From NCBI GenBank assembly GCA_964543865.1, contig CAZIZR010000010.1, positions 15,111 through 79,110 on the forward strand: 64,000 nucleotides of DNA, written 5' to 3'. A program made the translations under genes and the position numbers. Of this stretch, positions 1 to 64,000 are shown piece by piece. This DNA is from an uncultured Chloracidobacterium sp. (GTDB taxonomy: Bacteria; Acidobacteriota; Blastocatellia; Pyrinomonadales; Pyrinomonadaceae). The notes under the pieces are model-generated. The model ran no database searches, had not been told where the DNA came from, and worked only from the letters and a program-made list of their open reading frames with translations. Positions within the stretch are counted from its first letter, which is position 1, and each line of letters opens with the position of its first letter.

Positions 1-1184
1 TAGCTACAATCAATCGTAAGGCATCGAACGGATCATATAAGTTTAATTACTTTAAAGAGAAATTAATTTTGAAAGGGCGAGACTCCATTCCTAGGCTAAT
101 CTCTATCCCAACCATAAGAGATCGAATCGTACTGAAGGCTTTAAATCTTGTCTTACAAGATGCATTTGGAGTCGCGCATGCAAACGTTCTTGTCCATCAA
201 ATTATTAACGATCTGAAGAAGGAACTGGCCTCGGGCAAGTATACTCATTTTATTAAACTAGACGTTCAAAATTATTATCCGTCCATCAATCATGCAATCC
301 TGCAAAAAAAGTTACGAGCCCGGATAAGAACTCCGGAAATCAATTCATTAATCTCTAAAGCACTTATGAAGCAAACGGTTGTACACCCAAACGACCGTCA
401 TCCGCACAATCAACGGGGCATTCCTCAAGGCTTGTCAATTTCTAATCTGCTGGCGAACATATATTTACTTGGATTCGACAACTATCAGAAAAAGCAACCG
501 CATTATCGCTACTTTCGATACGTTGACGATATTCTGATACTCTGCTCTCAACCGGATGTTGTTTCCATTACGACCACCCTGACGAGGTCCTTAAAAAAAC
601 TTGATCTTGATATTCATCCACACAAATCGGAGAATGGCGATTTAACCCAGTCCATATCGTATCTCGGATACGTCACAACACCTCACGGGCTATCTGTTCG
701 CAAAAAGTCGATTGAAAAGATCAAGCTTTCCATTCTCAAATCGATCGTCCAATTTCACTATTCGAAGCGAAAAAATTACGAAGCATTGAATTGGCATTTA
801 AATCTGCGTATTACTGGCTGTAGATTTGACGACCGTAAATACGGCTGGCTATTTTTCTTTTCACAGATAGATGACCTCTCTCTCTTGTTTCATCTTGATA
901 GTTACGTTCAAGAAGTGTGTTTGAGATACGGACTGGATTTTTCTATGCTAAAAATTAAGCGGTTCGTTCGTACCTATCATGAGATTACCAAGAATCTCAC
1001 GGGGACAAAGTACATACCCAATTTTGACGATTTTGATTTAACGGAGAGAAGAAAAACACTATTCAGTATTTTTAATATTAAGGACGTGGCTGCCTTAAAT
1101 GATGATGAACTCGAACGCCGATTTCGACGCGTCATTTTTAGATCCGTACGAGATCTGGAACGCGATATTAGTCGCGGCTCCTAA
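1..1184 (+). CDS. Reverse transcriptase (RNA-directed DNA polymerase), 5' end cut by the window edge. Stand-alone prokaryotic RT of unresolved class (retron/Abi/UG-DRT-like).
   Basis: The frame of ORF 69..1184 stays open back to nt 3. RT motifs occur in order: PTIRDRIVLKAL, KLDVQNYYPSI, GIPQGLSISNLLANIYL, RYVDDILIL (YxDD), HPHKS, ISYLGY. About 170 aa of non-RT C-terminal region follow. Composition is AT-rich, unlike the neighbours. Confidence 0.8.
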   Translation, partial: ATINRKASNGSYKFNYFKEKLILKGRDSIPRLISIPTIRDRIVLKALNLVLQDAFGVAHANVLVHQIINDLKKELASGKYTHFIKLDVQNYYPSINHAILQKKLRARIRTPEINSLISKALMKQTVVHPNDRHPHNQRGIPQGLSISNLLANIYLLGFDNYQKKQPHYRYFRYVDDILILCSQPDVVSITTTLTRSLKKLDLDIHPHKSENGDLTQSISYLGYVTTPHGLSVRKKSIEKIKLSILKSIVQFHYSKRKNYEALNWHLNLRITGCRFDDRKYGWLFFFSQIDDLSLLFHLDSYVQEVCLRYGLDFSMLKIKRFVRTYHEITKNLTGTKYIPNFDDFDLTERRKTLFSIFNIKDVAALNDDELERRFRRVIFRSVRDLERDISRGS

Positions 1185-1209
1185 CCTGCGATTCTCTGCC
1201 TTTTTGCCC

Positions 1210-1563
1210 TTAAATAAAAATATCCACCGGCAATCGAAATCGCTCGGATAATCGGCGGGCTTGGGCTTTGCTGATCTCGCGTTTGCCGTTTAGGACCTGC
1301 GACACAACGCCCTGCGATCCGAAAACATCGAGCATATCGGTTTGTTTCAGTTCATGCTCTTCCATAAGTGAACGAAGGATGTCAGATGGCACAACAGATT
1401 CACCCATCGGATAGGCTTTATCTTCAAAATCTTCGATAAGGGTTACAAGCAGGTCTAGCTGCCGCGCTTCTTCGGACGAACGCATTTCTCCCTTTTTCAT
1501 CAGGCCTAGGACAATCTCCAACGCACGATCATTTTCTTCCTCTGTTTTAATAACCTCGAACAT
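1210..1563 (-). CDS. HigA-family HTH antitoxin (COG5499-like transcriptional regulator)
   Basis: 117 aa. N-terminal part IKTEEENDRALEIVLGLM...LDLLVTLIEDFEDKAYPMG and C-terminal HTH LKQTDMLDVFGSQGVVSQVLNGKREISKAQARRLSERF match the typical HigA/COG5499 layout. Confidence 0.7.
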   Translation of the reverse strand: MFEVIKTEEENDRALEIVLGLMKKGEMRSSEEARQLDLLVTLIEDFEDKAYPMGESVVPSDILRSLMEEHELKQTDMLDVFGSQGVVSQVLNGKREISKAQARRLSERFRLPVDIFI

Positions 1564-1608
1564 GAGTAAATAATAAACTAGGTTTCAACATCCCTAAAGC
1601 GAATTCGC

Positions 1609-1980
1609 CTACTTCCTCACCGCCCGTGTTGCTCGCAGGTCTAGCGACAGGATGCCTTTTTCGTCAAACTCAGCTTTGCAGGCCGTGGTTTGGGGAATGA
1701 AAATGCCGTAATACCGGCAAAATCTGTTCGCCCGAATGACCCGATGCCGTCCGTTTGATTTTTCGAAGAGCCTAAATGCGTTCGGCGTCCTCTCCTTGAC
1801 GGGCACGATGCCGATCAGGCCGTTCCAGCGGTCGTATAGCAGCACGGCCCAGTCAAAATTCTTAAACCGCTCGGCCGCCGTCGCCCCGATCATGATCTCG
1901 CCCTTTTCGTTCAGCGTCACGTGTATCTCTTCGCGTCGATTCTCCGGCCCGAGAGCAAACTCTTCCCAGTTATTAAACAT
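1609..1980 (-). CDS. Hypothetical 123-aa protein, encoded immediately upstream of the HigA-like gene (toxin position). Not recognisably HigB/RelE.
   Basis: ORF lies 45 nt upstream of the antitoxin on the same strand. I recognised no family motif. Two loosely similar halves (HVTLNEKGEIMIG / HRVIRANRFCRYYGI). Confidence 0.4.
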   Translation of the reverse strand: MFNNWEEFALGPENRREEIHVTLNEKGEIMIGATAAERFKNFDWAVLLYDRWNGLIGIVPVKERTPNAFRLFEKSNGRHRVIRANRFCRYYGIFIPQTTACKAEFDEKGILSLDLRATRAVRK

Positions 1981-2230
1981 ATCTTTGGATGAATATATGT
2001 ATCATCTTTGCAACATTCTGTCAAGTATGCGATTACGATAATCGATGCAGCGGCACGGTGAAAACGGAGATTCCCGCAAAAACGGGTGAAACGGCGGAGT
2101 GGAGGATCACGGGTGAAAATCTCTCGTTTGTCCCGAAACGACTCGCACAAACCTCCGATGCGGCCGTTATTGTCGATTTGACACGCTCACAAACCATCTT
2201 TTTTCATGCAAATGTCGCTGAGTGACATCT

Positions 2231-2444
2231 AGCCCGCGGAGCGGGTGTCGGCATATAGCCACGGGTGTAAACCCGTGGTATGTCCATAAAAAGATGGTCA
2301 GGCTATCGTAGATAGCGACAGTTCCCCACATTGCACTCCAAAAACGGTCCACTGTCGCCTGCTACGCAGGCTCATACAATTTATGCTTGTATCTTCCCAC
2401 GGGTTTGCACCCGTGGCTTTACGCTATCGCCCGCTAGGCGGGCT
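2231..2444. mobile_element. MITE-like element with ~48 bp terminal inverted repeats made of two hairpins each
   Basis: Left arm 2231..2278 is agcccgcggagcgggtgtcggcatatagccacgggtgtaaacccgtgg. The reverse complement of right arm 2397..2444 is agcccgcctagcgggcgatagcgtaaagccacgggtgcaaacccgtgg. The interior holds three further short hairpins (gctatcGTAgatagc, gcgacag..ctgtcgc, gcctgcTACgcaggc). Confidence 0.5.
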
Positions 2445-2498
2445 TGATTTTTGTGCCTCAACTTTCAATTTTCCATTTTTCCCTTTATTCTTAATTAA

Positions 2499-4379
<1,881 letters not shown>

Positions 4380-4455
4380 CGTAACGCGATTTAGCGAACA
4401 TCGCGTCGCAAGCTTTCGTATTGTTTAAGGATTTGGCAAACTCTGTTCATATTTG

Positions 4456-5379
4456 ATGAAACGTAATTTTTTGCCGCGACAATTGAAACCCTTGCCCATC
4501 ATACTGGCGATCCTGCTCGCCGGACTAACGGCGTTTTCCCAAGAAAACCAGCCATGGTCGCAAAATACTTCGCCGCTGCCGCCGCCGACCGGTTTTGTCA
4601 ACGATTACGCCGGCGTTATCGACCCGGCGACCAAACAGCAGCTCGAAACCAAGCTCAAAAATCTCAAAGACACAACAAACCCGTCCGTCGAGATAGCCAT
4701 TGCAGTCGTCAAAACGACCGGCGAACGGGCAATTTTCGACTATTCCCTCGCCGTCGCCCGCGGCTGGAAAATTGGAACTGTTGATGACGATAACCCAAGC
4801 GCTCTACTCTTTATCGCTATCGACGACCGCAAATATTTCACACAGGTCAGCAAAGATCTCGAAGACGAGCTACCCGACGGCGTCGTTGGTGGTTTACAGC
4901 GACAATTCCTCGTGCCGGAGTTCAAAAAGGGCAACTACGCCAAGGGCATCAATGACACCATCGACGCCTACATCGCAACCATCCGCGACAAAGGCAATAC
5001 GGCCGGCAAAGCGAATACAGCAAAACCCACTGGCACGGACAGTGGTTCCGGTGGTGCGTTTTTTGGAATATTCTGCTGTGCGGGAATAATTCTGATCGTG
5101 GTCGTTATACTGATAGCCTCACGCGGCAACAAAGGCGGCCCATCCGCCGGTGACCGCAACCGCTGGGGCGGCGGCGGATTTGGCGGCAATCGTAGTAACG
5201 ATGATGTCGCCGGGAACATCGCGTCGGCAGTCATAGGCGGTATTATCGGCTCTGCGCTGTCGGGTGGTAGCTCCTCGAGTTCGTCCAGTGATTGGGGCAG
5301 TTCATCCGGCGGAAGCGATTTTGGCGGCTTCTCTGGCGGAGGTGATTTTGGAGGTGGAGGTTCGGGAGGAGATTGGTAA
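4456..5379 (+). CDS. TPM-domain protein (YgcG-like) with TM segment and Gly/Ser-rich tail
   Basis: Signal peptide, then TGFVNDYAGVIDPATKQQLETKL..., ALLFIAIDDRKYFTQVSKDLEDELPD, then a TM helix and a GGSGGDW-type low-complexity tail. Confidence 0.8.
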   Translation: MKRNFLPRQLKPLPIILAILLAGLTAFSQENQPWSQNTSPLPPPTGFVNDYAGVIDPATKQQLETKLKNLKDTTNPSVEIAIAVVKTTGERAIFDYSLAVARGWKIGTVDDDNPSALLFIAIDDRKYFTQVSKDLEDELPDGVVGGLQRQFLVPEFKKGNYAKGINDTIDAYIATIRDKGNTAGKANTAKPTGTDSGSGGAFFGIFCCAGIILIVVVILIASRGNKGGPSAGDRNRWGGGGFGGNRSNDDVAGNIASAVIGGIIGSALSGGSSSSSSSDWGSSSGGSDFGGFSGGGDFGGGGSGGDW

Positions 5380-5380
5380 T

Positions 5381-6097
5381 ATGAACCATTATTTCGCTGA
5401 TTTTATTGACGATCTGCGGTCAACGCACCGTGAAAATCTTGTGTCTGTTGTGCTTTACGGCTCGGCGGCTGCGGGTGATTTTGTGCCCCGCCAATCGGAT
5501 TACAACATACTCGTCGCGTTAAAAAAGATCGGCCCCGCGGATCTCAGAAATGCACAGGCCTGCATCCGCGAATGGACGCGGCTCGGCAACCCGGTTCCGG
5601 TTTATTTTACCGAATCCGAACTGCAAAATGCGGCTGATGTATTCCCGATCGAATTTCACCAAATGACTGTCGCACACAAGGTTTTGTTTGGCCCCGACGT
5701 GCTTGCGGGGCTCGAAATATCGGACAAGTTTTTGCGGCTGCAAACCGAATACGAACTTCGCAGCAAGCTGATACAGCTTCGCCGGCAATATATCCCTGCG
5801 TCGGCTTCGGTCGATGGATTGAAACGGCTAATGGCGGAAAGCCTGTCGAGTTTTGCGGCATTGTTTCGAGCCGTGCTTATTATCAACGGCCAGACGCCGC
5901 CCGCGACCAAGCCGGAGATCGTCGCCCTGACTGTCAAACATCTACAGATCGATGGAGCGTCGTTTGAAAAGATCTTTGATATTCGCGAGAATAGTGAAAC
6001 CGTGAAATTGGATGAAACCTCCGCCAACGCGCTTTTTGGCGAGTATATGGAGCAGATCGAACAAGTTATTAACGCGGTCGATGCCGCCGGAAAATAG
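5381..6097 (+). CDS. Nucleotidyltransferase-domain protein (Pol-beta-like minimal NTase with helical C-terminal domain)
   Basis: ATG at 5381 lies just after the TPM stop. Motif VVLYGSAAAGDFVPRQSDYNILV (GS...D.D). Confidence 0.65.
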   Translation: MNHYFADFIDDLRSTHRENLVSVVLYGSAAAGDFVPRQSDYNILVALKKIGPADLRNAQACIREWTRLGNPVPVYFTESELQNAADVFPIEFHQMTVAHKVLFGPDVLAGLEISDKFLRLQTEYELRSKLIQLRRQYIPASASVDGLKRLMAESLSSFAALFRAVLIINGQTPPATKPEIVALTVKHLQIDGASFEKIFDIRENSETVKLDETSANALFGEYMEQIEQVINAVDAAGK

Positions 6098-6107
6098 GAG
6101 AATTAAT

Positions 6108-6767
6108 ATGAGAAGAGCAATTTTACTTACCGTAGTATTGATCGCCGCATTTGGTCTGAGCGGATGTAGCTACAACGACCTGACCGCCAAACAGCAGCAG
6201 GTTAAAGGCAAATGGGCCAACGTCGAGAGCTCAATGCAGCGTCGTGCCGACCTGATACCAAACTCGGCTGAGATCGCTAAAATGACCGCTATTCAGGAGC
6301 AGGAAGTTTTTGGCCAGATCGCTGATGCCCGTTCGAAGCTGTTGAACGCCCAGCAAGCCGCACCCGCCGGAACCGGTGGCGACAAATCACCCGAGCAAAA
6401 ACAGGCGATCATCGAAGCCAACAATAGCTTTGGCGGGACGATCGGTCGATTGTTAAGTTTGCAGGAAAATTATCCACAGCTTCGCTCGAACGAAGCATTT
6501 ATGAAATTGCAGGACGAGCTTGCCGGAACCGAAAACCGCATCAACACGGCTCGCCTCGACTTTAACGATGCCGTCACGAGTTACAACACGACCCGCAATT
6601 CGTTCCCTGCTGTCCTAACCGCAGGATTGCTCGGATTCAAAGAAGAGCCGTTTTTCCAAGCGGATGAGAAAGGAAAGACCGTGCCAAATGTGGGCGATGC
6701 CAATTCGATCCGAAAACCGGCAACTGCTCCGGCCGCTCCGGCTAACGCCGCACCTGCGAATAAGTAG
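6108..6767 (+). CDS. lemA: LemA family protein
   Basis: N-terminal lipobox/TM (LSGCSYN), KWANVESSMQRRADLIPN, LQENYPQLRSNEAFMKLQDELAGTENRINTARLDFNDAV. Confidence 0.85.
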   Translation: MRRAILLTVVLIAAFGLSGCSYNDLTAKQQQVKGKWANVESSMQRRADLIPNSAEIAKMTAIQEQEVFGQIADARSKLLNAQQAAPAGTGGDKSPEQKQAIIEANNSFGGTIGRLLSLQENYPQLRSNEAFMKLQDELAGTENRINTARLDFNDAVTSYNTTRNSFPAVLTAGLLGFKEEPFFQADEKGKTVPNVGDANSIRKPATAPAAPANAAPANK

Positions 6768-7034
6768 TTAGAAGCCGCGGGAATTACACATTGAACAGTG
6801 GTCACAAGGCTTGCCGGGCTCAAACTGGCAAGCCTTTTCTTTGAATTCAGCTCCAAAGATCGAATCTGCTATTGCCTCAGCAATGCTTAGTTTGTCGAGA
6901 GACGGGTGCGATGTGATCTGTTTGTGATTGGAGACACCGCTGTTTTCCAGCTTATCGAGACGATGGGTGATCTTCTCAACGGCGGCAAACAGAGCGGCTA
7001 GGTCTGTGGGATCTTTGATTTCGTTTGCTGACAT
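6768..7034 (-). CDS. Small BMC-operon protein, N-terminal amphipathic helix plus C-terminal Cys cluster
   Basis: 88 aa, starts 3 nt after the stop of the last EutN gene. DLAALFAAVEKITHRLDKLE helix. C-terminal CQFEPGKPCDHCSMC (C-x7-C-x2-C-x2-C). Confidence 0.5.
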   Translation of the reverse strand: MSANEIKDPTDLAALFAAVEKITHRLDKLENSGVSNHKQITSHPSLDKLSIAEAIADSIFGAEFKEKACQFEPGKPCDHCSMCNSRGF

Positions 7035-7037
7035 TTC

Positions 7038-7325
7038 CTAATACTTGTTTGAATCGAGCAGATCCAGATAATCAACCACACCCACAATTGCCGAATCGAT
7101 TGCCGCACCGGGCTTGCCTGTTGAGGCGGTCGATGCAGACCAGCCTTCTTGAGCAATAATAACGATGTCGCCCTCACCGGCATTGACCGAATCGAGAGCG
7201 ATACATGTGTAATCCATGTCCGCACCTTCGGGCGTGATCTGGCGGCAGAGCATCGCACGCGTCCCCTCGTAACGCTGATTTTTCTGCGTTGCGACCACGT
7301 TACCAATTACACGGGCGATAAGCAT
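7038..7325 (-). CDS. BMC pentamer vertex protein (EutN/CcmL family, BMC-P), copy 3
   Basis: MLIARVIGNVVATQKNQRYEG...ALDSVNAGEGDIVIIAQEG...AIDSAIVGVVD. Confidence 0.85.
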   Translation of the reverse strand: MLIARVIGNVVATQKNQRYEGTRAMLCRQITPEGADMDYTCIALDSVNAGEGDIVIIAQEGWSASTASTGKPGAAIDSAIVGVVDYLDLLDSNKY

Positions 7326-7373
7326 TTTGTTTCTTGCTGTTTTGTTTCACTGTGTGGGGCGAAACAAAACAGA

Positions 7374-7649
7374 CTATCCTTGAAAAACGTGGGCATCCGA
7401 ATCGATTATCCCTACGATGGTACAATCGGTCGGCGTTTCGTCGCGCTTGAACGGAAACGAGGCTTCCTTTCCTCTACACCAAAAAACCAGCTCACCCTCG
7501 CCGGCGCCGACCGCATCAAGCGCGATTGTCGGGCTACCTTTTGGCTTTAGATCGGCGTCGAGCGTCTGCACAATGAGAAATTTACGACCGTGAAGCGCTT
7601 CGTTCTTCACGGTCGAAACCACATTTCCAATTACACGTGCGATCTGCAT
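7374..7649 (-). CDS. BMC pentamer vertex protein (EutN/CcmL family, BMC-P), copy 2
   Basis: MQIARVIGNVVSTVKNEALHGRKFLIVQ...ALDAVGAGEGELV...DCTIVGIID. Confidence 0.85.
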   Translation of the reverse strand: MQIARVIGNVVSTVKNEALHGRKFLIVQTLDADLKPKGSPTIALDAVGAGEGELVFWCRGKEASFPFKRDETPTDCTIVGIIDSDAHVFQG

Positions 7650-7735
7650 GGTCAGTCTAGAAAGTCTGGTAAGCCCGGAAGTCTAGAAAGACTGTCCGGG
7701 AAAGCTTCCCAGACTTTTCAAGACTTCCTAGACTG

Positions 7736-8005
7736 TCAAGACATGTAATCTATCTCGTCAATAACCCCGATGATCGCCGAATCGACCGGGCAATCTTTAT
7801 TGCCCTCGGCAAGACGCGCGGACGAGCCACCGACGACGATCACTTTTTCGTGAAAGCCCGCCCCGACCGTATCAACGGAAACAACATAGCCGCTCTGGTC
7901 AGTGCCGTCGAGATTGATCGGCTTGACGATGAGCAGCTTTTTCCCGTGCAGGCGTTCGTCTTTTTGCGTGGACACGACAGTGCCCAATATGCGTGCGATT
8001 ATCAT
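7736..8005 (-). CDS. BMC pentamer vertex protein (EutN/CcmL family, BMC-P), copy 1
   Basis: MIIARILGTVVSTQKDERLHGKKLLIVKP...SVDTVGAGFHEKVIVVGGSSAR...PVDSAIIGVIDEID. Confidence 0.85.
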   Translation of the reverse strand: MIIARILGTVVSTQKDERLHGKKLLIVKPINLDGTDQSGYVVSVDTVGAGFHEKVIVVGGSSARLAEGNKDCPVDSAIIGVIDEIDYMS

Positions 8006-8069
8006 GGCTCGTGAATAGTAAATCGTGAATAGTAAGATTGTCTCTTATCTATTTACGATTCACTACTTA

Positions 8070-8348
8070 CTATTTCCTAACTACCGGAAGCGTTTCATCA
8101 ACGCTTGCGTGCGGACGCGGGATGACGTGGACGCTGACAAGCTCGCCAACACGGCGTGCTGCAGCGGCTCCGGCATCGGTCGCAGCCTTAACCGCGGCAA
8201 CGTCACCTCGAACGATTGCTGTGACAAATCCGGCGCCGATCTTCTCGTAGGATACGAGCTGTACGTTCGCCGCTTTGACCATCGCGTCCGCAGCCTCGAT
8301 AGTCGCCACGAGTCCCTTGGTTTCAACCATTCCTAATGCTTCTTGCAT
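8070..8348 (-). CDS. BMC hexamer shell protein (PduA/EutM-type, BMC-H)
   Basis: [30 protein letters not shown]...[25 protein letters not shown]...VHVIPRPH. Confidence 0.9.
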
Positions 8349-8395
8349 TTATTTGCTCCTGGTTCGTCTAATAGAATTACTAAAGTTTTGTTAGT

Positions 8396-9196
8396 TTAAC
8401 CCAACTTGGCCGCTTGGCTCAAAAGCTCGATCAACTCTTCGCGTGTAAATGAGATCTTTTTGCCGTTAGATTCGCCCTGAACGGGGTAATTTACGTCTAG
8501 ATCACAGGCAATATCGTTTTCATGCAGATATCCGCAAGCCTGACAACGGGCATTTTCACCGAGAAATCCTGCCTTTTCTCTGAGTTTTATCAACTTGCCG
8601 ATAGCCTCTTTTGGAATGTCATTCGCTCCACCTAAGGCTTTGGCGAGTATCGCGATCTTAGCGGTATGTTCAAGCGTCTCAAGCCGGTCATACGCCTGCC
8701 ACAGATGTTCGCCGTAAGCCACCGCTCCGTGATTAGCCATCAACAATGCATTGTGGTGCGGCACAAAAGGCTTCATCGCCTCGGTCAATTCGTCGGTCGA
8801 TGGGGTTCCGTAATCTGTCAGCGGAACACATCCGAGCGTTAAAACAACTTCTGACAATATCGGTTGGTCTATTGCGAGGCCCGCCACCGCAAATGCCGTC
8901 CCATGCGCCGGATGTGCGTGACAGACAGCGTGAATATCAGGCCGCATCTTGTAAATGAGCAGATGCATCGCTAGCTCTGACGATGCCCGCTTGTCGTTGA
9001 GCGGCTTGCCCTCCATATCGGTCAAGGCAAGACAATCCTCGGTCATTCGCCCTTTCGAGGTCATCGTCGGCGTGGCAAGCACCGTATTTTCATCCAACCG
9101 GATACTGACGTTGCCATCAAACGCGACAACATAGCTGCGTTCGTAAAGCAGCTTGCCGACCTCGACAATAAGTTTTCGAGCGGAGGATTCGTCCAT
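8396..9196 (-). CDS. Class II aldolase/adducin-family protein (fuculose/rhamnulose-phosphate aldolase-like) with ~55 aa C-terminal extension
   Basis: GNVSIR, metal-binding histidines in HAVCHAHPAHGTAF and NHGAVAYG. Extra tail LGENARCQACGYLHENDIAC...FTREELIELLSQAAKLG. Confidence 0.85.
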   Translation of the reverse strand: MDESSARKLIVEVGKLLYERSYVVAFDGNVSIRLDENTVLATPTMTSKGRMTEDCLALTDMEGKPLNDKRASSELAMHLLIYKMRPDIHAVCHAHPAHGTAFAVAGLAIDQPILSEVVLTLGCVPLTDYGTPSTDELTEAMKPFVPHHNALLMANHGAVAYGEHLWQAYDRLETLEHTAKIAILAKALGGANDIPKEAIGKLIKLREKAGFLGENARCQACGYLHENDIACDLDVNYPVQGESNGKKISFTREELIELLSQAAKLG

Positions 9197-9270
9197 AAAA
9201 AAAGGAATCCACAGATTAACACATCCTTTCGGATAGCGTTAACCTGTGGCTAGTCAATGCTAACAAAAAT

Positions 9271-9603
9271 CTATTTTTGTGCTTTCGGGGTCAATGGAAC
9301 ATCAAAGACTCGTAGCTCACACTCATCATCGCCCGGATGTTTGTCGCCATGGCTCATTTTCTTGTTGCCAAGTTGTTCTTGGAGGCGAAGGTTCTCGTTT
9401 CTCAACTCCTGATTCTCGATTCGTAACCGATTCATCTCGTGATGACGCCTAGCTCGAAAACCGCCAAACCTCGGCCGATTGAGATCCACAAAAAAACTGG
9501 TAATAAACACTGCGACCGCAAACGCCGCAACAAAAGGCAATGCCCGTGTGATAAAACCTTTACTACTAGACCAATTCATCTTAACAAAAACTCCTGATAC
9601 CAC
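9271..9603 (-). CDS. Hypothetical membrane-anchored coiled-coil protein
   Basis: One TM helix (LPFVAAFAVAVFITSFFV) followed by LRIENQELRNENLRLQEQL. No family recognised. Confidence 0.4.
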   Translation of the reverse strand: MVSGVFVKMNWSSSKGFITRALPFVAAFAVAVFITSFFVDLNRPRFGGFRARRHHEMNRLRIENQELRNENLRLQEQLGNKKMSHGDKHPGDDECELRVFDVPLTPKAQK

Positions 9604-9749
9604 TGCTTACGCCGGAGTCGCAAAAACGGATTCACCTACATTAATTGCTACCGTATTTTTATATTATACCTTTCGCTTTCGGCGGCAAAGCAAAATCGAC
9701 GATTACGAATAAAAACGACAAAATTATGACGAACGCCGGACGATACACG

Positions 9750-9778
9750 TTGCCCTTGACCTCAATTTCGATTACAAT
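9750..9778 (+). promoter_or_regulatory. Candidate sigma70-type promoter for ruvA
   Basis: TTGCCC (9750..9755), 17-nt spacer, TACAAT (9773..9778), 21 nt before the ruvA ATG. Confidence 0.3.
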
Positions 9779-9799
9779 TTGCGTTGCACGTGTGAAACA

Positions 9800-10411
9800 A
9801 TGATCGCCTTTCTTTCCGGCAAACTACTAGAAAAGCAAGCAAATACGGCTATCGTCGATGTCGGCGGTGTCGGGTACGAAGTGTCGATACCCCTTTCGAC
9901 CTTTTATGAGCTTGGCGAAGTCGGTTCGGACGTCGGTTTGCGCATTTACACGCACGTCCGCGAAGACGCGATACAGCTATTTGGCTTCAAGACTGTCCGT
10001 GAACGCGACCTCTATCTTCGCCTGATCTCAGTTCAGGGCATCGGCCCGAAAATGGGGATCACGATGCTTTCGGGGATGAGTGCCGATGAGATCATTTTGG
10101 CGATCCGCACCGAAGATCTTGCACGGCTGACAAGTATTCCCGGCGTGGGACGTAAGACCGCGGAGCGTTTGGCGATAGAACTGCGTGATAAGATCGGCGA
10201 GCTTTCTACGGGCGGAACCGCCGCGTTGGAAGCAAGTTCACCATCATCGCTGCCGTCCGATGCCGTATTCGAAGACGCCCTTTCAGCCCTCGTAAATCTC
10301 GGATATCAACGCCCCGCCGCCGAAAAAGCTCTAAAACAAGCCGCTCAAGACGGCACCGAGATCACGGTTCAGAAACTGCTGCGAAAAGCTCTGCAGGTGC
10401 TCGCAAAATAA
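9800..10411 (+). CDS. ruvA: Holliday junction DNA helicase subunit RuvA
   Basis: MIAFLSGKLLEK...VDVGGVGYEV, HhH motifs GIGPKMG and IPGVGRKTAERL, C-terminal domain ALVNLGY. Confidence 0.9.
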   Translation: MIAFLSGKLLEKQANTAIVDVGGVGYEVSIPLSTFYELGEVGSDVGLRIYTHVREDAIQLFGFKTVRERDLYLRLISVQGIGPKMGITMLSGMSADEIILAIRTEDLARLTSIPGVGRKTAERLAIELRDKIGELSTGGTAALEASSPSSLPSDAVFEDALSALVNLGYQRPAAEKALKQAAQDGTEITVQKLLRKALQVLAK

Positions 10412-10420
10412 CGCCGCCGG

Positions 10421-11182
10421 ATGCTTGAACTCATAAGACAAATCCGCGGCGATTTTGCCAAACTCGACCGCCGTGCGGTGTTTGCATTTGTCTATGCCGC
10501 CATTGGGCTGACCTGCATCACATATTTCAAAGACCCGACCTATCTTGCGGCAATCTTATCGAACACGAGATTCGCTCAGATCGGTGATGAGGCCGCTCAT
10601 CCGACGAACAATAATCTCTACAGTCTGATCTGGTGGGTGTTTGTATCAGTGACTTTCTATTTCATCGTACCCGCGATCTTTGTAAAGTTCGTCCAAAAGC
10701 GAAAGCTGAGCGACATCGGGCTGAAGCTTACGATCGAACCCGGCTTTTTGAAACTACTCGCCCTCTGCATCGCGATCATGCTGCCGCTCGTCTATCTGAT
10801 GTCGATGACCGGCAGTTTTTCGGCAAAGTATCCTTTCCTAAAGGGTTACAACGCTGACCCGTATCTCTCGTGGACGCTGCTCATTTGGGAACTCATATAT
10901 TTCTTCCAGTTCTTTGGACTCGAATTTTTCTTTCGCGGTTTTCTGGTTCACAGCCTAAAACCGTCGCTCGGTGTTTATTCGATCCTAGCAATGACCGTCC
11001 CTTATACCATGATCCACTTTCAAAAGCCTATGCCCGAGACGTTTGCCGCGATCTTTGCGGGGCTGTTTCTCGGCTGGATCTCGTATAAGAACGGCACGAT
11101 CTGGCTCGGGCTGGTGCTGCATTGCACAGTCGCATTTTCGATGGATATTTTGGCTCTGTGGAACAAAGGGCTATTATTTTGA
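10421..11182 (+). CDS. CPBP family intramembrane glutamic endopeptidase (CAAX/Abi protease)
   Basis: Polytopic membrane protein with LEFFFRGFL (EExxxR-type motif 1), MIHF and LVLHCTVAF histidine motifs. Confidence 0.8.
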   Translation: MLELIRQIRGDFAKLDRRAVFAFVYAAIGLTCITYFKDPTYLAAILSNTRFAQIGDEAAHPTNNNLYSLIWWVFVSVTFYFIVPAIFVKFVQKRKLSDIGLKLTIEPGFLKLLALCIAIMLPLVYLMSMTGSFSAKYPFLKGYNADPYLSWTLLIWELIYFFQFFGLEFFFRGFLVHSLKPSLGVYSILAMTVPYTMIHFQKPMPETFAAIFAGLFLGWISYKNGTIWLGLVLHCTVAFSMDILALWNKGLLF

Positions 11183-11195
11183 CAGACTTAATTAA

Positions 11196-11265
11196 AACAG
11201 GATGAACAGGATAGTCAGGATTTCTCTGTCTCTACTCTTATCCTACTGATCCTGTAAATCCTGTT
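11196..11265. repeat. Long imperfect hairpin built from duplicated word aacaggat (terminator-like, after the CPBP gene)
   Basis: Left arm aacaggatgaacaggatagtcaggat (11196..11221). Right arm atcctactgatcctgtaaatcctgtt (11240..11265). Confidence 0.6.
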
Positions 11266-11290
11266 AGAATTATTGTTTCGGTTGATCTAC

Positions 11291-12331
11291 ATGACACAAG
11301 GTGCAGCGATAAACATCCGTGACGAAGACCTCTCCGCTGACGAGAGCCGATTTGAGGCGACGCTGCGTCCGACGCAACTTGCCGAGTACATTGGCCAGGC
11401 AAAGGTCAAAGAAAACCTGCTCGTCTTTATGAAAGCCGCGCTCAAACGCCGCGAAGCTCTCGACCACATCTTGCTGACCGGCCCGCCGGGCGTTGGCAAG
11501 ACGACCCTTTCTAACATTGTCGCAACGGAAATGGGTGCCAATCTTAAATCGACATCCGGCCCGGTGATCGAAAAGGCCGGTGATCTAGCCGCGATCCTGA
11601 CCGGATTAGAAGAGGGCGATGTTCTCTTCATCGACGAGATCCACCGCCTAAATCCGGCGATCGAAGAGATCCTCTACCCCGCGATGGAGGATTACAATCT
11701 CGACATCATGATCGGCCAGGGCACCGCCGCACGTTCGATCAAACTTGAGCTGCCAAAATTTACCCTTGTCGGTGCAACGACGAGGCCGGGTTTGATCACA
11801 GCACCGCTGCGAGGCAGATTTGGCATAATCTTTCACCTGGATTTTTACGGAGTCGATGATCTGCAAACGATCTGCAAACGTTCGGCGGGCATTTTGAACG
11901 TAGAGATCGACGAGCAAGGTTCGCATGAGATCGCCCGCCGCGGACGAGGCACGCCGCGTATCGTCAATCGTCTTCTCCGCCGCGTGCGAGATTTTGCCGA
12001 GGTCGATCACGACGGATGCGTCACCGAACACGTCGCCTGTGACGCACTCGACAGGATGGAGGTGGATAGCTATGGCCTCGACGAAATGGACGCCAAGCTG
12101 CTCAAAACCATCATCGAAAAATTTGACGGCGGCCCCGTCGGCCTCAGCACCATCTCGGCTGCGATCCATGAGGAAAAAGACTCGATCGAAGAGATCATAG
12201 AACCATACCTGCTCCAGATCGGATTCCTAAACCGCACGCCACGCGGGCGCATGGCGACACGGCTTGCTTACGAGCATTTTGGCTTGTCCTCGCTGATGCG
12301 TACCGACGTTCCGACGCCCTTATTTGAATAG
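11291..12331 (+). CDS. ruvB: Holliday junction branch migration helicase RuvB
   Basis: [19 protein letters not shown], Walker [37 protein letters not shown]. Confidence 0.95.
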
Positions 12332-12474
12332 GTGTCTCTCCCCCCGAAATAATCATTGATACCCGTCCTGTCGAAATGCTATTCTAGTAATTCGTTTGCC
12401 CCTCTAACTCAAATATTCAGAGTCCTGATCTGCCGGAGGTTTTCATGCTTTTCGCCAATTGTCCGAAGTTAGAT

Positions 12475-14502
12475 ATGCCTACTATCCGCACACGTTTTTT
12501 CACCGCGTTCTTTACATTTGTCGTTATCAGCGTCGCGAGCATCGCCGCATTCAGCCAGAGCAGCAGCGTCTCGGCTGGTGACCAGAAAAGAACCCCGACA
12601 AAAAAGGAGATGTTAAAGCATGAACGCGAGCGCGAGGCTGCTCGACAGTTTACGCTTAGGTACAGTCCCGCCGCCAACCAGCGCTTACAGAAGGGCAAGA
12701 TCGTCCAGCCGACGATGCAATATTACGGTGTTTCGGAATCGTTAAGCGAGATAGCTAAACGCCCACAGCCTGAGATAAGCAAAGAAGATGGACCTTTGTT
12801 TGAAGATCACCCCGAAGAGCTTTTCGAAGAGCCGATGAAGCGTGCTCGAAAATCTGCCGACGACCCGGTCCAGAGGGTTGCCGGAGCGGAGCTATCGGCG
12901 GTTGTCGGAGCAAACTTTACTGCGGTTTCGGCCGCTGGTTCGGCACCGCCTGACACCACGCTTGCGGTCGGGCCTAATCACATCATCGTCTGGGTAAATT
13001 CGAGATTTGCGGTTTATAACAAAGCCGGTACGCTGCTGAGCGGCCCGACGGCCGGCAACGCTTTGTTTACGGGAATGGGTAATGTCTGTGCAACGACCAA
13101 TCGCGGCGACCCGATCTTGCAATATGACAAACTCGCCGACCGCTGGATCCTCAGCCAGTTTGCTTTCACGGTTAATACAGCACCTCCTTTGCTACAGTGC
13201 ATCGCGGTCTCGACCAGCCCTGACCCGCAGGGAACATACCACCGCTACTCGATCAATTTTGATGCGAGCGGGTTTAACGACTATGGCAAACTGGGCGTGA
13301 TGCCTGAGGCTTATTACACCTCGTACAACATGTTCACGGGTTCGCCACTGACAAACATTGGCGTCGCTCTGTGTGCGTCAGACCGCGTCAAGATGCTCGC
13401 CGGCGACCCGACGGCAACCACACTCTGCGGGCCGGTCGCTTTCTATGGAGGGGGCGGATCTTTCCTCCCGGCTGATCTTGACGGCACGACTCCCCCCACA
13501 GTCACTGACCAGGGCGGCATCTTTATCCGGCAAAACACTGCGCCGTCAATCATTATCATCAAACTCAAGGCAGACTTTGCCGCTGGCACCGCTACTCTGA
13601 CAAATGGGTTTGGCGGTGCCGCGGGCAGCACGATCAGCGTGCCGATTCCGACGACCTTACGTTCATGTAGCGGCGGCGGCGGCACTTGCATTGCCCAACC
13701 CGGCACGACCAATTTACTTGATACGCTCGGCAGCCGCCTGATGTATCGTGCTGCATACCGTAATCGCGGCGGGGTTGAAAGTTTGGTTTTTGCCCAGTCA
13801 GTCGATCCTGACGGAACGGGAGGAGCACGCGGTTCGGCAGCGCGTTGGTACGAGATCCGCGATCCTTTTGCGGCTGTGCCGACGATGTTTCAGGTAAGCA
13901 CATTTGACGGCGATGGAACCGGCGACCGCTGGATGGGTTCGATCGCGATGAATAAGAACGGCGATATGATGATGGGCTACTCGATCGCGAACGTCGGCAC
14001 AAATCTAAAGCCTTCGATCGCGATCACCGGACGCCGCTTGAGCGACCCTGTGAACACGATGCAAACGGAGACCATCGCTTTTACCGGCAGCGGCTCGCAA
14101 ACCGGTACGCTGACACGTTGGGGTGATTACACGACGATGCAGGTCGATCCGTCGGACGACGAAGGCTTTTGCTTTGTTGGGCAATATCTGCCCGCTGACG
14201 GCACATTTAACTGGGCGACCCGCGTCGTCTGTGCAAAATTTCCGTCATTGAACGTCACCATATCCGGCCGCGTACTGACCGCAAACGGACGTGGCGTTCG
14301 CAATGCTGTGGTCAGGCTGACCAATCCCGATTCGTCTTTCCGTACCGTCGTCACGGGGCCATTTGGGCAGTTTAGCTTCCCAAACACGGCCACAGGTGCA
14401 ACATACGGACTGTCCGCGACGAGCCGCCGATTCACCTTTGGCACCCAAAACGTCAGCCCGACCGGCGGCGATGTCACCGGACTAACCATCGTCGCTCAAT
14501 AA
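12475..14502 (+). CDS. Secreted protein of unknown function with C-terminal CarboxypepD_reg-like domain
   Basis: Signal peptide after ATG 12475. The C-terminal ISGRVLTANGRGVRNAVVRLTN...SRRFTFGTQNV resembles the tail of the 1555-aa protein at 20688..25259. Confidence 0.6.
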   Translation: MPTIRTRFFTAFFTFVVISVASIAAFSQSSSVSAGDQKRTPTKKEMLKHEREREAARQFTLRYSPAANQRLQKGKIVQPTMQYYGVSESLSEIAKRPQPEISKEDGPLFEDHPEELFEEPMKRARKSADDPVQRVAGAELSAVVGANFTAVSAAGSAPPDTTLAVGPNHIIVWVNSRFAVYNKAGTLLSGPTAGNALFTGMGNVCATTNRGDPILQYDKLADRWILSQFAFTVNTAPPLLQCIAVSTSPDPQGTYHRYSINFDASGFNDYGKLGVMPEAYYTSYNMFTGSPLTNIGVALCASDRVKMLAGDPTATTLCGPVAFYGGGGSFLPADLDGTTPPTVTDQGGIFIRQNTAPSIIIIKLKADFAAGTATLTNGFGGAAGSTISVPIPTTLRSCSGGGGTCIAQPGTTNLLDTLGSRLMYRAAYRNRGGVESLVFAQSVDPDGTGGARGSAARWYEIRDPFAAVPTMFQVSTFDGDGTGDRWMGSIAMNKNGDMMMGYSIANVGTNLKPSIAITGRRLSDPVNTMQTETIAFTGSGSQTGTLTRWGDYTTMQVDPSDDEGFCFVGQYLPADGTFNWATRVVCAKFPSLNVTISGRVLTANGRGVRNAVVRLTNPDSSFRTVVTGPFGQFSFPNTATGATYGLSATSRRFTFGTQNVSPTGGDVTGLTIVAQ

Positions 14503-14514
14503 CTCTGGGGAAGA

Positions 14515-14578
14515 AGCCCGCACGAAGTAATGGCGTTACATCCAACTTGAGTGTAACGCCCTTACTCCGTGCGGGCTT
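14515..14578. repeat. Long hairpin repeat, family LH (second copy at 57421..57487)
   Basis: aagcccgcacgaagtaatggcgttaca / loop tccaacttgag / tgtaacgcccttactccgtgcgggctt. The 27-nt arms have 2 mismatches. Confidence 0.75.
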
Positions 14579-14701
14579 GCGCCCATAAATTTGCGGCTTT
14601 GCCGCGTCGCAATGCGGCGAGGCTTGCCTCGACGTGACCAACCCCATAAAAACTACTGGAGGCTATGCCTCCAAACGCCGCACCGAACCGGGGACGGACG
14701 G

Positions 14702-14869
14702 AATGGTTCAGGTGCTTCAGCGAATGATTTAGGTACTTCAGCGAATCATTCAGGTGTTTGGGAGAATGGTTCCGTTACGTCACGGAACCATCCAGTTACA
14801 TCACGGAACCATTCTGTTACGTCACAGAATCGTTCTGGTACGACACGGAATCGGCCAGTTACGAACGCG
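14702..14869. repeat. Degenerate tandem repeat, 8 x 21 bp
   Basis: Units start at 14702, 14723, 14744, 14765, 14786, 14807, 14828 and 14849. Examples: aatggttccgttacgtcacgg, aaccatccagttacatcacgg, aaccattctgttacgtcacag. Confidence 0.85.
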
Positions 14870-14885
14870 TAGCGGTCAAATGAAT

Positions 14886-15034
14886 GTAGCCGTGGGTGAA
14901 AACCCACGGAATATTAGGCGGTGCGAACGTTGTCGGGTCAGCGACAATTGAATAAGACCACGGCGATGTTCAACCGTCGCTCCGCGACGCGGACATTATT
15001 ATCCAACCGACCGTGGGTTATCACCCACGGCTAC
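14886..15034. mobile_element. MITE-like element with 24-bp hairpin TIRs (gtagccgtgggtgaWaacccacgg)
   Basis: Left arm 14886..14909. Right arm 15011..15034 is its reverse complement with 1 mismatch. Interior holds short hairpins (tgtcgGGTCAgcgaca, cgtcgcTCCgcgacg). Confidence 0.55.
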
Positions 15035-15063
15035 ACTCACCCTGTCGCTCCGCGACAAAACAT

Positions 15064-15092
15064 AAGGCCCCGTCGACTGACGAGGCCTTTTT
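15064..15092. terminator. Stem-loop with T-run (aaggccccgtc-gact-gacgaggcctt-ttt) between convergent genes
   Basis: 10-11 bp GC-rich stem, TTTTT on the + strand and a weaker U-tract on the - strand (downstream of gyrA). Confidence 0.55.
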
Positions 15093-15098
15093 ATCTCG

Positions 15099-15168
15099 GG
15101 CGGAAACGCGACCGTTAGGAAGCGTGCGGGTCTGGAACTGCACGCTCGTTCACACTCGCGTTTCTGCC
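15099..15168. repeat. Hairpin repeat family R2 (ggcRgaaacgcga...tcgcgtttctgcc), abutting the gyrA stop codon
   Basis: ggcggaaacgcgaccgttaggaagcgtgc + 12 nt + gcacgctcgttcacactcgcgtttctgcc. Half-copies recur at 25341, 25386 and 25683. Confidence 0.7.
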
Positions 15169-15169
15169 T

Positions 15170-17719
15170 TTATTCCTCTTCATCCTCCGCAGCCGCTAAT
15201 AGTGACGCGGATGTTACGAGGTCGTCGTCGCCGCATTTTATCAGGGTGACGCCTTGGGCGGAGCGGCCGGTTTCGCGGATCTTGTCAACGCCGAGGCGGA
15301 TGAGCTTTGCCTGTTGGGTGATGATCATTATCTCGCTGTCGTCGGCGACCGGAAACGCCGCGACGACCCTACCGGTCTTGTCGGTCGTTTTCATATTTAT
15401 AACGCCGATGCCGCCGCGTTTTGCCAGGCGATAGCTGCCGACGGTCGTCTGTTTGCCAAAACCTTTTTCCGAGACAGACAAGATCTTTTCGCTGCCCTCC
15501 TGCGAAACCGAGCAGACCGAGACGACATAATCGCCGGAGCGAAGATTGACGCCGCGAACGCCGCGTGCCGCACGTCCCATCGGGCGAACGTCCGTTTCCT
15601 GAAACCTCACGGCCATGCCGTCGTGCGTCGCGACAAATATCTGCCGCTTGCCGTCGGTGCGGATGACCTCGAGCAGCTCGTCGCCCTCGTCGATGTTGAT
15701 GGCGTTGATGCCGTTGGCACGGATGTTTTGATACTCCGAAAGCAGCGTCTTTTTGATGACGCCGTGCTTGGTGACCATCGTCAAATAGACCTCTTCGCTA
15801 AAATCACGCACGGCCATTGTCGCGACGAGCTTACGCTCGCTGGATAGCTGGACCATGTTGACCACGGCTTTGCCCCGAGCAGCGGCGGCGGCCTCAGGTA
15901 TCTCGTGGACCTTCATCTTAAAGACCTGGCCGTCGTCCGTAAAGATCATCAGAGCGTCGTGCGTCGATGCCGTGAACAGGTGCTCGACAAAATCCTCGTT
16001 CTTGGCGGTCGCACCAAGACGTCCCTTGCCGCCGCGTCCCTGCCGCGAATAGGTCGAGACAGGCGTTCGTTTGATATAGCCGGCCTTAGTGACGGTGATC
16101 GCGACCTCTTCGTCGGCGATGAGATCCTCGATGTTAAACTCGGCGTCGGCATCGACGATCACCGTGCGGCGGGCGTCGCCATAGGCCTTTTTGACCTCGG
16201 TCAGCTCGTCCACGATCACCTGACGCAGCACGCTTTCATTCGCAAGGATATTCTCAAGCTCTGCAATGTATTTGATGATCTCGGCGTATTCGTCGAGGAT
16301 CTTTTGCCGCTCAAGCGCGCTCAATCTGCGAAGCTGCAGATCGAGGATCGCCTGTGCCTGAATGTCGGAAAACTCAAGGCTGTTGATGACCTTGGTCAGT
16401 TCTTTTAGAAACTGGTCCTTAGACTTTTCACCGGTCACGCCGCGCCACGCTGATATCTCGGACGCGGTCTTAAGGTCCGCCGTCAGCCATTGTTTCGCCT
16501 CATCCACCGAGCGTGAATTGCGGATCGCCGGGATGATGTAATCGAGGGCGTCGATGGCTTTGTTGAGTCCCTCTAAGATGTGAGCACGTGCCTGCGCCTT
16601 TCTGAGGTCAAACTCAGTCCTGCGGCGAACCACCTCGCGGCGAAAATCGACAAATGCCTCGAGCATCTGCTTGAGCGTCAGCACTTTTGGCTGGCCGTCA
16701 ACGATCGCGATATTGATGATGCCAAACGACGATTGCATCGGCGTCAGCTTGTAGAGTTTGTTTAGTATGACCTGCGGGATAGCGTCGCGCTTTAGCTCGA
16801 TGACGACGCGCATTCCCTCGCGGTTCGATTCGTCGCGGATCTCTGAGATACCGTCGAGCTTTTTCTCATGGACAAGCTCGGCGATCTTTTCGATCAGACG
16901 GGCCTTGTTGACCTGATACGGTATCTCGGTGATGACGACGGCATTGCGAACGCGGTCGCCGCGTCCGATCTCATCGACGACGGCCTTGGCGCGCATCTGG
17001 ATGATGCCGCGGCCCGTCTTGTACGCACTGATGATGCCCTCGCGGCCGTAGATAAATCCGGCGGTCGGAAAATCGGGGCCGGGAACGTGCTTGATAAGCT
17101 GGTCAAATGTGATCTCAGGCTCTTTGATCAGGGCGATCGTCGCATCGAGCACCTCGCTCAGATTGTGCGGCGGTATCTTGGTCGCCATACCGACGGCGAT
17201 GCCCTCAGAACCATTTACGAGCAACAGCGGAACGCGAGTTGGCAGCACACGCGGCTCCGATAAAGATTCGTCGTAGTTTGGCTGAAAATCGACCGTCTCT
17301 TTGTTGATGTCGTCGAGTATCTCGCTCGCGATCTTTGCCAGCCGGACCTCGGTATAACGCATCGCAGCGGCGTTATCGCCGTCGATCGAGCCAAAGTTTC
17401 CCTGCCCGTCCACCAGCGGATAACGCATCGAAAAATCCTGCGCCATACGCACGATCGAATCGTAGATCGCCGAATCGCCGTGTGGGTGATATTTACCCAT
17501 CACATCGCCGACGGCACGTGCCGATTTACGATACGCCTTGCCGGCGACATTGCCCTGCTCGTACATGCCGAACAAGATACGGCGATGAACCGGTTTGAGC
17601 CCGTCGCGCACATCCGGCAGAGCACGGCCGATGATGACGGACATGGCATAGTCGAGATACGACCGGCGCATCTCGTCTTCGATATTGATTGGTTGTGATT
17701 GGTCTAAAAGTGAATCCAT
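15170..17719 (-). CDS. gyrA: DNA gyrase subunit A
   Basis: [32 protein letters not shown], active-site region AAMRYTE, C-terminal beta-pinwheel repeats, acidic tail. Confidence 0.97.
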
Positions 17720-17888
17720 TTACTTAAAAAATCCTCAGGTTTTTCCGGATCGAAAGAGGCGTGTTGTCGTACTGTTTCTGGAAAAGTGAGTGCCTTAACT
17801 ATTTCTATATTTTACAGGCTAAAAGCCTGCTTCGCAACTCGTGAAACTCCCTGCTTCACCTGTTTTTCCGGCATTTTTTTGACCTGAA

Positions 17889-18701
17889 ATGTTAACCGCA
17901 GAATCACAACAGACCCGTGCTATCGACCCGGCCATCTCGCGGCCGATCGTCGAAAAAGAGAACCGGCGCATCACACGAATTGCGCTGCCTCTGCCGGTGC
18001 GCGTCGAGGTCAAGCTCGACAGTGATCTCAGTTGGTACGAGATTACACGATTAAATGATATCTCGGCATTTGGCGCAGGTTTTTTGGTCAAACGCCCTAT
18101 CAAACGCGGCCGTCTCGTGCTGCTGACTGCTCCGATACCGCGACAGCTGCGTTCCTTCGACTATGGCGAGCCGCAATATAAGATCTGGGGACTCGTCCGA
18201 CGCTGCATACCGGTCGGACGCAGCGTCAACGAACAGGAATATTCGATCGGCGTTGCCTTTACGGGGCGAAAGCCGCCCGATGGCTATCTCGAACACCCGT
18301 CGCGTCTCTATGATCTGACGCACCGCGAAGAAGAAAGCGGTGGTTTCTGGAATCTGACCGAGGCGGATCTACGTGCCGACGACAGCGATCTGCCAAAAGA
18401 CCTGCGTAAACAAACACGCTACTTTATCCCCGAGGCACTAAGGCTCGAAAAGGTAGATGACGCCGGCAATGTACTCTTTTCAGAATCGACCGTAACAGAA
18501 AACATCAGCCTAGGTGGAGCAGCCGTCTTTACGACACTCGACGCGGCGCCCGGCACATTCTTACGCGTGACGAGCGAGCGGTTCGCGATACAAATCCTAT
18601 CCGTCGTGCGCAGCTCCCGCGTTGGCCCCGATGGCATCACGCGGCTACACCTCGAATTTATCGACCGGTTTTTCCCGCTCGAAGGCGTCGTTTCCGCCTA
18701 G
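17889..18701 (+). CDS. Tandem PilZ-domain protein (putative c-di-GMP receptor)
   Basis: Two RxxxR...D/NxSxxG-type units: NRRITRIALP...NDISAFGAGF and RKQTRYFIP...ENISLGGAAV. Confidence 0.65.
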   Translation: MLTAESQQTRAIDPAISRPIVEKENRRITRIALPLPVRVEVKLDSDLSWYEITRLNDISAFGAGFLVKRPIKRGRLVLLTAPIPRQLRSFDYGEPQYKIWGLVRRCIPVGRSVNEQEYSIGVAFTGRKPPDGYLEHPSRLYDLTHREEESGGFWNLTEADLRADDSDLPKDLRKQTRYFIPEALRLEKVDDAGNVLFSESTVTENISLGGAAVFTTLDAAPGTFLRVTSERFAIQILSVVRSSRVGPDGITRLHLEFIDRFFPLEGVVSA

Positions 18702-18720
18702 TTTCCCTATTTATTTATTT

Positions 18721-20406
18721 TTAAGGCTGTGGACGAGGCGTCTGAGCAGGCATCGGCGGACGGCCGTTGCGCTGGATGTACATCTTTAACTTACGGCGTT
18801 GTTCGGGCGTCAGATTTTTCGGGTCAAAGCCCGGCGGCAACGGCCCGACTTGATTTGGCGGACGTTGCATATTTGGCGGGATCTGCGTGTTGCGGATAAC
18901 GCTCGTGCGGGTCGTGCCGTCAGGATTTTTTTCGGTAACGACGATATTCCCCTCTTTTCCGCCCGCCGGATACTGGACCGTCGTACCATCCTCATCGGTG
19001 ATCGTGACTGTATCGTCGGCGGATCTGTTGTTTTTGGCAGTGTCGCCCGATCTGCCGCTAGTGTCGGCCTGACGCTGATCCGTCTTTGGCGTCTCTGCGT
19101 TTGCAGCCGCCGCCGAAGACGCAGCCGCTACTTGAGCGCTGTTTGAATTGGCATTGGCATTTGCGTTCGCAACGGCGTTGGAATCAGCTACAACGGGAAC
19201 GTCCGCATTGGCCGCTGACGTCTTGTCGGTATCGGCCGGAGTAATGCCAAAAACCGACGGCTTGAATATGTACAGGCCACTCGCGACAGCCGCTCCGACG
19301 AGCAGCATACCGAGAGCACCCGCAGCAAAACCAAATCTGCGTTTTGGCGGAGCCGATGTCACAAGTGCCGCAGCAACGTTTGTTCGCTGTGCAGCTTTTT
19401 CCCCGTCTTTGACCGACGTAAGCTGCGACAAATTTGCCGGCAATATCTCGGTCTTGGCGTCTGTGCTGTGTATAGTGCCGGCCTGTGTACCAACCGGCAA
19501 GACGTTAGTTCCCTTTCCTAAGACTTCGGTCTTTTCAGACGATGCCGCAATTGTCACCGGATCGGCAAGATAGGCGTAATTCTCGCTCTCACGAAACATC
19601 TGCCGCATCTCGTTTGCCGTCGCCGGACGCTCGTCCGCGTTTAGCGACATCGCCTTTTGCAGGACACCCGCAATGCCGCGTGGTACGGCGGGATTTACAA
19701 CATTTGCCGGGACGAGCGGGTCGTCCTTTTGACTAAGTACGGCCATCGCACGCGTCAGAGCGTCCTCAGGCCCCACATTTGTCAGCAGATGATAGAGCGT
19801 CGCCGCCAGCGAATACAGATCGCTGCGCGGGTCGGTGCCGGTTCCCTGTATCTGCTCAAGCGAAGCATAATTGCGCGAATAGCCAAATATACTCTTTGCC
19901 GCCGTCGCGTGTCCGGCATCGGTCGGGTTGCCCTTAGCCAGGCCAAAATCGAGCAGGATGATGTCGCCGCGCGGCGTGACCTTTAGGTTCTGCGGTTTGA
20001 TGTCTCGGTGGATGACCGGCATCTCTTGGTTGTGCAGATAATCAAGCGCGTCAAGCAGTTGGTCAGCCCATTTTTGCACTTGCTCGACCGTAAACGCCTG
20101 TTTCTCAGGGTCGAGCATACTGCCGACATCGTCGCCCGGGATATACTCCATCACCAGAAACTGGCTGTCGGATTCCTCAAAATGATCGCTCACACGCGGC
20201 AGAGCCGAATGCTTTAGGCTGTTTAGCAACCGCGCCTCACGCTCAATTGCCTTGCGAAAACTGTCGTCCATGCACAGCGTTTCTTTGATCGCAACGGTGC
20301 TGCCAAAACGCTCATCGGTCGCGACATACACCGCTCCCATACCGCCCTGACCGATCTTTTTATCGATACGATAACGCTGCTGCAAAAATGTTCCGGCTTC
20401 GATCAT
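18721..20406 (-). CDS. Ser/Thr protein kinase with TM segment and low-complexity extracellular region
   Basis: GQGGMGAVY, VAIK, HRDIKPQNL, DFGLA. Followed by a TM helix and an Ala/Asn-rich tail. Confidence 0.9.
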   Translation of the reverse strand: MIEAGTFLQQRYRIDKKIGQGGMGAVYVATDERFGSTVAIKETLCMDDSFRKAIEREARLLNSLKHSALPRVSDHFEESDSQFLVMEYIPGDDVGSMLDPEKQAFTVEQVQKWADQLLDALDYLHNQEMPVIHRDIKPQNLKVTPRGDIILLDFGLAKGNPTDAGHATAAKSIFGYSRNYASLEQIQGTGTDPRSDLYSLAATLYHLLTNVGPEDALTRAMAVLSQKDDPLVPANVVNPAVPRGIAGVLQKAMSLNADERPATANEMRQMFRESENYAYLADPVTIAASSEKTEVLGKGTNVLPVGTQAGTIHSTDAKTEILPANLSQLTSVKDGEKAAQRTNVAAALVTSAPPKRRFGFAAGALGMLLVGAAVASGLYIFKPSVFGITPADTDKTSAANADVPVVADSNAVANANANANSNSAQVAAASSAAAANAETPKTDQRQADTSGRSGDTAKNNRSADDTVTITDEDGTTVQYPAGGKEGNIVVTEKNPDGTTRTSVIRNTQIPPNMQRPPNQVGPLPPGFDPKNLTPEQRRKLKMYIQRNGRPPMPAQTPRPQP

Positions 20407-20687
20407 TAAGATTACCTACGCAATAAATTGTTGTTTAGTTTAATACAATTTCGGACACAAAAAAAGATTTCGATGTAGCTAGATACTCAGATTTAGATGT
20501 GCGCAGGCGGCATAAAGTTTTACGCAAATCGTTTTTCGATCACCATTAAGCTTTCAACACTTGGCTCACAATCTTTTCGTTCGTTAACTTAGTGATTGAC
20601 CCTTTCTTCAACTATAACTACAATTTATTAAATCTCAATTACCGCTCGAACGAGCATTGTGTCCCAATAGCTTTTAGGAGAAAACCA

Positions 20688-23600
20688 ATGTCCCTGAGTA
20701 TCCGCAAGAGTCTAACCATTATCGGTGTATTATTTGCTTGTGCCGTGTTTTTCGCAGGAAATTTTGGCCCGATATCACGCGCGAGCAAAGCGTTGCCGCA
20801 GACGGTTACCGCCAGCAGTAATGTCGGCTGCCAAGTTCCGTCACCCAGGCTAGCGGTCGAGTTGATGTCTTCGAATGCAAATTACGCGGGTAACAAAGAC
20901 AGCCTCGTCTCGACGTATTTAAGGTCTAAGGCCGCTGATCCTAAGGTCGCTGGAGCAACAGCTTTCATGCCGCCGACAGTTCTCGCATTAGGCGATATTG
21001 CTTTTACAGGTGTGATCGGTCGCGGAACGACACCGGCGACAGATGCTTTTTCATTCGTATTTTTGGTACCTGTTGATGTAGGAACGACGATCAAATTTAC
21101 AGATTACGGTTGGCGAAATCCAAATTTCAGTTCTGGTGGTGCTGCCACTGAGACTGAGGTGACCTTGGTGACCTCATCAGCATATCCGGCGGGTACTGAG
21201 GTTAAGATCGAAAATTTAAGCGCCACGCTTGTCGGCGGAGCTTCCGCAGGCACCTTAACATTTACGAGCGGCACCGCTCCTGATGGAAGTGCATTTGCCG
21301 CACCGCCATTTAGCTTAAACGGGACAAGTGGCGATCAGATATTTGCTTATCAGGGCTCGATGGCAAGCCCAACCTTTATCGCAGGGCTTCATTGGAATGT
21401 CTACAGAACTTCAGGTGGCGATCCAACGGACACCACTGATGCAGCCTGGGACGGAGTATTGAGCGGAAGTTTTGTGCAAGCGTCGACATCGGCAAGGCCA
21501 ACGGGACTTACGTCCAGTTCCTTGTGGATGCGTTCGACGACGGACGCGGCTGACCCTGAAAAAGGAAACGGAAGATTTCTCTGCGGCCCGGCTGTCAATA
21601 CCGCTGCAGCGGCGAGGACCGCGCTGACAACGCTCGCCAATTGGACCGTCAATGATACAAATGAACCGGTCGGATTTGCGTTGCCCACCGGGTGTAATTA
21701 TCTGGGAGTATTGTCTTCACCACCTACTATCACTGCTGACCCTTCCCCGAGCACAATATGTGACGGAACGGGAACCTCTTTCTCGATCACAGCGACGGCC
21801 GCTGTGAGCTATCAATGGCAGGTCAACACTGGTTCGGGCTTTGTAAATGTTACCGATACCCCAGTAAATCCTGGGCCGGGAGCCACTGTATTTTCCGGAG
21901 CGTTGACCCCGACGCTGACCATAACAAATGCCACAGCCGCGATGAGCGGATGGATTTATCGCGGTACGGCGACCAACGGTAATGGAACTGTGAATTCCAA
22001 CGGGGCGACGCTAACAGTCACTGCTCTGCCGGTTAATCCGACCCTGTCAGCTAAAACGCCTTCGACGGTTTCGGTGGCGGATGGTACACCCGTGAGCGCG
22101 ACCTTTACCGCTGGCAGCGGCGGCACATCATGTACGGACGACTATCGTTACACAGTGAACGGCGGGGCGAGCTATCTGCCTTACACTCCCGGTGCAAACA
22201 TCAGCACAACCGGACTGGCCGCAGGTTCGGGCTTTGTGTTCATCGAGGGCCGAAGGGCGGGCTGCGCATCGGCCTGTCAAAACGGCTATGTGGTTTTAGC
22301 CGCATGGTACGTGACGCCTCTCCCGGCTGGGGCAACGACTCTTAACGCGGGTGATATAGCATTTAGCGGATATGCATCGAGTTACAATACTGCCGCAGAA
22401 GACAATTTTTCATTTGTTTTGTTAAAAAACATCGGCCCGGGAACGACCATTAACTTTACTGACAATGGATGGTTGAGCACCAATGTTCTGCAAACCGGTG
22501 AAACTACGGTCACATGGACAAGCAACGCTGCATACCCGGCCGGAACCGAGATCAAGATCAACCAACTGACCGCAACGTTGGCCGCGGGTGGGTCTGCGGG
22601 CACCGTTACAGGTTCGGCATTAAGCCTGATTTCCAGCGGAGACCAGATCCTGGCGTATCGCGGACCAGCTGCCTCGCCGACATTTATCAGCGGAATTCAC
22701 ATGAATGTGTACACGACTGCCAACGGCGATCCAGTCACGACGACGGCGGCCGAATGGGACGGGACAGCCAATACGCCAAACAGCAGCGCGTTGCCCCCAG
22801 GCTTGACGACTGGTGTTAACGCTATTTGGATCGGCACGCAGGGCGATATCAATTCTGAGTATTCCAATGGAAAATATGGCACGTGTCTGATCCCTGCAAC
22901 GTTCGGCGACACTACGATCCTGCGTACTGCTCTGAACAACCAGGATAACTGGTTAAAAGATGACACGCTTCCGCCGGTATTCAATCTACCGACGGGCTGT
23001 GTTTATTTCGGTTTGGGAACACCGCCGTCGATAACTGCCGATCCGTCGACTAGTACGATATGTGAGGGAACAAATACCAGCTTTACCTCTACCGCTAATG
23101 GCGCTCTGAGCTATCAATGGCAGATCGATGCCGATGGCGCTGGAGGTGGGGGCTTTGTCAATGTTACCGATAACACTACCTATTTAGGGGCAACAACAAC
23201 CACTCTCAACATCAATGCCGCGCCGCTTGGCCTAAATGGCGCCTTATATCGAATGGTCGCTACAAATGTCTCGGGCCCGACAAATTCTAACAGCGCTTTA
23301 CTGACAGTGAATCCAAAACCGATAAATCCGTCGGTTTCAGCAAAACTACCCGCGGCGCCGTCCGTTGTTGACGGCACGCCGGTCAGCTCCACGTTCAATG
23401 CGGGCAGCGGAGGAACCGGCTGTCTCGATGACTATCGCTTTACAACGAACGGCGGCATCTCCTATTTAACCTATACACCCGGAACTAACATTAGTACTAC
23501 TGGAGTAGCAGCGGGCAGTGGTTTTGTCGTCATCGAGGGACGCCGTGCTGCTTGCTCTTCATCATGCCAGTCCTCCTACACTGTCATGGCATCGTGGGTG

Positions 23601-25259
23601 GTCACTCCGGGCCCCGCAGCCGCAACGACACTCGCAGCGGGAGACATCGCCTTTAGCGGCTACACTTCGCAGTCCGCGGCGGATGATTTTTCGTTTGTCC
23701 TACTAAAAGCAGTCGGAGCCGGCACGGCTATTAATTTTACGGATAACGGCTGGCTGTCAACAAATGTATTCCGGACAGGTGAGCAGAATATCACTTGGAC
23801 CGCTCCAGCCGGCGGACTCGCCGCGGGTACGGAAATAAAGATCGCCGGCCTCGCTGTTACCAAGGCAGGCGGTGGTGCGGCCGGTACCGTGACGGGAACG
23901 GCTCTGTCGCTGATAACCGCCGGCGATCAGATCCTTGCATTTCAAGGAGCTGTAGGCTCACCCACGTTTATAAGTGCTATCCACATGAACGTATATAGCA
24001 CTACAAATGGCGACCCTGTAACAACGACCGCAGCCGCATGGGACGGCACCGCGGATACCACAAGCAGCAGTGCATTGCCTCCGGGACTAACGACAGGCGT
24101 AAATGCCATATGGATAGGTACACAAGGGGTGCCATCTTCGGAATATAACAATGCGAAATACGGCACGTGCAGTTCCCCGGCAATGCAGGGGCCGCCCGCG
24201 ACGCTTCGTGCGTCATTGAACAATCAGGCCAACTGGGATCGAGACAACAGCGTTCCGCCCAACTTCACTTTGCCGACAGGCTGTGCGTACCTATTCTTTG
24301 GAAGTTCGCCCGTAGCCAATGCCGACACGGGTTCAACATTGAGCGAAGACGGTGCTAATGGCACAATAAACGTCTTAACGAACGACACAGATCCGGACGG
24401 TAATCCGGCCGCACCGGTAAATGGTGCGGGTCAGTTTACGGTTGATCTGGATACAGCGACGGCGGGCATCCAGACGACGCTGACAAATGCTCAGGGTTCG
24501 TGGACGCTGGCTAACGCGACAGGCATAGTAACCTACGACCCGGCTAACAACTTTAACGGGACCGGAACACTCACATATACACTCTGCGATGCAAATCAAT
24601 TCTGCAGCAACGCAAATATTACGTTCCAGGTCGCGGCGGTCAATGACGCACCGTCGTTTGTAAAAGGAGCCGATCAGACTAGATTTAAGAATGATCCGGC
24701 GCAGACGGTCAACGGATGGGCAACGTCCATTTCCGCGGGGCCGCCTGACGAAGCCGGACAGGCACTTAATTTTATTGTGACAAACAATAATAATCCACTG
24801 TTTTCGGCACAGCCCGCTGTCTCTAATACAGGCGTGCTGACATACACACCGGCTAACGGACAAAGCGGCACGGCCGTCGTCTCAGTCTCGCTACAGGATA
24901 GTGGGGGCACAGCGGGCGGAGGCGTAAATACATCTGCGATCCAGACGTTCAACATTTCGATATCGGTTCTGACTGCTGCCGACGTATCAATTGCCGGCCG
25001 TATTTTGACGGTCGAGGGACGTGGCATCAGAGGGGCACAGATAACCGTTACCGGCAATTCGCTTGCGGCACCGATCACTGTCAGGGCGGGCGTCAACGGA
25101 ACATATCGGGTTGACGGCCTGACCGCCGGAGAAACTTATGTCGTTACCGTTCAGGCGCGGCGGTTCACTTTCGACACCCCAAGCCGTGTCTTAAATTTGA
25201 CCGACAACGTCATCGACGCCGACTTCGTCAGCAACCCCATACCACCAAACCCCCAATAG
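20688..25259 (+). CDS. Giant secreted adhesin-like protein with three ~435-aa repeated modules, Ig-like and cadherin/VCBS-like segments, and a CarboxypepD_reg tail
   Basis: RBS aggag lies 7 nt before ATG 20688, followed by a signal peptide. Repeated GDIAFSGY...FSFVLLK..G.TINFTDNGWL and PPSITADPS.STICEGT...SYQWQ blocks. VNDAPSF segment. C-terminal IAGRILTVEGRGIRGAQITV. Confidence 0.75.
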   Translation: MSLSIRKSLTIIGVLFACAVFFAGNFGPISRASKALPQTVTASSNVGCQVPSPRLAVELMSSNANYAGNKDSLVSTYLRSKAADPKVAGATAFMPPTVLALGDIAFTGVIGRGTTPATDAFSFVFLVPVDVGTTIKFTDYGWRNPNFSSGGAATETEVTLVTSSAYPAGTEVKIENLSATLVGGASAGTLTFTSGTAPDGSAFAAPPFSLNGTSGDQIFAYQGSMASPTFIAGLHWNVYRTSGGDPTDTTDAAWDGVLSGSFVQASTSARPTGLTSSSLWMRSTTDAADPEKGNGRFLCGPAVNTAAAARTALTTLANWTVNDTNEPVGFALPTGCNYLGVLSSPPTITADPSPSTICDGTGTSFSITATAAVSYQWQVNTGSGFVNVTDTPVNPGPGATVFSGALTPTLTITNATAAMSGWIYRGTATNGNGTVNSNGATLTVTALPVNPTLSAKTPSTVSVADGTPVSATFTAGSGGTSCTDDYRYTVNGGASYLPYTPGANISTTGLAAGSGFVFIEGRRAGCASACQNGYVVLAAWYVTPLPAGATTLNAGDIAFSGYASSYNTAAEDNFSFVLLKNIGPGTTINFTDNGWLSTNVLQTGETTVTWTSNAAYPAGTEIKINQLTATLAAGGSAGTVTGSALSLISSGDQILAYRGPAASPTFISGIHMNVYTTANGDPVTTTAAEWDGTANTPNSSALPPGLTTGVNAIWIGTQGDINSEYSNGKYGTCLIPATFGDTTILRTALNNQDNWLKDDTLPPVFNLPTGCVYFGLGTPPSITADPSTSTICEGTNTSFTSTANGALSYQWQIDADGAGGGGFVNVTDNTTYLGATTTTLNINAAPLGLNGALYRMVATNVSGPTNSNSALLTVNPKPINPSVSAKLPAAPSVVDGTPVSSTFNAGSGGTGCLDDYRFTTNGGISYLTYTPGTNISTTGVAAGSGFVVIEGRRAACSSSCQSSYTVMASWVVTPGPAAATTLAAGDIAFSGYTSQSAADDFSFVLLKAVGAGTAINFTDNGWLSTNVFRTGEQNITWTAPAGGLAAGTEIKIAGLAVTKAGGGAAGTVTGTALSLITAGDQILAFQGAVGSPTFISAIHMNVYSTTNGDPVTTTAAAWDGTADTTSSSALPPGLTTGVNAIWIGTQGVPSSEYNNAKYGTCSSPAMQGPPATLRASLNNQANWDRDNSVPPNFTLPTGCAYLFFGSSPVANADTGSTLSEDGANGTINVLTNDTDPDGNPAAPVNGAGQFTVDLDTATAGIQTTLTNAQGSWTLANATGIVTYDPANNFNGTGTLTYTLCDANQFCSNANITFQVAAVNDAPSFVKGADQTRFKNDPAQTVNGWATSISAGPPDEAGQALNFIVTNNNNPLFSAQPAVSNTGVLTYTPANGQSGTAVVSVSLQDSGGTAGGGVNTSAIQTFNISISVLTAADVSIAGRILTVEGRGIRGAQITVTGNSLAAPITVRAGVNGTYRVDGLTAGETYVVTVQARRFTFDTPSRVLNLTDNVIDADFVSNPIPPNPQ

Positions 25260-25340
25260 GATCATTGGGCATTTTTTCAAAGAGGCTGTCGGTCACCCGT
25301 CAGCCTCTTTTTTATTTCAGAGCATCACACAAAAAGCTCT

Positions 25341-25713
25341 GGGCAGAAACGCGACCGTAAAGAAGCGTGCTTGTCTCCGACCCTAGGCAGAAACGCGACC
25401 GTAAGGAAGCGTGCTGACCGCGGATTGTTTTTACGAACCGTCGGAGACGGTAAAAATATTTGTAGCCCACATCGCAAGATGTGGGTACGGACAAAAACGT
25501 TTGCGTCCGAACCGTCGGAGACGGTGACATAAAGGATCTACAAATACGAATATATGCCGCCGTCGCTGACGGCTCGGGCGATCGATATACCCTAGTCTCC
25601 CACAGTTCGCACTGTGGGCTACAAATATCGCGTCGGCCTCCGCCGACTCAAGCCTCACCGCCTTGCAAAACAGCTTGGATCAGCACGCTCGTTCACACCT
25701 AGCGTTTCTGCCC
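25341..25713. repeat. Nested repeat cluster: R2 left halves (25341, 25386), hairpin-TIR MITE (25459..25625), R2 right half (25683..25713)
   Basis: ggcagaaacgcgaccgtaaRgaagcgtgc occurs twice. tttgtagcccacatcgcaagatgtggg (25459..25485) pairs with cccacagttcgcactgtgggctacaaa (25599..25625). gcacgctcgttcacacctagcgtttctgccc lies at 25683. Confidence 0.7.
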
Positions 25714-25856
25714 ATCGTCCGGACGGCTCTGCCGCATACGCACTGCGGCGAGGGTTCTGGCGTCTGAGCCCGCCAGTGTTGCGGGAACGCCGCAACGAGC
25801 CTCGACGGGACGCTCCCCAAAGAAATAACTAGGAGGGCTACGCCTCCGCTCAAAAC

Positions 25857-25883
25857 AAAAAAACCTCCATCTAAAGATGGAGG
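25857..25883 (-). terminator. Rho-independent terminator of the 25980..26597 gene
   Basis: On the - strand: cctccatc-ttta-gatggagg followed by TTTTTTT. Confidence 0.8.
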
Positions 25884-25979
25884 CAATTGACCGTTTTTCA
25901 TTGTCCACTTTCAATTATCAGTTTTCAGTTTTCAGTTATCAGTTTCCTATTTCCTGTTCACTGTTCACTGTTCACTATT

Positions 25980-26597
25980 TCAGATCGCCCCATAAACCAC
26001 AGCGACGTTCGAAAAGTTTGACACGGACCGTGCCGCGACAGCTCTGACCTTGTACATATAGTATTGGCCGGGCTGGACCGGCGTATCGGTCAGACGCTGG
26101 CGGCGTGTGGTCAAGTGCAGATACCAATCGACCGTGTCGCCGTGACGACGCCAGATCTCGTATATCACACGGCCCGGACGATTGTTGCCGTCAAACCGTA
26201 TCGTGTTCACCCCGTTCGAATAGCCAAAGGCCGACATATTGGTCGGGTCCTGTGCCATATACCGCGTCAATACCAGATCAGGGTAATCAAACCCGGCCTT
26301 GACCCACTCTTTTTCCGGTGCATCGCTTGCCAGCAGCGTGTCGCGAACCTTTTTCAGCAAAGCTGTCACCAGCCGCCGCGTATCGCGTTTTGCACTGACC
26401 GCCGCTCTGCGGTCATCCTCAGCAACCGTCGCCGCAAGTGTCTGCGTCTCAAGCGTCGCCGGCAAAGTGCCAAACTCAGCCGTGAGCGAAGTCTTGACCG
26501 CAGCATCGACCGCCGCCATACCTCCGCCGCCGAGCAACGAAACAACGTTGGCGGCAAACCCCGCCAGATCCAGATCGCCTAATTTTCTAAAATCCAT
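25980..26597 (-). CDS. Hypothetical protein, helical N-terminal half plus FN3-like C-terminal domain
   Basis: 205-aa ORF with host-like GC. C-terminus YEIWRRHGD...PGQYYMYKVRAVAARSVSNFSNV resembles a fibronectin type III fold signature. Has its own terminator. Confidence 0.45.
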   Translation of the reverse strand: MDFRKLGDLDLAGFAANVVSLLGGGGMAAVDAAVKTSLTAEFGTLPATLETQTLAATVAEDDRRAAVSAKRDTRRLVTALLKKVRDTLLASDAPEKEWVKAGFDYPDLVLTRYMAQDPTNMSAFGYSNGVNTIRFDGNNRPGRVIYEIWRRHGDTVDWYLHLTTRRQRLTDTPVQPGQYYMYKVRAVAARSVSNFSNVAVVYGAI

Positions 26598-26745
26598 TTT
26601 GTGTATCTCCTTTTTCTATTGTGATATTTGATATAAGAAACAGACATGTCCATTTCCAAAACAAACATAGCATTAACATATCTCATCTGTCAAGCTCCGT
26701 TTCATAGATAATACATAAAAGAAACACAACAAAAACTGACAAAAC

Positions 26746-26940
26746 TGCGCAATTTCCCTCAAAATTGCGCAATTTTCCCGCAAAACGATATAAAACATTC
26801 GTATTATTGCGCAATTTTCCGGCGGAATTATATCGTTTCTCTGAAAAATTGCGCAATTTTCGGCCAAAATGATATTAAATCGCTAAAAAATTGCGCAAAA
26901 AACCGAAAAAATTGCGCAATTTTCCCGATAAATTGCGCAA
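26746..26940. repeat. Phased array of 7 TTGCGCAA palindromes (iteron/operator/centromere-like)
   Basis: GCGC cores at 26747, 26767, 26809, 26851, 26893, 26914 and 26935, giving spacings of 20, 42, 42, 42, 21 and 21 bp. Most sites extend to aaaattgcgcaattttc. A CGATATA-type motif sits at the midpoint of each 42-bp unit. Confidence 0.85.
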
Positions 26941-27050
26941 TTTTTCGATGATTTTGTACTCGTACTTTTGGGGAATTTACACTTTGGGGCTGTATTTAAC
27001 TACTAACAAGCGAGTTTCGGTCATAATAGAAAAGCCCCGATTTAAATATG

Positions 27051-27078
27051 TTTCAGGCCGCTCGAAAGCGGCCTGAAA
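27051..27078. terminator. Bidirectional-type stem-loop downstream of the DUF2188 gene
   Basis: tttcaggccgct-cgaa-agcggcctgaaa, 10 nt after the stop at 27089. Confidence 0.55.
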
Positions 27079-27088
27079 GCTCTACCGA

Positions 27089-27313
27089 TTAGCCTTTCGG
27101 CGGATACGGATCGTTGCCGTGACTATCAGAACTCTGAATTCGACCATTCATTCCATGAATGACAAACTCGCTGCCCTGATTACGACTGATCTCACGTCCG
27201 ATATCGACCGCTTCGCGCTTGGTATCTGTTACAACAGAAGCCCGCTCGGAACCGCCTCGCCTAACCGCCCATCCTTCTGGATGAGGTACAACATGATGTG
27301 TCTTACGACTCAT
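27089..27313 (-). CDS. DUF2188-like small protein
   Basis: HHVVPHPEGWAVRRGGSERASVVTDTKREAVDIGREISRNQGSEFVIHGMNGRI. RBS aaggagg upstream. Confidence 0.7.
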   Translation of the reverse strand: MSRKTHHVVPHPEGWAVRRGGSERASVVTDTKREAVDIGREISRNQGSEFVIHGMNGRIQSSDSHGNDPYPPKG

Positions 27314-27584
27314 AATGGCAATCCTGCCTCCTTATTACGTGTATTTTTGCGTTGACAGGAGACCGGCAGGCGAGATATTCTTTCGAAGGTAACACCGTCT
27401 GTGGCCTCCAAGCCAACAGATTATGAAGAGGCTGAGTTCGCGAGACTCGGCCTTTTCACGTATAGGTTATATGGTTGCCCTCGCGAAAGTCAATACTTTA
27501 TCTTGTGGTTTTGAAAAAAGTCTTTAATCCCTCTAATTGCAGCATTTAAATGACTTAGCGCGACGTAAAACTTTAGGGAACACC

Positions 27585-29048
27585 TCAATTTGACGATTCT
27601 AAAGCCTCTTTGAGAGCGACTTGAAGCAGGCGATCGGCGTTTTCGATGCCTTGTTTGATGTTTGCTTCCAGTTCGTCGCAAAACTTCATTAGCTTTTCCA
27701 GCTTGGCGACAATCCTTTCTTGTTCGTTTAGTGGCGGAAGTGGAATCGCGTATTTCGATAAAGCCCTTCCGGTGAGATGTTGAATTCCTCCGCCCGTGAA
27801 ATAGTTCGTTAATCTTTTGCTGTTAGCATCGCACAAAAGGCAATAGTAGAGGTATTCGCTTTGCAACGCTCGCTTGTTTGTCCGAACTCGATGCACGGCT
27901 TTTTGAATCTTAATTGGTTGATCGCCTTTCCAAATTGCGGCCCGTCCGGGTTCGCCGCCTTCACAGATTATAAGATCTCCGAAATAGGCTGAATATTTTT
28001 CGTCTTCATCCGGCGTAAACCTCATTTCCTTCAAATCAGACAAATCGAAGCTTCCCCATCGAACATTTACATTTCGTAAATATGGTTGTAATTCGCCCTT
28101 GTTTTTAACTTGGTCAAGCATCTTTCCAAGGCACATTTCGGCTAGATTCCCCAATCGACACCAAACCCAATTTGAAGGGATCTCAAACAGAAGTTCTTCG
28201 GGATTGATCGGCAGTAGAGGTTTGTCTCGTTTGATGCGTTTTTCGGCAATGAGTTTTTCTTTTTCGGACTTTATCTTTTCGAGCAGGATTTCCGCCGGTT
28301 CGTCGGTTGGATCTGGCGGAACGAGCTTTCCTTGCATCGCTTCCCGCAAATACGCTTGCCGAAGCTCTTTGACCAAAGCCAACTGGTGATCGAGTTCGGT
28401 CGAGACTCGGATAATACTTTGTTCCTTGCTGAACAAGGCTTTAAGTTGCTGCGAACAGCCATTGAAAAACTCAGTAGTAGGAATTTTCTTGTTTGCAAAA
28501 ATAGTGTCGAAGTACGCTGATACGCGAAAAGACTCCTCTTTCGAGATCGCAGGAATTTCGAGTTCTCTATATTTTTTCCTTGAAAAATGGCCATGAGTAG
28601 ATGTCTTGATTATGGCCTTGAAATTATTCAGATAAAGGCTCAAATAATAGATGTATCGAGATGAAAAATCTGAATCGAATCTTACTTTCCAAAGGTTCTG
28701 ATTTAACAAGGCTGGTAACACTTCCTTTGAAACCAGTCCGACCTTACCGAGACTTCCACCAACCATTACGATAAGTACATCATCTTCTTTGATAGCAAAA
28801 TTTGATAATTCCTGAATTAGCTTTTCATCGTTTACAAATTTCCTATCATTCTCAGAATCAATTGAACCGTCCGGCTTGATATTCGTAACCCTCAAAACAA
28901 AGCAACCGTCCGTTGTATATTGATGACTCTTAAACGCATAACCGCCTTCAACATCGAAGTCATCTTCGTAGAGCTTCGTTCCACATTTGTTATACAAATA
29001 TTCAAAGACAATTCTTAGTGTTGTGAGAGTTAATTCGTCGTTATACAT
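27585..29048 (-). CDS. hsdS: Type I restriction-modification specificity subunit HsdS (two target-recognition domains)
   Basis: Central conserved helix QLALVKELRQAYLREAMQGKLV and C-terminal LPPLNEQERIVAKLEKLMKFCDELE. 8-nt overlap with hsdM. Confidence 0.9.
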   Translation of the reverse strand: MYNDELTLTTLRIVFEYLYNKCGTKLYEDDFDVEGGYAFKSHQYTTDGCFVLRVTNIKPDGSIDSENDRKFVNDEKLIQELSNFAIKEDDVLIVMVGGSLGKVGLVSKEVLPALLNQNLWKVRFDSDFSSRYIYYLSLYLNNFKAIIKTSTHGHFSRKKYRELEIPAISKEESFRVSAYFDTIFANKKIPTTEFFNGCSQQLKALFSKEQSIIRVSTELDHQLALVKELRQAYLREAMQGKLVPPDPTDEPAEILLEKIKSEKEKLIAEKRIKRDKPLLPINPEELLFEIPSNWVWCRLGNLAEMCLGKMLDQVKNKGELQPYLRNVNVRWGSFDLSDLKEMRFTPDEDEKYSAYFGDLIICEGGEPGRAAIWKGDQPIKIQKAVHRVRTNKRALQSEYLYYCLLCDANSKRLTNYFTGGGIQHLTGRALSKYAIPLPPLNEQERIVAKLEKLMKFCDELEANIKQGIENADRLLQVALKEALESSN

Positions 29049-30465
29049 TTGCGAGATTACTTAACTCCTTCAATACATCAATGTTTTTTGTAAAACTCGT
29101 TTCGAGCAATCCAAGAATTTCTTGGCTTGTATATTCGTGCAAATCTTCCGTCTTGTGCGGATTCTTGATGTCTAAATCATAGTTTCGGGCCTTGATCGTT
29201 TCGATGTGAACCTTCCAGCAAACTTCCGATTCCGTGCGGTTATTCCACCAATCTTTGATCGGCTGAAACTCTTCCGGACGGATCGATTTTGTTTTGCTGT
29301 AACTCTTTTGGCCTTCGGGCAAACGGTGTTCGTAATACCAGATCTCGCGTGTCGGCGTTCCCTTGTCAAAAAACAGCAGATTAGTAGCGACCGTGGCGTA
29401 AGGCTGAAAAACGCTGTTAGGGAGTCGTATGATCGTGTGCAGATTACAATCGGTTAGCAACTTTTCTCGGACACGCTGCTTTACGCCTTCGCCCGAAAGG
29501 CTGCCGTCGGGCAGGACGATCCCTGCACGGCCGCCCATTTTTAGGAGATTGATCATCAAAATCAAAAATAGGTCAGCACTTTCCTTTGTTCGATAGTTCG
29601 CGGGGAAGTTTTTTTCATTGTTGTTAGCAACAACGCCGCCAAAAGGAGGATTTGCGAGTATCACGTTAACCCGATCCATTTCCCGATAAGATGAAAGCGG
29701 CTGTTCCAATGCATCTCGGAAATCAGTATTTGGAACCTCGACATCGTGAATGATCAGATTAGTATTTGCGAGCAAATACGGCAGTGGCTTGTATTCCCAA
29801 CCGGATACATTTTGTTGGATCGCTCGAAGCGTTTCGATGCTGGTATTGTCCTTTCTCAAATGCTCGATAACGCACGTAAGAAAGCCACCCGTTCCCATTG
29901 CAGGATCGAGAACTTTCTCGCCGATCTTCGGATCGACCATTTCAGTTATGAACTGCGTAATAGCTCGCGGGGTGTAAAACTCGCCGCTCTTTCCAGCGCT
30001 TTGCAGATTCTTGAGAATACCTTCGTATATCTCGCCAAAGGCATGGCGTTCTTTGGCAACGTTGAAATCAAGTTCGTTTAGCTTGTTTAGAACTTTGCGG
30101 ATGTTGATTCCGCTTTTCATGTAATTGTTGTTGCCTGAGAAAACGTCGCGGACGATCAGTGCTCGTTTGTTGTTGCCGACGGGCAAACTCCGCAAGGTCG
30201 GGAATAATCTACGGTCGATGAACTCCAACAATTCGTCTCCCGTCATTCCTTCGTCATTTCCTGCCCAATTCTCCCAACGAAATGCTTCGGGAATCGCGGA
30301 GCGATAGCCCTCGTTAAGCAATTCCATTTCCTGCTCTTTGTCACAGTAGATCTTAAAGAACAGCATCCATCCAAGCTGTTCAATTCTCTGCGCGTCACCA
30401 TTAAGACCTGTATCAGGCCACATCAGGTTTTGAATTGATTTCAGAAATCCTGAGAGATTTGCCAT
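29041..30465 (-). CDS. hsdM: Type I restriction-modification N6-adenine DNA methyltransferase HsdM
   Basis: GEFYTPR, VLDPAMGTGGFL (SAM binding), ILANPPFGG (NPPF catalytic motif). Confidence 0.95.
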   Translation of the reverse strand: MANLSGFLKSIQNLMWPDTGLNGDAQRIEQLGWMLFFKIYCDKEQEMELLNEGYRSAIPEAFRWENWAGNDEGMTGDELLEFIDRRLFPTLRSLPVGNNKRALIVRDVFSGNNNYMKSGINIRKVLNKLNELDFNVAKERHAFGEIYEGILKNLQSAGKSGEFYTPRAITQFITEMVDPKIGEKVLDPAMGTGGFLTCVIEHLRKDNTSIETLRAIQQNVSGWEYKPLPYLLANTNLIIHDVEVPNTDFRDALEQPLSSYREMDRVNVILANPPFGGVVANNNEKNFPANYRTKESADLFLILMINLLKMGGRAGIVLPDGSLSGEGVKQRVREKLLTDCNLHTIIRLPNSVFQPYATVATNLLFFDKGTPTREIWYYEHRLPEGQKSYSKTKSIRPEEFQPIKDWWNNRTESEVCWKVHIETIKARNYDLDIKNPHKTEDLHEYTSQEILGLLETSFTKNIDVLKELSNLANV

Positions 30466-30467
30466 AG

Positions 30468-32855
30468 CTATGCAGAAATCCTATAAAGTTCGGTTTCCAA
30501 TGATCTGACAGCCTCGAGGTAATTTTCTCGTCCGCCAAACGTTTTGATTATCTCCACTGGCGAACCAAAACGATCAAACGGAACAACCTTTAGTACATCT
30601 AAGCTCTCAATGTTCTCGACACCTTCATCGGCATACTTTTCAAGTAATGCTTCAAGAACCTGTCGAGCATTGTCGCCATATTTCGTAAAGTAATTACGCT
30701 TCTTGACGTTATTTGCCCTTTCCGCACGAGTCAAAGGCGGCTGGTCGTAGGCGATGTGACAAATTAGGTCAAAGAGATCGAGTTTCTTATCAACTGAATT
30801 TAAAAGCTCGTCAATCGGCACCCCAAGTTTCTCAAGTTCGGTAACGATCGCTTCTTTCTTCTCGGCCTCATTCCACTTATTCAAGAAATCATTCAACGTT
30901 GCAAACTGCTCCCGAACCAAATCGCGTGTGTAGTCGGTCAGCTTTCGTGTGATCGGCTTTCCGTCTTTATCAAAAGCCAATTCACGTGAAACCAAAACAG
31001 AAACGTCAACGCCGTTAATGACAACCTTCTGCCGAGGCACGACACCACAGACCGAGTCAGGAGTACGAATCTCAGGCGGAACAAACTCAACCTCTTCTTC
31101 GGTTACATCGTCGATGATCGGTGTATCATCGGACTGTTCGTCGTCAATTAGAGTAGATAGATCGTCGTCCTCAGTGAGTTCCTTAATTCGAATTGGATCG
31201 CCATCAAAATCTTTGTCTGCGAAAAGGTCGGTCACATTTCGGAAATCAAGGATCGTGAAATAGAACTTATCGTACTCAGCATTTATGCGTGTTCCGCGAC
31301 CAATGATCTGTTTGAATTTGATCATCGAATTGATATTCGAATCAAGAACGATAACCTTGCACGTCTGAGCATCAATACCCGTTGTCATCAGTTCCGACGT
31401 TGTGGCGATCACCGGAAAACTCTCTTGAGGGTCGGTAAAATTCTCAAGCTCTCGCTTGCCGTCAAGATCGTCGCCCGTGATCTTCATCACGTATTTGTAG
31501 TTTGCTGCGACGAGGTCGGAGTTCTCTTTCGCAAGTTCCGAACGCATTCGTTCGGCGTGGTCGATATCAACACAGAAAACAATTGTTTTCGCGTACCGGT
31601 CAAAGCCCTTTAGAAACTCACTCACCTTTTTTGCGACAAGCGATGTTCGTTCTTCAATTACAAGGGTTCGGTCATAGTCCTTTCTATTGTAGATACGGTC
31701 TTCGACAAGTTCACCCTCAACATCTTTCTTTCCGAGCTCCGGCCTGTAGCCTTCGAGATCAACATTGGTTCCGATTCGCACAACTCGGTAAGGAGCGAGA
31801 AAGCCGTCATCGATTCCCTGCTTCAACGAATATGTGTAAATCGGATCACCAAAGTACTCGATGTTGCTCTCGACCTTGGTTTCCTTTGGCGTTGCCGTCA
31901 GACCGATCTGAGTAGCCGATTTGAAATATCGTAAGATCTCGTGCCAAGACTTGTCCTCATTGATGCTGCCGCGATGACACTCATCGACAATAATTAGGTC
32001 GAAAAACTCAGGCGAGAACTGCTGAAATATCTTACGGTCAGGCTCCGCTCCCGTTAAACCTTGGTATAGAGCGAGATAAACCTCGTATGATTTGTCCACC
32101 TTGTGATTTTGGACCACTGTCATACGGTCTTTGAAATGTTTGAAATCATTTCTCCGAGCTTGATCTATCAAGGCCGTGCGATCTGCGAGAAATAAGATGC
32201 GCTTTTTAGCACCGGCTTTCCATAATCTGTGGGCGATTTGAAATGCGGTGTAGGTCTTGCCAGTGCCAGTCGCCATAACAAGCAAGACTCGATTTTCTCC
32301 AGTAGCAATCGCTTCGATAGTGCGGTTGATCGCAACTTGTTGATAATATCGAGGCTTTCGTCCACTTCCATCGTCGTAGTAATCCTGTTCGACGATTCTT
32401 GTTTCATCTTGAGTAACGATGCCCTTAAAGTTCTTATACTTTTCCCAGAGTGCTTCCGGGCTTGGAAAATTCTCGTTGTCGAGAATTGTCTCAATCTGAT
32501 CTCCGCTTGCCGTCTTATCATGAAAGACAAATCCATCACCGTTGCTACTGAAGACAAATGGTATGTCGAGAATCTGCGAGTAATCTAAAGCCTGCTGTAA
32601 TCCTGAGTGAATCGAATGCTTGTTATCTTTCGCCTCGATGATCGCGATAGGAATATTCGGTTTGAAATAAAGAATGTAATCCGCACGTTTAGCCGTTCCG
32701 CGCATATGCAGTCGGCCTTTTACAAGAATCTTGCCGTCAGTAAAGGAAACTTCCTCAAGAAGCTGAGTTTGCACATCCCAACCCGCCGCCACTACAGCGG
32801 GAGTTATGAACTTTGTGCAGATATCGCGCTCTGAGAGAGATTTCTTATCGACCAT
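30468..32855 (-). CDS. hsdR: Type I restriction enzyme endonuclease/translocase subunit HsdR
   Basis: N-terminal nuclease region (ADYILY...IIEAK), helicase motifs MATGTGKT, DECHR, LTATP and QIIGRGTR. Confidence 0.95.
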   Translation of the reverse strand: MVDKKSLSERDICTKFITPAVVAAGWDVQTQLLEEVSFTDGKILVKGRLHMRGTAKRADYILYFKPNIPIAIIEAKDNKHSIHSGLQQALDYSQILDIPFVFSSNGDGFVFHDKTASGDQIETILDNENFPSPEALWEKYKNFKGIVTQDETRIVEQDYYDDGSGRKPRYYQQVAINRTIEAIATGENRVLLVMATGTGKTYTAFQIAHRLWKAGAKKRILFLADRTALIDQARRNDFKHFKDRMTVVQNHKVDKSYEVYLALYQGLTGAEPDRKIFQQFSPEFFDLIIVDECHRGSINEDKSWHEILRYFKSATQIGLTATPKETKVESNIEYFGDPIYTYSLKQGIDDGFLAPYRVVRIGTNVDLEGYRPELGKKDVEGELVEDRIYNRKDYDRTLVIEERTSLVAKKVSEFLKGFDRYAKTIVFCVDIDHAERMRSELAKENSDLVAANYKYVMKITGDDLDGKRELENFTDPQESFPVIATTSELMTTGIDAQTCKVIVLDSNINSMIKFKQIIGRGTRINAEYDKFYFTILDFRNVTDLFADKDFDGDPIRIKELTEDDDLSTLIDDEQSDDTPIIDDVTEEEVEFVPPEIRTPDSVCGVVPRQKVVINGVDVSVLVSRELAFDKDGKPITRKLTDYTRDLVREQFATLNDFLNKWNEAEKKEAIVTELEKLGVPIDELLNSVDKKLDLFDLICHIAYDQPPLTRAERANNVKKRNYFTKYGDNARQVLEALLEKYADEGVENIESLDVLKVVPFDRFGSPVEIIKTFGGRENYLEAVRSLETELYRISA

Positions 32856-32965
32856 TTCTCAAACCTAATAGATTTTGAATTGGTTGGATAATACCACAGA
32901 AATGCCGATAGATTGATGTCTTACCAATCAATGATGAACGGGATTAAGCGTCTGATCGAATCACA

Positions 32966-33961
32966 TTACGCGATCCATTTTTCGGTCATGTCGCACCAGA
33001 TGACGAGGCCTTGCCAGGAACCGAATTTTTTGTAGTGGCGGTGGATCTTGCTGTCTTTGCAAACCTTTTCGCGATTGTGCTTTTTGTAGAATTGCGAACG
33101 CAGCCAACTGTCGAGTGCAAGGCCGTCGTAACGGCCGACGAGCTTGAGCAGATTTTCGGCGGCGTAATCGCCAACGCCTTTGACGCGTTTCATCTCTTTT
33201 TTGAGATCGGCGGTGGATAGATCAGAGCGGAGCCACGCCTCAGGGTCGAGTTCGCCACTGACGACAGCCTGAGCCATCTCGACAAAATACGGCGAGCGGT
33301 AACCGGCCTTGATCTCGGTGCGGTAAAACGTTTCGTCAACCGCGGCCATTGCCTCGGGTGTTGGGAATGCGTTGAGTGTGGGAAAGGGATTATTTATGCT
33401 TCCACCCGCTACCGCAGGTGGTTCTGACTTTGGGCCACGCGCTGTTTTCACCACCCCGTCAGCCGAAGACGGCTGCCACCCCTCCTCAGTCGGGAGGGGA
33501 GCTTTAGAACCTAATTTTTCGACGAGGTTTGCGACCATTATTTTTGTCAGCCCCCACGAACAATTTGTCGTGCAGAGCGTTTTTACGAGATCCTCGAATA
33601 CGGTTGCTGAGCGGAGCAAGCGGCCCGCGGCGTTTGCCGAAACCCATTCGAGCCCCGCGTGTCCGTCGATCGTTTGGTAAAAATGGCCGAGATCGTCATC
33701 GAGCCTCAATAAATGCCGGACGGTCTTTTCTACGCTTGCGGTATCGGCCCCAGAATTAGCCAGATCGATCCGCAGACGGCAGCCCTCTTCGCTAATGATC
33801 CCCGGCGTGTGTTCGCCCGGTTTTTTTCCCGAAAATACATAGCTTAGCCGCCAATTTACGTCGTCAATGGCAAATGGATGCAGCTCGCACCAGCCGTGGC
33901 TATAGATCGTCGCCCTAAAGCTAAAATTTGGCGGAGTGTCGATAAATATTGTCTTTGGCAT
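32966..33961 (-). CDS. HhH-GPD superfamily DNA glycosylase (AlkA/Ogg-like) with an apparent internal low-complexity insert
   Basis: HhH-GPD signature MKRVKGVGDYAAENLLKLVGRYDGLALDSW. The insert region EEGWQPSSADGVVKTARGPKSEPPAVAGGS is encoded by three GC hairpins. Confidence 0.7.
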   Translation of the reverse strand: MPKTIFIDTPPNFSFRATIYSHGWCELHPFAIDDVNWRLSYVFSGKKPGEHTPGIISEEGCRLRIDLANSGADTASVEKTVRHLLRLDDDLGHFYQTIDGHAGLEWVSANAAGRLLRSATVFEDLVKTLCTTNCSWGLTKIMVANLVEKLGSKAPLPTEEGWQPSSADGVVKTARGPKSEPPAVAGGSINNPFPTLNAFPTPEAMAAVDETFYRTEIKAGYRSPYFVEMAQAVVSGELDPEAWLRSDLSTADLKKEMKRVKGVGDYAAENLLKLVGRYDGLALDSWLRSQFYKKHNREKVCKDSKIHRHYKKFGSWQGLVIWCDMTEKWIA

Positions 33962-34207
33962 AGAGGCTTTGCGTGCAGATCAAAAGAAAATTTACGTTTC
34001 TTTACATTTTGTCGGCTAACGCAGTATATTCTACGTCTAAATAAAGTAGAAAATACCTCGTAAGTTTTCATCGGAATAAAAGTATTGTTTTTTACGGGGA
34101 GATATTGTATATTCGTAATGTTAAACAAATTTGAACGGATTACTTTCTCGCCCCGTTCTTCAGCCTAGTACATTTTGATGGTTTGTTCCCTGACAGGAGG
34201 AAATGGT

Positions 34208-36520
34208 ATGAAAAGCACGATCTCGCGATATTTAACGCGAATTGCGGCTATGTCTTTGCTTGTTGTTTTGACCGGCGTTTTGGCGTTTGGGCAACGAGGT
34301 GGCAGAGATGAAAATTTTGAATCGCCGACGCCGGTTTTGCTGAGCGACATAAATACAAAACGTGCCGTCGCACAGACCGGGCGGGTCTCGCGTAAATTTG
34401 ACGCGTCAAAGATCACCGCTCAGGCGTATCAGCCCGGTTCAAAGATCACGCTGTATGTCGGCGACCTGGCGTTAATGGCCGGCGAAGGCGCTAATGCGCT
34501 GCGAGTATATGCCCAGGACAACCGCGGCTATATGTACCGTTTTCCTGTGCTCGACCTGCAAAGAGTAGATGGTGTGCAAAATATCCACGCCATGACGGTC
34601 CTGTTAAAAGATGAGGTCGGCTATTACGCACCTCCGGCAGCGGATGGTGACCTAATTATTTACGTCACATGGCGGGGGCTCGCCAGCAACAAAGCTCTGC
34701 TCGGGCTAGGCAAAATGGGCGGCGAGGTCAAAGCGGCATCTTCGCTTACGTCTGCACCAGAGGCAGTGATAACGGGCGGACGCGCCGGCGACCGTCAGCG
34801 TTTTATGGAACAGGCCGGATTTGGCCCGACGCCAACGCTAGCCGAGCTGCCGAGCGGAACGAAGTTGAGCAAGTGGATCGCCGGACAGTTTGCGGCTCCT
34901 TATCCGTCAGTATCAAATCCATATCCGGTGATCGCTCTCCAACCAATTAACCCACCAACTAATTGTGACGGCCCGAATGGCGACACCACGGTGGTGGACC
35001 TGTATCCTACGTGCTTTCTCGATTCTTATTCACAATATCCACTACAGTCATGGAACTCAAAAGAGATGCTCTATGGCGATAATCAGCTGCGGCATAAGGT
35101 CTCATGGGCCTTGAGCCAGATCTGGGTCACGTCTGGAGTTGACATCCAGCAATCCAGACACATGATCGAGTGGCACAAGATATTGTCTAACAATGCTTTT
35201 GGCAATTTCCGCGATATTATGGGCCCGAGTGCGGCAAACCCAAACAATGGCGGGATCACGCTCAACGCAGCAATGGGTGATTATCTGAGCATGGAACAGA
35301 GCACCCGGACAAATCCTAACGAGAACTTTGCCCGCGAGATCTTACAGCTATTTACGATCGGGCTGTTTAGGCTTAATCCGGACGGCACGGTCATGTGTGT
35401 TGAACATAACCCATGTCAGCCCGGCGACACAAAGGTCGATACCTATGATCAAAATGTCGTAAATAATTTCACAAAGGTATTTACCGGCTGGAAATTCTGT
35501 CCTAATGGTAATGCTGCCTGCCCAAATGCTGTAGCCGGCACCGTCAATTACGTCGATCCGATGATAATGACCGTGTCTACAAATCACGACACTACCGCAA
35601 AGACGCTATTGACGGCCTCAGCATCTTCGTCGAGTGTCCCCGCATGTACTAATTGCACCGGCGGCACGACGGCTGTCAACCTTGCTAATACGCAAGCATA
35701 CGCCCGGACATCGATGATCACGGCTCTCGACAATATCTTTAATCACCCTAATGTTGGGCCGTTTATCGGCAAGATATTGATCCAGCAGATGGTAACGAGT
35801 GACCCGACACCGGCGTATGTCGGACGCGTGGCTGCTGCTTTTAATAACAATGGACAGGGCGTTCGCGGCGATATGAAAGCGGTCATTTCGGCTATACTCC
35901 TCGACCCCGAGGCACGCGGCAACGCAAAGACCGACCCGAATTATGGCAAGCTGCGTGAGCCTGTTCAGTTTGCGGCAAATTTCATGCGTGCAATGAACGT
36001 GCAAAATGCAGCACGTAACGGGCAGAGCGACGGTGTATTTACATTTCGCGGCGTATATACGGGCATGGGACAGACGCCTTTCCGGTCGCCCACGGTGTTT
36101 AATTATTACCCGCCTGATTTCGTGATCCCTGGCACGGCTGTGCTCGGACCCGAGTTTGCCCTTATGACAACCGGGACGACAATTGCGCGAATGAACTTTA
36201 TTAACACGATGGTCGAATGGACCGCGAGCGGCGCTTCGGGAAGTGTTCCGTTTCCTGTAAATACCAGCGTATTAGCATGGACCCCCTCGGGCACAGCTCT
36301 TACTTTCACGGACCTCCAAGCGTTGGTTGCGGCCGACACGACCGGCAATACGCTCATGGACGAACTAAACAGCCGTATGATGCACGGGACAATGCCGGCG
36401 GCAATGCGGGCGTCGATCCTCGGTGCGGTTACTCCAATAACGTCAACGGATACGATCAACCGAGTTCGAACGGCAGTTTATTTGACCGCAACATCGGCTC
36501 AATATCAGGTACAGAGGTAA
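34208..36520 (+). CDS. DUF1800 domain-containing protein
   Basis: RBS ggagga lies before ATG 34208, followed by a signal peptide. NENFAREILQLFTIGL and surrounding DUF1800-type motifs. Confidence 0.75.
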   Translation: MKSTISRYLTRIAAMSLLVVLTGVLAFGQRGGRDENFESPTPVLLSDINTKRAVAQTGRVSRKFDASKITAQAYQPGSKITLYVGDLALMAGEGANALRVYAQDNRGYMYRFPVLDLQRVDGVQNIHAMTVLLKDEVGYYAPPAADGDLIIYVTWRGLASNKALLGLGKMGGEVKAASSLTSAPEAVITGGRAGDRQRFMEQAGFGPTPTLAELPSGTKLSKWIAGQFAAPYPSVSNPYPVIALQPINPPTNCDGPNGDTTVVDLYPTCFLDSYSQYPLQSWNSKEMLYGDNQLRHKVSWALSQIWVTSGVDIQQSRHMIEWHKILSNNAFGNFRDIMGPSAANPNNGGITLNAAMGDYLSMEQSTRTNPNENFAREILQLFTIGLFRLNPDGTVMCVEHNPCQPGDTKVDTYDQNVVNNFTKVFTGWKFCPNGNAACPNAVAGTVNYVDPMIMTVSTNHDTTAKTLLTASASSSSVPACTNCTGGTTAVNLANTQAYARTSMITALDNIFNHPNVGPFIGKILIQQMVTSDPTPAYVGRVAAAFNNNGQGVRGDMKAVISAILLDPEARGNAKTDPNYGKLREPVQFAANFMRAMNVQNAARNGQSDGVFTFRGVYTGMGQTPFRSPTVFNYYPPDFVIPGTAVLGPEFALMTTGTTIARMNFINTMVEWTASGASGSVPFPVNTSVLAWTPSGTALTFTDLQALVAADTTGNTLMDELNSRMMHGTMPAAMRASILGAVTPITSTDTINRVRTAVYLTATSAQYQVQR

Positions 36521-36525
36521 AAACT

Positions 36526-38037
36526 ATGACACAAGACAGACGTGAATTCTTAATAAAGTCATGCGGTGCATTGAGCATGGGAGCTATCGCGACCCAGGTG
36601 GGACACCTCGGCCTGATGAGTGCTTTTGCACAATCCGGCAAAAATGATCTCGTCGAAGTACCCAGTGATTATCGAGCCTTGGTCTGCATTTTTATGCAGG
36701 GCGGTAATGACGGAAACCAGATGATCATCCCAAATCATACGGTCGGGTCATCTAACACTTGGGATAATTACAATGCTGCCCGTGGTATTCAAGGGCTGGC
36801 TTTGACACAAGCCCAGCTTGCGGGTACGACTATTCAGGTTCCGAGGATCGGCAACCTGGATTATGCGTTGCACCCGAGTTTTGGCGGCGCGGGCGGGCTG
36901 CATGAACTTTGGGCCCTCGGAAAATTGGCGGCGGTGACAAATGTAGGGACGCTCGTGCAGCCGACGACACGCACCACTTATTTAAATAATTCAGTACCAA
37001 AACCATTTCAGCTCTTTTCGCACTCTGATCAGGTTTCTCAATACCAGGGCGGACGCAGCGATACACAATCATTCACCGGTTGGGGCGGGCGTATCTCCGA
37101 CCTAAGGCATGCGATCGATAATCCGCCTCCTTTTGCCCTAGTCCCGATGATCACGTCGATCGCGGGGGCACAGCTATTTACCGCCGGACAATCAACTCTT
37201 CCGATGGCGATAGCAGCCGCTCCGACGTCCCTTGCAACCGTACTGGCTCCATCAGGGTTTAATCTGCCGTCTGCGCCGACAGGAAATAATCTGAACAGAT
37301 ATAACGCATTAAAAGCGTTGCGGGATCAGGCCCGGCTTGACCCTTCGAAATATATCGATGCGGCTGGCGATGTGACCAAACTCGCGATGGACGCTAATGA
37401 TGCACTACAGACGAATCTGCCGGTGACCTCGGTAGCATTTCCAACCACTTCGATAGGCAACCAGTTAAAGCAAGTTGCCCTGATGATCAAGAAACGGACC
37501 GACCTCTCGATGAATCGTCAGATCTTTTACGTGCAACTAGGAAGCTTTGACACTCATACCGGCCAACTTACGACACAAGTTACGCTTTTACAGCAAATGA
37601 GCCAGGCGATGCGTGCATTTTATGATGAAATGGTCGCTCAGGGCATCAGTGACAAGGTTACGCAATTTACAATGGCCGATTTCTCACGGACACTCAATCC
37701 AGCAGGAACAGGTGGAACCGTCGGCACCGATCACGCTTGGGGCAACCATATGTTGGTCGTTGGCGGCGGCATTACCGCAAGCGATTTCTATGGCCGTAAC
37801 GGAGCCAATGGAACACCATTTCCTCAGCTTTCGTTTAACACGGCCGACGACTCGGACAACGGCAGCGGAGCACGCGGCCGTTGGGTTCCCGCCACCTCGG
37901 TCGAAGAGTATTGTGCGACCCTAGCTAGATGGTTCGGAGTACCGTCAGCAGATATGGCGACGGTATTTCCTAAGATTGTTAACTTCACCCAAGGGATCAA
38001 TACCGACCTCGGATTTATGCAACCGCCGGCTCCCTAA
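36526..38037 (+). CDS. DUF1501 domain-containing protein (sulfatase-fold, Tat-exported)
   Basis: Tat-like MTQDRREFLIKS, then FMQGGNDGNQMIIP, LFSHSDQ, GSFDTHTGQ and GTDHAWGNH. Internal ATG chosen because the 36217 start overlaps DUF1800. Confidence 0.8.
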   Translation: MTQDRREFLIKSCGALSMGAIATQVGHLGLMSAFAQSGKNDLVEVPSDYRALVCIFMQGGNDGNQMIIPNHTVGSSNTWDNYNAARGIQGLALTQAQLAGTTIQVPRIGNLDYALHPSFGGAGGLHELWALGKLAAVTNVGTLVQPTTRTTYLNNSVPKPFQLFSHSDQVSQYQGGRSDTQSFTGWGGRISDLRHAIDNPPPFALVPMITSIAGAQLFTAGQSTLPMAIAAAPTSLATVLAPSGFNLPSAPTGNNLNRYNALKALRDQARLDPSKYIDAAGDVTKLAMDANDALQTNLPVTSVAFPTTSIGNQLKQVALMIKKRTDLSMNRQIFYVQLGSFDTHTGQLTTQVTLLQQMSQAMRAFYDEMVAQGISDKVTQFTMADFSRTLNPAGTGGTVGTDHAWGNHMLVVGGGITASDFYGRNGANGTPFPQLSFNTADDSDNGSGARGRWVPATSVEEYCATLARWFGVPSADMATVFPKIVNFTQGINTDLGFMQPPAP

Positions 38038-38148
38038 AAAAGATCTTGGAGTGATTTCTTTGAAACGAGAGGCTATTTTGCCTCTCGTTTTTTTGTAAAA
38101 AGTAGTTTTCTTGAACTTTACCGCCACAGGCCATAAACTAGAGAACAC

Positions 38149-38847
38149 GTGAACCTGCCTAATTACATAACGCTTGGGCGTATTGTCGTCGTGCCGCTGC
38201 TCGTCGTGGTGCTGCTGACGCCTGTAGCAGAGCGTTGGTTTGGCATAAATGCCTATGCGCTGGGGATCGTCCTGTTTTTGATCGCGGCACTGACCGATAT
38301 TGTTGACGGTCAGCTTGCCCGACGGCGAAATCAGGTCTCGACGCTGGGTAAATTCCTCGACCCGATCGCCGATAAGCTGCTGATCTCTGCCGCCTTGATC
38401 GTGCTGGTCGAAAAGCACCTAGCCCCGTCGTGGGCGGTTGTCGTGATCCTAGGCCGCGAGTTTATCGTCACGGGATTGCGATCCGTCGCCGCCAGCGAAG
38501 GCATCGTTATGCAGGCTCAGAGTATGGGCAAGCTCAAGATGTGGGCACAGTGCATAGCCGTCGTTGCTTTGCTCGTTGCCGCAGCTAACGGCCCGCCGCC
38601 GGTGTCAAACTTTGGACTCGAATATCCGGCATTTTTCTGGCAGGTCGCCGAGGTGCAAACCGCATTTAGCGATCTTGCAAAAATGACGATCACGTCAAAT
38701 GATTGGAAAGTATTTGGCTATCTGGTCGGTCGCGGTGCCCTGTGGGTTTCGGTGATCACGGCTCTCTGGTCGATGTACGATTATTTCGCTTTCTTTTTTA
38801 CCGAAAGCCGCAAACGCAGGCAGGGTTCCATCGACGATACAAAGTAA
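38149..38847 (+). CDS. pgsA: CDP-diacylglycerol--glycerol-3-phosphate 3-phosphatidyltransferase
   Basis: CDP-alcohol phosphatidyltransferase motif DIVDGQLARRRNQVSTLGKFLDPIADK. GTG start. Confidence 0.85.
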   Translation: MNLPNYITLGRIVVVPLLVVVLLTPVAERWFGINAYALGIVLFLIAALTDIVDGQLARRRNQVSTLGKFLDPIADKLLISAALIVLVEKHLAPSWAVVVILGREFIVTGLRSVAASEGIVMQAQSMGKLKMWAQCIAVVALLVAAANGPPPVSNFGLEYPAFFWQVAEVQTAFSDLAKMTITSNDWKVFGYLVGRGALWVSVITALWSMYDYFAFFFTESRKRRQGSIDDTK

Positions 38848-38906
38848 AAAGGCAAAGCCGGAACTCTCCGATTTTGCCTTTTGCCTTTTTACTTTTTATC
38901 TAGTTT

Positions 38907-39878
38907 TTACTGTATCTCGACCCAGTCGCCCGTATGTATCTCTTGAGCATTGCGGGTGATTACGACGGTCGCGGTCCGTTCTTTTACATTGATAACGACC
39001 GCTTCGCCGACGACTTTGCGAAGAAATGGGCGCCCCTCTTTTGCCATGGCAGTTGTGACCTCTTTGCCATCAGCCTTTTCACCGGATTTGCGTGAAGATT
39101 GATTTGAGAATTTTCCGCCGGCATATACATCACTCGGATAACCATAGCTCTTTGAGCCGATCGATTCTTTGGTTGGGTTTAGAGTGATGTTCCCTTTGCC
39201 CAGCGGACGAAATACGGTCAGTTTGTCACCGACGTTTACATTGTCTTCGGACCCGAGATCGACATATACGATAAAATCGCGGGCGATCATCTCGACGTTG
39301 TCGCGAGCCATGATGACGCGGCCTGTTGATTTGCCCGACGGATCGCCAAACACATCAAAACTACGTGCTGACTGGTCAACGGGAGCGTTGCGTTTGTTGA
39401 TAAGCTGAACCAGATCACCAAGCAAAAAGCTGTCACACGACGATTTGATGCGGGCGACCGAAACTTCGTCGTTCACCTTAACGACCTCAAGAGCACCGAC
39501 CTCCTGGACGTAAGATCCCAGATCACCTTTCTTTGACCATTTGCTCTTTACACTGCCGCGTGGACGGATGACGGCAAATACATCGCCGACATTTACGCCC
39601 TTGTTTCGGCCCATGTTTATGTATAGAAAATCGTTTTGTTTGTAATTGTATCGGTCGGCCTCATCATTGCTGCCAACGATCTTGTTTTCCGTGCTCACGG
39701 CACTCGTCTGGATATAGCCCGCACAATACAGATTTGCACCGCTCGCGACCGGCTTTGGATCCGTCGACCGGCCATCGGTAACGGCGGGCATATTCTGCGC
39801 TGCTGCTGAAACTGCAAACAAGATCACGAAGATGAGAGACAATACTGTTCGCTCGATAATAAGCTTTTGAAAATTCAC
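38907..39878 (-). CDS. Hypothetical secreted protein with repeated V.VGD..xV.RP beta-rich units
   Basis: Signal peptide. Units VNVGDVFAVIRPRG, VNVGDKLTVFRPLG and IHTGDWVEIQ. No family recognised. Confidence 0.5.
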   Translation of the reverse strand: MNFQKLIIERTVLSLIFVILFAVSAAAQNMPAVTDGRSTDPKPVASGANLYCAGYIQTSAVSTENKIVGSNDEADRYNYKQNDFLYINMGRNKGVNVGDVFAVIRPRGSVKSKWSKKGDLGSYVQEVGALEVVKVNDEVSVARIKSSCDSFLLGDLVQLINKRNAPVDQSARSFDVFGDPSGKSTGRVIMARDNVEMIARDFIVYVDLGSEDNVNVGDKLTVFRPLGKGNITLNPTKESIGSKSYGYPSDVYAGGKFSNQSSRKSGEKADGKEVTTAMAKEGRPFLRKVVGEAVVINVKERTATVVITRNAQEIHTGDWVEIQ

Positions 39879-40114
39879 GATTTTCTCCTTGGTTGGCCCT
39901 GAACGAGCCTTTTTGAACTATTTGAAAACTAAAATGGGAACAAAACCTCGCCGGTTAACAGGCAGGTACATATAATTGTAGCCTGTTTGTGAGAAAAGCG
40001 TCAACACTTTTGTGCATTGTTAAACGTTTGAATTGCACCCTCTGATTTGGACACTGGCTAAGGGTTTTGCTAGTATTTTGGTTTGCGGTCAGCCGTTTGC
40101 GGTGAACCATATCA

Positions 40115-40190
40115 GCCACCTTAGCTCAGTTGATAGAGCAACTGATTTGTAATCAGTAGGTCGTCGGTTTGAGTCCGACAGGTGGCTCCA
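40115..40190 (+). tRNA. tRNA-Thr (anticodon UGU), CCA encoded
   Basis: Acceptor GCCACCT/AGGTGGC, D-arm AGCTCAGTTGATAGAGC, anticodon stem ACTGA/TCAGT with loop TTTGTAA, T-arm GTCGGTTTGAGTCCGAC, then TCCA. Confidence 0.9.
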
Positions 40191-40251
40191 TACTTTGATA
40201 ATGGGCTTCGGCAACCGTGCCGAAGCCTTTTTGTTCAAATATCACTTTGAT

Positions 40252-41076
40252 ATGAGCCAACTTGAGCAATTCAGACATGACGGCTTTCTTGTCATTGAGG
40301 GCTTTAACTCTGCGGCCGAGTGTGACGCTCTGATGGCTCGCGCGGCTGAGCTGTCCGGCGGCTTTGACTATCAGGGACATCCGTCCGTATTTCAAACCTC
40401 AGAACAAACACGCACCAGCGACGATTACTTTCTCGCGTCGGGTGACAAGATATCTTTCTTTTTTGAAAAAGACGCCTTTGACGCGGACAGCAACCTAAAA
40501 AACTCTATCGAGCTCTCGCTCAATAAGATCGGCCATGCTTTGCACGATCTGGACCCGATCTACGATGGCTTTTCGCGTTCACCGCAGATGAAAAGATTGG
40601 CGGCCGAGCTTGATCTCGCCGACGCTCTGCTGATCCAGAGCATGCACATTTTCAAGCACGCCTCGATCGGCGGAGAGGTTGATGTGCATCAGGACTCGAC
40701 ATTTTTGTACACCGAACCGCGATCGTGTGTCGGATTTTGGTTCGCCTTAGAGGACGCAACCGTCGATAACGGCTGTCTGTGGGCAAAGCCCGGTGGACAC
40801 AAAACCACGCTGCGATCAAGGTTTTGCCGCGCCGAAACGGGCGGCACGCGGTTTGAGATTTTAGATGCCTCACCGCTCGATCTCGCGGATATGGTCCCGC
40901 TTGAGGTAAAAAAAGGAGCGTGTATCGTGCTCGACGGGCTGCTGCCGCACTACAGCCTGCCAAACACCAGCGACCGCTCACGACAGGCTTATGCGATCCA
41001 CACAATAAACCGCCACGCCCACTACCCTGTGGAAAACTGGCTGCATCGAGACCTCGCCGGCCTCGCTCCGATCTAA
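40252..41076 (+). CDS. Phytanoyl-CoA dioxygenase (PhyH) family Fe(II)/2-oxoglutarate oxygenase
   Basis: FRHDGFLVIEGF, HQDSTF (HxD), FWFALEDATVDNGCLW, late histidine in LPHYS. Confidence 0.8.
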   Translation: MSQLEQFRHDGFLVIEGFNSAAECDALMARAAELSGGFDYQGHPSVFQTSEQTRTSDDYFLASGDKISFFFEKDAFDADSNLKNSIELSLNKIGHALHDLDPIYDGFSRSPQMKRLAAELDLADALLIQSMHIFKHASIGGEVDVHQDSTFLYTEPRSCVGFWFALEDATVDNGCLWAKPGGHKTTLRSRFCRAETGGTRFEILDASPLDLADMVPLEVKKGACIVLDGLLPHYSLPNTSDRSRQAYAIHTINRHAHYPVENWLHRDLAGLAPI

Positions 41077-41277
41077 TGCGGGCATTATAAAAGTCAATCT
41101 TTTCAACGATCTAGCGGCAAAAAATTCATTTACAACATTAAGTAAATTGTGTATTCTGTTGGTTAAATTTTGCGACGCGCGCAAAATTTGCAACTCAACA
41201 CCGTAAATTTACATCTTTTCTTCCGGTCAAAAGATCGGCCTATTTCAGATTCACATATCAGTTTTGCCGGAGGGTTT

Positions 41278-42030
41278 ATGCCGTTAGGAATCAGATCTAT
41301 TCGTTTTATCATCTCGTTGCTGCTCACCGGACTGCTTGCTGCGACCGCATTTGCAGATACCGTCCGGCTTAAGGACGGCAGCATTATCAAGGGCAAGATC
41401 ATGAGCTTTGACAACGGTAAATTTGTCGTCGTCATTGGCGAGGGATCGCGCCGCCGCGAGCTGACATTTATGGTATCTGAGATCGAATCGATACAGTTTG
41501 ATTCGCCCGCGACCAATCCGCAAAATACCTCGCCCTCGGCACGTCCCGCTTCGTACAAAGACCCGGTCGTAACATCGCCTCAGGTCAAGGTGATCACGTC
41601 GGACACGACCGTCCCGCAAACGCGCCCGGATAATAACGGAGGCAAGCTAAAACCTATCGCCTGGACCGTCAAAGTGCTGGCTGATAACACCTCAAACGGC
41701 TGGACAAATTCGGGCTGGGTCGTCAAAAAAGGCCAGCGGATACGGATCTCTGGCGATGGCAAGGTCTCGCTTGGCAAAGGCAAAACAACGACGGCAGCGG
41801 GGGACTACGCGCTCGAAGACAATCAAAAGCTGTTAAAGAACGTAGCAACCGGTGCTCTGCTCGCAGTGATCGGCGATGACAATAATGATTTCATCTACGT
41901 CGGAGCCGAGCGTGAATTTGTCGCAACCCGCGACGGTGCCCTATTTTTGGGCATCAATGAGGGCAACCTGGACGACAACTCAGGCTCGCTCAACGTTAAG
42001 ATCGAAATAATCCCTGACGGCGGCAATTAG
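41278..42030 (+). CDS. Secreted protein with LecA/PA-IL-like C-terminal domain (tentative)
   Basis: Signal peptide. C-terminus GALLAVIGDDNNDFIYVGAEREFVATRDGALFLGINEGNLDDNSGSLNVKIEI. Confidence 0.45.
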   Translation: MPLGIRSIRFIISLLLTGLLAATAFADTVRLKDGSIIKGKIMSFDNGKFVVVIGEGSRRRELTFMVSEIESIQFDSPATNPQNTSPSARPASYKDPVVTSPQVKVITSDTTVPQTRPDNNGGKLKPIAWTVKVLADNTSNGWTNSGWVVKKGQRIRISGDGKVSLGKGKTTTAAGDYALEDNQKLLKNVATGALLAVIGDDNNDFIYVGAEREFVATRDGALFLGINEGNLDDNSGSLNVKIEIIPDGGN

Positions 42031-42162
42031 ACTGACCGTTAATATTAGATGAGATCTCGGTTCTTAATTGGCCGGGATCTTTTTATTTGCTTGATTTTAA
42101 CCAACTAAACACGGACAATCGGTATCTAATACTGCAAAGGCTACCAAAGCAAGGAAACATAT

Positions 42163-43422
42163 ATGCTGTCTTTCTCTGTCAATCGTTCGTTGTTCGCATC
42201 GTTGATACTTACGATGTCTCTTTTTGTCTTTGCTTCCCCAAATCTAGCTCAATCAAAGCCTCAAAAACCGACGACAACACCCGGCGATGGAAAAAAGAAC
42301 GGTCGCCCGACTCCTATGACCGAAGAGGAGATAAAGCGGGCTGAGGAAGCAAAAAAACGTGCCGAAGAGGAAAAGAACGCGATCATTGACGACACGATCG
42401 AAAAGGTCGATACCAATATCGTTAGTGTCGATGCCGTAGTCTATAACAAAAAAACGGGTCAGATCATCACAGGGCTAAAGAAAGAAAATTTTGCGATCTT
42501 TGAAAACGGCATTCAGCAAAACATCGCTAGCTTTGCAACGCCCGAATCGCCGATCACCGTGACGCTGGTCGTGGAATTTAGCAAATGGAGCGAGGTATTT
42601 GGAAGAGCATCGGGAGGATATTTTGAACCTGGCACCTACGAGGTCATTAGGCCTGTCGCCGGATTTGTATCCAAATTTATCAAACCGCCAAATGACTATG
42701 CATCGATAATCGCTTTTGATTTGCGGCCAACTCCGATCACAGATTTCACTAACGATCCGGCACGGCTAAATGCTGCAGTCAATATACTTCTTAAAAATCA
42801 GCCTGCTTTCCGCGAGAATAACCTGTTTGATTCGCTCAAGTTTGCTCTTGTGGGCGGACGCGGCGATTCTGTCGTACTTGAGGATTCAAAATCTGAGAAG
42901 GCCGATTACGGAGGCATGGCCGACGTAAAGTCTAAACGAAGGGCGATCATACTTGTCGCATCGGGCATCGACTCTTTCAGCAAGATCAACTATGACCAGA
43001 TCCGCCGGATCATCCAAGAAGCTGGAGTACCGATTTACATCATCAGCACCGGCAACCTGTTTTACAAAAAGTATGAGATGTATCTTGGGGCGACCGACAG
43101 CATTTCCGGCATGCCCGGGCGGCTGACATTTTTGCAGGCGCAGAACACGATGAATACGTTTGCAACCGAATCCGGCGGCGTCCATTTCCCGATGACATTT
43201 GAGGGCGAGGTTCCCGGCATATTGAATAACATCAACACCATGCTTAGAAACCAATATTCTCTGGCGTACGATCTAGCCGATGGCCATGAACCCGGCAAAA
43301 AATACAAAATCGAGGTCAAGGTGGATATTGATGGCGATGGCCAGTACGACAATAAGATGCTGGTCGTTCAGCACAAGCCATTTTATTCAACCCCTAAAAA
43401 GGACGATAAGAAAAAGAAATAG
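42163..43422 (+). CDS. VWFA-related acidobacterial-type domain protein (TIGR03436-like)
   Basis: IVSVDAVVYNKKTGQIITGLKKENFAIFENGIQQNIASF, then a VWA-like region (AIILVASGIDS). Confidence 0.75.
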   Translation: MLSFSVNRSLFASLILTMSLFVFASPNLAQSKPQKPTTTPGDGKKNGRPTPMTEEEIKRAEEAKKRAEEEKNAIIDDTIEKVDTNIVSVDAVVYNKKTGQIITGLKKENFAIFENGIQQNIASFATPESPITVTLVVEFSKWSEVFGRASGGYFEPGTYEVIRPVAGFVSKFIKPPNDYASIIAFDLRPTPITDFTNDPARLNAAVNILLKNQPAFRENNLFDSLKFALVGGRGDSVVLEDSKSEKADYGGMADVKSKRRAIILVASGIDSFSKINYDQIRRIIQEAGVPIYIISTGNLFYKKYEMYLGATDSISGMPGRLTFLQAQNTMNTFATESGGVHFPMTFEGEVPGILNNINTMLRNQYSLAYDLADGHEPGKKYKIEVKVDIDGDGQYDNKMLVVQHKPFYSTPKKDDKKKK

Positions 43423-43532
43423 TTTGAGTTGATTTTTTTTGGGAAATCAATGATGAACGAGTCCCATATCGTTCATCATTTTTGTTTGTTTAGATGTGCG
43501 GCATCTGATAGGTTATTAGGTTGATCTGAGAA

Positions 43533-45413
43533 ATGAGCAGAAACATCATAGACAGCTATAAAAAGAAACTTGCCGCCGAAGAGGGCTATGTGACGGCACG
43601 CGCCGCCGATCTGCGGATCGCTCTGTGCTATCCAAATACTCACTCGATCGGCATGGCAAACCTCGGGCTGCACACGATGTATGAGCTTTTTAACGCCATC
43701 CCCGGTGTCGCCTGCGAACGTGTCTTCCTACCCGACACCGCCGAACTCAAAGAGTACGAACGCACCCGCACAACCCTGATGTCGCTCGAGACACAGTCGC
43801 GGGTAAAAGATTTTGATGTCGTCGCTTTCTCGATCTCGTTCGAGACCGATTACCTCAACATGGCAAAGATGCTGCAGCTTTCGGGCATCCCTGTCTGGTC
43901 AAAAGACCGTACACATTTTGACCCGCTCGTCATCATGGGCGGTGCCGCATCCTTTCTAAACCCCGAACCGATCGCCGATTTTACCGATGTCATCGCCGTG
44001 GGCGAGGGTGAAATACTTGCACACCAATTGATCGACGCGATCTTTGAAAACGAGACAAAGGACGAGATATTGCTGGCTCTCGCACAGATCGGACGCGGGT
44101 TTTATGTGCCGTCGCTTTACGACGTGATCTATAACGACGACGGGACCGTGTTTGATTACCTGCCAAACGAAAAAGGTGTTCCCAAACGTGTCGGCCGAGC
44201 CTTAGCGTCGGTAAATCCAAAAGAAGGCACACTCCGCCGGGCGATGAAACGCGGCGAGAAAGATCTGGCTGAGTTCCTCGTTAATCAGGATACCTTTTGT
44301 CCTTCGACGGCGATCTGGTCTCCCGAAGCCGAGATGGGCGACCGGCTATTAGTAGAAATTTCTCGCGGATGTTCGCAGGGCTGTCGATTCTGCTGGGCTG
44401 GTTACAACTACTATCCGCCGCGAGTCGTCCCTGCCAAAGACATTCTGGCCAAGGCACGCGAGTGGCGGCACAAAACAAACAAGATCGGCCTCGTCTCGAC
44501 CGCTGTCTGCGACCATCCTGAGATCTCAACCATCCTGCGCGAACTACGGGCGATGGACTATCGTATTTCGGTATCGTCGCTTCGGCTGGATCAGATCTCG
44601 GAAGAACTGCTTGATGCTTTGGTCGCCTCGCGCGATCAGCAGATCGCCGTTGCACCGGAAACCGGCAGTGACCGTCTGCGGCGTGTCATTAACAAAAATC
44701 TGACCAACGACGAGATCGTCGATATCTGCGGTGCCGTTTTTGACCGCGGGATGCTGACCGTCAAGCTCTATATGATGGTGGGTTTGCCTACCGAGACGCA
44801 AGAAGATCTCGATGAGATGTTCGTGTTGGTCGAGCGGATCAAGGACCGGATGCTTGAGGCCGGCATAAAGATCGGGCGTGCGGGCAAGATCATCCCGTCA
44901 CTAAACGGATTTGTGCCAAAGCCCAACACGCCGCTCCAATGGGATGCGATATGCGATGAAAGAGAGCTAAAAAAGCGGATCAAATACGTCTGCAAAGGGC
45001 TGAGCAAGATACCCAATGTCGAGGTACGTTTTATGTCCTCGCGCATCGCCCACGAACAGGCTCTTTACTCATCCGGTGACCGGACAGTTGCGGCGGCGAT
45101 CGATGCTGCGGCGCGCAACGGCGGCGATCTGGACCGCGCATTACGCGAAACGGGCATCGACGCGGCCTTTCACACTTCGCGTGACCGCAGTTATGATGAA
45201 TTTTTGCCGTGGTCAATAGTCGATTCGGGCCTTTCTTTCGAATTTTTGAAGACCGAACATGAAAAGGCCCGAGAGTCGCTCTCGAGCCTTCCGTGTCCTG
45301 CGGTTGAAAAGTGTACGACGTGCGGCGTTTGCCCAAGCACCTGGCTTGCTGACGCACCCGAAGCCCTTGTAAATATACAGCCTCTAAAGATCCGCGAGCT
45401 ACTCGCGGTCTAA
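43533..45413 (+). CDS. Radical SAM protein with N-terminal B12-binding-like domain (TIGR03960-like)
   Basis: CSQGCRFC (CxxxCxxC), N-terminal ALCYPNTHSIGMANLGLHTMY. Confidence 0.8.
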   Translation: MSRNIIDSYKKKLAAEEGYVTARAADLRIALCYPNTHSIGMANLGLHTMYELFNAIPGVACERVFLPDTAELKEYERTRTTLMSLETQSRVKDFDVVAFSISFETDYLNMAKMLQLSGIPVWSKDRTHFDPLVIMGGAASFLNPEPIADFTDVIAVGEGEILAHQLIDAIFENETKDEILLALAQIGRGFYVPSLYDVIYNDDGTVFDYLPNEKGVPKRVGRALASVNPKEGTLRRAMKRGEKDLAEFLVNQDTFCPSTAIWSPEAEMGDRLLVEISRGCSQGCRFCWAGYNYYPPRVVPAKDILAKAREWRHKTNKIGLVSTAVCDHPEISTILRELRAMDYRISVSSLRLDQISEELLDALVASRDQQIAVAPETGSDRLRRVINKNLTNDEIVDICGAVFDRGMLTVKLYMMVGLPTETQEDLDEMFVLVERIKDRMLEAGIKIGRAGKIIPSLNGFVPKPNTPLQWDAICDERELKKRIKYVCKGLSKIPNVEVRFMSSRIAHEQALYSSGDRTVAAAIDAAARNGGDLDRALRETGIDAAFHTSRDRSYDEFLPWSIVDSGLSFEFLKTEHEKARESLSSLPCPAVEKCTTCGVCPSTWLADAPEALVNIQPLKIRELLAV

Positions 45414-45821
45414 TTACTGCTTTAACAAAAACCCGGTCGGCGTCGCCGTATGGTCAAATTTGTAAGTATATTTGTACATACCAAACGGCAAGATATTGAC
45501 CTCTTTTGAATAAGTAACGTGCGCTGTCAGGGCATTGCCTGCCTGCTTGACGTCAACAACGGCATCTGCCGGAATGTCATTTGTCACGATCGCTTTGGCG
45601 ATACGGGCCTTTACGTTATCGACCGGATTGAGTTTGCCTGATATTGCCAGTCCCTGCAGCACAGCCGTGCTCATCTCAGTTTTAAGGCTCTCTGCGTTAT
45701 ACGCGACCGGAACATAATTCAACAGTGCGTTACCAAACAGAATGAGGGCAACCAATATGACCACAAATTTTACGCCTGCACTGCCGCGTTCGGCTTCGCG
45801 ATTTCTTGCAAAAATATTCAT
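45414..45821 (-). CDS. Hypothetical membrane-anchored protein
   Basis: 135 aa with a single N-terminal TM helix (VKFVVILVALILFGNALL). No family recognised. Confidence 0.45.
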   Translation of the reverse strand: MNIFARNREAERGSAGVKFVVILVALILFGNALLNYVPVAYNAESLKTEMSTAVLQGLAISGKLNPVDNVKARIAKAIVTNDIPADAVVDVKQAGNALTAHVTYSKEVNILPFGMYKYTYKFDHTATPTGFLLKQ

Positions 45822-45854
45822 TATTGTTAACTCCGTAATTAAAAGGGCTAAAAG

Positions 45855-47021
45855 TTAGGCCCATTTAATAAGAAGCTTTTTGAGAACGGACCTGATAGTA
45901 GATAGCGGGATATCTGTCTGCGTGCGGATCAGCGGTTTACCTATGCCCTTTAATAGCACCATTTGCAGCGATCCTGACAGATTTTTTTTGTCAAACCTAA
46001 ACGCCTCAAAAACTTCTTGGCTGTTAATGTTTGCAAGTGGCGGCAGGGAACCGACACGATGCAAAACATCGTATAACAAGTTTACATCTTTTTCGTCAAT
46101 TAGTGCAAGAGATTTCGACATCTCGGCGGCAAACAAAATACCGTATCCGACAGCTTCGCCGTGCCTAAGATATTTGTAATCAGTAACCTTTTCAAGTGCG
46201 TGTGCGAACGTATGTCCAAAGTTGAGTATTTTGCGAGATCTGGCATCAAGCCGGTTTGACGATTCGCGTTCGTCACCGGTGACGATCGCGGCTTTGAACG
46301 CAATGTTTTCCGATATCAAATTTGAAATCGCAGATCTGAAATGTTGGTCATTTTGATGATTCGAATGATCTTTGATCGGAAAATCGGTGAGGAATCTGCC
46401 GGTCTGCTTTAACAGAGCCTTTCCACTTATTGCTCCATGTTTTATCGCCTCGCAAAATCCGGCAGTGAGTTCCCTCTCTGGCAGGGTTAGTAGTGTCGCT
46501 GGATCGATCAGAACGCCGGCTGGCTGGTGAAACGCACCGACCCTGTTTTTGCCGAACGGAGAATTAACACCTGTCTTTCCGCCGACCGACGAATCGATCA
46601 TCGCAAGAAACGTCGTCGGTATCTGCAAAAACGGGATCCCGCGTAAATAGACCGCGGAAGCAAAGCCCGCGAGGTCACCCACGACTCCGCCGCCGAGAGC
46701 TACGACGGCATCTGTGCGGGCGAGTCCAGCTTCTGAAAAATATCTTAGTGCGGCCTCGGTCGAGCGCAGGTCTTTATATCGCTCGCCATCTTTCATTAGG
46801 AAATGTGTCACCTTAAAGCCGGCCGAGGTAAGGCTTTCGACGGTTTGTTGGCCATACAATTTGAAGATGGTCGGGTTTGAGACAACGACGATCTTTGCGG
46901 CATTTTTTCCAAAACACTTTCGTGCCCACTTACCACAATCAGAGAGCAGATCGTGGCCGATCTTGACGGTGTAGCTCGCCGACGGAGCGGAAAATTTTAT
47001 CTTTATACGATCAGATGCCAT
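45855..47021 (-). CDS. aroB: 3-dehydroquinate synthase
   Basis: GGGVVGDLAGFASAVYLRGIPFLQIPTT and DSSVGGKTGVN, plus metal-binding histidines. Confidence 0.92.
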   Translation of the reverse strand: MASDRIKIKFSAPSASYTVKIGHDLLSDCGKWARKCFGKNAAKIVVVSNPTIFKLYGQQTVESLTSAGFKVTHFLMKDGERYKDLRSTEAALRYFSEAGLARTDAVVALGGGVVGDLAGFASAVYLRGIPFLQIPTTFLAMIDSSVGGKTGVNSPFGKNRVGAFHQPAGVLIDPATLLTLPERELTAGFCEAIKHGAISGKALLKQTGRFLTDFPIKDHSNHQNDQHFRSAISNLISENIAFKAAIVTGDERESSNRLDARSRKILNFGHTFAHALEKVTDYKYLRHGEAVGYGILFAAEMSKSLALIDEKDVNLLYDVLHRVGSLPPLANINSQEVFEAFRFDKKNLSGSLQMVLLKGIGKPLIRTQTDIPLSTIRSVLKKLLIKWA

Positions 47022-47030
47022 CTATTGATC

Positions 47031-48371
47031 CTACCCGAGCACCCTGTCGATGGTATCGGCAAGGCGTCCGGCCAAAGCCTCGATCACGGCTTGATCTTTG
47101 CCTTCGATCATCACGCGGGCGAGATTTTCGGTGCCCGAATAGCGGAGCAACAACCGTCCGGTGCCGTCTAATTCATATTCGACCTGTTTTGCGGCCGAGG
47201 CGATCTCGGGCACCTCATCAAAGGGACGCTTTTCTGAGACTTTTACGTTCTTAAGTATCTGCGGATATTGAATAAATCCTTTTGCGGCCTGCGAAAGCGA
47301 AACCCCCGTTTCGATCATCGCACGCAGCAGTAACAGGGCCGTCATCATACCGTCGCCGACTAAGCTGATCTCCGGGAAAATGATATGTCCTGATTGCTCT
47401 CCGCCGATCTCAGATCCCGTTTTGAGCAGAGCGTCAAGCACATATTTGTCGCCGACATCCGCCCGCATTAGCTCAACACCCCGCGATCTGAGTGCAACTT
47501 CGAGCCCAAGATTGCTCATTACCGTTGCAACGACGGTCGAGTTGGCAAGTTTGCCATGACTTTTCAGATACTCCGAAAGTATCCACAACGTCGCATCACC
47601 GTCAATGACCTTTCCCGTCTCATCGACAAAGAGCGCACGGTCCGCGTCACCGTCAAAGGCAACGCCTAGATCTGCATTCTCTGCAACCACCCTAGCTTGA
47701 AGATGTCCCAGATGGAGAGAGCCGCAATTTTCGTTGATGTTGCGGCCGTCCGGCTGGTCGTGGATCGCTACAACTTCGGCCCCGAGCCCGGCAAAAAGAC
47801 CTGATGCAAACGCCGACGCCGCCCCATTTGCACAATCGATCACTATCTTAAGGCCTACAGCCGAGAGTCCGGGAACATTCACTTTCAGATGATCGATATA
47901 GTTCGCACAAAACTCGTCCGTCCGGCTCATATTGATATCGACAAGATTGGCCTCACTTTCAATTGCCGAAAATATATCTTCTTCGATACGGCTCTCGATC
48001 TCATGACCGATCTTTTTGCCGTCCGGCAGAAAGATCTTGATGCCGTTGTCGTAATACGGATTGTGCGAAGCGCTGATGACGATACCGGCATCAAAGCCAA
48101 ACTCACTGGTCAGATACGCGACGCCAGGCGTTGTTACTACTGCCGCCGATTCGCACGTAGCTCCCTCTGATACGGCTCCTGCATGAAATGCCCGCTCGAT
48201 CCAACCGCCCGATTCCCGCGTATCCCGCCCGGTAATGAACCTGGGAACACGCCCAAGTGACGCGGTAAAATGCCGAGCAAGCGATGCACCGATAGTCCTA
48301 ACGGTTTTCTCATCGAGCGGAAACTCTCCGGCAAGTGCACGGATACCGTCTGTCCCAAAAAGCTTTCCCAT
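47031..48371 (-). CDS. glmM: Phosphoglucosamine mutase
   Basis: MGKLFGTDGIRA, active-site GIVISASHNPYYDNGIKIF, DGDADR. Confidence 0.95.
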   Translation of the reverse strand: MGKLFGTDGIRALAGEFPLDEKTVRTIGASLARHFTASLGRVPRFITGRDTRESGGWIERAFHAGAVSEGATCESAAVVTTPGVAYLTSEFGFDAGIVISASHNPYYDNGIKIFLPDGKKIGHEIESRIEEDIFSAIESEANLVDINMSRTDEFCANYIDHLKVNVPGLSAVGLKIVIDCANGAASAFASGLFAGLGAEVVAIHDQPDGRNINENCGSLHLGHLQARVVAENADLGVAFDGDADRALFVDETGKVIDGDATLWILSEYLKSHGKLANSTVVATVMSNLGLEVALRSRGVELMRADVGDKYVLDALLKTGSEIGGEQSGHIIFPEISLVGDGMMTALLLLRAMIETGVSLSQAAKGFIQYPQILKNVKVSEKRPFDEVPEIASAAKQVEYELDGTGRLLLRYSGTENLARVMIEGKDQAVIEALAGRLADTIDRVLG

Positions 48372-48583
48372 ATTACACAGTGAAAAATGCCTAAAAGTGT
48401 AATTTATACCTTACCGTGAGAGCGGACACAATTACGCAAATTCCATAATCAATGCTTATAGATGCAATAAATTTTTCGAAAATGGTTGACAACGGCCTAT
48501 CGTTTGAGCGAATCTTATAGCTGTTGGGCATAAGTTGACCTAAGAACTTGCACACCGGACCGCCTCTCCGTAGCAACCATCAT

Positions 48584-49858
48584 ATGAAAAAATTAGTCTT
48601 TCTAAGCTTTACCGTCACTATTTTTTCCAGCCTGTCGGCTTTTTCGCAGTCAACGCTGATGCAGCCTATACCAACGCCACCAAGGGTCATTGTTACAAAC
48701 ACTATCCCGCAAACTCAGCCTGTGCGAACACCGACGCCCGTGCCGCGTCCCGCCGCAACGCCGATCATAGTCGGTGGGTCGATGGGCGGATCGCCGACTG
48801 CCGGGCAATCAAGCAATCTTAATTACAAAGGCCTCAGCTTCGCACAGATCAAATCAAAGCTCGCCGAGGCGCGGCGTTATCTGTCAGGGCGTCCGTTGAC
48901 TATCGCATCGAGCGATCCAACCAGTCCGGCGATTGCCCAGACGAGCATTATCCGCGTTGCTTTTTACGACAACAAGACGCGGCAGATGGATTCGTATGTG
49001 CTGACCAAGGATCAGTTTCTCGCGCACGGATTGGCGACAGTTGTGGTCACGGAAAATGGCAAGCAGTATATATCGAGGACTATCCGAGGTAACGGTGTAA
49101 ACACGCCGCTTGTCATCACCGATCAAAGCGGGCACGAGCATCTGCCGTTGATGGTCCAATATCCGCGTGAGACGCGCGGCGTGATGACAGAGATGGCATA
49201 TTACGTGTCGAGCCACCCGCAATTGACGACGCCTGAAATCGTCAACGCCGGACGATTTTACGTTCGCAATACAATCGACGTCGCCCGCGAACAGCTCAAA
49301 GCCAAAGGCTTTTATATCCAGCCAAAGATCGCCGACATTGCCGAGCGTCTTGCGACGGTCGAGCATGTCGACCAGTTGAGGTTTCGCACCGAGTTTCATC
49401 CAAATATCTACAACGATATCTTTACGCTTTATGCATTGAACGAGGGCCAGACTTATCGCTACTCTGTCAGCGTGGCCGGCGCGGGCGGCATGGTACAAAT
49501 GATCGCTCCGACGTATCGAGCGGTCCGTGCAAGACACCCCAACGCCGCGCTGATGCCCGATTTTGTCGAGGGCATGCGCAATCACGTCAATGCATCGCAG
49601 GCGATGCTGCTCTATATGCAAATGACATGGAACGAACTCGCTGCCAACCCAACTATCTCGAACGCGATGGCAACGGGCATCGCCACACAAGAACAGCTAA
49701 TGGCCGCGGGTTATAATTCGAACCCGGTAAAGCTCGCGAAGTATATTGATCGCGGAGGGGCTGGTTGGACCTATCTAATACCTCGCGAGACACAGATATA
49801 TTTGCAGGTCTTCTCGTCGCTCGAACGGGCCGTGCCACTAACGCCGAGAAAACAGTAG
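48584..49858 (+). CDS. Secreted protein, C-terminal region possibly SLT-like lytic transglycosylase
   Basis: Signal peptide after ATG 48584. SVAGAGGMVQMIAPTY resembles the SLT S.AGA.GLMQ motif. Confidence 0.45.
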   Translation: MKKLVFLSFTVTIFSSLSAFSQSTLMQPIPTPPRVIVTNTIPQTQPVRTPTPVPRPAATPIIVGGSMGGSPTAGQSSNLNYKGLSFAQIKSKLAEARRYLSGRPLTIASSDPTSPAIAQTSIIRVAFYDNKTRQMDSYVLTKDQFLAHGLATVVVTENGKQYISRTIRGNGVNTPLVITDQSGHEHLPLMVQYPRETRGVMTEMAYYVSSHPQLTTPEIVNAGRFYVRNTIDVAREQLKAKGFYIQPKIADIAERLATVEHVDQLRFRTEFHPNIYNDIFTLYALNEGQTYRYSVSVAGAGGMVQMIAPTYRAVRARHPNAALMPDFVEGMRNHVNASQAMLLYMQMTWNELAANPTISNAMATGIATQEQLMAAGYNSNPVKLAKYIDRGGAGWTYLIPRETQIYLQVFSSLERAVPLTPRKQ

Positions 49859-49939
49859 GTCAATAGATTTTGGGGGAAATAAAGAGGTTCGAAAGAACCT
49901 CTTTTCATTTTGGTCCGGTCCGGATCAAGATGGACCAAG

Positions 49940-50494
49940 CTAATTTTGTGATGCCGCATTTGCCGCAACGTTGGCGACTTGCGCCTGGATGTCGGCAAAG
50001 CTTTTATCGACTAGGTTGTGGCCGGTAAAGAATTCATCTCCCGTGACCTCAAAAACGGCAAATGGCGGCGGGACAAGGGCTTTCATCTGCTGGCGGTTCT
50101 CAAATTCGACCTTAGCGGTATTGAGGCCCCAAAGGGCTCCAAGATAAACATCAAAGGCAAACGACACGCGGTCAAACTCGTGAAAGTAGCGGTTCTTACG
50201 TATTTCCCTGCCCTCAAACTTTTCAAAAGCAGCGTGCTCGGCTTCGTTAAGGTGTATCTCGGCAAGCTTTGTCATAGGTCCTTCGTCGCCGGTTACGGTC
50301 AATCGCTGCTGTAGGATATTTGTCCAAGCTTTCGAGTAAGGATCGCGTATCGCACGCAGCCTGATGCGGGTATTTTCGATATAATTATCAAAAAGCTGCA
50401 GATGGCTGCTTGCCGGTGTTAGCGGTTCGGGCAAGGCGTCGATGAGAAACAGCCGGCTGAATTCGGTTTGAGCAGTTTTGTTCATTTTCCTCAA
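49940..50494 (-). CDS. CYTH-like domain protein (tentative)
   Basis: EFSRLFLIDALPEPL resembles the EIERKFLV start of CYTH, followed by RIRLRAI. Start codon uncertain. Confidence 0.5.
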   Translation of the reverse strand: MRKMNKTAQTEFSRLFLIDALPEPLTPASSHLQLFDNYIENTRIRLRAIRDPYSKAWTNILQQRLTVTGDEGPMTKLAEIHLNEAEHAAFEKFEGREIRKNRYFHEFDRVSFAFDVYLGALWGLNTAKVEFENRQQMKALVPPPFAVFEVTGDEFFTGHNLVDKSFADIQAQVANVAANAASQN

Positions 50495-50540
50495 ATTTAT
50501 TATACTCTTGAATTCGATTTATCTGGGAGAAACGCGACCT

Positions 50541-51095
50541 ATGAAACGTAATTATTTTGTACTTTTTTTTGCACTTACGATATTTATCGCCGCTTGCGGC
50601 GGCGGGACGACACCGCCAAATGCCAACGGCGGCAACACAGCGAGTCCAAATTCGAACGGAGCTAACGCTGTAGCCGTCACGACTCCAACGCCGGAAGCGA
50701 CGACCAACAACGCCCCGACGCTGACGCCGGTATTTAAGGCGTACTGTGAGGCGATGACCAAAAAAGACGAGGCGGCTCTGCGAAAGGTTTATTCGTCAGA
50801 CACCATCAAAGATTTCGAAGAGCAAATGAAAGAGGATAAGATCAAGAGCCTGATGAAGTTTCTCGAAGACGATCAAGTCGGCAAGCTGTGCGAGGTTCGC
50901 AACGAACAGATCAAAGGCGACGAGGCCGTCGCCGAAATACGTGCCGACAGCTATCCTAACGGAATAAAGGTCGTCTTTGTAAAAGAGGGCGGTGAATGGA
51001 AATTGACCAACCGAAGCCCGGCGATCGATTCGGTAAAACAAACGGCGACGAACCCGCCTGTCGCAAACTCGAACGCAAACGCTGCAAAGAAATAA
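50541..51095 (+). CDS. Lipoprotein of unknown function
   Basis: Lipobox FIAACGG, Asn/Thr-rich linker, ~110-aa globular domain. Confidence 0.55.
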   Translation: MKRNYFVLFFALTIFIAACGGGTTPPNANGGNTASPNSNGANAVAVTTPTPEATTNNAPTLTPVFKAYCEAMTKKDEAALRKVYSSDTIKDFEEQMKEDKIKSLMKFLEDDQVGKLCEVRNEQIKGDEAVAEIRADSYPNGIKVVFVKEGGEWKLTNRSPAIDSVKQTATNPPVANSNANAAKK

Positions 51096-51116
51096 TTACC
51101 CAAATTTTCTCAACCC

Positions 51117-51151
51117 AAAAGGCCCGAATTTTTCGGGCCTTTTCCTTTTTT
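51117..51151 (+). terminator. Rho-independent terminator
   Basis: aaaaggcccgaa-ttt-ttcgggcc followed by ttttcctttttt. Confidence 0.8.
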
Positions 51152-51256
51152 GGGCTTGCAAATAAAAACAAAACTGCTAACATTTGGAGATTGTTCGGCG
51201 AAGTAGAAAGAATGAACCGGACAAGATACCAACATCTTTGAGGACAGGAAACTGAT

Positions 51257-51748
51257 ATGAAAAACATTATTTTAACACTGGGCGTTTTGACGCTTACAAT
51301 CGGATTTATCGGCTGCACCGCTTCGGTCACGACCGGAAACAACACAAACGCAAACAAACCGGCGAACACGGCCGCAAACACAACCAACACGAATACAGCT
51401 GCTAACACGGCTGCAAATACGGCAAGCAACACCGCAACGGCACCTGCTACAAGCGGTGCTGATCAAGATTTCACAGTCGTTAACAAGACTGGCGTGATCA
51501 TCGACAAGCTCTTTGTTAGCCCTAGCGACAAAGATGATTGGCAGGAAGATATTCTCGGAAAGGATGTACTTGCTGACGGCGAAAGCGTCGACATCAAATT
51601 TCACCCGAAAGAAAAGATCGAAAAATGGGATCTCAAAGTACAAGATTCCAAGGGTGATTCGATCGAGTGGCATGATCTCAAGTTGACCGAGATCTCAAAA
51701 GTTACTCTTCATTTCAAAGACGGCAAAGGAACTGCCGACGTGGAATAG
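51257..51748 (+). CDS. Lipoprotein of unknown function with NT(A)AN low-complexity linker
   Basis: Lipobox IGFIGCT, then NTNANKPANTAANTTNTNTAANTAANTASNT, then a ~95-aa domain. Confidence 0.55.
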   Translation: MKNIILTLGVLTLTIGFIGCTASVTTGNNTNANKPANTAANTTNTNTAANTAANTASNTATAPATSGADQDFTVVNKTGVIIDKLFVSPSDKDDWQEDILGKDVLADGESVDIKFHPKEKIEKWDLKVQDSKGDSIEWHDLKLTEISKVTLHFKDGKGTADVE

Positions 51749-51770
51749 TTCTAGTTTGACCTAGAAAATC

Positions 51771-51804
51771 AAAAGGCCGCTTCGATCACTCGAAGCGGCC
51801 TTTT
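51771..51804. terminator. Bidirectional rho-independent terminator between convergent genes
   Basis: aaaaggccgcttcga-tcac-tcgaagcggcctttt. Confidence 0.85.
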
Positions 51805-51821
51805 GTTAATTGTGAAATACC

Positions 51822-53036
51822 CTACGCAGACGCGGCTGACGAATACGGCGGCAGGATAACCCTCGCGGCTTTTTCTTTTTTCAGCCCGAGAGCCCAATCG
51901 GCTTGCATAAGTGTATGGATATCGCGAGTTCCCTCGTAGATCACAGCAGCCTTGCAGTTTCTGAGGTAACGCTCGACCGGATAATCGTTTGTGTAGCCGT
52001 TAGCTCCGTGGATCTCGATCGCCATTGACGCAGCAGTTTCCGAGCGGGTCGTCGCTTGCCATTTCGCCATTGACGCGGCTTTTGCTGACGGCAATCCCAT
52101 ATTTTTGAGATAGCCGCATTTGAGCCAGAGCAGGTGCGACATCTCGTAATCAGCCTCCATCGTCGCGATCTTTTGCTTGACGAGCTGAAAATTACCGATC
52201 TTCTGTCCCTGAACCTCGCGAGTGTTGGCATAAGCAACCGAAGCGTCACGGCTCGCACGGATTACGCCTGTCGCTCCTGATGCAACGGTATATCTACCGT
52301 TTTCGAGGGAGAACATCGCGATCTTAAATCCTTCGCCCTCTTGGCCGAGCATATTACTTGCCGGAACGCGGACATCTTGCAGAGAAAAATAGCCGGTATT
52401 CCCTGCCTTGATGCCAAGCTTGCCGTGTAGCGTTCCCGACGAGAATCCTGGCATCGTGCGTTCGACGATAAAACATGAGATGCCGCTGTGGTCGCGATTC
52501 TTTTGTTTTTCGGCATCTGTCCAGCAAAAGAACAGGAAATGATCGGCGACGTCGCCGAGCGATATCCACATCTTTTCGCCGTTGAGTATCCAGTCGTCGC
52601 CGTCGCGTTTTGCGTACGATTTCATGCCGACAACATCGCTACCGGCGTTCGGCTCGGTCAAGCCAAAGGTCGCGAGCTTTTCGCCTTTCGCCTGCGGGAC
52701 GAGATATTTTTGCTTTTGCTCCTCGGTTCCCCACGAATAGACGCTCAATGAATTAAGTCCGACGTGGACCGACATCGCGACTCGCAGAAACGTATCGCAT
52801 GCCTCGAGTTCCTCACAGACAATACCAAGTGATATGTAGTCAAACCCGGCTCCGCCGTACTGCTCAGGGATGCAAACGCCCATCAGTCCCAGGTCGGCCA
52901 TCTTTGTAAAAACGCTGCGTTCGAAATGCGCTTTTTCGTCCCATTCTTTGATATAAGGAGCGACCTCGCCCGCGCAAAATTCGCGCACGGTCCGCTGTAG
53001 GGCCTTGTGTTCTTCGGTCAATTCTAATTCGATCAC
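51822..53036 (-). CDS. Acyl-CoA dehydrogenase family protein
   Basis: CIPEQYGGAG, FGLTEPNAGSD, YEGTRDIH-type C-terminal motif. Confidence 0.9.
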   Translation of the reverse strand: MIELELTEEHKALQRTVREFCAGEVAPYIKEWDEKAHFERSVFTKMADLGLMGVCIPEQYGGAGFDYISLGIVCEELEACDTFLRVAMSVHVGLNSLSVYSWGTEEQKQKYLVPQAKGEKLATFGLTEPNAGSDVVGMKSYAKRDGDDWILNGEKMWISLGDVADHFLFFCWTDAEKQKNRDHSGISCFIVERTMPGFSSGTLHGKLGIKAGNTGYFSLQDVRVPASNMLGQEGEGFKIAMFSLENGRYTVASGATGVIRASRDASVAYANTREVQGQKIGNFQLVKQKIATMEADYEMSHLLWLKCGYLKNMGLPSAKAASMAKWQATTRSETAASMAIEIHGANGYTNDYPVERYLRNCKAAVIYEGTRDIHTLMQADWALGLKKEKAARVILPPYSSAASA

Positions 53037-53131
53037 GATGTGTAATTTCCTTGTCTAAAGTTTTGATATGATAGCAAACAAGGATTTTATCACTTCGGTC
53101 AGCTATTCGCGAAGGTCAGACATTATTAGCA

Positions 53132-54325
53132 ATGATACCTGTTTCAAAAGCCTTAGGCCTGATCGGTGGGGAAACCCGAACGCTTCGTTCGGAGCGAGTC
53201 GATCTGGCGGATGCCGTCGGACATGTTTTGGCGGAAAATATCGTCGCCGATACTGACATGCCGCCGTTTGACCGTTCGCAAATGGATGGCTTTGCGGTGA
53301 TCGCGAGCGACACAAAAAAAGGGCAGATAACGCTCAAGATCGTCGGAGAGTCTGCTGCAGGCAGTGGATGGCATAAGAGACTGAAACGAGGCCAAGTCGT
53401 TAGGATAATGACCGGAGCACCTGTTCCCGCCGGAGCCGATGCTGTGGCAAGGGTCGAAATTACAAATGGTAACGATACCGAGGTTACTATCCTCGAACCG
53501 GTTAAGAAAGGAACATCGGTCGTCCGAAAAGGAGCAGAGATCAAAAAGGGCCGCGTCGTCATCAAGCAAGGCTCGCTTATTACGCCGAACAACATTGCCA
53601 CGCTCGCCGCGTTTGGCTACGCAAAGGTAAAGGTAAGCAAACAGCCCCGCGTCGCTATACTTGGCACAGGCAGCGAGATCGTCGATGTCGTCGAACGGCC
53701 AGGACGCGATCAGATACGCAACTCAAACTCGGTAATGCTAAAGGCAATGGCGGAGCATTGCGGAGCGATTGCCGAAACCTTTCCGATCGCGAGCGATGAT
53801 CTTTCAAATTTGAAATTGCAGATCATAAATTCGACAAAGGGTAAAGATCTCCTGATCATCACCGGCGGCGTATCAGTCGGCAAATATGACCTTACAAAAA
53901 CCGCCTTGACGGAGCTTGGAGCAAAGATTTTCTTTGAAAAAGTGCGGCTAAAACCCGGAAAACCGGCTGTGTTTGCACGGCTGGGGAAAACGCTGGTGTT
54001 TGGATTGCCCGGCAATCCCGTTTCGGCGGCGGTGACTTTTCAACTGTTTGTCCGCAAGGCGATAATGCAGTTGCAAGGTTCGTCCTTGTCAGATCTAGCA
54101 AAAGGTGTTGCCGTTCTTGCAGCCGATGCAAAAGCCGCCCGCGACCGAGATACATATCTGCCATCGCGGCTCGAAACAGATGATTCAGGCCGGCTCATTG
54201 CCGTTACCTTGAGATCACAAGGATCATCAGATTTTGTCGGATTTGCTCAAGCAGATTCGATGGTTTTTGTTCCAAAAAGCGAAGTAAAAAAGAGCGGTGA
54301 GACCGTTCAGATAGTGTTTTTATAG
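53132..54325 (+). CDS. moeA: Molybdopterin molybdotransferase
   Basis: PPFDRSQMDGFAV, RIMTGAPVP, ITGGVSVGKYD, GLPGNPVSA. Confidence 0.9.
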   Translation: MIPVSKALGLIGGETRTLRSERVDLADAVGHVLAENIVADTDMPPFDRSQMDGFAVIASDTKKGQITLKIVGESAAGSGWHKRLKRGQVVRIMTGAPVPAGADAVARVEITNGNDTEVTILEPVKKGTSVVRKGAEIKKGRVVIKQGSLITPNNIATLAAFGYAKVKVSKQPRVAILGTGSEIVDVVERPGRDQIRNSNSVMLKAMAEHCGAIAETFPIASDDLSNLKLQIINSTKGKDLLIITGGVSVGKYDLTKTALTELGAKIFFEKVRLKPGKPAVFARLGKTLVFGLPGNPVSAAVTFQLFVRKAIMQLQGSSLSDLAKGVAVLAADAKAARDRDTYLPSRLETDDSGRLIAVTLRSQGSSDFVGFAQADSMVFVPKSEVKKSGETVQIVFL

Positions 54326-55060
54326 ATGTCAGAACCAAAGGCTCTCGCCCACGAGGCGATCCACGACACAGTCGAAAATATTCTCTCCGCTGCCAATCGT
54401 GGCCGGTTGCTTGATGTGCCGGCTGGCGAAGGTGCCCTTGCCGTCAGATTGCAGCAGATGGGTTACCAGGTCGAGTGCTGTGACCTGTACCCTGAGATAT
54501 TTAAGCTTTTTGATGTCGAGATCCGTTCGGGGAATATGGACACGAGACTGCCGTATGGCGACGTGGATTTTGATCACGTTGTTTGCGTCGAGGGGCTTGA
54601 GCACATTGAAAATCCGTCAAATGCGATCAGCGAATTTGCGCGTCTGTTAAAACCCGGGGGACAGTTGATCGTCTCGGTCCCCAATATTATGAATATCGAG
54701 GAGCGGTTAAAATGGCTTATTAATGGCTACACGTCACATTTCAAACCGCTCTCAGTTGAGGCACGCAACGAGATAACAAAAGCACACCCTGGCACCGAAG
54801 AGGTCGCCCTGCACGTCAACCCGATCGGCTATTCCGAGGTACGTTATCTGCTGGAAAAATATGGTTTCGCGATCGAACAAACCTACGCCGACAAGCCAAA
54901 GGCAAATTCGTGGGCTTATTTGCCCATCGTCGCACTGATCCGCTTGATCGGCCGCTTTTCGTCCGCCGCGAAACGAAAGGAGCGTTGGACGGCCGAACTA
55001 AATTCAAACGAAGTATTATTAGGTGGGAATACACTGATATTCAGAGCGAGGAAGATATGA
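54326..55060 (+). CDS. Class I SAM-dependent methyltransferase
   Basis: LLDVPAGEGALA (motif I), VVCVEGLEHIENP, LLKPGGQLIVSVPN. Confidence 0.8.
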   Translation: MSEPKALAHEAIHDTVENILSAANRGRLLDVPAGEGALAVRLQQMGYQVECCDLYPEIFKLFDVEIRSGNMDTRLPYGDVDFDHVVCVEGLEHIENPSNAISEFARLLKPGGQLIVSVPNIMNIEERLKWLINGYTSHFKPLSVEARNEITKAHPGTEEVALHVNPIGYSEVRYLLEKYGFAIEQTYADKPKANSWAYLPIVALIRLIGRFSSAAKRKERWTAELNSNEVLLGGNTLIFRARKI

Positions 55061-55524
55061 GCGAGCTTTCACATTTTGACGATGCGGGAAAGATAAAGAT
55101 GGTGGATGTTTCGGACAAAGAAACGTCCGCGCGTCGGGCTATTGCTTACGGTAAAGTGATGCTTTCCGCATCGACTATCCAAATTCTCCAGACTCAAAAG
55201 ACACCCAAAGGTGACCCACTTGAGATCGCACGTATCGCCGGTATCATGGCGGCGAAAAAGACATCCGAATTGATACCGCTGTGCCATCAGATCAATTTGT
55301 CTAAGGTAAATGTTACCGCCGAGTTCACCGACGACGGCATTGCCATAACCGCCGAAGCTATCACCAACGCGCAAACCGGCGTCGAAATGGAAGCATTGAC
55401 CGCCGTTTCGGTTGCTGCCTTGACGATCTACGATATGTGCAAAGCGGTTCAAAAAGACATAGTCATCACCGACATACGTCTCGAATCAAAGACCGGCGGC
55501 AAAGCCGACTATCAACGCAGCTAG
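55057..55524 (+). CDS. moaC: Cyclic pyranopterin monophosphate synthase
   Basis: [74 protein letters not shown] overlap with the preceding gene. Confidence 0.92.
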
Positions 55525-55596
55525 CCTATCGAAAGGCCGAACTTTCGGCTAGAATACTCGTATTCGCTTGTAGCCATTTCAGGAGTTTTTTGCATT

Positions 55597-56388
55597 ATGA
55601 AATACAAGCTCGCCGACGACGCCAGACCACAAGCCAAGTTGCTTGTCATCGCTACTTTTCTGACCATCGGACTCTGGTTCATCCCTTACGCCGAATATCT
55701 CGTTTATCCGATACGGCTGTTTGTAACGTTTATTCACGAAAGCAGCCACGCTCTTGTGGCGTTAATAACGGGCGGCGCGGTGCAAAGTTTGACCATCGCG
55801 GCGGATGGCAGTGGTGTTGTGTATTCGGCTCCGTCGGGATTTATCGGCCAGATATTTACCTCGAGCGCAGGTTACCTAGGCACGACGGCGTTTGGCGTAC
55901 TGATGCTTTTCTTGATGCGAAAAAACGTCGGTTCGCAAAAGGTGCTTTTTGGCATCGGAGCAGCGGTCGGGCTGATCACTATTGTCTTTGGCATTATTTT
56001 CCCGGTGTTTAATTTTCTCTCGCTCAATGTGCCGTTTTCGAGCATTGCGTTTACCGTGACCGTCGGATTGTTATTGTCCGCCGGGCTGATCGCTGTTGCG
56101 CTTTATGCGAGCGAAAAAGTGGCGAATTTCTTGATCGCGTTTCTCGCGATCCAGTGCTTGCTCAATGCCCTATCCGATCTCAAAACCCTGTTCTTTATTA
56201 ACGCCCCGCTTATCGGCACCAATACGATCAGCAACGACGCTGGCAACATGGCGACCGCGACTGGCATCCCGGCGGTGGTCTGGACGGTCACCTGGATCGC
56301 GATATCTGTCGGCGTGATAGCATTAGGCATACGAATGTATATGGCGGCGAAAACTACGCGGCCCGACGACTCTCTTTTTAACGATTGA
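55597..56388 (+). CDS. M50B-like membrane metallopeptidase family protein
   Basis: [29 protein letters not shown] (HExxH-like HESSH), polytopic membrane protein. Confidence 0.65.
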
Positions 56389-56389
56389 T

Positions 56390-57154
56390 ATGAAAACAAT
56401 CTCCGCAATTCTAGTTGTCCTCGTCAGCCTGATAGCGGCTTCCGCCCAGGTCAAGAAACCAGAGCCTGCGGCAGTTAAAATCCCCTTTGCCAGATCACTG
56501 CAAACGGTAGTTGTCACGACAAAAGACTGGGATGCAACGACCGGCACCGCCCGCCTGTACGAACGCAAAAATGAAAAGGCGGATTGGAAGATGGTGGGCG
56601 AGAGTTTTCCTGTTATGATCGGGCAAAACGGCCTGGCTTGGGGTGACGAGCTGACCCGACAGACAACCGCAACAAAGCTAAAACGCGAGGGCGACCGTAG
56701 TGCCCCGGCGGGTCTGTTCCCGCTAACGGCAACCTTTGGAACCGGCACAAAACCTAATGCCGTCGAGCTGCCGTACACATTGCTCGATCAAAATACCGAG
56801 TGTGTCGATGATACAAAGTCATCGTTTTACAACCGCATCGTCAACCGTATGCGAGTCGGCAATTTTGACTGGAAGTCGTCAGAGAAAATGTCGGCGATCA
56901 GCCCGGAGTATGATCTCGGCGTTTTCGTAGCGTACAACAGCTTTCCGGTCGTCAAGGAAAAAGGTTCGTGTATCTTTCTCCACATTTGGAAAGATGAGTC
57001 AACATCAACCGACGGCTGCACCGCGATGGATCGCCGCAATCTCGAACGCATCGTCGGCTGGCTCATCGCGAGCAAGAATCCATACCTTATCCAACTGACC
57101 GAAGGAGATTACGACAAATACAAAAAGTCCTGGAAACTGCCAAAACTAAAATAA
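56390..57154 (+). CDS. L,D-transpeptidase (YkuD)-like protein
   Basis: Signal peptide. [23 protein letters not shown] fits the H...(S/T)xGC catalytic motif. Confidence 0.65.
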
Positions 57155-57192
57155 CCACGCTCGACCAGCTTGCGACCGGCACGCGTCTTGTC

Positions 57193-57405
57193 GTGCGCTC
57201 AAAACTTGATTGGCGGTTCGCCGCAGTCTCAAAAACGGTCGATGACAAGATCGTCCTCACGGTCTGTTCGCCAACCGGCCGCACATACCGTCTTCGCCGC
57301 GACCTCGACACCTGCGTCACTTACGAAGGCTCGATTCCCATCCTTCATTCCGACTATCCCGAACACTGGCGAAAAAACTTTAGCCGCTACGACGTTCGTT
57401 GGTAA
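57193..57405 (+). CDS. Small hypothetical protein (70 aa from GTG; true start uncertain)
   Basis: The frame is open from the preceding stop. The ORF ends 15 nt before the perfect hairpin at 57421. No family recognised. Confidence 0.3.
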   Translation: MRSKLDWRFAAVSKTVDDKIVLTVCSPTGRTYRLRRDLDTCVTYEGSIPILHSDYPEHWRKNFSRYDVRW

Positions 57406-57420
57406 AAATAATCTGTGCTC

Positions 57421-57487
57421 AAGCCCGCACGTCAGTAAGGGCGTAACCTCCAACTTGAGTGTTACGCCCTTACTGACGTGCGGGCTT
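57421..57487. repeat. Perfect 27-bp-stem hairpin, family LH (copy of 14515..14578)
   Basis: aagcccgcacgtcagtaagggcgtaac / ctccaacttgagt / gttacgcccttactgacgtgcgggctt. Confidence 0.85.
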
Positions 57488-57546
57488 CTGCATCCGAACC
57501 CGGTTTGGTAAAATATAATTTTGCTCACACGACCGGATTCGCATCT

Positions 57547-60381
57547 ATGCAGGCTGCCAAGACAAAAGAAGAGGCTATTGAGGTTCGCGGGGCACGCACG
57601 CACAACCTGAAAAACATCTCGGTATCGCTCCCGCTCAATAAGCTGACAGTTATCACAGGCGTTTCGGGTTCGGGTAAATCGAGCCTCGCGTTCGATACGC
57701 TGTACGCCGAGGGCCAGCGTCGCTATGTCGAATCGCTTTCGGCCTACGCCCGCCAATTCCTAGAGCGAATGGACAAACCCGATGTCGATGAGATAATTGG
57801 CATCGCTCCGGCAATTGCGATCAGGCAAAAAAATTCGACCAAAAATCCGCGTTCGACCGTCGCTACGCAGACCGAGATCTACGACTATCTGCGGCTACTG
57901 TTTGCCCGTGCCGGCACTACCATTTGTCACGTCTGCGGCCGCGAGGTAAAAAAAGATTCGCCCGAATCGGCAGCGGACGAGATACTCGCAGAGCTTGCCG
58001 AAGGCACACGGTTTTATGTGCTGTTCCCGATTCAGGACGAAGTTTCCCACCAGATGGGCCGCACCGCAAAGAAGCCAAAAACAAGCCGCACGAAAAAATC
58101 TGCCGGCCTCAGCACACAGGCTTTTTTGATCTCGTTGCTCCAACAAGGATTTTCACGGCTTTATCGTAGCGGTGAGATGATCGAGCTGCAAAAACCCGAG
58201 GACTATCCGCACGACGATTTTGATAGCACGTTTGTATTGATCGACCGCCTTGCGGCGGCGGCTGATATTCGCCAGCGTTTGGTCGATTCGCTTGAGATCT
58301 GTTTTCGCGAAGGCCACGCGGCCATTATCGAAACAACGGACGGCACACAGCTTAAATTCTCAGACCGCTTTATATGCAAATACGACGGCACGCGTTACGA
58401 GGAGCCTGAGCCGCATCTTTTTAGTTTTAACTCGCCGTTTGGGGCGTGCCCGACGTGTCAGGGTTTTGGCAACACTATCGGCGTCGATTACGGGCTGGTT
58501 ATCCCGAACCCTTTGCTCTCGTTAAAAGACGGAGCGATCGAGCCTTTTACACGCCCTACGCACTCATGGGCACAAAAAGAGCTGGTCAAATACGCGGCCT
58601 CGGCAAATATCGATATGACCGTGCCGTTTGCCGATCTGCCTGATTTTCAGCAAAACTGCATTATCTACGGCGACGAAGGCTGGCGCGGGCTAAAAGGTTT
58701 TTTCCAGTGGCTTGAGACAAAAAAATATAAGCTGCACGTCCGTGTTTTCCTCGCAAAATATCGCGGCTACACAAAATGCCCCGATTGCGAAGGCCTGCGT
58801 CTGCGGCAAGCGGCCCGCGACGTAAAAATAGGCGGGCGTTCGCTGCCCGAGATCGTAGAGATGTCGATCGCGGTCGCACACGAGTTTTTCGAAAAGCTCG
58901 AAATGGACACCGAACGGGCACAGATCGCGGACAAATTGCTGTTGGAGATACGGCGGCGGATCAGGTTCTTGGTGGATGTCGGCCTCGATTATCTAACGCT
59001 TTCGCGGCTCGCGGCAACGCTGTCGGGCGGCGAAGCACAGCGTATTCAATTAGCGACAAATCTCGGTTCACTGCTGGTCGGAACTCTTTACGTGTTGGAC
59101 GAACCAAGCATCGGCCTGCATCCGCGTGACAATTCGCGGCTGATCAAGATCCTCGAAAATCTTCGCGACATCGGCAACACCGTCATCGTCGTCGAGCACG
59201 ACGAAGAAACGATGCGTGCCGCCGACAACATCATCGACATAGGTGTCCACGCGGGCGAACACGGCGGCGAGTTGGTCTATGCGGGAAATTTCACCAACTT
59301 GTTAAAAGACAAAAACTCGCTCACCGCAAAGTATCTGCGCGGCGACGCCGAGATCAAGGTGCCGCAAAAACACCGTATTGCGACAAAGCGAAAACTCGAA
59401 ATCATCGGAGCCCGCGAGCACAATCTAAAAGATGTCTCCGTCGATATCCCGCTTGATATGCTCGTCTGTGTGACGGGCGTCTCGGGCAGCGGCAAATCTA
59501 CACTCGTTCACGAGGTGCTTTACGCCGGCCTGAAAAAACAACGCGGTGAATGGAACACGCACGTCGGTTTTTTCAAGGATCTAAAGGGCGGCGACCACAT
59601 CGACGACATCATTCTCGTCGATCAATCACCGATCGGTCGCACGCCGCGGTCAAATCCGGTGACCTATATCAAAGCCTACGACGCTATCCGCGAGGTCTTT
59701 GCCGCGACAAATACCGCCAAGACCAAAGGGTTTAACGCATCGCATTTTTCGTTCAACGTCCCCGGTGGACGATGCGAGATATGTCAGGGTTCGGGGATCG
59801 TGACGATCGAGATGCAGTTTCTCGCCGATGTCGAATTAACTTGCGAAGACTGCCGCGGGATGCGGTTTAAGCAAGAGATCTTGGACGTAAAATACAAGGG
59901 CAGAAATATTCACGAAGCCCTGCAATTAACCATCCGCGAGGCGATATTGTTCTTTAAGGACGTCGCCAAGCTCACCTCAAAACTCAAAGTGCTCGAATCC
60001 GTCGGCCTTGGCTATCTGCGGCTCGGCCAGTCTGCAACGACTTTAAGCGGCGGCGAGGCTCAGCGTGTAAAACTCGCATCGCACTTAGCTCAAAAGACCA
60101 CCGCAAAAACGCTCTTCATCTTTGACGAACCAACTACCGGGCTGCATTTTGATGACATCAACAAACTGCTCGCAGCATTTCGCGCCCTCATCGACAGCGG
60201 CGGCAGCCTGCTCGTGATCGAGCACAATATAGATGTGATAAAAACCGCAGATTGGGTCATCGACATCGGGCCCGAAGGCGGTGTCGGCGGCGGCGAGATC
60301 GTCGCAACCGGAACACCCGAGGAAGTCGCTAAGGTCAAAACCTCCCACACGGGAAGATATTTAAAAGAGATATTAAAGTGA
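57547..60381 (+). CDS. uvrA: Excinuclease ABC subunit A
   Basis: IEVRGARTHNLKNISVSLPLNKLTVITGVSGSGKSSL, Zn fingers (CPTCQG, CPDCEG, CEICQG), LSGGEAQR occurs twice, second Walker A GVSGSGKST. Confidence 0.97.
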   Translation: MQAAKTKEEAIEVRGARTHNLKNISVSLPLNKLTVITGVSGSGKSSLAFDTLYAEGQRRYVESLSAYARQFLERMDKPDVDEIIGIAPAIAIRQKNSTKNPRSTVATQTEIYDYLRLLFARAGTTICHVCGREVKKDSPESAADEILAELAEGTRFYVLFPIQDEVSHQMGRTAKKPKTSRTKKSAGLSTQAFLISLLQQGFSRLYRSGEMIELQKPEDYPHDDFDSTFVLIDRLAAAADIRQRLVDSLEICFREGHAAIIETTDGTQLKFSDRFICKYDGTRYEEPEPHLFSFNSPFGACPTCQGFGNTIGVDYGLVIPNPLLSLKDGAIEPFTRPTHSWAQKELVKYAASANIDMTVPFADLPDFQQNCIIYGDEGWRGLKGFFQWLETKKYKLHVRVFLAKYRGYTKCPDCEGLRLRQAARDVKIGGRSLPEIVEMSIAVAHEFFEKLEMDTERAQIADKLLLEIRRRIRFLVDVGLDYLTLSRLAATLSGGEAQRIQLATNLGSLLVGTLYVLDEPSIGLHPRDNSRLIKILENLRDIGNTVIVVEHDEETMRAADNIIDIGVHAGEHGGELVYAGNFTNLLKDKNSLTAKYLRGDAEIKVPQKHRIATKRKLEIIGAREHNLKDVSVDIPLDMLVCVTGVSGSGKSTLVHEVLYAGLKKQRGEWNTHVGFFKDLKGGDHIDDIILVDQSPIGRTPRSNPVTYIKAYDAIREVFAATNTAKTKGFNASHFSFNVPGGRCEICQGSGIVTIEMQFLADVELTCEDCRGMRFKQEILDVKYKGRNIHEALQLTIREAILFFKDVAKLTSKLKVLESVGLGYLRLGQSATTLSGGEAQRVKLASHLAQKTTAKTLFIFDEPTTGLHFDDINKLLAAFRALIDSGGSLLVIEHNIDVIKTADWVIDIGPEGGVGGGEIVATGTPEEVAKVKTSHTGRYLKEILK

Positions 60382-60385
60382 GAAG

Positions 60386-60691
60386 CTAATCATCTCCAAA
60401 TTTATCACGCCAATAGGGTGCGATCTGTTTCATTACTTCGCAGTCGCAGTAGCCGCCGTTTTCGTTTAGCCAATTAGTTATCTTTGGGAAATTCAACCCG
60501 CGTTCCATCATAAAACGCATCGCGTACCGCAAGGTGTGATCGCACTCCGAATCGTAAAGCTCGTCTTCCACACGGTCGAGTAGCTGGCTCACGGATTCTT
60601 GGGCTGCCGGGATCGCGTTGAGAAACGCTTCAAGCTGCTCGCCATTCATCTGCCCGAGATTTTCGATCTGTCGTTTACGTAAAATTGCCAT
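60386..60691 (-). CDS. DUF2695-like small protein
   Basis: CDHTLRYAMRFMMERGLNFPKITNWLNENGGYCDCEV. Confidence 0.5.
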   Translation of the reverse strand: MAILRKRQIENLGQMNGEQLEAFLNAIPAAQESVSQLLDRVEDELYDSECDHTLRYAMRFMMERGLNFPKITNWLNENGGYCDCEVMKQIAPYWRDKFGDD

Positions 60692-60694
60692 AAA

Positions 60695-61969
60695 TCAAAA
60701 TTCTGCTTCGGAAACGCGGCCCATTTCTGCGCGTTCTGCTTCTTCGATCTCGCGTTGTTTGATACCCTCACGGCCGTCATAGCTGAAAAATTTCGGAAAG
60801 AACAGCGCTGAACCAAGCACCGAAACAACGCACAGAATACCGCCGGAAACTACTGCTGTTTTTACGCTAAATGTCTCGGCAACGATTCCCATTTTAGCAC
60901 TGCCAAGCATAGGCCCGGTCAGGTAGCTCATCATTTCGATGCTGGCGAGACGTCCGCGCAGGTAATTTGGGATGGTCTGATTCCAGATCGCTCCGCGAAA
61001 GATGCCTGAGATCATATCAAAGAATCCGGCGGCGGCGAGCAAGATCAAAGCCGGAACAAGACTATCGACCAGCCCAAAGAAAAATATTGCCACGCCCCAC
61101 AAAACCGCAGCTGCGATCACCATCAAGCCGTGTCGATGTACGTTTTTTGTCCAGCCGGATGTCGCGCTAGCCGCTAACGCCCCGATGGCGATCGCAGCCG
61201 GAAAAAACCCAACATATTTATCACCGTAAATTGCCGCTAGCGCGGGGTACAACGCCTGCGGAAAAGCAAAAAACATTGCCGCGATGTCGATAAAGTATGT
61301 TCCGACAAGCTCTTGCCGCGAAAACGCATATTTCCACGCCTTTTTGATTCCCTGAAAACTAGGTTTCTCAGCATTCTCCGGCGACGGAACAGCCCGCAGC
61401 ATAAACACCGCGATCAGCGACGCCCCGAATGTCAGAAAATCGATTCCGTAGGCTACCGACGGACTCAGTTGCGTTGCAATAACGCCCGCGACCGCCGGGC
61501 CGACGATCATACCGATGGAAAATCTGATCGAATTTAGCGCCATCACGGCAGACATCATTTCGGCCGGAATGACCTTTTGAATAAAGGATTCGAACGCCGG
61601 ACGCTGTATCGCCGCGAGCCCCGCGTGCAGAGCCACCGCGAGGAAAAGTATCCATATCTGCGGCTGCGGCAATAGCGAATTTCCCAGCAAGATCGCCGTC
61701 ACCGCCGTTTGGCCGATCTCAGTGAACCGCAGCATTTTGCGTTTGTCAAAAAAATCCGCTAGAGCCCCGCCGACAAACGCGAGCACGACCATCGGGATAA
61801 ATTCGGCCAAGTAAATATACCCGACCATCGCCGACGACTGCGTCAACTGGTACATCTGCCACGGCACGACGATAAATGTCATCATCGAACCGAAAAATGA
61901 CACAAGCTGTCCGAAAAAGAGCAGACGGTAATCGCGTGAGGCTTTTAGAGGCGAGAGATCAAGTAACAT
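60695..61969 (-). CDS. MFS transporter (MFS_3/EntS-like)
   Basis: About 12 predicted TM helices. GGALADFFDKRKMLRF loop motif. Confidence 0.85.
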   Translation of the reverse strand: MLLDLSPLKASRDYRLLFFGQLVSFFGSMMTFIVVPWQMYQLTQSSAMVGYIYLAEFIPMVVLAFVGGALADFFDKRKMLRFTEIGQTAVTAILLGNSLLPQPQIWILFLAVALHAGLAAIQRPAFESFIQKVIPAEMMSAVMALNSIRFSIGMIVGPAVAGVIATQLSPSVAYGIDFLTFGASLIAVFMLRAVPSPENAEKPSFQGIKKAWKYAFSRQELVGTYFIDIAAMFFAFPQALYPALAAIYGDKYVGFFPAAIAIGALAASATSGWTKNVHRHGLMVIAAAVLWGVAIFFFGLVDSLVPALILLAAAGFFDMISGIFRGAIWNQTIPNYLRGRLASIEMMSYLTGPMLGSAKMGIVAETFSVKTAVVSGGILCVVSVLGSALFFPKFFSYDGREGIKQREIEEAERAEMGRVSEAEF

Positions 61970-63282
61970 CAGGGTTTAACGTACTCCGTCCAATGAAAAA
62001 GCCATGTCGCATAGGCATTCATTACAAAAGAAATGCCGCAGAGGATCCATTCGACGGGCGTGACGCGTTTGGGAGCAGTTTCGAGCAATATGACAAATAT
62101 CCACGGCAACAGAACCATTGCGTAACGATAACCAAATTGCCATCCGCCCGAATTCCCGTGTATCCAGAGCAAAAATGTCAGCACCGCGACCGCCGCCCAA
62201 GCCGAGTATTTCAACATCTTGTCCCGCGAACCGAATCTTGTCAAAAGCAGCAAAAAAGGGCTGCTCCACAGAATCGATGCGCTAAATCCATTTGGCACAA
62301 GATACGGAAATGTTTGTTTCCATTCCCACGACTTTACGAGCATTTCCCAGGCTTGTCGCGGGATATAATAGAGCGAAAATATTCCGTGATCGTACCAAGG
62401 CTCCGCTAAAACGCCGGGGATCCGCGAGTAGCCAAAATCGGTGAACGAATGAAAACGGACGTAATTATATATGAGGGTCGAAATACCGAGCACAAAAGGC
62501 ACGGCGCAAAACCATGCAAGATCGCGGATCTTGTCAGAACCGCCTGCGTAAGCGGGCGGCCAGAAAGACGCATTTTTCGAAGTCTTAATCTTTTCGGCCT
62601 GGCCCGCCGCTGACGCAGCGGGTTCTGACCTTAGCAGCAAATACATAAACACCGGAGCCGTAAGCAAATTCTCCGTCCGGTTACCAAATGCCACTGCAAA
62701 GAAAAACCCAGCTAATAAGGGCCTGCGGTCATAAACGGTGAAATATATCGCCCCGATCTCGCCGACCATTGCAAAACCTAGAGCAAGTTGCCACGCGCCG
62801 GTAAACGTCAGGTTTGTCCACGCAAAAGTACCAAACAGTATCACCATCGTCAGCAATATCTGTCTCGAACGCGACACATCGTATTTCGACGCTATCTTTA
62901 ACAACAAAAAGCAAGCTACACCGGCGAGTATCGCCGCGATCCACGCTCCGGGCATTTGCGTAATAAACCCGGCCGCGTTCAACACCGCCGCCGGGATCAT
63001 CGACAAAACCGCGCCAAACGGAAACACCGAGTAATAGAACCCTTCGAACGGCACAAACTCATTTAGCCACGACGGCTGCGGCTGGTTGAACGCCACCTTT
63101 CCGCCAAGCAGATTCCCGGCAACGCGAAAGGTGTAATCGTAATGATTCTGGGGTCGTGGATTTGAGAAAAAATAGACAATAGCCGTGAGAAACGATATCA
63201 ACGCGATCAGCCGCCCCGAAAGCCCTCGCGGCGGCTCCGCATCCTCTGCGCTCGCTGTGATCTCTGTGGCCAATCCTTTCAT
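61969..63282 (-). CDS. Polytopic membrane protein, GT-C/PMT_2 (ArnT-like) glycosyltransferase-like
   Basis: About 11 predicted TM helices, family-39-like architecture. Contains a loop encoded by a palindromic element (62536..62626). Confidence 0.5.
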   Translation of the reverse strand: MKGLATEITASAEDAEPPRGLSGRLIALISFLTAIVYFFSNPRPQNHYDYTFRVAGNLLGGKVAFNQPQPSWLNEFVPFEGFYYSVFPFGAVLSMIPAAVLNAAGFITQMPGAWIAAILAGVACFLLLKIASKYDVSRSRQILLTMVILFGTFAWTNLTFTGAWQLALGFAMVGEIGAIYFTVYDRRPLLAGFFFAVAFGNRTENLLTAPVFMYLLLRSEPAASAAGQAEKIKTSKNASFWPPAYAGGSDKIRDLAWFCAVPFVLGISTLIYNYVRFHSFTDFGYSRIPGVLAEPWYDHGIFSLYYIPRQAWEMLVKSWEWKQTFPYLVPNGFSASILWSSPFLLLLTRFGSRDKMLKYSAWAAVAVLTFLLWIHGNSGGWQFGYRYAMVLLPWIFVILLETAPKRVTPVEWILCGISFVMNAYATWLFHWTEYVKP

Positions 63283-64000
63283 GCAGCGTAGATCTTTAGT
63301 TTAAATTCATCATTGGCGATATAGATCTCCGGCTTGCGGCCTGAGAAACGGTTCGATTGCCGCAGGATCATCGGCAGGCCTCCGTGCGGGACGCTGATGC
63401 CATATTCACGTCGGGTAAAGATCGCGCAGATCTGCGGATTTAGCCGCTGCGTTATGCCGTAACGTATTGCACGTGAAGCGGGCGGCGAGAAACCGTTCGT
63501 TCTTCGCGGGTTTATGATCTCGATCGAGCTGTCGTAAATATTGATCCGCGTTCGTATGTCACGCAGAGCGAGGTCGCGGTGCATCAGGGCATTTATCACT
63601 GCTTCTGATACAGAATAAAAATGATAGGTCCCGCGTTGTTTGGCGACCTCGTCGGTCACGAGCGTCAGTTTGCGCTTTGGCGTTTCTTTCGCAAGATCAG
63701 TATAACGCTGAATAAAACCCATCGCCGACTCATACTGCGTCAACAGATTTCCTTTGGCTTCTATAGCCTCGATCAACTGAGCGTTGCCGTTATCGCCGGA
63801 GAACCGCGCGACAGTCACATTTGAACGCGGGAGCAATTCAGCGACGCGTTCGTTCTTGCCGAATAGCAATAAAGCCCCGACCGTCGGGAAAAACTCATCC
63901 GTCTGGCCCACGGCAAGCAACAAGTCCTTTCGGAGAAAATCCGCAGTATTATAAAGGCTCCGGTTCGGCGCATTATCATCAAATCCGCTTGCAAAAGACC
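63279..64000 (-). CDS. Putative ATP-dependent DNA-binding regulator (AlbA_2 / HATPase_c_4-type), 5' end beyond the window
   Basis: The frame stays open from 63923 to nt 63998. SEAVINALMHRDLALRD matches the REA.INAL.HRDY signature of this family. Confidence 0.6.
   Translation of the reverse strand, partial: SFASGFDDNAPNRSLYNTADFLRKDLLLAVGQTDEFFPTVGALLLFGKNERVAELLPRSNVTVARFSGDNGNAQLIEAIEAKGNLLTQYESAMGFIQRYTDLAKETPKRKLTLVTDEVAKQRGTYHFYSVSEAVINALMHRDLALRDIRTRINIYDSSIEIINPRRTNGFSPPASRAIRYGITQRLNPQICAIFTRREYGISVPHGGLPMILRQSNRFSGRKPEIYIANDEFKLKIYAA

Follow-up and report, generated by a model that had tools for sequence, protein, structure and literature searches.

A probable ACI-type bacterial microcompartment main locus in a Pyrinomonadaceae acidobacterium

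We assign six co-directional genes on the minus strand (9196..6768) of a 64,000-nucleotide window (the whole stretch of DNA analyzed here) to a main locus of the ACI type of bacterial microcompartment (BMC), with a probability of about 0.85, on the basis of their match to the published description of that type. The host is a Pyrinomonadaceae acidobacterium of subdivision 4, and the genes encode a class II aldolase, a single hexameric shell protein (BMC-H), three divergent pentameric ones (BMC-P) and a Cys-rich protein of 88 aa. The type is already known, having been catalogued in 2021 for Acidobacteria, and the locus is most likely not a new aldolase-only organelle.

Gene content of the locus and its match to the ACI type

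The six genes and their flanks are as follows.

8396..9196, minus strand: class II aldolase-family protein, the signature enzyme, 266 aa (PF00596, E = 4e-45)
8070..8348, minus strand: BMC-H hexamer shell protein, 92 aa (PF00936, E = 2e-30)
7736..8005, minus strand: BMC-P pentamer paralog 1, 89 aa (PF03319, positions 1-83 of 83, E = 3e-29)
7374..7649, minus strand: BMC-P pentamer paralog 2, 91 aa (PF03319, full length, E = 8e-31)
7038..7325, minus strand: BMC-P pentamer paralog 3, 95 aa (PF03319, full length, E = 5e-21)
6768..7034, minus strand: small Cys-rich protein, 88 aa, the predicted ACI-specific cargo (no Pfam or NCBIfam match)
6012..6767: LemA flank gene
4453..5379: TPM flank gene
9779..10411: ruvA flank gene, on the side opposite LemA and TPM

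The ORF check and the Pfam search confirmed every one of the six ORFs that the initial annotation had called, at its position and on the minus strand, and agreed with its placement of LemA and TPM on one side and ruvA on the other. That annotation had also raised the possibility of pseudogenes, which is ruled out by the full-length ORFs and domains and by the conservation of orthologs. As judged from the sequences, all six genes are intact and under purifying selection, because the BMC-P orthologs are one-to-one at 66-98% identity and BMC-H is 90-100% conserved.

The BMC-H is PduA/EutM/HO-5815-like, with K25 and the PRPH edge motif (IPRPH in the sequence); it exceeds the NCBIfam EutM cutoff, matches PduA, EutM and HO-5815 in the PDB at E values of 1e-35 to 1e-38 (HO-5815, 1.9e-35) and is 90-100% identical across ~90 loci. 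The three BMC-P are mutually 36-41% identical, paralog 2 being 41% identical to paralog 1 and 38% to paralog 3. The orthologs of paralog 1 are 74-98% identical, with CcmL and the HO BMC-P 5V74 as top PDB matches; those of paralog 2 are 71-97% identical; and those of paralog 3 are 66-96% identical, with 4I7A as the top PDB match.

The passages of the BMC catalogue that treat the ACI type (Sutter et al. 2021, Nat Commun 12:3809, PMC8217296) list 125 loci, in Acidobacteria only and mainly in subdivisions 4 and 6. They describe an aldolase whose C terminus bears an encapsulation peptide (EP), a BMC-P triplet encoded side by side and assigned to the green, gray and orange color groups, a BMC-H with standard motifs and a protein of ~80 aa that has an EP at its N terminus and conserved cysteines toward its C terminus, three by the catalogue's count. 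They further place in the main locus a hydroxyacid dehydrogenase (PF00389/PF02826) and other unknown proteins, one of which has three conserved histidines, and they put the ACI aldolase closest to the HO/MIC3 aldolases. The acylating aldehyde dehydrogenase (AldDh; PF00171), which has an EP near its C terminus, is described there as "consistently" encoded, "in most genomes," in a satellite locus, where either a BMC-H or a fourth BMC-P accompanies it.

The locus in the window resembles this type in its host phylum, in a PF00596 aldolase with a putative C-terminal EP, in three consecutive PF03319 genes that each have one-to-one orthologs, in a single BMC-H with standard motifs, in the small Cys protein (88 aa; C69, C77, C80 and C83 invariant) and in the absence of AldDh from the main locus. 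Occurrence in Acidobacteria is borne out by the aldolase, whose matches at 84-98% identity carry the names Pyrinomonadaceae, Chloracidobacterium or Acidobacteria, and by the small protein, whose motif was confirmed in 569 stretches from genomes that represent species; of these, the 80 best are all labeled Acidobacteriota save one 2-kb "Persicitalea" MAG contig and one unclassified "bacterium" MAG. The locus differs from the description in two respects. First, scans of the long ORFs gave no PF00389/PF02826 hydroxyacid dehydrogenase in the 64-kb window, and family scans of conserved neighbors gave none near the shell genes of ~100 related loci. Second, the small protein has four invariant cysteines and His-43, against three cysteines in the catalogue's passage. 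A Cys3His motif in the aldolase, the four invariant cysteines of the small protein, linkage to Rex, synteny with ruvA and LemA/TPM, and a leader hairpin go beyond the catalogue's text on the type.

[quoted passage not shown] Because one BMC-H and three BMC-P share one operon here, the locus is a main locus and not a satellite. The initial annotation had considered a satellite of a fragmented BMC system; the fragmented system, with parts elsewhere in the genome, is probable, and the satellite status falls by definition. The same annotation had found the other core enzymes missing near the locus, and Pfam scans of the window's longest ORFs (150 aa or more, with little overlap between them) bore this out: AldDh (PF00171), PduL, a 2-hydroxyacid dehydrogenase, an Fe-ADH-type alcohol dehydrogenase of the BMC kind and BMC-T were absent from the 64-kb window. 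No further BMC gene was found elsewhere in the window by Pfam scans of long ORFs or by tblastn, for which the shell proteins of the locus served as queries.

Close relatives include GCA_016712045.1 and GCA_049643185.1, whose aldolases are 98% identical to that of the window, JBEBGA01 ("ASF_10") and JADJTD010000001.1. The gene order aldolase, BMC-H, three BMC-P and small protein is kept in ~80 loci of one clade, to which the window belongs (clade 1), and in 16 metagenome loci of a second (clade 2), whose aldolases are ~70% identical to that of the window; ruvA and LemA/TPM bracket the six-gene core in ~100 related loci of the two clades. Family scans of the conserved neighbors in these ~100 loci revealed no AldDh, PduL or hydroxyacid dehydrogenase within 10 kb, and the neighbors at 80 loci from genomes and 16 long loci from metagenomes were housekeeping genes and sporadic insertions only.

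Two candidate cargo proteins

Two segments stand out in the C-terminal part of the aldolase.

8504..8545, minus strand: C218-x2-C221-x3-H225-x5-C231 motif (ARCQACGYLHExxxxC) in the tail, identified by conservation in orthologs
8405..8458, minus strand: putative C-terminal EP, KISFTREELIELLSQAAK, a conserved segment after a variable linker

The catalytic domain of the aldolase spans residues ~9-182 (PF00596 covers 9-182 of 266), beyond which lies a C-terminal extension of ~80 aa. H93, H95 and H156 are invariant in 60 orthologs, and we take them to be metal-ligand histidines by analogy to E. coli FucA. The structures nearest to the aldolase are 6VOQ/6VOP and FucA. The protein reaches no NCBIfam equivalog cutoff: the top model is OtnC (133 bits, where the cutoff is 250), followed by archaeal FucA (108 bits), and the FucA and RhaD models as a group score 52-108 bits against cutoffs of 170-400. 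The substrate is thus not assignable, as the best scores, for 3-oxo-tetronate-4-phosphate decarboxylase and fuculose-phosphate aldolase, lie far below the cutoffs. The products of the former enzyme would be DHAP and CO2, not an aldehyde.

The Cys3His motif of the tail shows little or no variation among 60 clade-1 orthologs and is present in 15 of 15 clade-2 aldolases (~70% identical overall); from this conservation, we consider it a probable metal site. At the very C terminus, K(I/V)SxTREELxELL is conserved in both clades, and the linker preceding it is variable. The AlphaFold model places a helix at residues 252-264; that model is poor overall (mean pLDDT of 49, shallow alignment) and was drawn on for the terminal helix only.

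The small protein has an N-terminal amphipathic helix, the predicted EP, at residues ~9-33 (6936..7010) and a second helix at 44-66. AlphaFold gives the 9-33 helix a pLDDT of 86-91 and renders the Cys-rich tail as a low-confidence coil, and the hydrophobic moment peaks at residues 14-33. The protein ends in the motif EKxC-x7/8-PCDHCxMCxSRGF-COOH (6771..6830), and H43, S45, C69, C77, D78, C80, M82, C83, R86, G87 and F88 are invariant. The family comprises 142 clusters at 50% identity, all of them short proteins. Homology of the small protein to the ~50-aa domain behind the EP of the ACI AldDh was considered and rejected: phmmer, run exhaustively over 1.84 billion representatives, returned short proteins and none of AldDh length. 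The lone long match (4141 aa, with seven short matched stretches) looks spurious, and longer matches that cover the N terminus only are frameshifted, truncated or chimeric copies. Further, we note that the link of the small protein to the shell operon may not be strict because five related genomes, among them LLEU01 ("OLB17") and JAHBSI01, keep it beside LemA and have neither the aldolase nor shell genes in the vicinity.

These two proteins bear on whether the shell could be self-sufficient, an alternative that the initial annotation had raised as a minimal aldolase-only compartment. Such a shell would have the aldolase and the small Cys4 protein as its sole contents and would confine a single aldolase or decarboxylase step, with no AldDh partner. 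Consistent with such a minimal compartment, the two are the only EP-bearing companions of the shell genes in ~100 loci of two clades, no AldDh, PduL or hydroxyacid dehydrogenase was found within 10 kb in those loci or in the 64-kb window, and the top family score of the aldolase is for the decarboxylase OtnC, which is not known to yield an aldehyde. However, absence from a 20-kb neighborhood is uninformative on the remaining genome, and the catalogue's passage on the ACI type reports an EP-bearing satellite AldDh "in most genomes" (PMC8217296). We therefore regard a self-sufficient compartment as unlikely.

The initial annotation had suggested a PVM or PVM-like type, i.e. a fucose/rhamnose metabolosome or a satellite of one. 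The locus does share with that type its signature enzyme, an aldolase of PF00596, and the presence of three BMC-P paralogs, and JGI automatic annotation labels the aldolase orthologs L-fuculose-phosphate aldolase. Several observations speak against this assignment. The host is an acidobacterium, neither a planctomycete nor a verrucomicrobium; the aldolase falls far under every FucA and RhaD equivalog cutoff and does not score as an equivalog of either; and the locus lacks AldDh, PTAC, acetate kinase, lactaldehyde reductase and BMC-T. A PVM core, in which AldDh, PTAC and other enzymes of the fucose/rhamnose pathway accompany the shell genes, was not found in the 64-kb window by the scans of long ORFs. 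The BMC-P triplet, taken in that annotation for a PVM hallmark, is found in many BMC types in the catalogue's passages on the subject, including HO, FRAG and ACI (PMC8217296), and BMC-H and BMC-P together make a main locus. The ACI-specific small Cys protein of ~80 aa and the putative C-terminal EP of the aldolase match ACI, and we consider a PVM-like system highly improbable. A third system, the HO BMC of Haliangium ochraceum (a main locus of type I and a satellite that carries an aldolase and two BMC-P), is similar in its BMC-P triplet, PduA-like BMC-H and fragmented gene layout. It differs in being myxobacterial and in having BMC-T and AldDh in its main locus, whereas here the aldolase accompanies BMC-H and all three BMC-P.

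Upstream region and intercistronic spacers

The noncoding features of the operon, and one further gene upstream of it, are listed below.

9197..9249, minus strand: leader RNA hairpin (9249..9209, CCACAGGUUAAC-GCUAUCCGAAAGGAUGU-GUUAAUCUGUGG), then a U-rich tract reaching the aldolase AUG
9271..9603, minus strand: u110, 110 aa, with a coiled coil and a single TM helix, possibly opening the transcription unit
8069..8006, minus strand: structured spacer between BMC-H and BMC-P paralog 1 (MFE -23.2 kcal/mol)
7735..7650, minus strand: structured spacer between BMC-P paralogs 1 and 2 (MFE -41.7 kcal/mol)
7373..7326, minus strand: structured spacer between BMC-P paralogs 2 and 3 (MFE -17.5 kcal/mol)

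The leader hairpin has a predicted dG of -29 kcal/mol (z = -5.3), occurs once in the window and, like the rest of 6500..9900, matches no Rfam family. It is found in 55 distinct versions, one per clade-1 locus. Its 12-bp lower stem is nearly invariant, and the changes in it keep pairing only via wobble pairs on the sense strand; the apical part is variable yet still lengthens the stem. The hairpin is probably a terminator, an attenuator or a protein-binding site.

Immediately upstream, on the same strand, u110 is present in 49 of the 49 clade-1 loci with enough upstream sequence and absent from clade 2. It is poorly conserved (31-73% identity) and has no family match, and it is a possible first gene of the operon's transcription unit and a candidate member of the system. 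The conserved neighbors that belong to no family are u110 and a second protein, u238; the latter has one invariant histidine and the former none. A gene for a Rex-type NADH/NAD+ sensor lies upstream in 14/15 clade-2 loci and in 13/49 clade-1 loci. Because this sensor is directly upstream in relatives, the gene neighborhood suggests that expression of the operon is redox-dependent. A search upstream of the aldolase for the canonical Rex operator (TTGTGAA-N6-TTCACAA, up to three mismatches) gave no convincing site in either clade.

Blastn against the related loci matched neither the spacer between paralogs 1 and 2 nor that between paralogs 2 and 3, and the one between BMC-H and paralog 1 recurs only in part; the gap between BMC-P genes in related loci has a median of 6 nt. 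By this comparison, the three spacers are lineage-specific. That the locus is a decaying or silent remnant, as the three unusually long structured spacers of this lineage, the unrelated insertions among relatives' shell genes (DoxX, a TPR protein, 23S-IVP and toxin-antitoxin) and the loss of the aldolase and shell genes from the site in the five related genomes might suggest, is scarcely credible, given six full-length ORFs with full-length domain matches, orthologs 66-100% identical over two clades and the retention of all catalytic and motif residues.

Proposed role of the ACI locus

Taking the locus as an ACI main locus, we propose that the operon would supply a whole minimal shell, with one hexamer protein for the facets and the pentamer triplet for the vertices. 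Two predicted EP-bearing cargos would enter it: the metal-dependent aldolase-family enzyme, with its C-terminal EP behind the Cys3His site, and the small Cys4 protein, with its N-terminal EP. Inside the shell, the aldolase may act on a phosphorylated sugar or sugar acid to yield a reactive aldehyde and DHAP, and the aldehyde would then be consumed by an EP-tagged acylating AldDh from a satellite locus elsewhere in the genome, whose presence is expected from the literature. The small Cys4 protein and the Cys3His site of the aldolase may bind metal, either Zn in a structural role or Fe or Fe-S in a redox role. The Rex-type sensor found upstream in relatives would make expression depend on redox state, and in clade 1, the hairpin and U-tract between the upstream gene and the aldolase may act as a terminator or attenuator or be bound by a protein. 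It is conceivable, although doubtful, that the Pyrinomonadaceae clade has an ACI organelle stripped down to the aldolase and a small Cys4 metalloprotein as sole cargo, with no AldDh partner and with an operon gated by a clade-specific leader hairpin that a dedicated factor recognizes.

We found no experimental study of ACI BMCs or of Pyrinomonadaceae BMCs in the literature. ACI BMCs appear to be widespread in soil Acidobacteria, the small-protein motif alone having matched 569 stretches. The system in the window is not of a new kind; comparing the loci sharpens the conserved unit to six genes with no dehydrogenase nearby. The two invariant Cys/His putative metal motifs, on both cargos, and the Rex link to redox state are testable handles on this organelle, and the leader hairpin could serve to find the remaining regulon.

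Organization and conservation of the six-gene locus

The initial annotation described six co-directional genes encoding an aldolase, one BMC-H (BMC, bacterial microcompartment), three BMC-P, and an 88-aa protein (hereafter the small protein), flanked by LemA/TPM on one side and ruvA on the other, and ORF and Pfam analysis confirmed every detail. The missing aldehyde dehydrogenase (AldDh), PduL, and BMC-T were likewise not recovered: Pfam analysis of long, largely non-overlapping ORFs, together with tblastn using the shell proteins of the window as queries, found no AldDh, PduL, 2-hydroxyacid dehydrogenase, BMC-T, or extra shell gene in the 64 kb.

Features of the locus and its leader
9249..9209, then AUUCCUUUUUUU, minus strand: leader hairpin, 22 nt past the stop of u110 (110-aa protein gene) and 12 nt before the aldolase AUG
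9196 to 6768, minus strand: six closely packed ORFs, with gaps of 47, 64, 86, 48, and 3 nt
ORF 1: aldolase, 266 aa (Pfam Aldolase_II, PF00596, residues 9-182, E = 4e-45)
8504-8545, in ORF 1 (residues 218-231): CxxC-x3-H-x5-C motif between the catalytic domain and the encapsulation peptide (EP), invariant in both clades
ORF 2: BMC domain protein, BMC-H (Pfam PF00936, 2e-30)
ORFs 3-5: EutN_CcmL proteins, BMC-P P1, P2, and P3 (Pfam PF03319, full-length, 3e-29, 8e-31, and 5e-21)
ORF 6: small protein, 88 aa (no match in Pfam or NCBIfam)
6012..6767: LemA, with a TPM-domain gene on the same side; ruvA/ruvB lie on the other side

The locus thus described holds a complete minimal set of shell genes and two cargo proteins that bear EPs and invariant Cys/His motifs. 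The three BMC-P genes of the window share 36-41% identity and are old paralogs. We note that strong hairpins occupy the minus-strand spacers BMC-H/P1 (8006-8069, -23 kcal/mol), P1/P2 (7650-7735, -42 kcal/mol), and P2/P3 (7326-7373, -17.5 kcal/mol), whereas gaps between BMC-P genes in relatives are ~6 nt; a 25-nt piece of the BMC-H/P1 spacer recurs at seven places in six other loci, one of them in clade 2. Elsewhere in the window, a defense-associated reverse transcriptase of the UG17 (DRT) class (69-1184, plus strand; PADLOC E = 3e-130, profile positions 71-427 of 429), whose N terminus may be cut off or located upstream, lies in a low-GC stretch (0.44), and close relatives lack it at the corresponding, syntenic site. 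A low-GC island (0.43-0.47) holds a complete type I restriction-modification system (hsdS, hsdM, and hsdR; 27585-32855, minus strand).

Scanning species-representative genomes with the small-protein motif gave 569 confirmed stretches, the nearest 80 of which were kept for ORF clustering (clade 1). The dominant layout among these 80 was ruvB < Rce1-like < ruvA < [Rex] > u110 > aldolase > BMC-H > BMC-P > BMC-P > BMC-P > small protein > LemA < unknown-238 < TPM < dnaX, with sporadic unrelated insertions among the shell genes (DoxX, a TPR/CarboxypepD_reg protein, a 23S-IVS protein, a ParDE-like pair, and a TonB-like protein). Using the long form of the small protein as the seed of a metagenome scan, we obtained clade 2, whose aldolases share ~70% identity with that of the window; it is arranged as queA < BrkB < ruvB < ruvA < Rex > aldolase > BMC-H > 3x BMC-P > small protein (150-185 aa) > [LemA < unknown < TPM in 5/16] < ZIP, followed by the mraZ-mur cluster. 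Because it is common to both layouts, the six-gene core is the conserved unit of both clades. Identity across loci is 90-100% for BMC-H, 66-98% for each BMC-P compared with its own ortholog, and 66-98% for the aldolase, which points to strong constraint on the locus proteins.

The trio of LemA, a family-less 238-aa protein, and a TPM-domain gene (4453-6767, plus strand, in the window; 4860-7305 in the clade-2 locus L149) faces the small-protein gene in convergent orientation in almost all clade-1 loci and 5/16 clade-2 loci, and may represent either synteny that has persisted unusually well in the two acidobacterial clades or an unrecognized functional link. Five related genomes (L030, L040 (Acidobacteria bacterium OLB17), L044, L057, and L066) keep an intact small Cys4 gene beside LemA-unknown-TPM-dnaX but have housekeeping genes, pdxJ and a glycosyltransferase among them, at the expected aldolase/shell position; their shell operon has either moved or been lost.

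Assignment to the ACI type

The aldolase of the window has thousands of close relatives, and those that are named belong to Pyrinomonadaceae, 'Chloracidobacterium sp.', and Acidobacteria metagenome-assembled genomes (84-98% identity); judging by these names, the host is an acidobacterium of subdivision 4 (Blastocatellia). An identical aldolase is recorded solely on a 1.2-kb contig. Two records depart in label. A 'Leptolyngbya sp. 7M' chromosome (CP070897.1, 6.99 Mb; L005) carries an acidobacterial ACI locus whose synteny with L004 ends ~1 kb beyond LemA, with hetR roughly 1.3 kb further, and a Logan contig with an identical aldolase retains acidobacterial neighbors; CP070897.1 is probably a chimeric assembly. 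A 1952-bp contig from a metagenome-assembled genome labeled 'Persicitalea sp.' (Bacteroidota; NZ_JBGSXF010000528.1) shows the acidobacterial order of BMC-P, small protein, and LemA and is likely binning contamination.

In the BMC catalogue, the ACI type comprises 125 loci, found only in Acidobacteria and chiefly in subdivisions 4 and 6, and its main locus includes a PF00596 aldolase with a C-terminal EP, a hydroxyacid dehydrogenase, BMC-H, three adjacent BMC-P, and a protein of ~80 aa that has conserved cysteines near its C terminus and an EP at its N terminus (Sutter et al. 2021, PMC8217296). The locus of the window fits this description gene for gene, hydroxyacid dehydrogenase excepted, and is an ACI main locus. 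The lineages sampled here differ from the type as described there in lacking the dehydrogenase, since family scans of conserved neighbors in ~100 related loci found neither AldDh nor hydroxyacid dehydrogenase within 10 kb. Further, we count four invariant cysteines in the small protein, compared with three in the catalogue.

[quoted passage not shown] It had also taken three BMC-P paralogs together with a class II aldolase as hallmarks of PVM-type and related loci; BMC-P triplets are described as a general pattern across many BMC types and are no hallmark of PVM (Sutter et al. 2021, PMC8217296). Taxonomy, the aldolase scores, the main-locus definition, and the fact that the ACI-specific small protein is present all led us to reject a PVM-like identity. 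The aldolase falls below every NCBIfam equivalog cutoff (best scores, 133 bits for 3-oxo-tetronate-4-phosphate decarboxylase, cutoff 250, and 108 bits for archaeal fuculose-phosphate aldolase). Labeling it a fuculose or rhamnulose aldolase is unjustified; among structures, 6VOQ/6VOP ('aldolase') and FucA come closest. Finally, protein conservation across relatives led us to reject pseudogenes and a decaying BMC remnant.

Cargo motifs, leader hairpin, and Rex

Residues His-93, His-95, and His-156 of the aldolase, which we take to be metal ligands by analogy to Escherichia coli FucA, are invariant in 60 orthologs. In both clades, the ~80-aa tail contains C218-x2-C221-x3-H225-x5-C231, then a variable linker and a conserved K(I/V)SxTREELxELL; this terminal segment is predicted to be helical, within an overall poor model. 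The Cys/His motif is not mentioned in the available ACI catalogue text.

When 1.84 billion representative proteins were searched exhaustively with HMMER, the small-protein family comprised 142 clusters with no member of AldDh length; all are short (44-212 aa) except one of 4141 aa, which has seven short matched stretches and looks spurious. Aligning 23 diverse members revealed invariant His-43, Ser-45, Cys-69, Pro-73, Pro-76, Cys-77, Asp-78, Cys-80, Met-82, Cys-83, Arg-86, Gly-87, and Phe-88, the C-terminal end reading EKxC-x7/8-PCDHCxMCxSRGF. In the AlphaFold prediction, residues 9-33 form an N-terminal helix with high confidence (pLDDT 86-91) and a second helix follows, whereas the Cys-rich tail is left unmodelled. 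Because of the predicted first helix and a hydrophobic moment that is highest at residues 14-33, the N terminus fits an EP.

The leader hairpin (-29 kcal/mol, z = -5.3) has no second copy in the window and no match in Rfam. Each clade-1 locus covering the u110-to-aldolase spacer has a single copy (55 distinct versions), which, when a gene is inserted before the aldolase, still directly follows u110, 5' of the inserted gene. The lower stem (12 bp; CCACAGRUUAAC / GUUAAUCUGUGG) is nearly invariant; all one-sided changes keep pairing solely as sense-strand G-U wobbles, and two changes are compensatory. The apical part, 8-18 nt long and variable in sequence, lengthens the stem to 16-18 bp in 52/55 versions, with loops that are often GNRA or UUCG. 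A covariance model scored 75 bits on the sense and 29 bits on the antisense strand and had no match in clade-2 loci or the five loci without shell genes. The element resembles an intrinsic terminator or an attenuator, and the conserved stem sequence suggests that it is specifically recognized.

In 14/15 clade-2 loci (within L089-L158) and 13/49 clade-1 loci (including L004, L006, and L060), the gene immediately upstream of the aldolase encodes a Rex-type redox-sensing regulator (PF06971 plus a CoA_binding domain). The window has no such gene, and we found no canonical Rex box before the ACI operon.

Proposed function

Following established metabolosome logic and the BMC catalogue, the aldolase-family enzyme would make an aldehyde (and DHAP) within the shell, and an EP-tagged acylating AldDh encoded elsewhere would consume it, the weakest step for this lineage. 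The Rex linkage suggests that the NADH/NAD+ ratio controls the operon, and the two Cys/His motifs suggest a role for metal binding in cargo function or packing. A self-sufficient compartment, with the aldolase and small protein as its only cargo, would be an interesting outcome if true; we consider it improbable.

Overall, the observation is real but already explained by the ACI type, of which the locus is a further example in a compact six-gene form. Its remaining interest is modest and lies in the question of what ACI organelles do and in the further conserved features, namely the motifs, the Rex link, and the leader hairpin.

Follow-up and report, generated by a model that had tools for sequence, protein, structure and literature searches.

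A tandem array of ten 21-bp units at 26739..26947 of the analyzed 64-kb stretch of DNA (hereafter, the window) is probably a chromosomal, helically phased, pre-bent cis-regulatory element that lies upstream of the promoter of a gene encoding a 205-aa protein. Control of transcription is its most likely function, as judged from sequence comparisons. The initial annotation had offered three readings of this region: an iteron origin, a sopC-like centromere, or a multi-operator region controlling the gene at 25980..26597. Our results support that annotation in part. They favor the last reading, since the array stands beside the conserved promoter of this gene in eight of 11 lineages, which suggests a regulatory region.

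Architecture and predicted curvature of the array

The palindrome TTGCGCAA occurs exactly six times in the 64-kb window, at 26765, 26807, 26849, 26891, 26912, and 26933, and nowhere outside the array. Seven copies had been reported initially; there are indeed seven sites, six of them exact and one, at 26745, reading CTGCGCAA with a single mismatch. The distances between successive GCGC centers are 20, 42, 42, 42, 21, and 21 bp, exactly as first described. Searching the window with the 14-mer AAATTGCGCAATTT at up to two mismatches returned six sites, all within the array. The copy at 26888-26901 was matched only at three mismatches, and all seven copies lie inside the array; the sole matches elsewhere in the 64 kb also carry three mismatches. 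For six random sites to fall within 176 bp of 64 kb, P is ~1e-12.

Motif searching and stacking in a 21-nt register resolved the array into units U1 to U10 (no strand assigned), each consisting of A4, an 8-bp GC-core palindrome, T4, and a GC-rich linker of ~5 bp. The core is CTGCGCAA in U1 (26745-26752) and TTGCGCAA in U2 (26765-26772), U4 (26807-26814), U6 (26849-26856), U8 (26891-26898), U9 (26912-26919), and U10 (26933-26940). The cores of U3 (26785-26792), U5 (26828-26835), and U7 (26869-26876) are AT-rich and degenerate. Within units, AT-rich blocks of ~6 bp (AAAATT or AATTTT) alternate with GC-rich blocks of 4-5 bp (GCGC or CCGGC) every ~10.5 bp. Identity at lags of 21, 42, and 63 was 0.48 in the array versus 0.27 in shuffles (z = 12).

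A second motif had been proposed halfway between the palindromes (cgatata at 26786, tatatcg at 26829, and tgatatt at 26870). Its coordinates and its midway position are correct. At the U5 and U7 positions, the cores of relatives are CGATCGCA or CGTTCGCG, and U3 reads GATA(T/C)A in all four aligned loci. Because relatives have GC cores at U5 and U7, the midway motifs are degenerate 21-bp units, not a separate motif, and the array comprises ~10 x 21 bp. The true period is thus 21 bp, and degeneracy of every other unit gives rise to the 42-bp spacing. Unit stacking and the relatives therefore replace the earlier scheme of three 42-bp plus three 21-bp repeats. The claim that the sites all lie on the same face of the helix was right, and this 21-bp phasing is the key feature of the array.

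Two repeat classes were considered and rejected. A CRISPR array has spacers, and here the 21-bp units abut without any. A MITE or REP element does not fit a motif that is found nowhere else in the 64 kb and at two loci per genome in a relative. Being periodic and dyad-symmetric, the array also forms long quasi-palindromes at 26750-26871, for example one with 61-nt arms, 72% complementarity, and no spacer; these could extrude cruciforms if the DNA were negatively supercoiled.

Curvature was calculated from dinucleotide wedges with two parameter sets from the literature (Bolshoy-Trifonov 1991 and De Santis), and the calculation was validated by in-script controls, in which phased A6 tracts and A4T4 were curved and T4A4 and out-of-phase tracts were straight. 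For 26740-26950, the two models predicted 17.6-21.3 degrees per helical turn and a total turning of 309-371 degrees, which is approximately a full circle, with an end-to-end/contour ratio of 0.24-0.37. At 18-22 degrees per turn, the array is the maximum of predicted curvature among 200-bp segments across the 64 kb, for which the median was 5.4-6.7 degrees per turn, and composition shuffles of the array gave 6-7 +/- 1 degrees per turn. When periods of 16-26 bp were compared, end-to-end compaction was tightest at 21 bp, and other unit lengths destroyed it. By these wedge models, the array has the phased A/T tracts of intrinsically curved upstream DNA. Given that AT and GC blocks alternate every ~10.5 bp, the predicted bends sum in one plane to about one full turn over ~200 bp. 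The phased A/T tracts and the extreme predicted curvature go beyond what the initial annotation had described.

Association with the 205-aa gene and its promoter

The gene next to the array (25980..26597, minus strand) encodes a protein of 205 aa in which a helical N-terminal domain (residues 8-101) is followed by an FN3-like sandwich at the C terminus, as indicated by its homologues and by an AF2 model (pLDDT 90.9) in which long N-terminal helices precede the FN3 sandwich. The protein matched no Pfam or PHROG family, and structural neighbors were found for the FN3 domain only. All 109 homologues are ~205 aa long and none has a Pfam domain; the few with a named source are from Acidobacteria. 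The helical domain is acidic across the family (median pI 5.3), so autoregulation by the 205-aa protein is unsupported, and the protein was dropped as a candidate binder of the array. A bZIP-like stretch, RRAAVSAKR, is a superficial resemblance that is not conserved in the family alignment. The gene has an RBS (GGAGAT) at 26605-26610, and an intrinsic-terminator-like hairpin with a T run lies downstream at 25863..25884 on the minus strand.

Heptamer tandem repeats directly follow the stop codon of this gene and precede the terminator, at 25909-25976 of the window; in the mRNA sense they read GTGAACA x3 and then ~8 GAAAACT-like units. Heptamers are found at the same place in two relatives, AGTAGTC x6 in L115 (10626-10669) and (G/A)AGCAGT x8 plus GGAAGNN x4 in L113 (just after 6618). 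Their sequence is lineage-specific, and the other lineages examined have none.

The array begins 148 bp and ends 343 bp upstream of the 205-aa gene and abuts a low-GC type I restriction-modification (R-M) island, confirming the placement given initially. Consensus scanning and alignment predicted a sigma70-like promoter on the minus strand (26664..26693), with TTGACA at 26693-26688, a TG followed by an 18-nt spacer, and TATGTT at 26669-26664. The array is ~45 bp upstream of the predicted -35 and reaches to approximately -290. In an alignment of eight upstream regions, TTGACA and a TAnnnT -10 element, with a spacer of 17/18, were conserved in most of the eight lineages. A sigma54 promoter was rejected after inspection by eye of the window and L040, where no GG-N10-GC was present at the proper spacing. 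The same alignment revealed a 16-bp promoter-proximal palindrome just upstream of the -35 (26699..26714, minus strand), with the consensus GTTTCAC-N2-4-(G)TGAAAC. It is degenerate in the window and is found in most lineages, including those without an array. It resembles a pair of parS half-sites separated by a longer spacer and probably constitutes an operator in its own right.

Scanning of genome collections identified homologous arrays in metagenome-assembled genomes of Chloracidobacterium sp., and one relative has two such loci. L040/L115 is the syntenic orthologue of the window locus, with gyrA, a PilZ gene, a Ser/Thr kinase gene, and the 205-aa gene (86% identity). The Chloracidobacterium sp. 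label on homologues at this 86% identity, together with the synteny, suggests the same lineage for the window. L042, on the same contig as L040, and L037 represent a second, paralogous locus, in which the same ~300-bp block precedes an FG-GAP gene by 330 bp and genes for large repeat proteins come after that gene. One relative's genome thus carries the ~300-bp block at two loci, beside the 205-aa gene and the FG-GAP gene, respectively. The four copies (window, L040, L042, and L037) align colinearly unit by unit. Array identity was 83% between paralogous copies within one genome and 70% between the orthologous window and L040 copies, versus 30-64% in the flanks.

The conserved block exceeds the array and extends from ~26678 to 27005. 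Identity by region in the alignment delimited a distal flank (26948..27005, no strand assigned), which begins with GATTTTGTACTCGTACTTTTGGGG, has T-tracts every ~10-11 bp, and is partly conserved in the orthologous and paralogous copies; its AAAAGTAC motif is also present in L110. Similarity to relatives stops at ~27005, which we take as the junction with the R-M island on the basis of this alignment.

The comparison was extended to 11 lineages that have the 205-aa gene, down to 47% protein identity. In eight of them, a ~200-bp array with a 21-bp period lies upstream of the gene, a fixed linkage to orthologous promoters such as is expected of an upstream operator array. Periodicity at 21/42/63 nt was strong in the window, L115, L110, L111/L112, L114, L120, and L121 (z = 10-14 against shuffles) and weaker in L118/L119 (z = 6.9). 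By this periodicity test, no array is present upstream of the 205-aa gene in L113, L116, and L122; since these three lineages retain the gene and its promoter, the array is dispensable. In L113 and L116, this promoter is directly adjoined by an hsdR gene. The array is also the predicted curvature peak of its own locus (200 bp) in L115, L110, L111, L112, L114, L042, and L037, and the peak is not at the corresponding site in L118 or in L113 and L116, which have no array.

What stays constant across lineages is the 21-bp period, the number of units (~7-11), and the phased A/T tracts; the core sequence varies. The cores found were TTGCGCAA, CTGCGCAG, CGGCGCAG/CCATATGG/CGCGCGCG, TGCATGCA, TATATA, TTCGAA, and the non-palindromic TTTTTCTTCG. 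In five or six lineages the core is a perfect dyad, and in L121 the repeats are direct and non-palindromic. The register is held with almost no indels across the compared arrays. Strains L111 and L112 have equal unit numbers and differ by point changes only, which indicates that the array is not phase-variable and is not a contingency repeat. The distance from the array to the -35 ranges from ~20 to ~330 bp among lineages, which is hard to reconcile with strict face-of-helix contact by an activator.

These patterns bear on a purely structural reading, in which curvature alone would matter, whether by holding the DNA in a static bend or loop, by acting as a topological barrier, or by nucleating nucleoid proteins, and no sequence-specific binder would be involved; unit duplication and homogenization would then have generated the palindromic cores incidentally. 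We regard this as possible but not likely. The period and the A/T tracts are the best-conserved features (between the window and L040, identity was 0.83 at A-tract, 0.81 at T-tract, 0.75 at GCGC, and 0.51 at linker positions), the cores drift by lineage, the repeats of L121 lack palindromes, the promoter distance is variable, and the predicted curvature is comparable to that of designed A-tract DNA. Against it, the 8-bp core is near-identical in most units and in both paralogous copies, with an identity between L040 and L042 of 0.92 at the GCGC center and 0.83 at the outer core positions. Curvature, moreover, needs no dyad, and the dyad is perfect in the five or six lineages mentioned above.

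It is very unlikely that the array is a neutral minisatellite, acts at the RNA level, or encodes a small repeat protein. The palindromes could form RNA hairpins, and gene callers do annotate ORFs over the arrays, as in L115 (9615-9935), L110 (5375-5896), L112 (49-705), and the start of 3930-5687 in L111. Such ORFs are called because 21 nt equals 7 codons, and these calls and N-terminal extensions are probably artefacts of the stop-poor 7-codon periodicity. Coding potential was rejected since no ORF of the window spans the array and the strand and frame of the called ORFs vary from locus to locus. A search of 25700-27700 against Rfam at a permissive E-value gave only chance matches, with no family reaching threshold, and phased A/T tracts are a property of double-stranded DNA. 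Register and unit number held over deep divergence argue against a minisatellite. Spurious ORFs placed by gene callers over arrays of 7-codon periodicity call for caution in annotation.

Genes of the FG-GAP type adjoin the 205-aa gene in L110, L118/L119, L120, and L121, being divergent in L110, L118/L119, and L120 and convergent in L121, and an RHS gene follows the FG-GAP gene in L110 and L118/L119. This adjacency across lineages suggests the ancestral order FG-GAP(-RHS) <- array -> 205-aa gene. Comparison of the loci further indicates that Chloracidobacterium-type genomes appear to have split this ancestral locus in two and retained a copy of the array at each.

A proposed regulatory role and its relation to known systems

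We propose that the pre-bent DNA, with palindromic GC cores on one face, would serve as the platform for the function of the array. A dimeric DNA-binding protein may bind it cooperatively or be wrapped by it; alternatively, the array may wrap around RNA polymerase or a nucleoid protein. The bound or wrapped array would set, upward or downward, the activity of the adjacent promoter or promoters, on one or both flanks, and may by looping bring the promoter-proximal palindrome near sequences beyond its far side. Ancestrally, the other side of the array would have been occupied by the divergent FG-GAP/RHS operon. In the loci compared, no candidate binder gene is consistently linked to the array. 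The variable promoter distance, the loss of the array in three lineages, and the lack of a linked binder argue against a simple activator model.

A more specific and tentative form of this proposal, to which we give a low probability, is that the array represents an undescribed class of cis-element, a "static DNA loop" with conserved geometry and drifting sequence. Its ~200 bp would form approximately one closed turn, physically couple the divergent promoters of the helical+FN3 and FG-GAP/RHS genes, and seat a ring- or filament-forming protein with a specificity that would co-evolve with the palindromic core.

Both phased A-tract enhancers and operator arrays with multiple sites have been described before. 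Phased upstream A-tract repeats act as promoter enhancers in the Mannheimia leukotoxin (lkt) promoter (PMC2697988), and the curved-DNA enhancer work cited in that paper includes Aiyar et al. 1998, C. perfringens plc, and the A/T-tract bend of K. pneumoniae nifLA. Compared with these enhancers, the present array has ten 21-bp units reaching to approximately -290, each with a GC-core palindrome, its unit number is stable and not phase-variable, and the models predict bending through about a full circle. Despite turnover of the sequence, the geometry is also retained within a gene family in which protein identity falls to 47%.

Activator dimers are arrayed cooperatively along one face of the helix in the case of BvgA at the Bordetella ptx and fha promoters and at 7-2-7 sites of the NarL/FixJ type. 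The array is like these in having, upstream of the -35, a long series of dyads spaced by about two helical turns, and unlike them in its greater number of sites, its pre-bending by A/T tracts, and a promoter distance that varies by lineage. The alternation of 6-bp AT and 4-5-bp GC blocks in each half unit, which favors tight planar wrapping, is like that of nucleosome-positioning DNA. The host here, in contrast, is bacterial, and we know of no histone-like partner in this lineage.

Literature searches for this array family found no description of it. Publications on TTGCGCAA mostly concern a eukaryotic C/EBP site, with no bacterial system found, and those on curved, repeat-containing promoters yielded general analogues only, none for Acidobacteria. 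The array is distinctive in combining ten 21-bp GC-core dyad units, a predicted bend of nearly a full circle, and a geometry kept while the sequence turns over, in one Acidobacteria gene family. The regulatory DNA of Acidobacteria is almost unexplored. Since the shape parameters (period, ~10 units, A/T tracts, and ~360 degrees of predicted turning) are kept while the bases turn over, the array offers a clean natural test of shape versus base read-out in bacterial transcription control. Attention is also drawn to an unstudied, widely conserved pairing of the 205-aa helical+FN3 protein with FG-GAP/RHS proteins, as well as a locus of repeated insertion of defence islands.

Chromosomal context and neighboring elements

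Pfam scanning of 49 ORFs of the window identified housekeeping genes (dnaX, ruvA, ruvB, gyrA, aroB, a phosphoglucosamine mutase-type gene, moeA, and uvrA), which indicate that the replicon is chromosomal. No Rep, ParA/ParB, or integrase was found among these 49 ORFs and no HTH gene near the array, in agreement with the initial annotation, which had seen no Rep, Par, or HTH gene nearby and had suggested looking for Rep or ParB-like genes elsewhere on the replicon. Cumulative GC skew is monotonic across the window and hence shows no origin signature. The conserved block gave 0 blastn matches against 72,556 plasmids and 50,697 phages, and the 205-aa family was absent from the viral contigs and PHROGs searched.

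These results weigh against a plasmid- or phage-type iteron origin, or a centromere of the sopC or parC type, bound by a Rep or a ParB/ParR-type protein encoded elsewhere. In form, the array is similar to the lambda ori iterons and to type II parC, which share ~20-bp units, two-turn spacing, palindromic cores, and strong bending. The lambda ori iterons (O-some) are palindromic units in an intrinsically bent region that is wrapped by protein, and the array is like lambda and plasmid iterons in its ~19-22-bp units at two-turn spacing. The ten 21-bp units do fall within the 17-22 bp expected of iteron direct repeats at about two-turn spacing, a property that alone is not specific. A linked rep gene, DnaA boxes, and an AT-rich unwinding element were not found, and by eye no TTATCCACA-type boxes are present beside the array. 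Unlike iteron origins, the array is chromosomal and syntenic, has no initiator gene or adjacent AT-rich unwinding region with DnaA boxes, and in one relative is present in two copies per genome, each beside a specific structural gene.

Among centromeres, sopC of the F plasmid has a 43-bp period and lies beside sopAB, and parC (R1, pSK41) has iterons of 10-11 or 20 bp beside parMR; parC is also the operator of a promoter, and its complex is bent into a ring-like shape. The array is like both in being a tandem array with dyads. Unlike them, it has no par genes among the 49 ORFs scanned, and its 42-bp appearance reflects degenerate alternate units; neither repeats of ~43 bp nor adjacent parA/parB genes on a plasmid or phage replicon were found. 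In addition, the array has kept its synteny with a single gene family across deep divergence, although its core sequence has changed. Taken with the 21-bp period, the chromosomal location, and the lack of plasmid or phage similarity, these observations make the origin and centromere readings of the initial annotation extremely unlikely.

One further point in favor of an origin or centromere is that unrelated metagenomic and viral contigs bear arrays of the same palindrome. Pattern scans of viral and metagenomic sequences found many TTGCGCAA arrays at other periods (10, 24, 33, and 45 bp; L068, L109, L070, and L019), and the array of L019 falls inside a coding repeat. By nhmmer, none of these viral or metagenomic arrays is homologous to the conserved block, and we treated these arrays as unrelated. 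Among unrelated contigs, TTGCGCAA arrays with periods of 24, 21/42, and 10 bp were seen in L109 (613-1095), L079 (768-860), L068 (9541-9578), and L061 (874-1252), and L058 has a TTGCGCAA operator pair overlapping a TTGACA promoter (4529-4557). From these occurrences, TTGCGCAA appears to be a simple palindrome used by many different systems.

The array lies between two minus-strand genes and adjoins, on its distal side, a low-GC defence island (27089..32855, minus strand; GC 41-47% versus ~52%), in which Pfam identified DUF2188, hsdS, hsdM, and hsdR (type I R-M). A perfect inverted repeat with a 12-bp stem (27051..27078, minus strand), downstream of the DUF2188 gene, stands at the end of the transcription unit of the island and separates it from the array. 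The island is an insertion and not part of the element; in this genome it is the distal neighbor of the array.

Upstream of the 205-aa gene, four lineages have different defence islands, namely type I R-M plus DUF2188 in the window (27089-32855), HATPase/Z1/DUF4420/AIPR at the same place in L115 (2554-9441), AAA_15 plus a long HsdR-like gene in L113 (1-5808), and a Dam-like methyltransferase plus HsdR in L116 (858-4861). This side of the gene therefore looks like an insertion hotspot for defence islands. On that ground, the array or its complex might be a landing pad or boundary for such islands, serving as their target or attachment site, a role that we consider quite unlikely. In these four lineages, the 205-aa gene does have defence genes directly on its array side. 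Nevertheless, arrays are present without an island there in L110, L111, L114, L118, L120, and L121, neither an integrase or transposase nor a second copy of the motif at the other end of the island was found, and in two of the four lineages with an island (L113 and L116) the array has been lost and does not flank it. A structural role and a role as a defence-island hotspot are the remaining, lesser rivals of the regulatory reading.

The strongest lag-21 signal of the window comes from a second, unrelated tandem array at 14701-14863, with ~8 units of 21 bp that are GGAAYSRTTCNGKTACNTCAC-like. It is GC-rich, lacks A-tract phasing, and sits among hairpins in the convergent intergenic region of a CarboxypepD_reg gene and gyrA; it is absent from the syntenic L115 locus and had no Rfam match. 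Elsewhere in the window, an ORF at 69-1184, in a stretch of 39.5% GC, has a reverse-transcriptase domain (RVT_1) and could encode the reverse transcriptase of a group II intron, a retron, or a DGR-type element.
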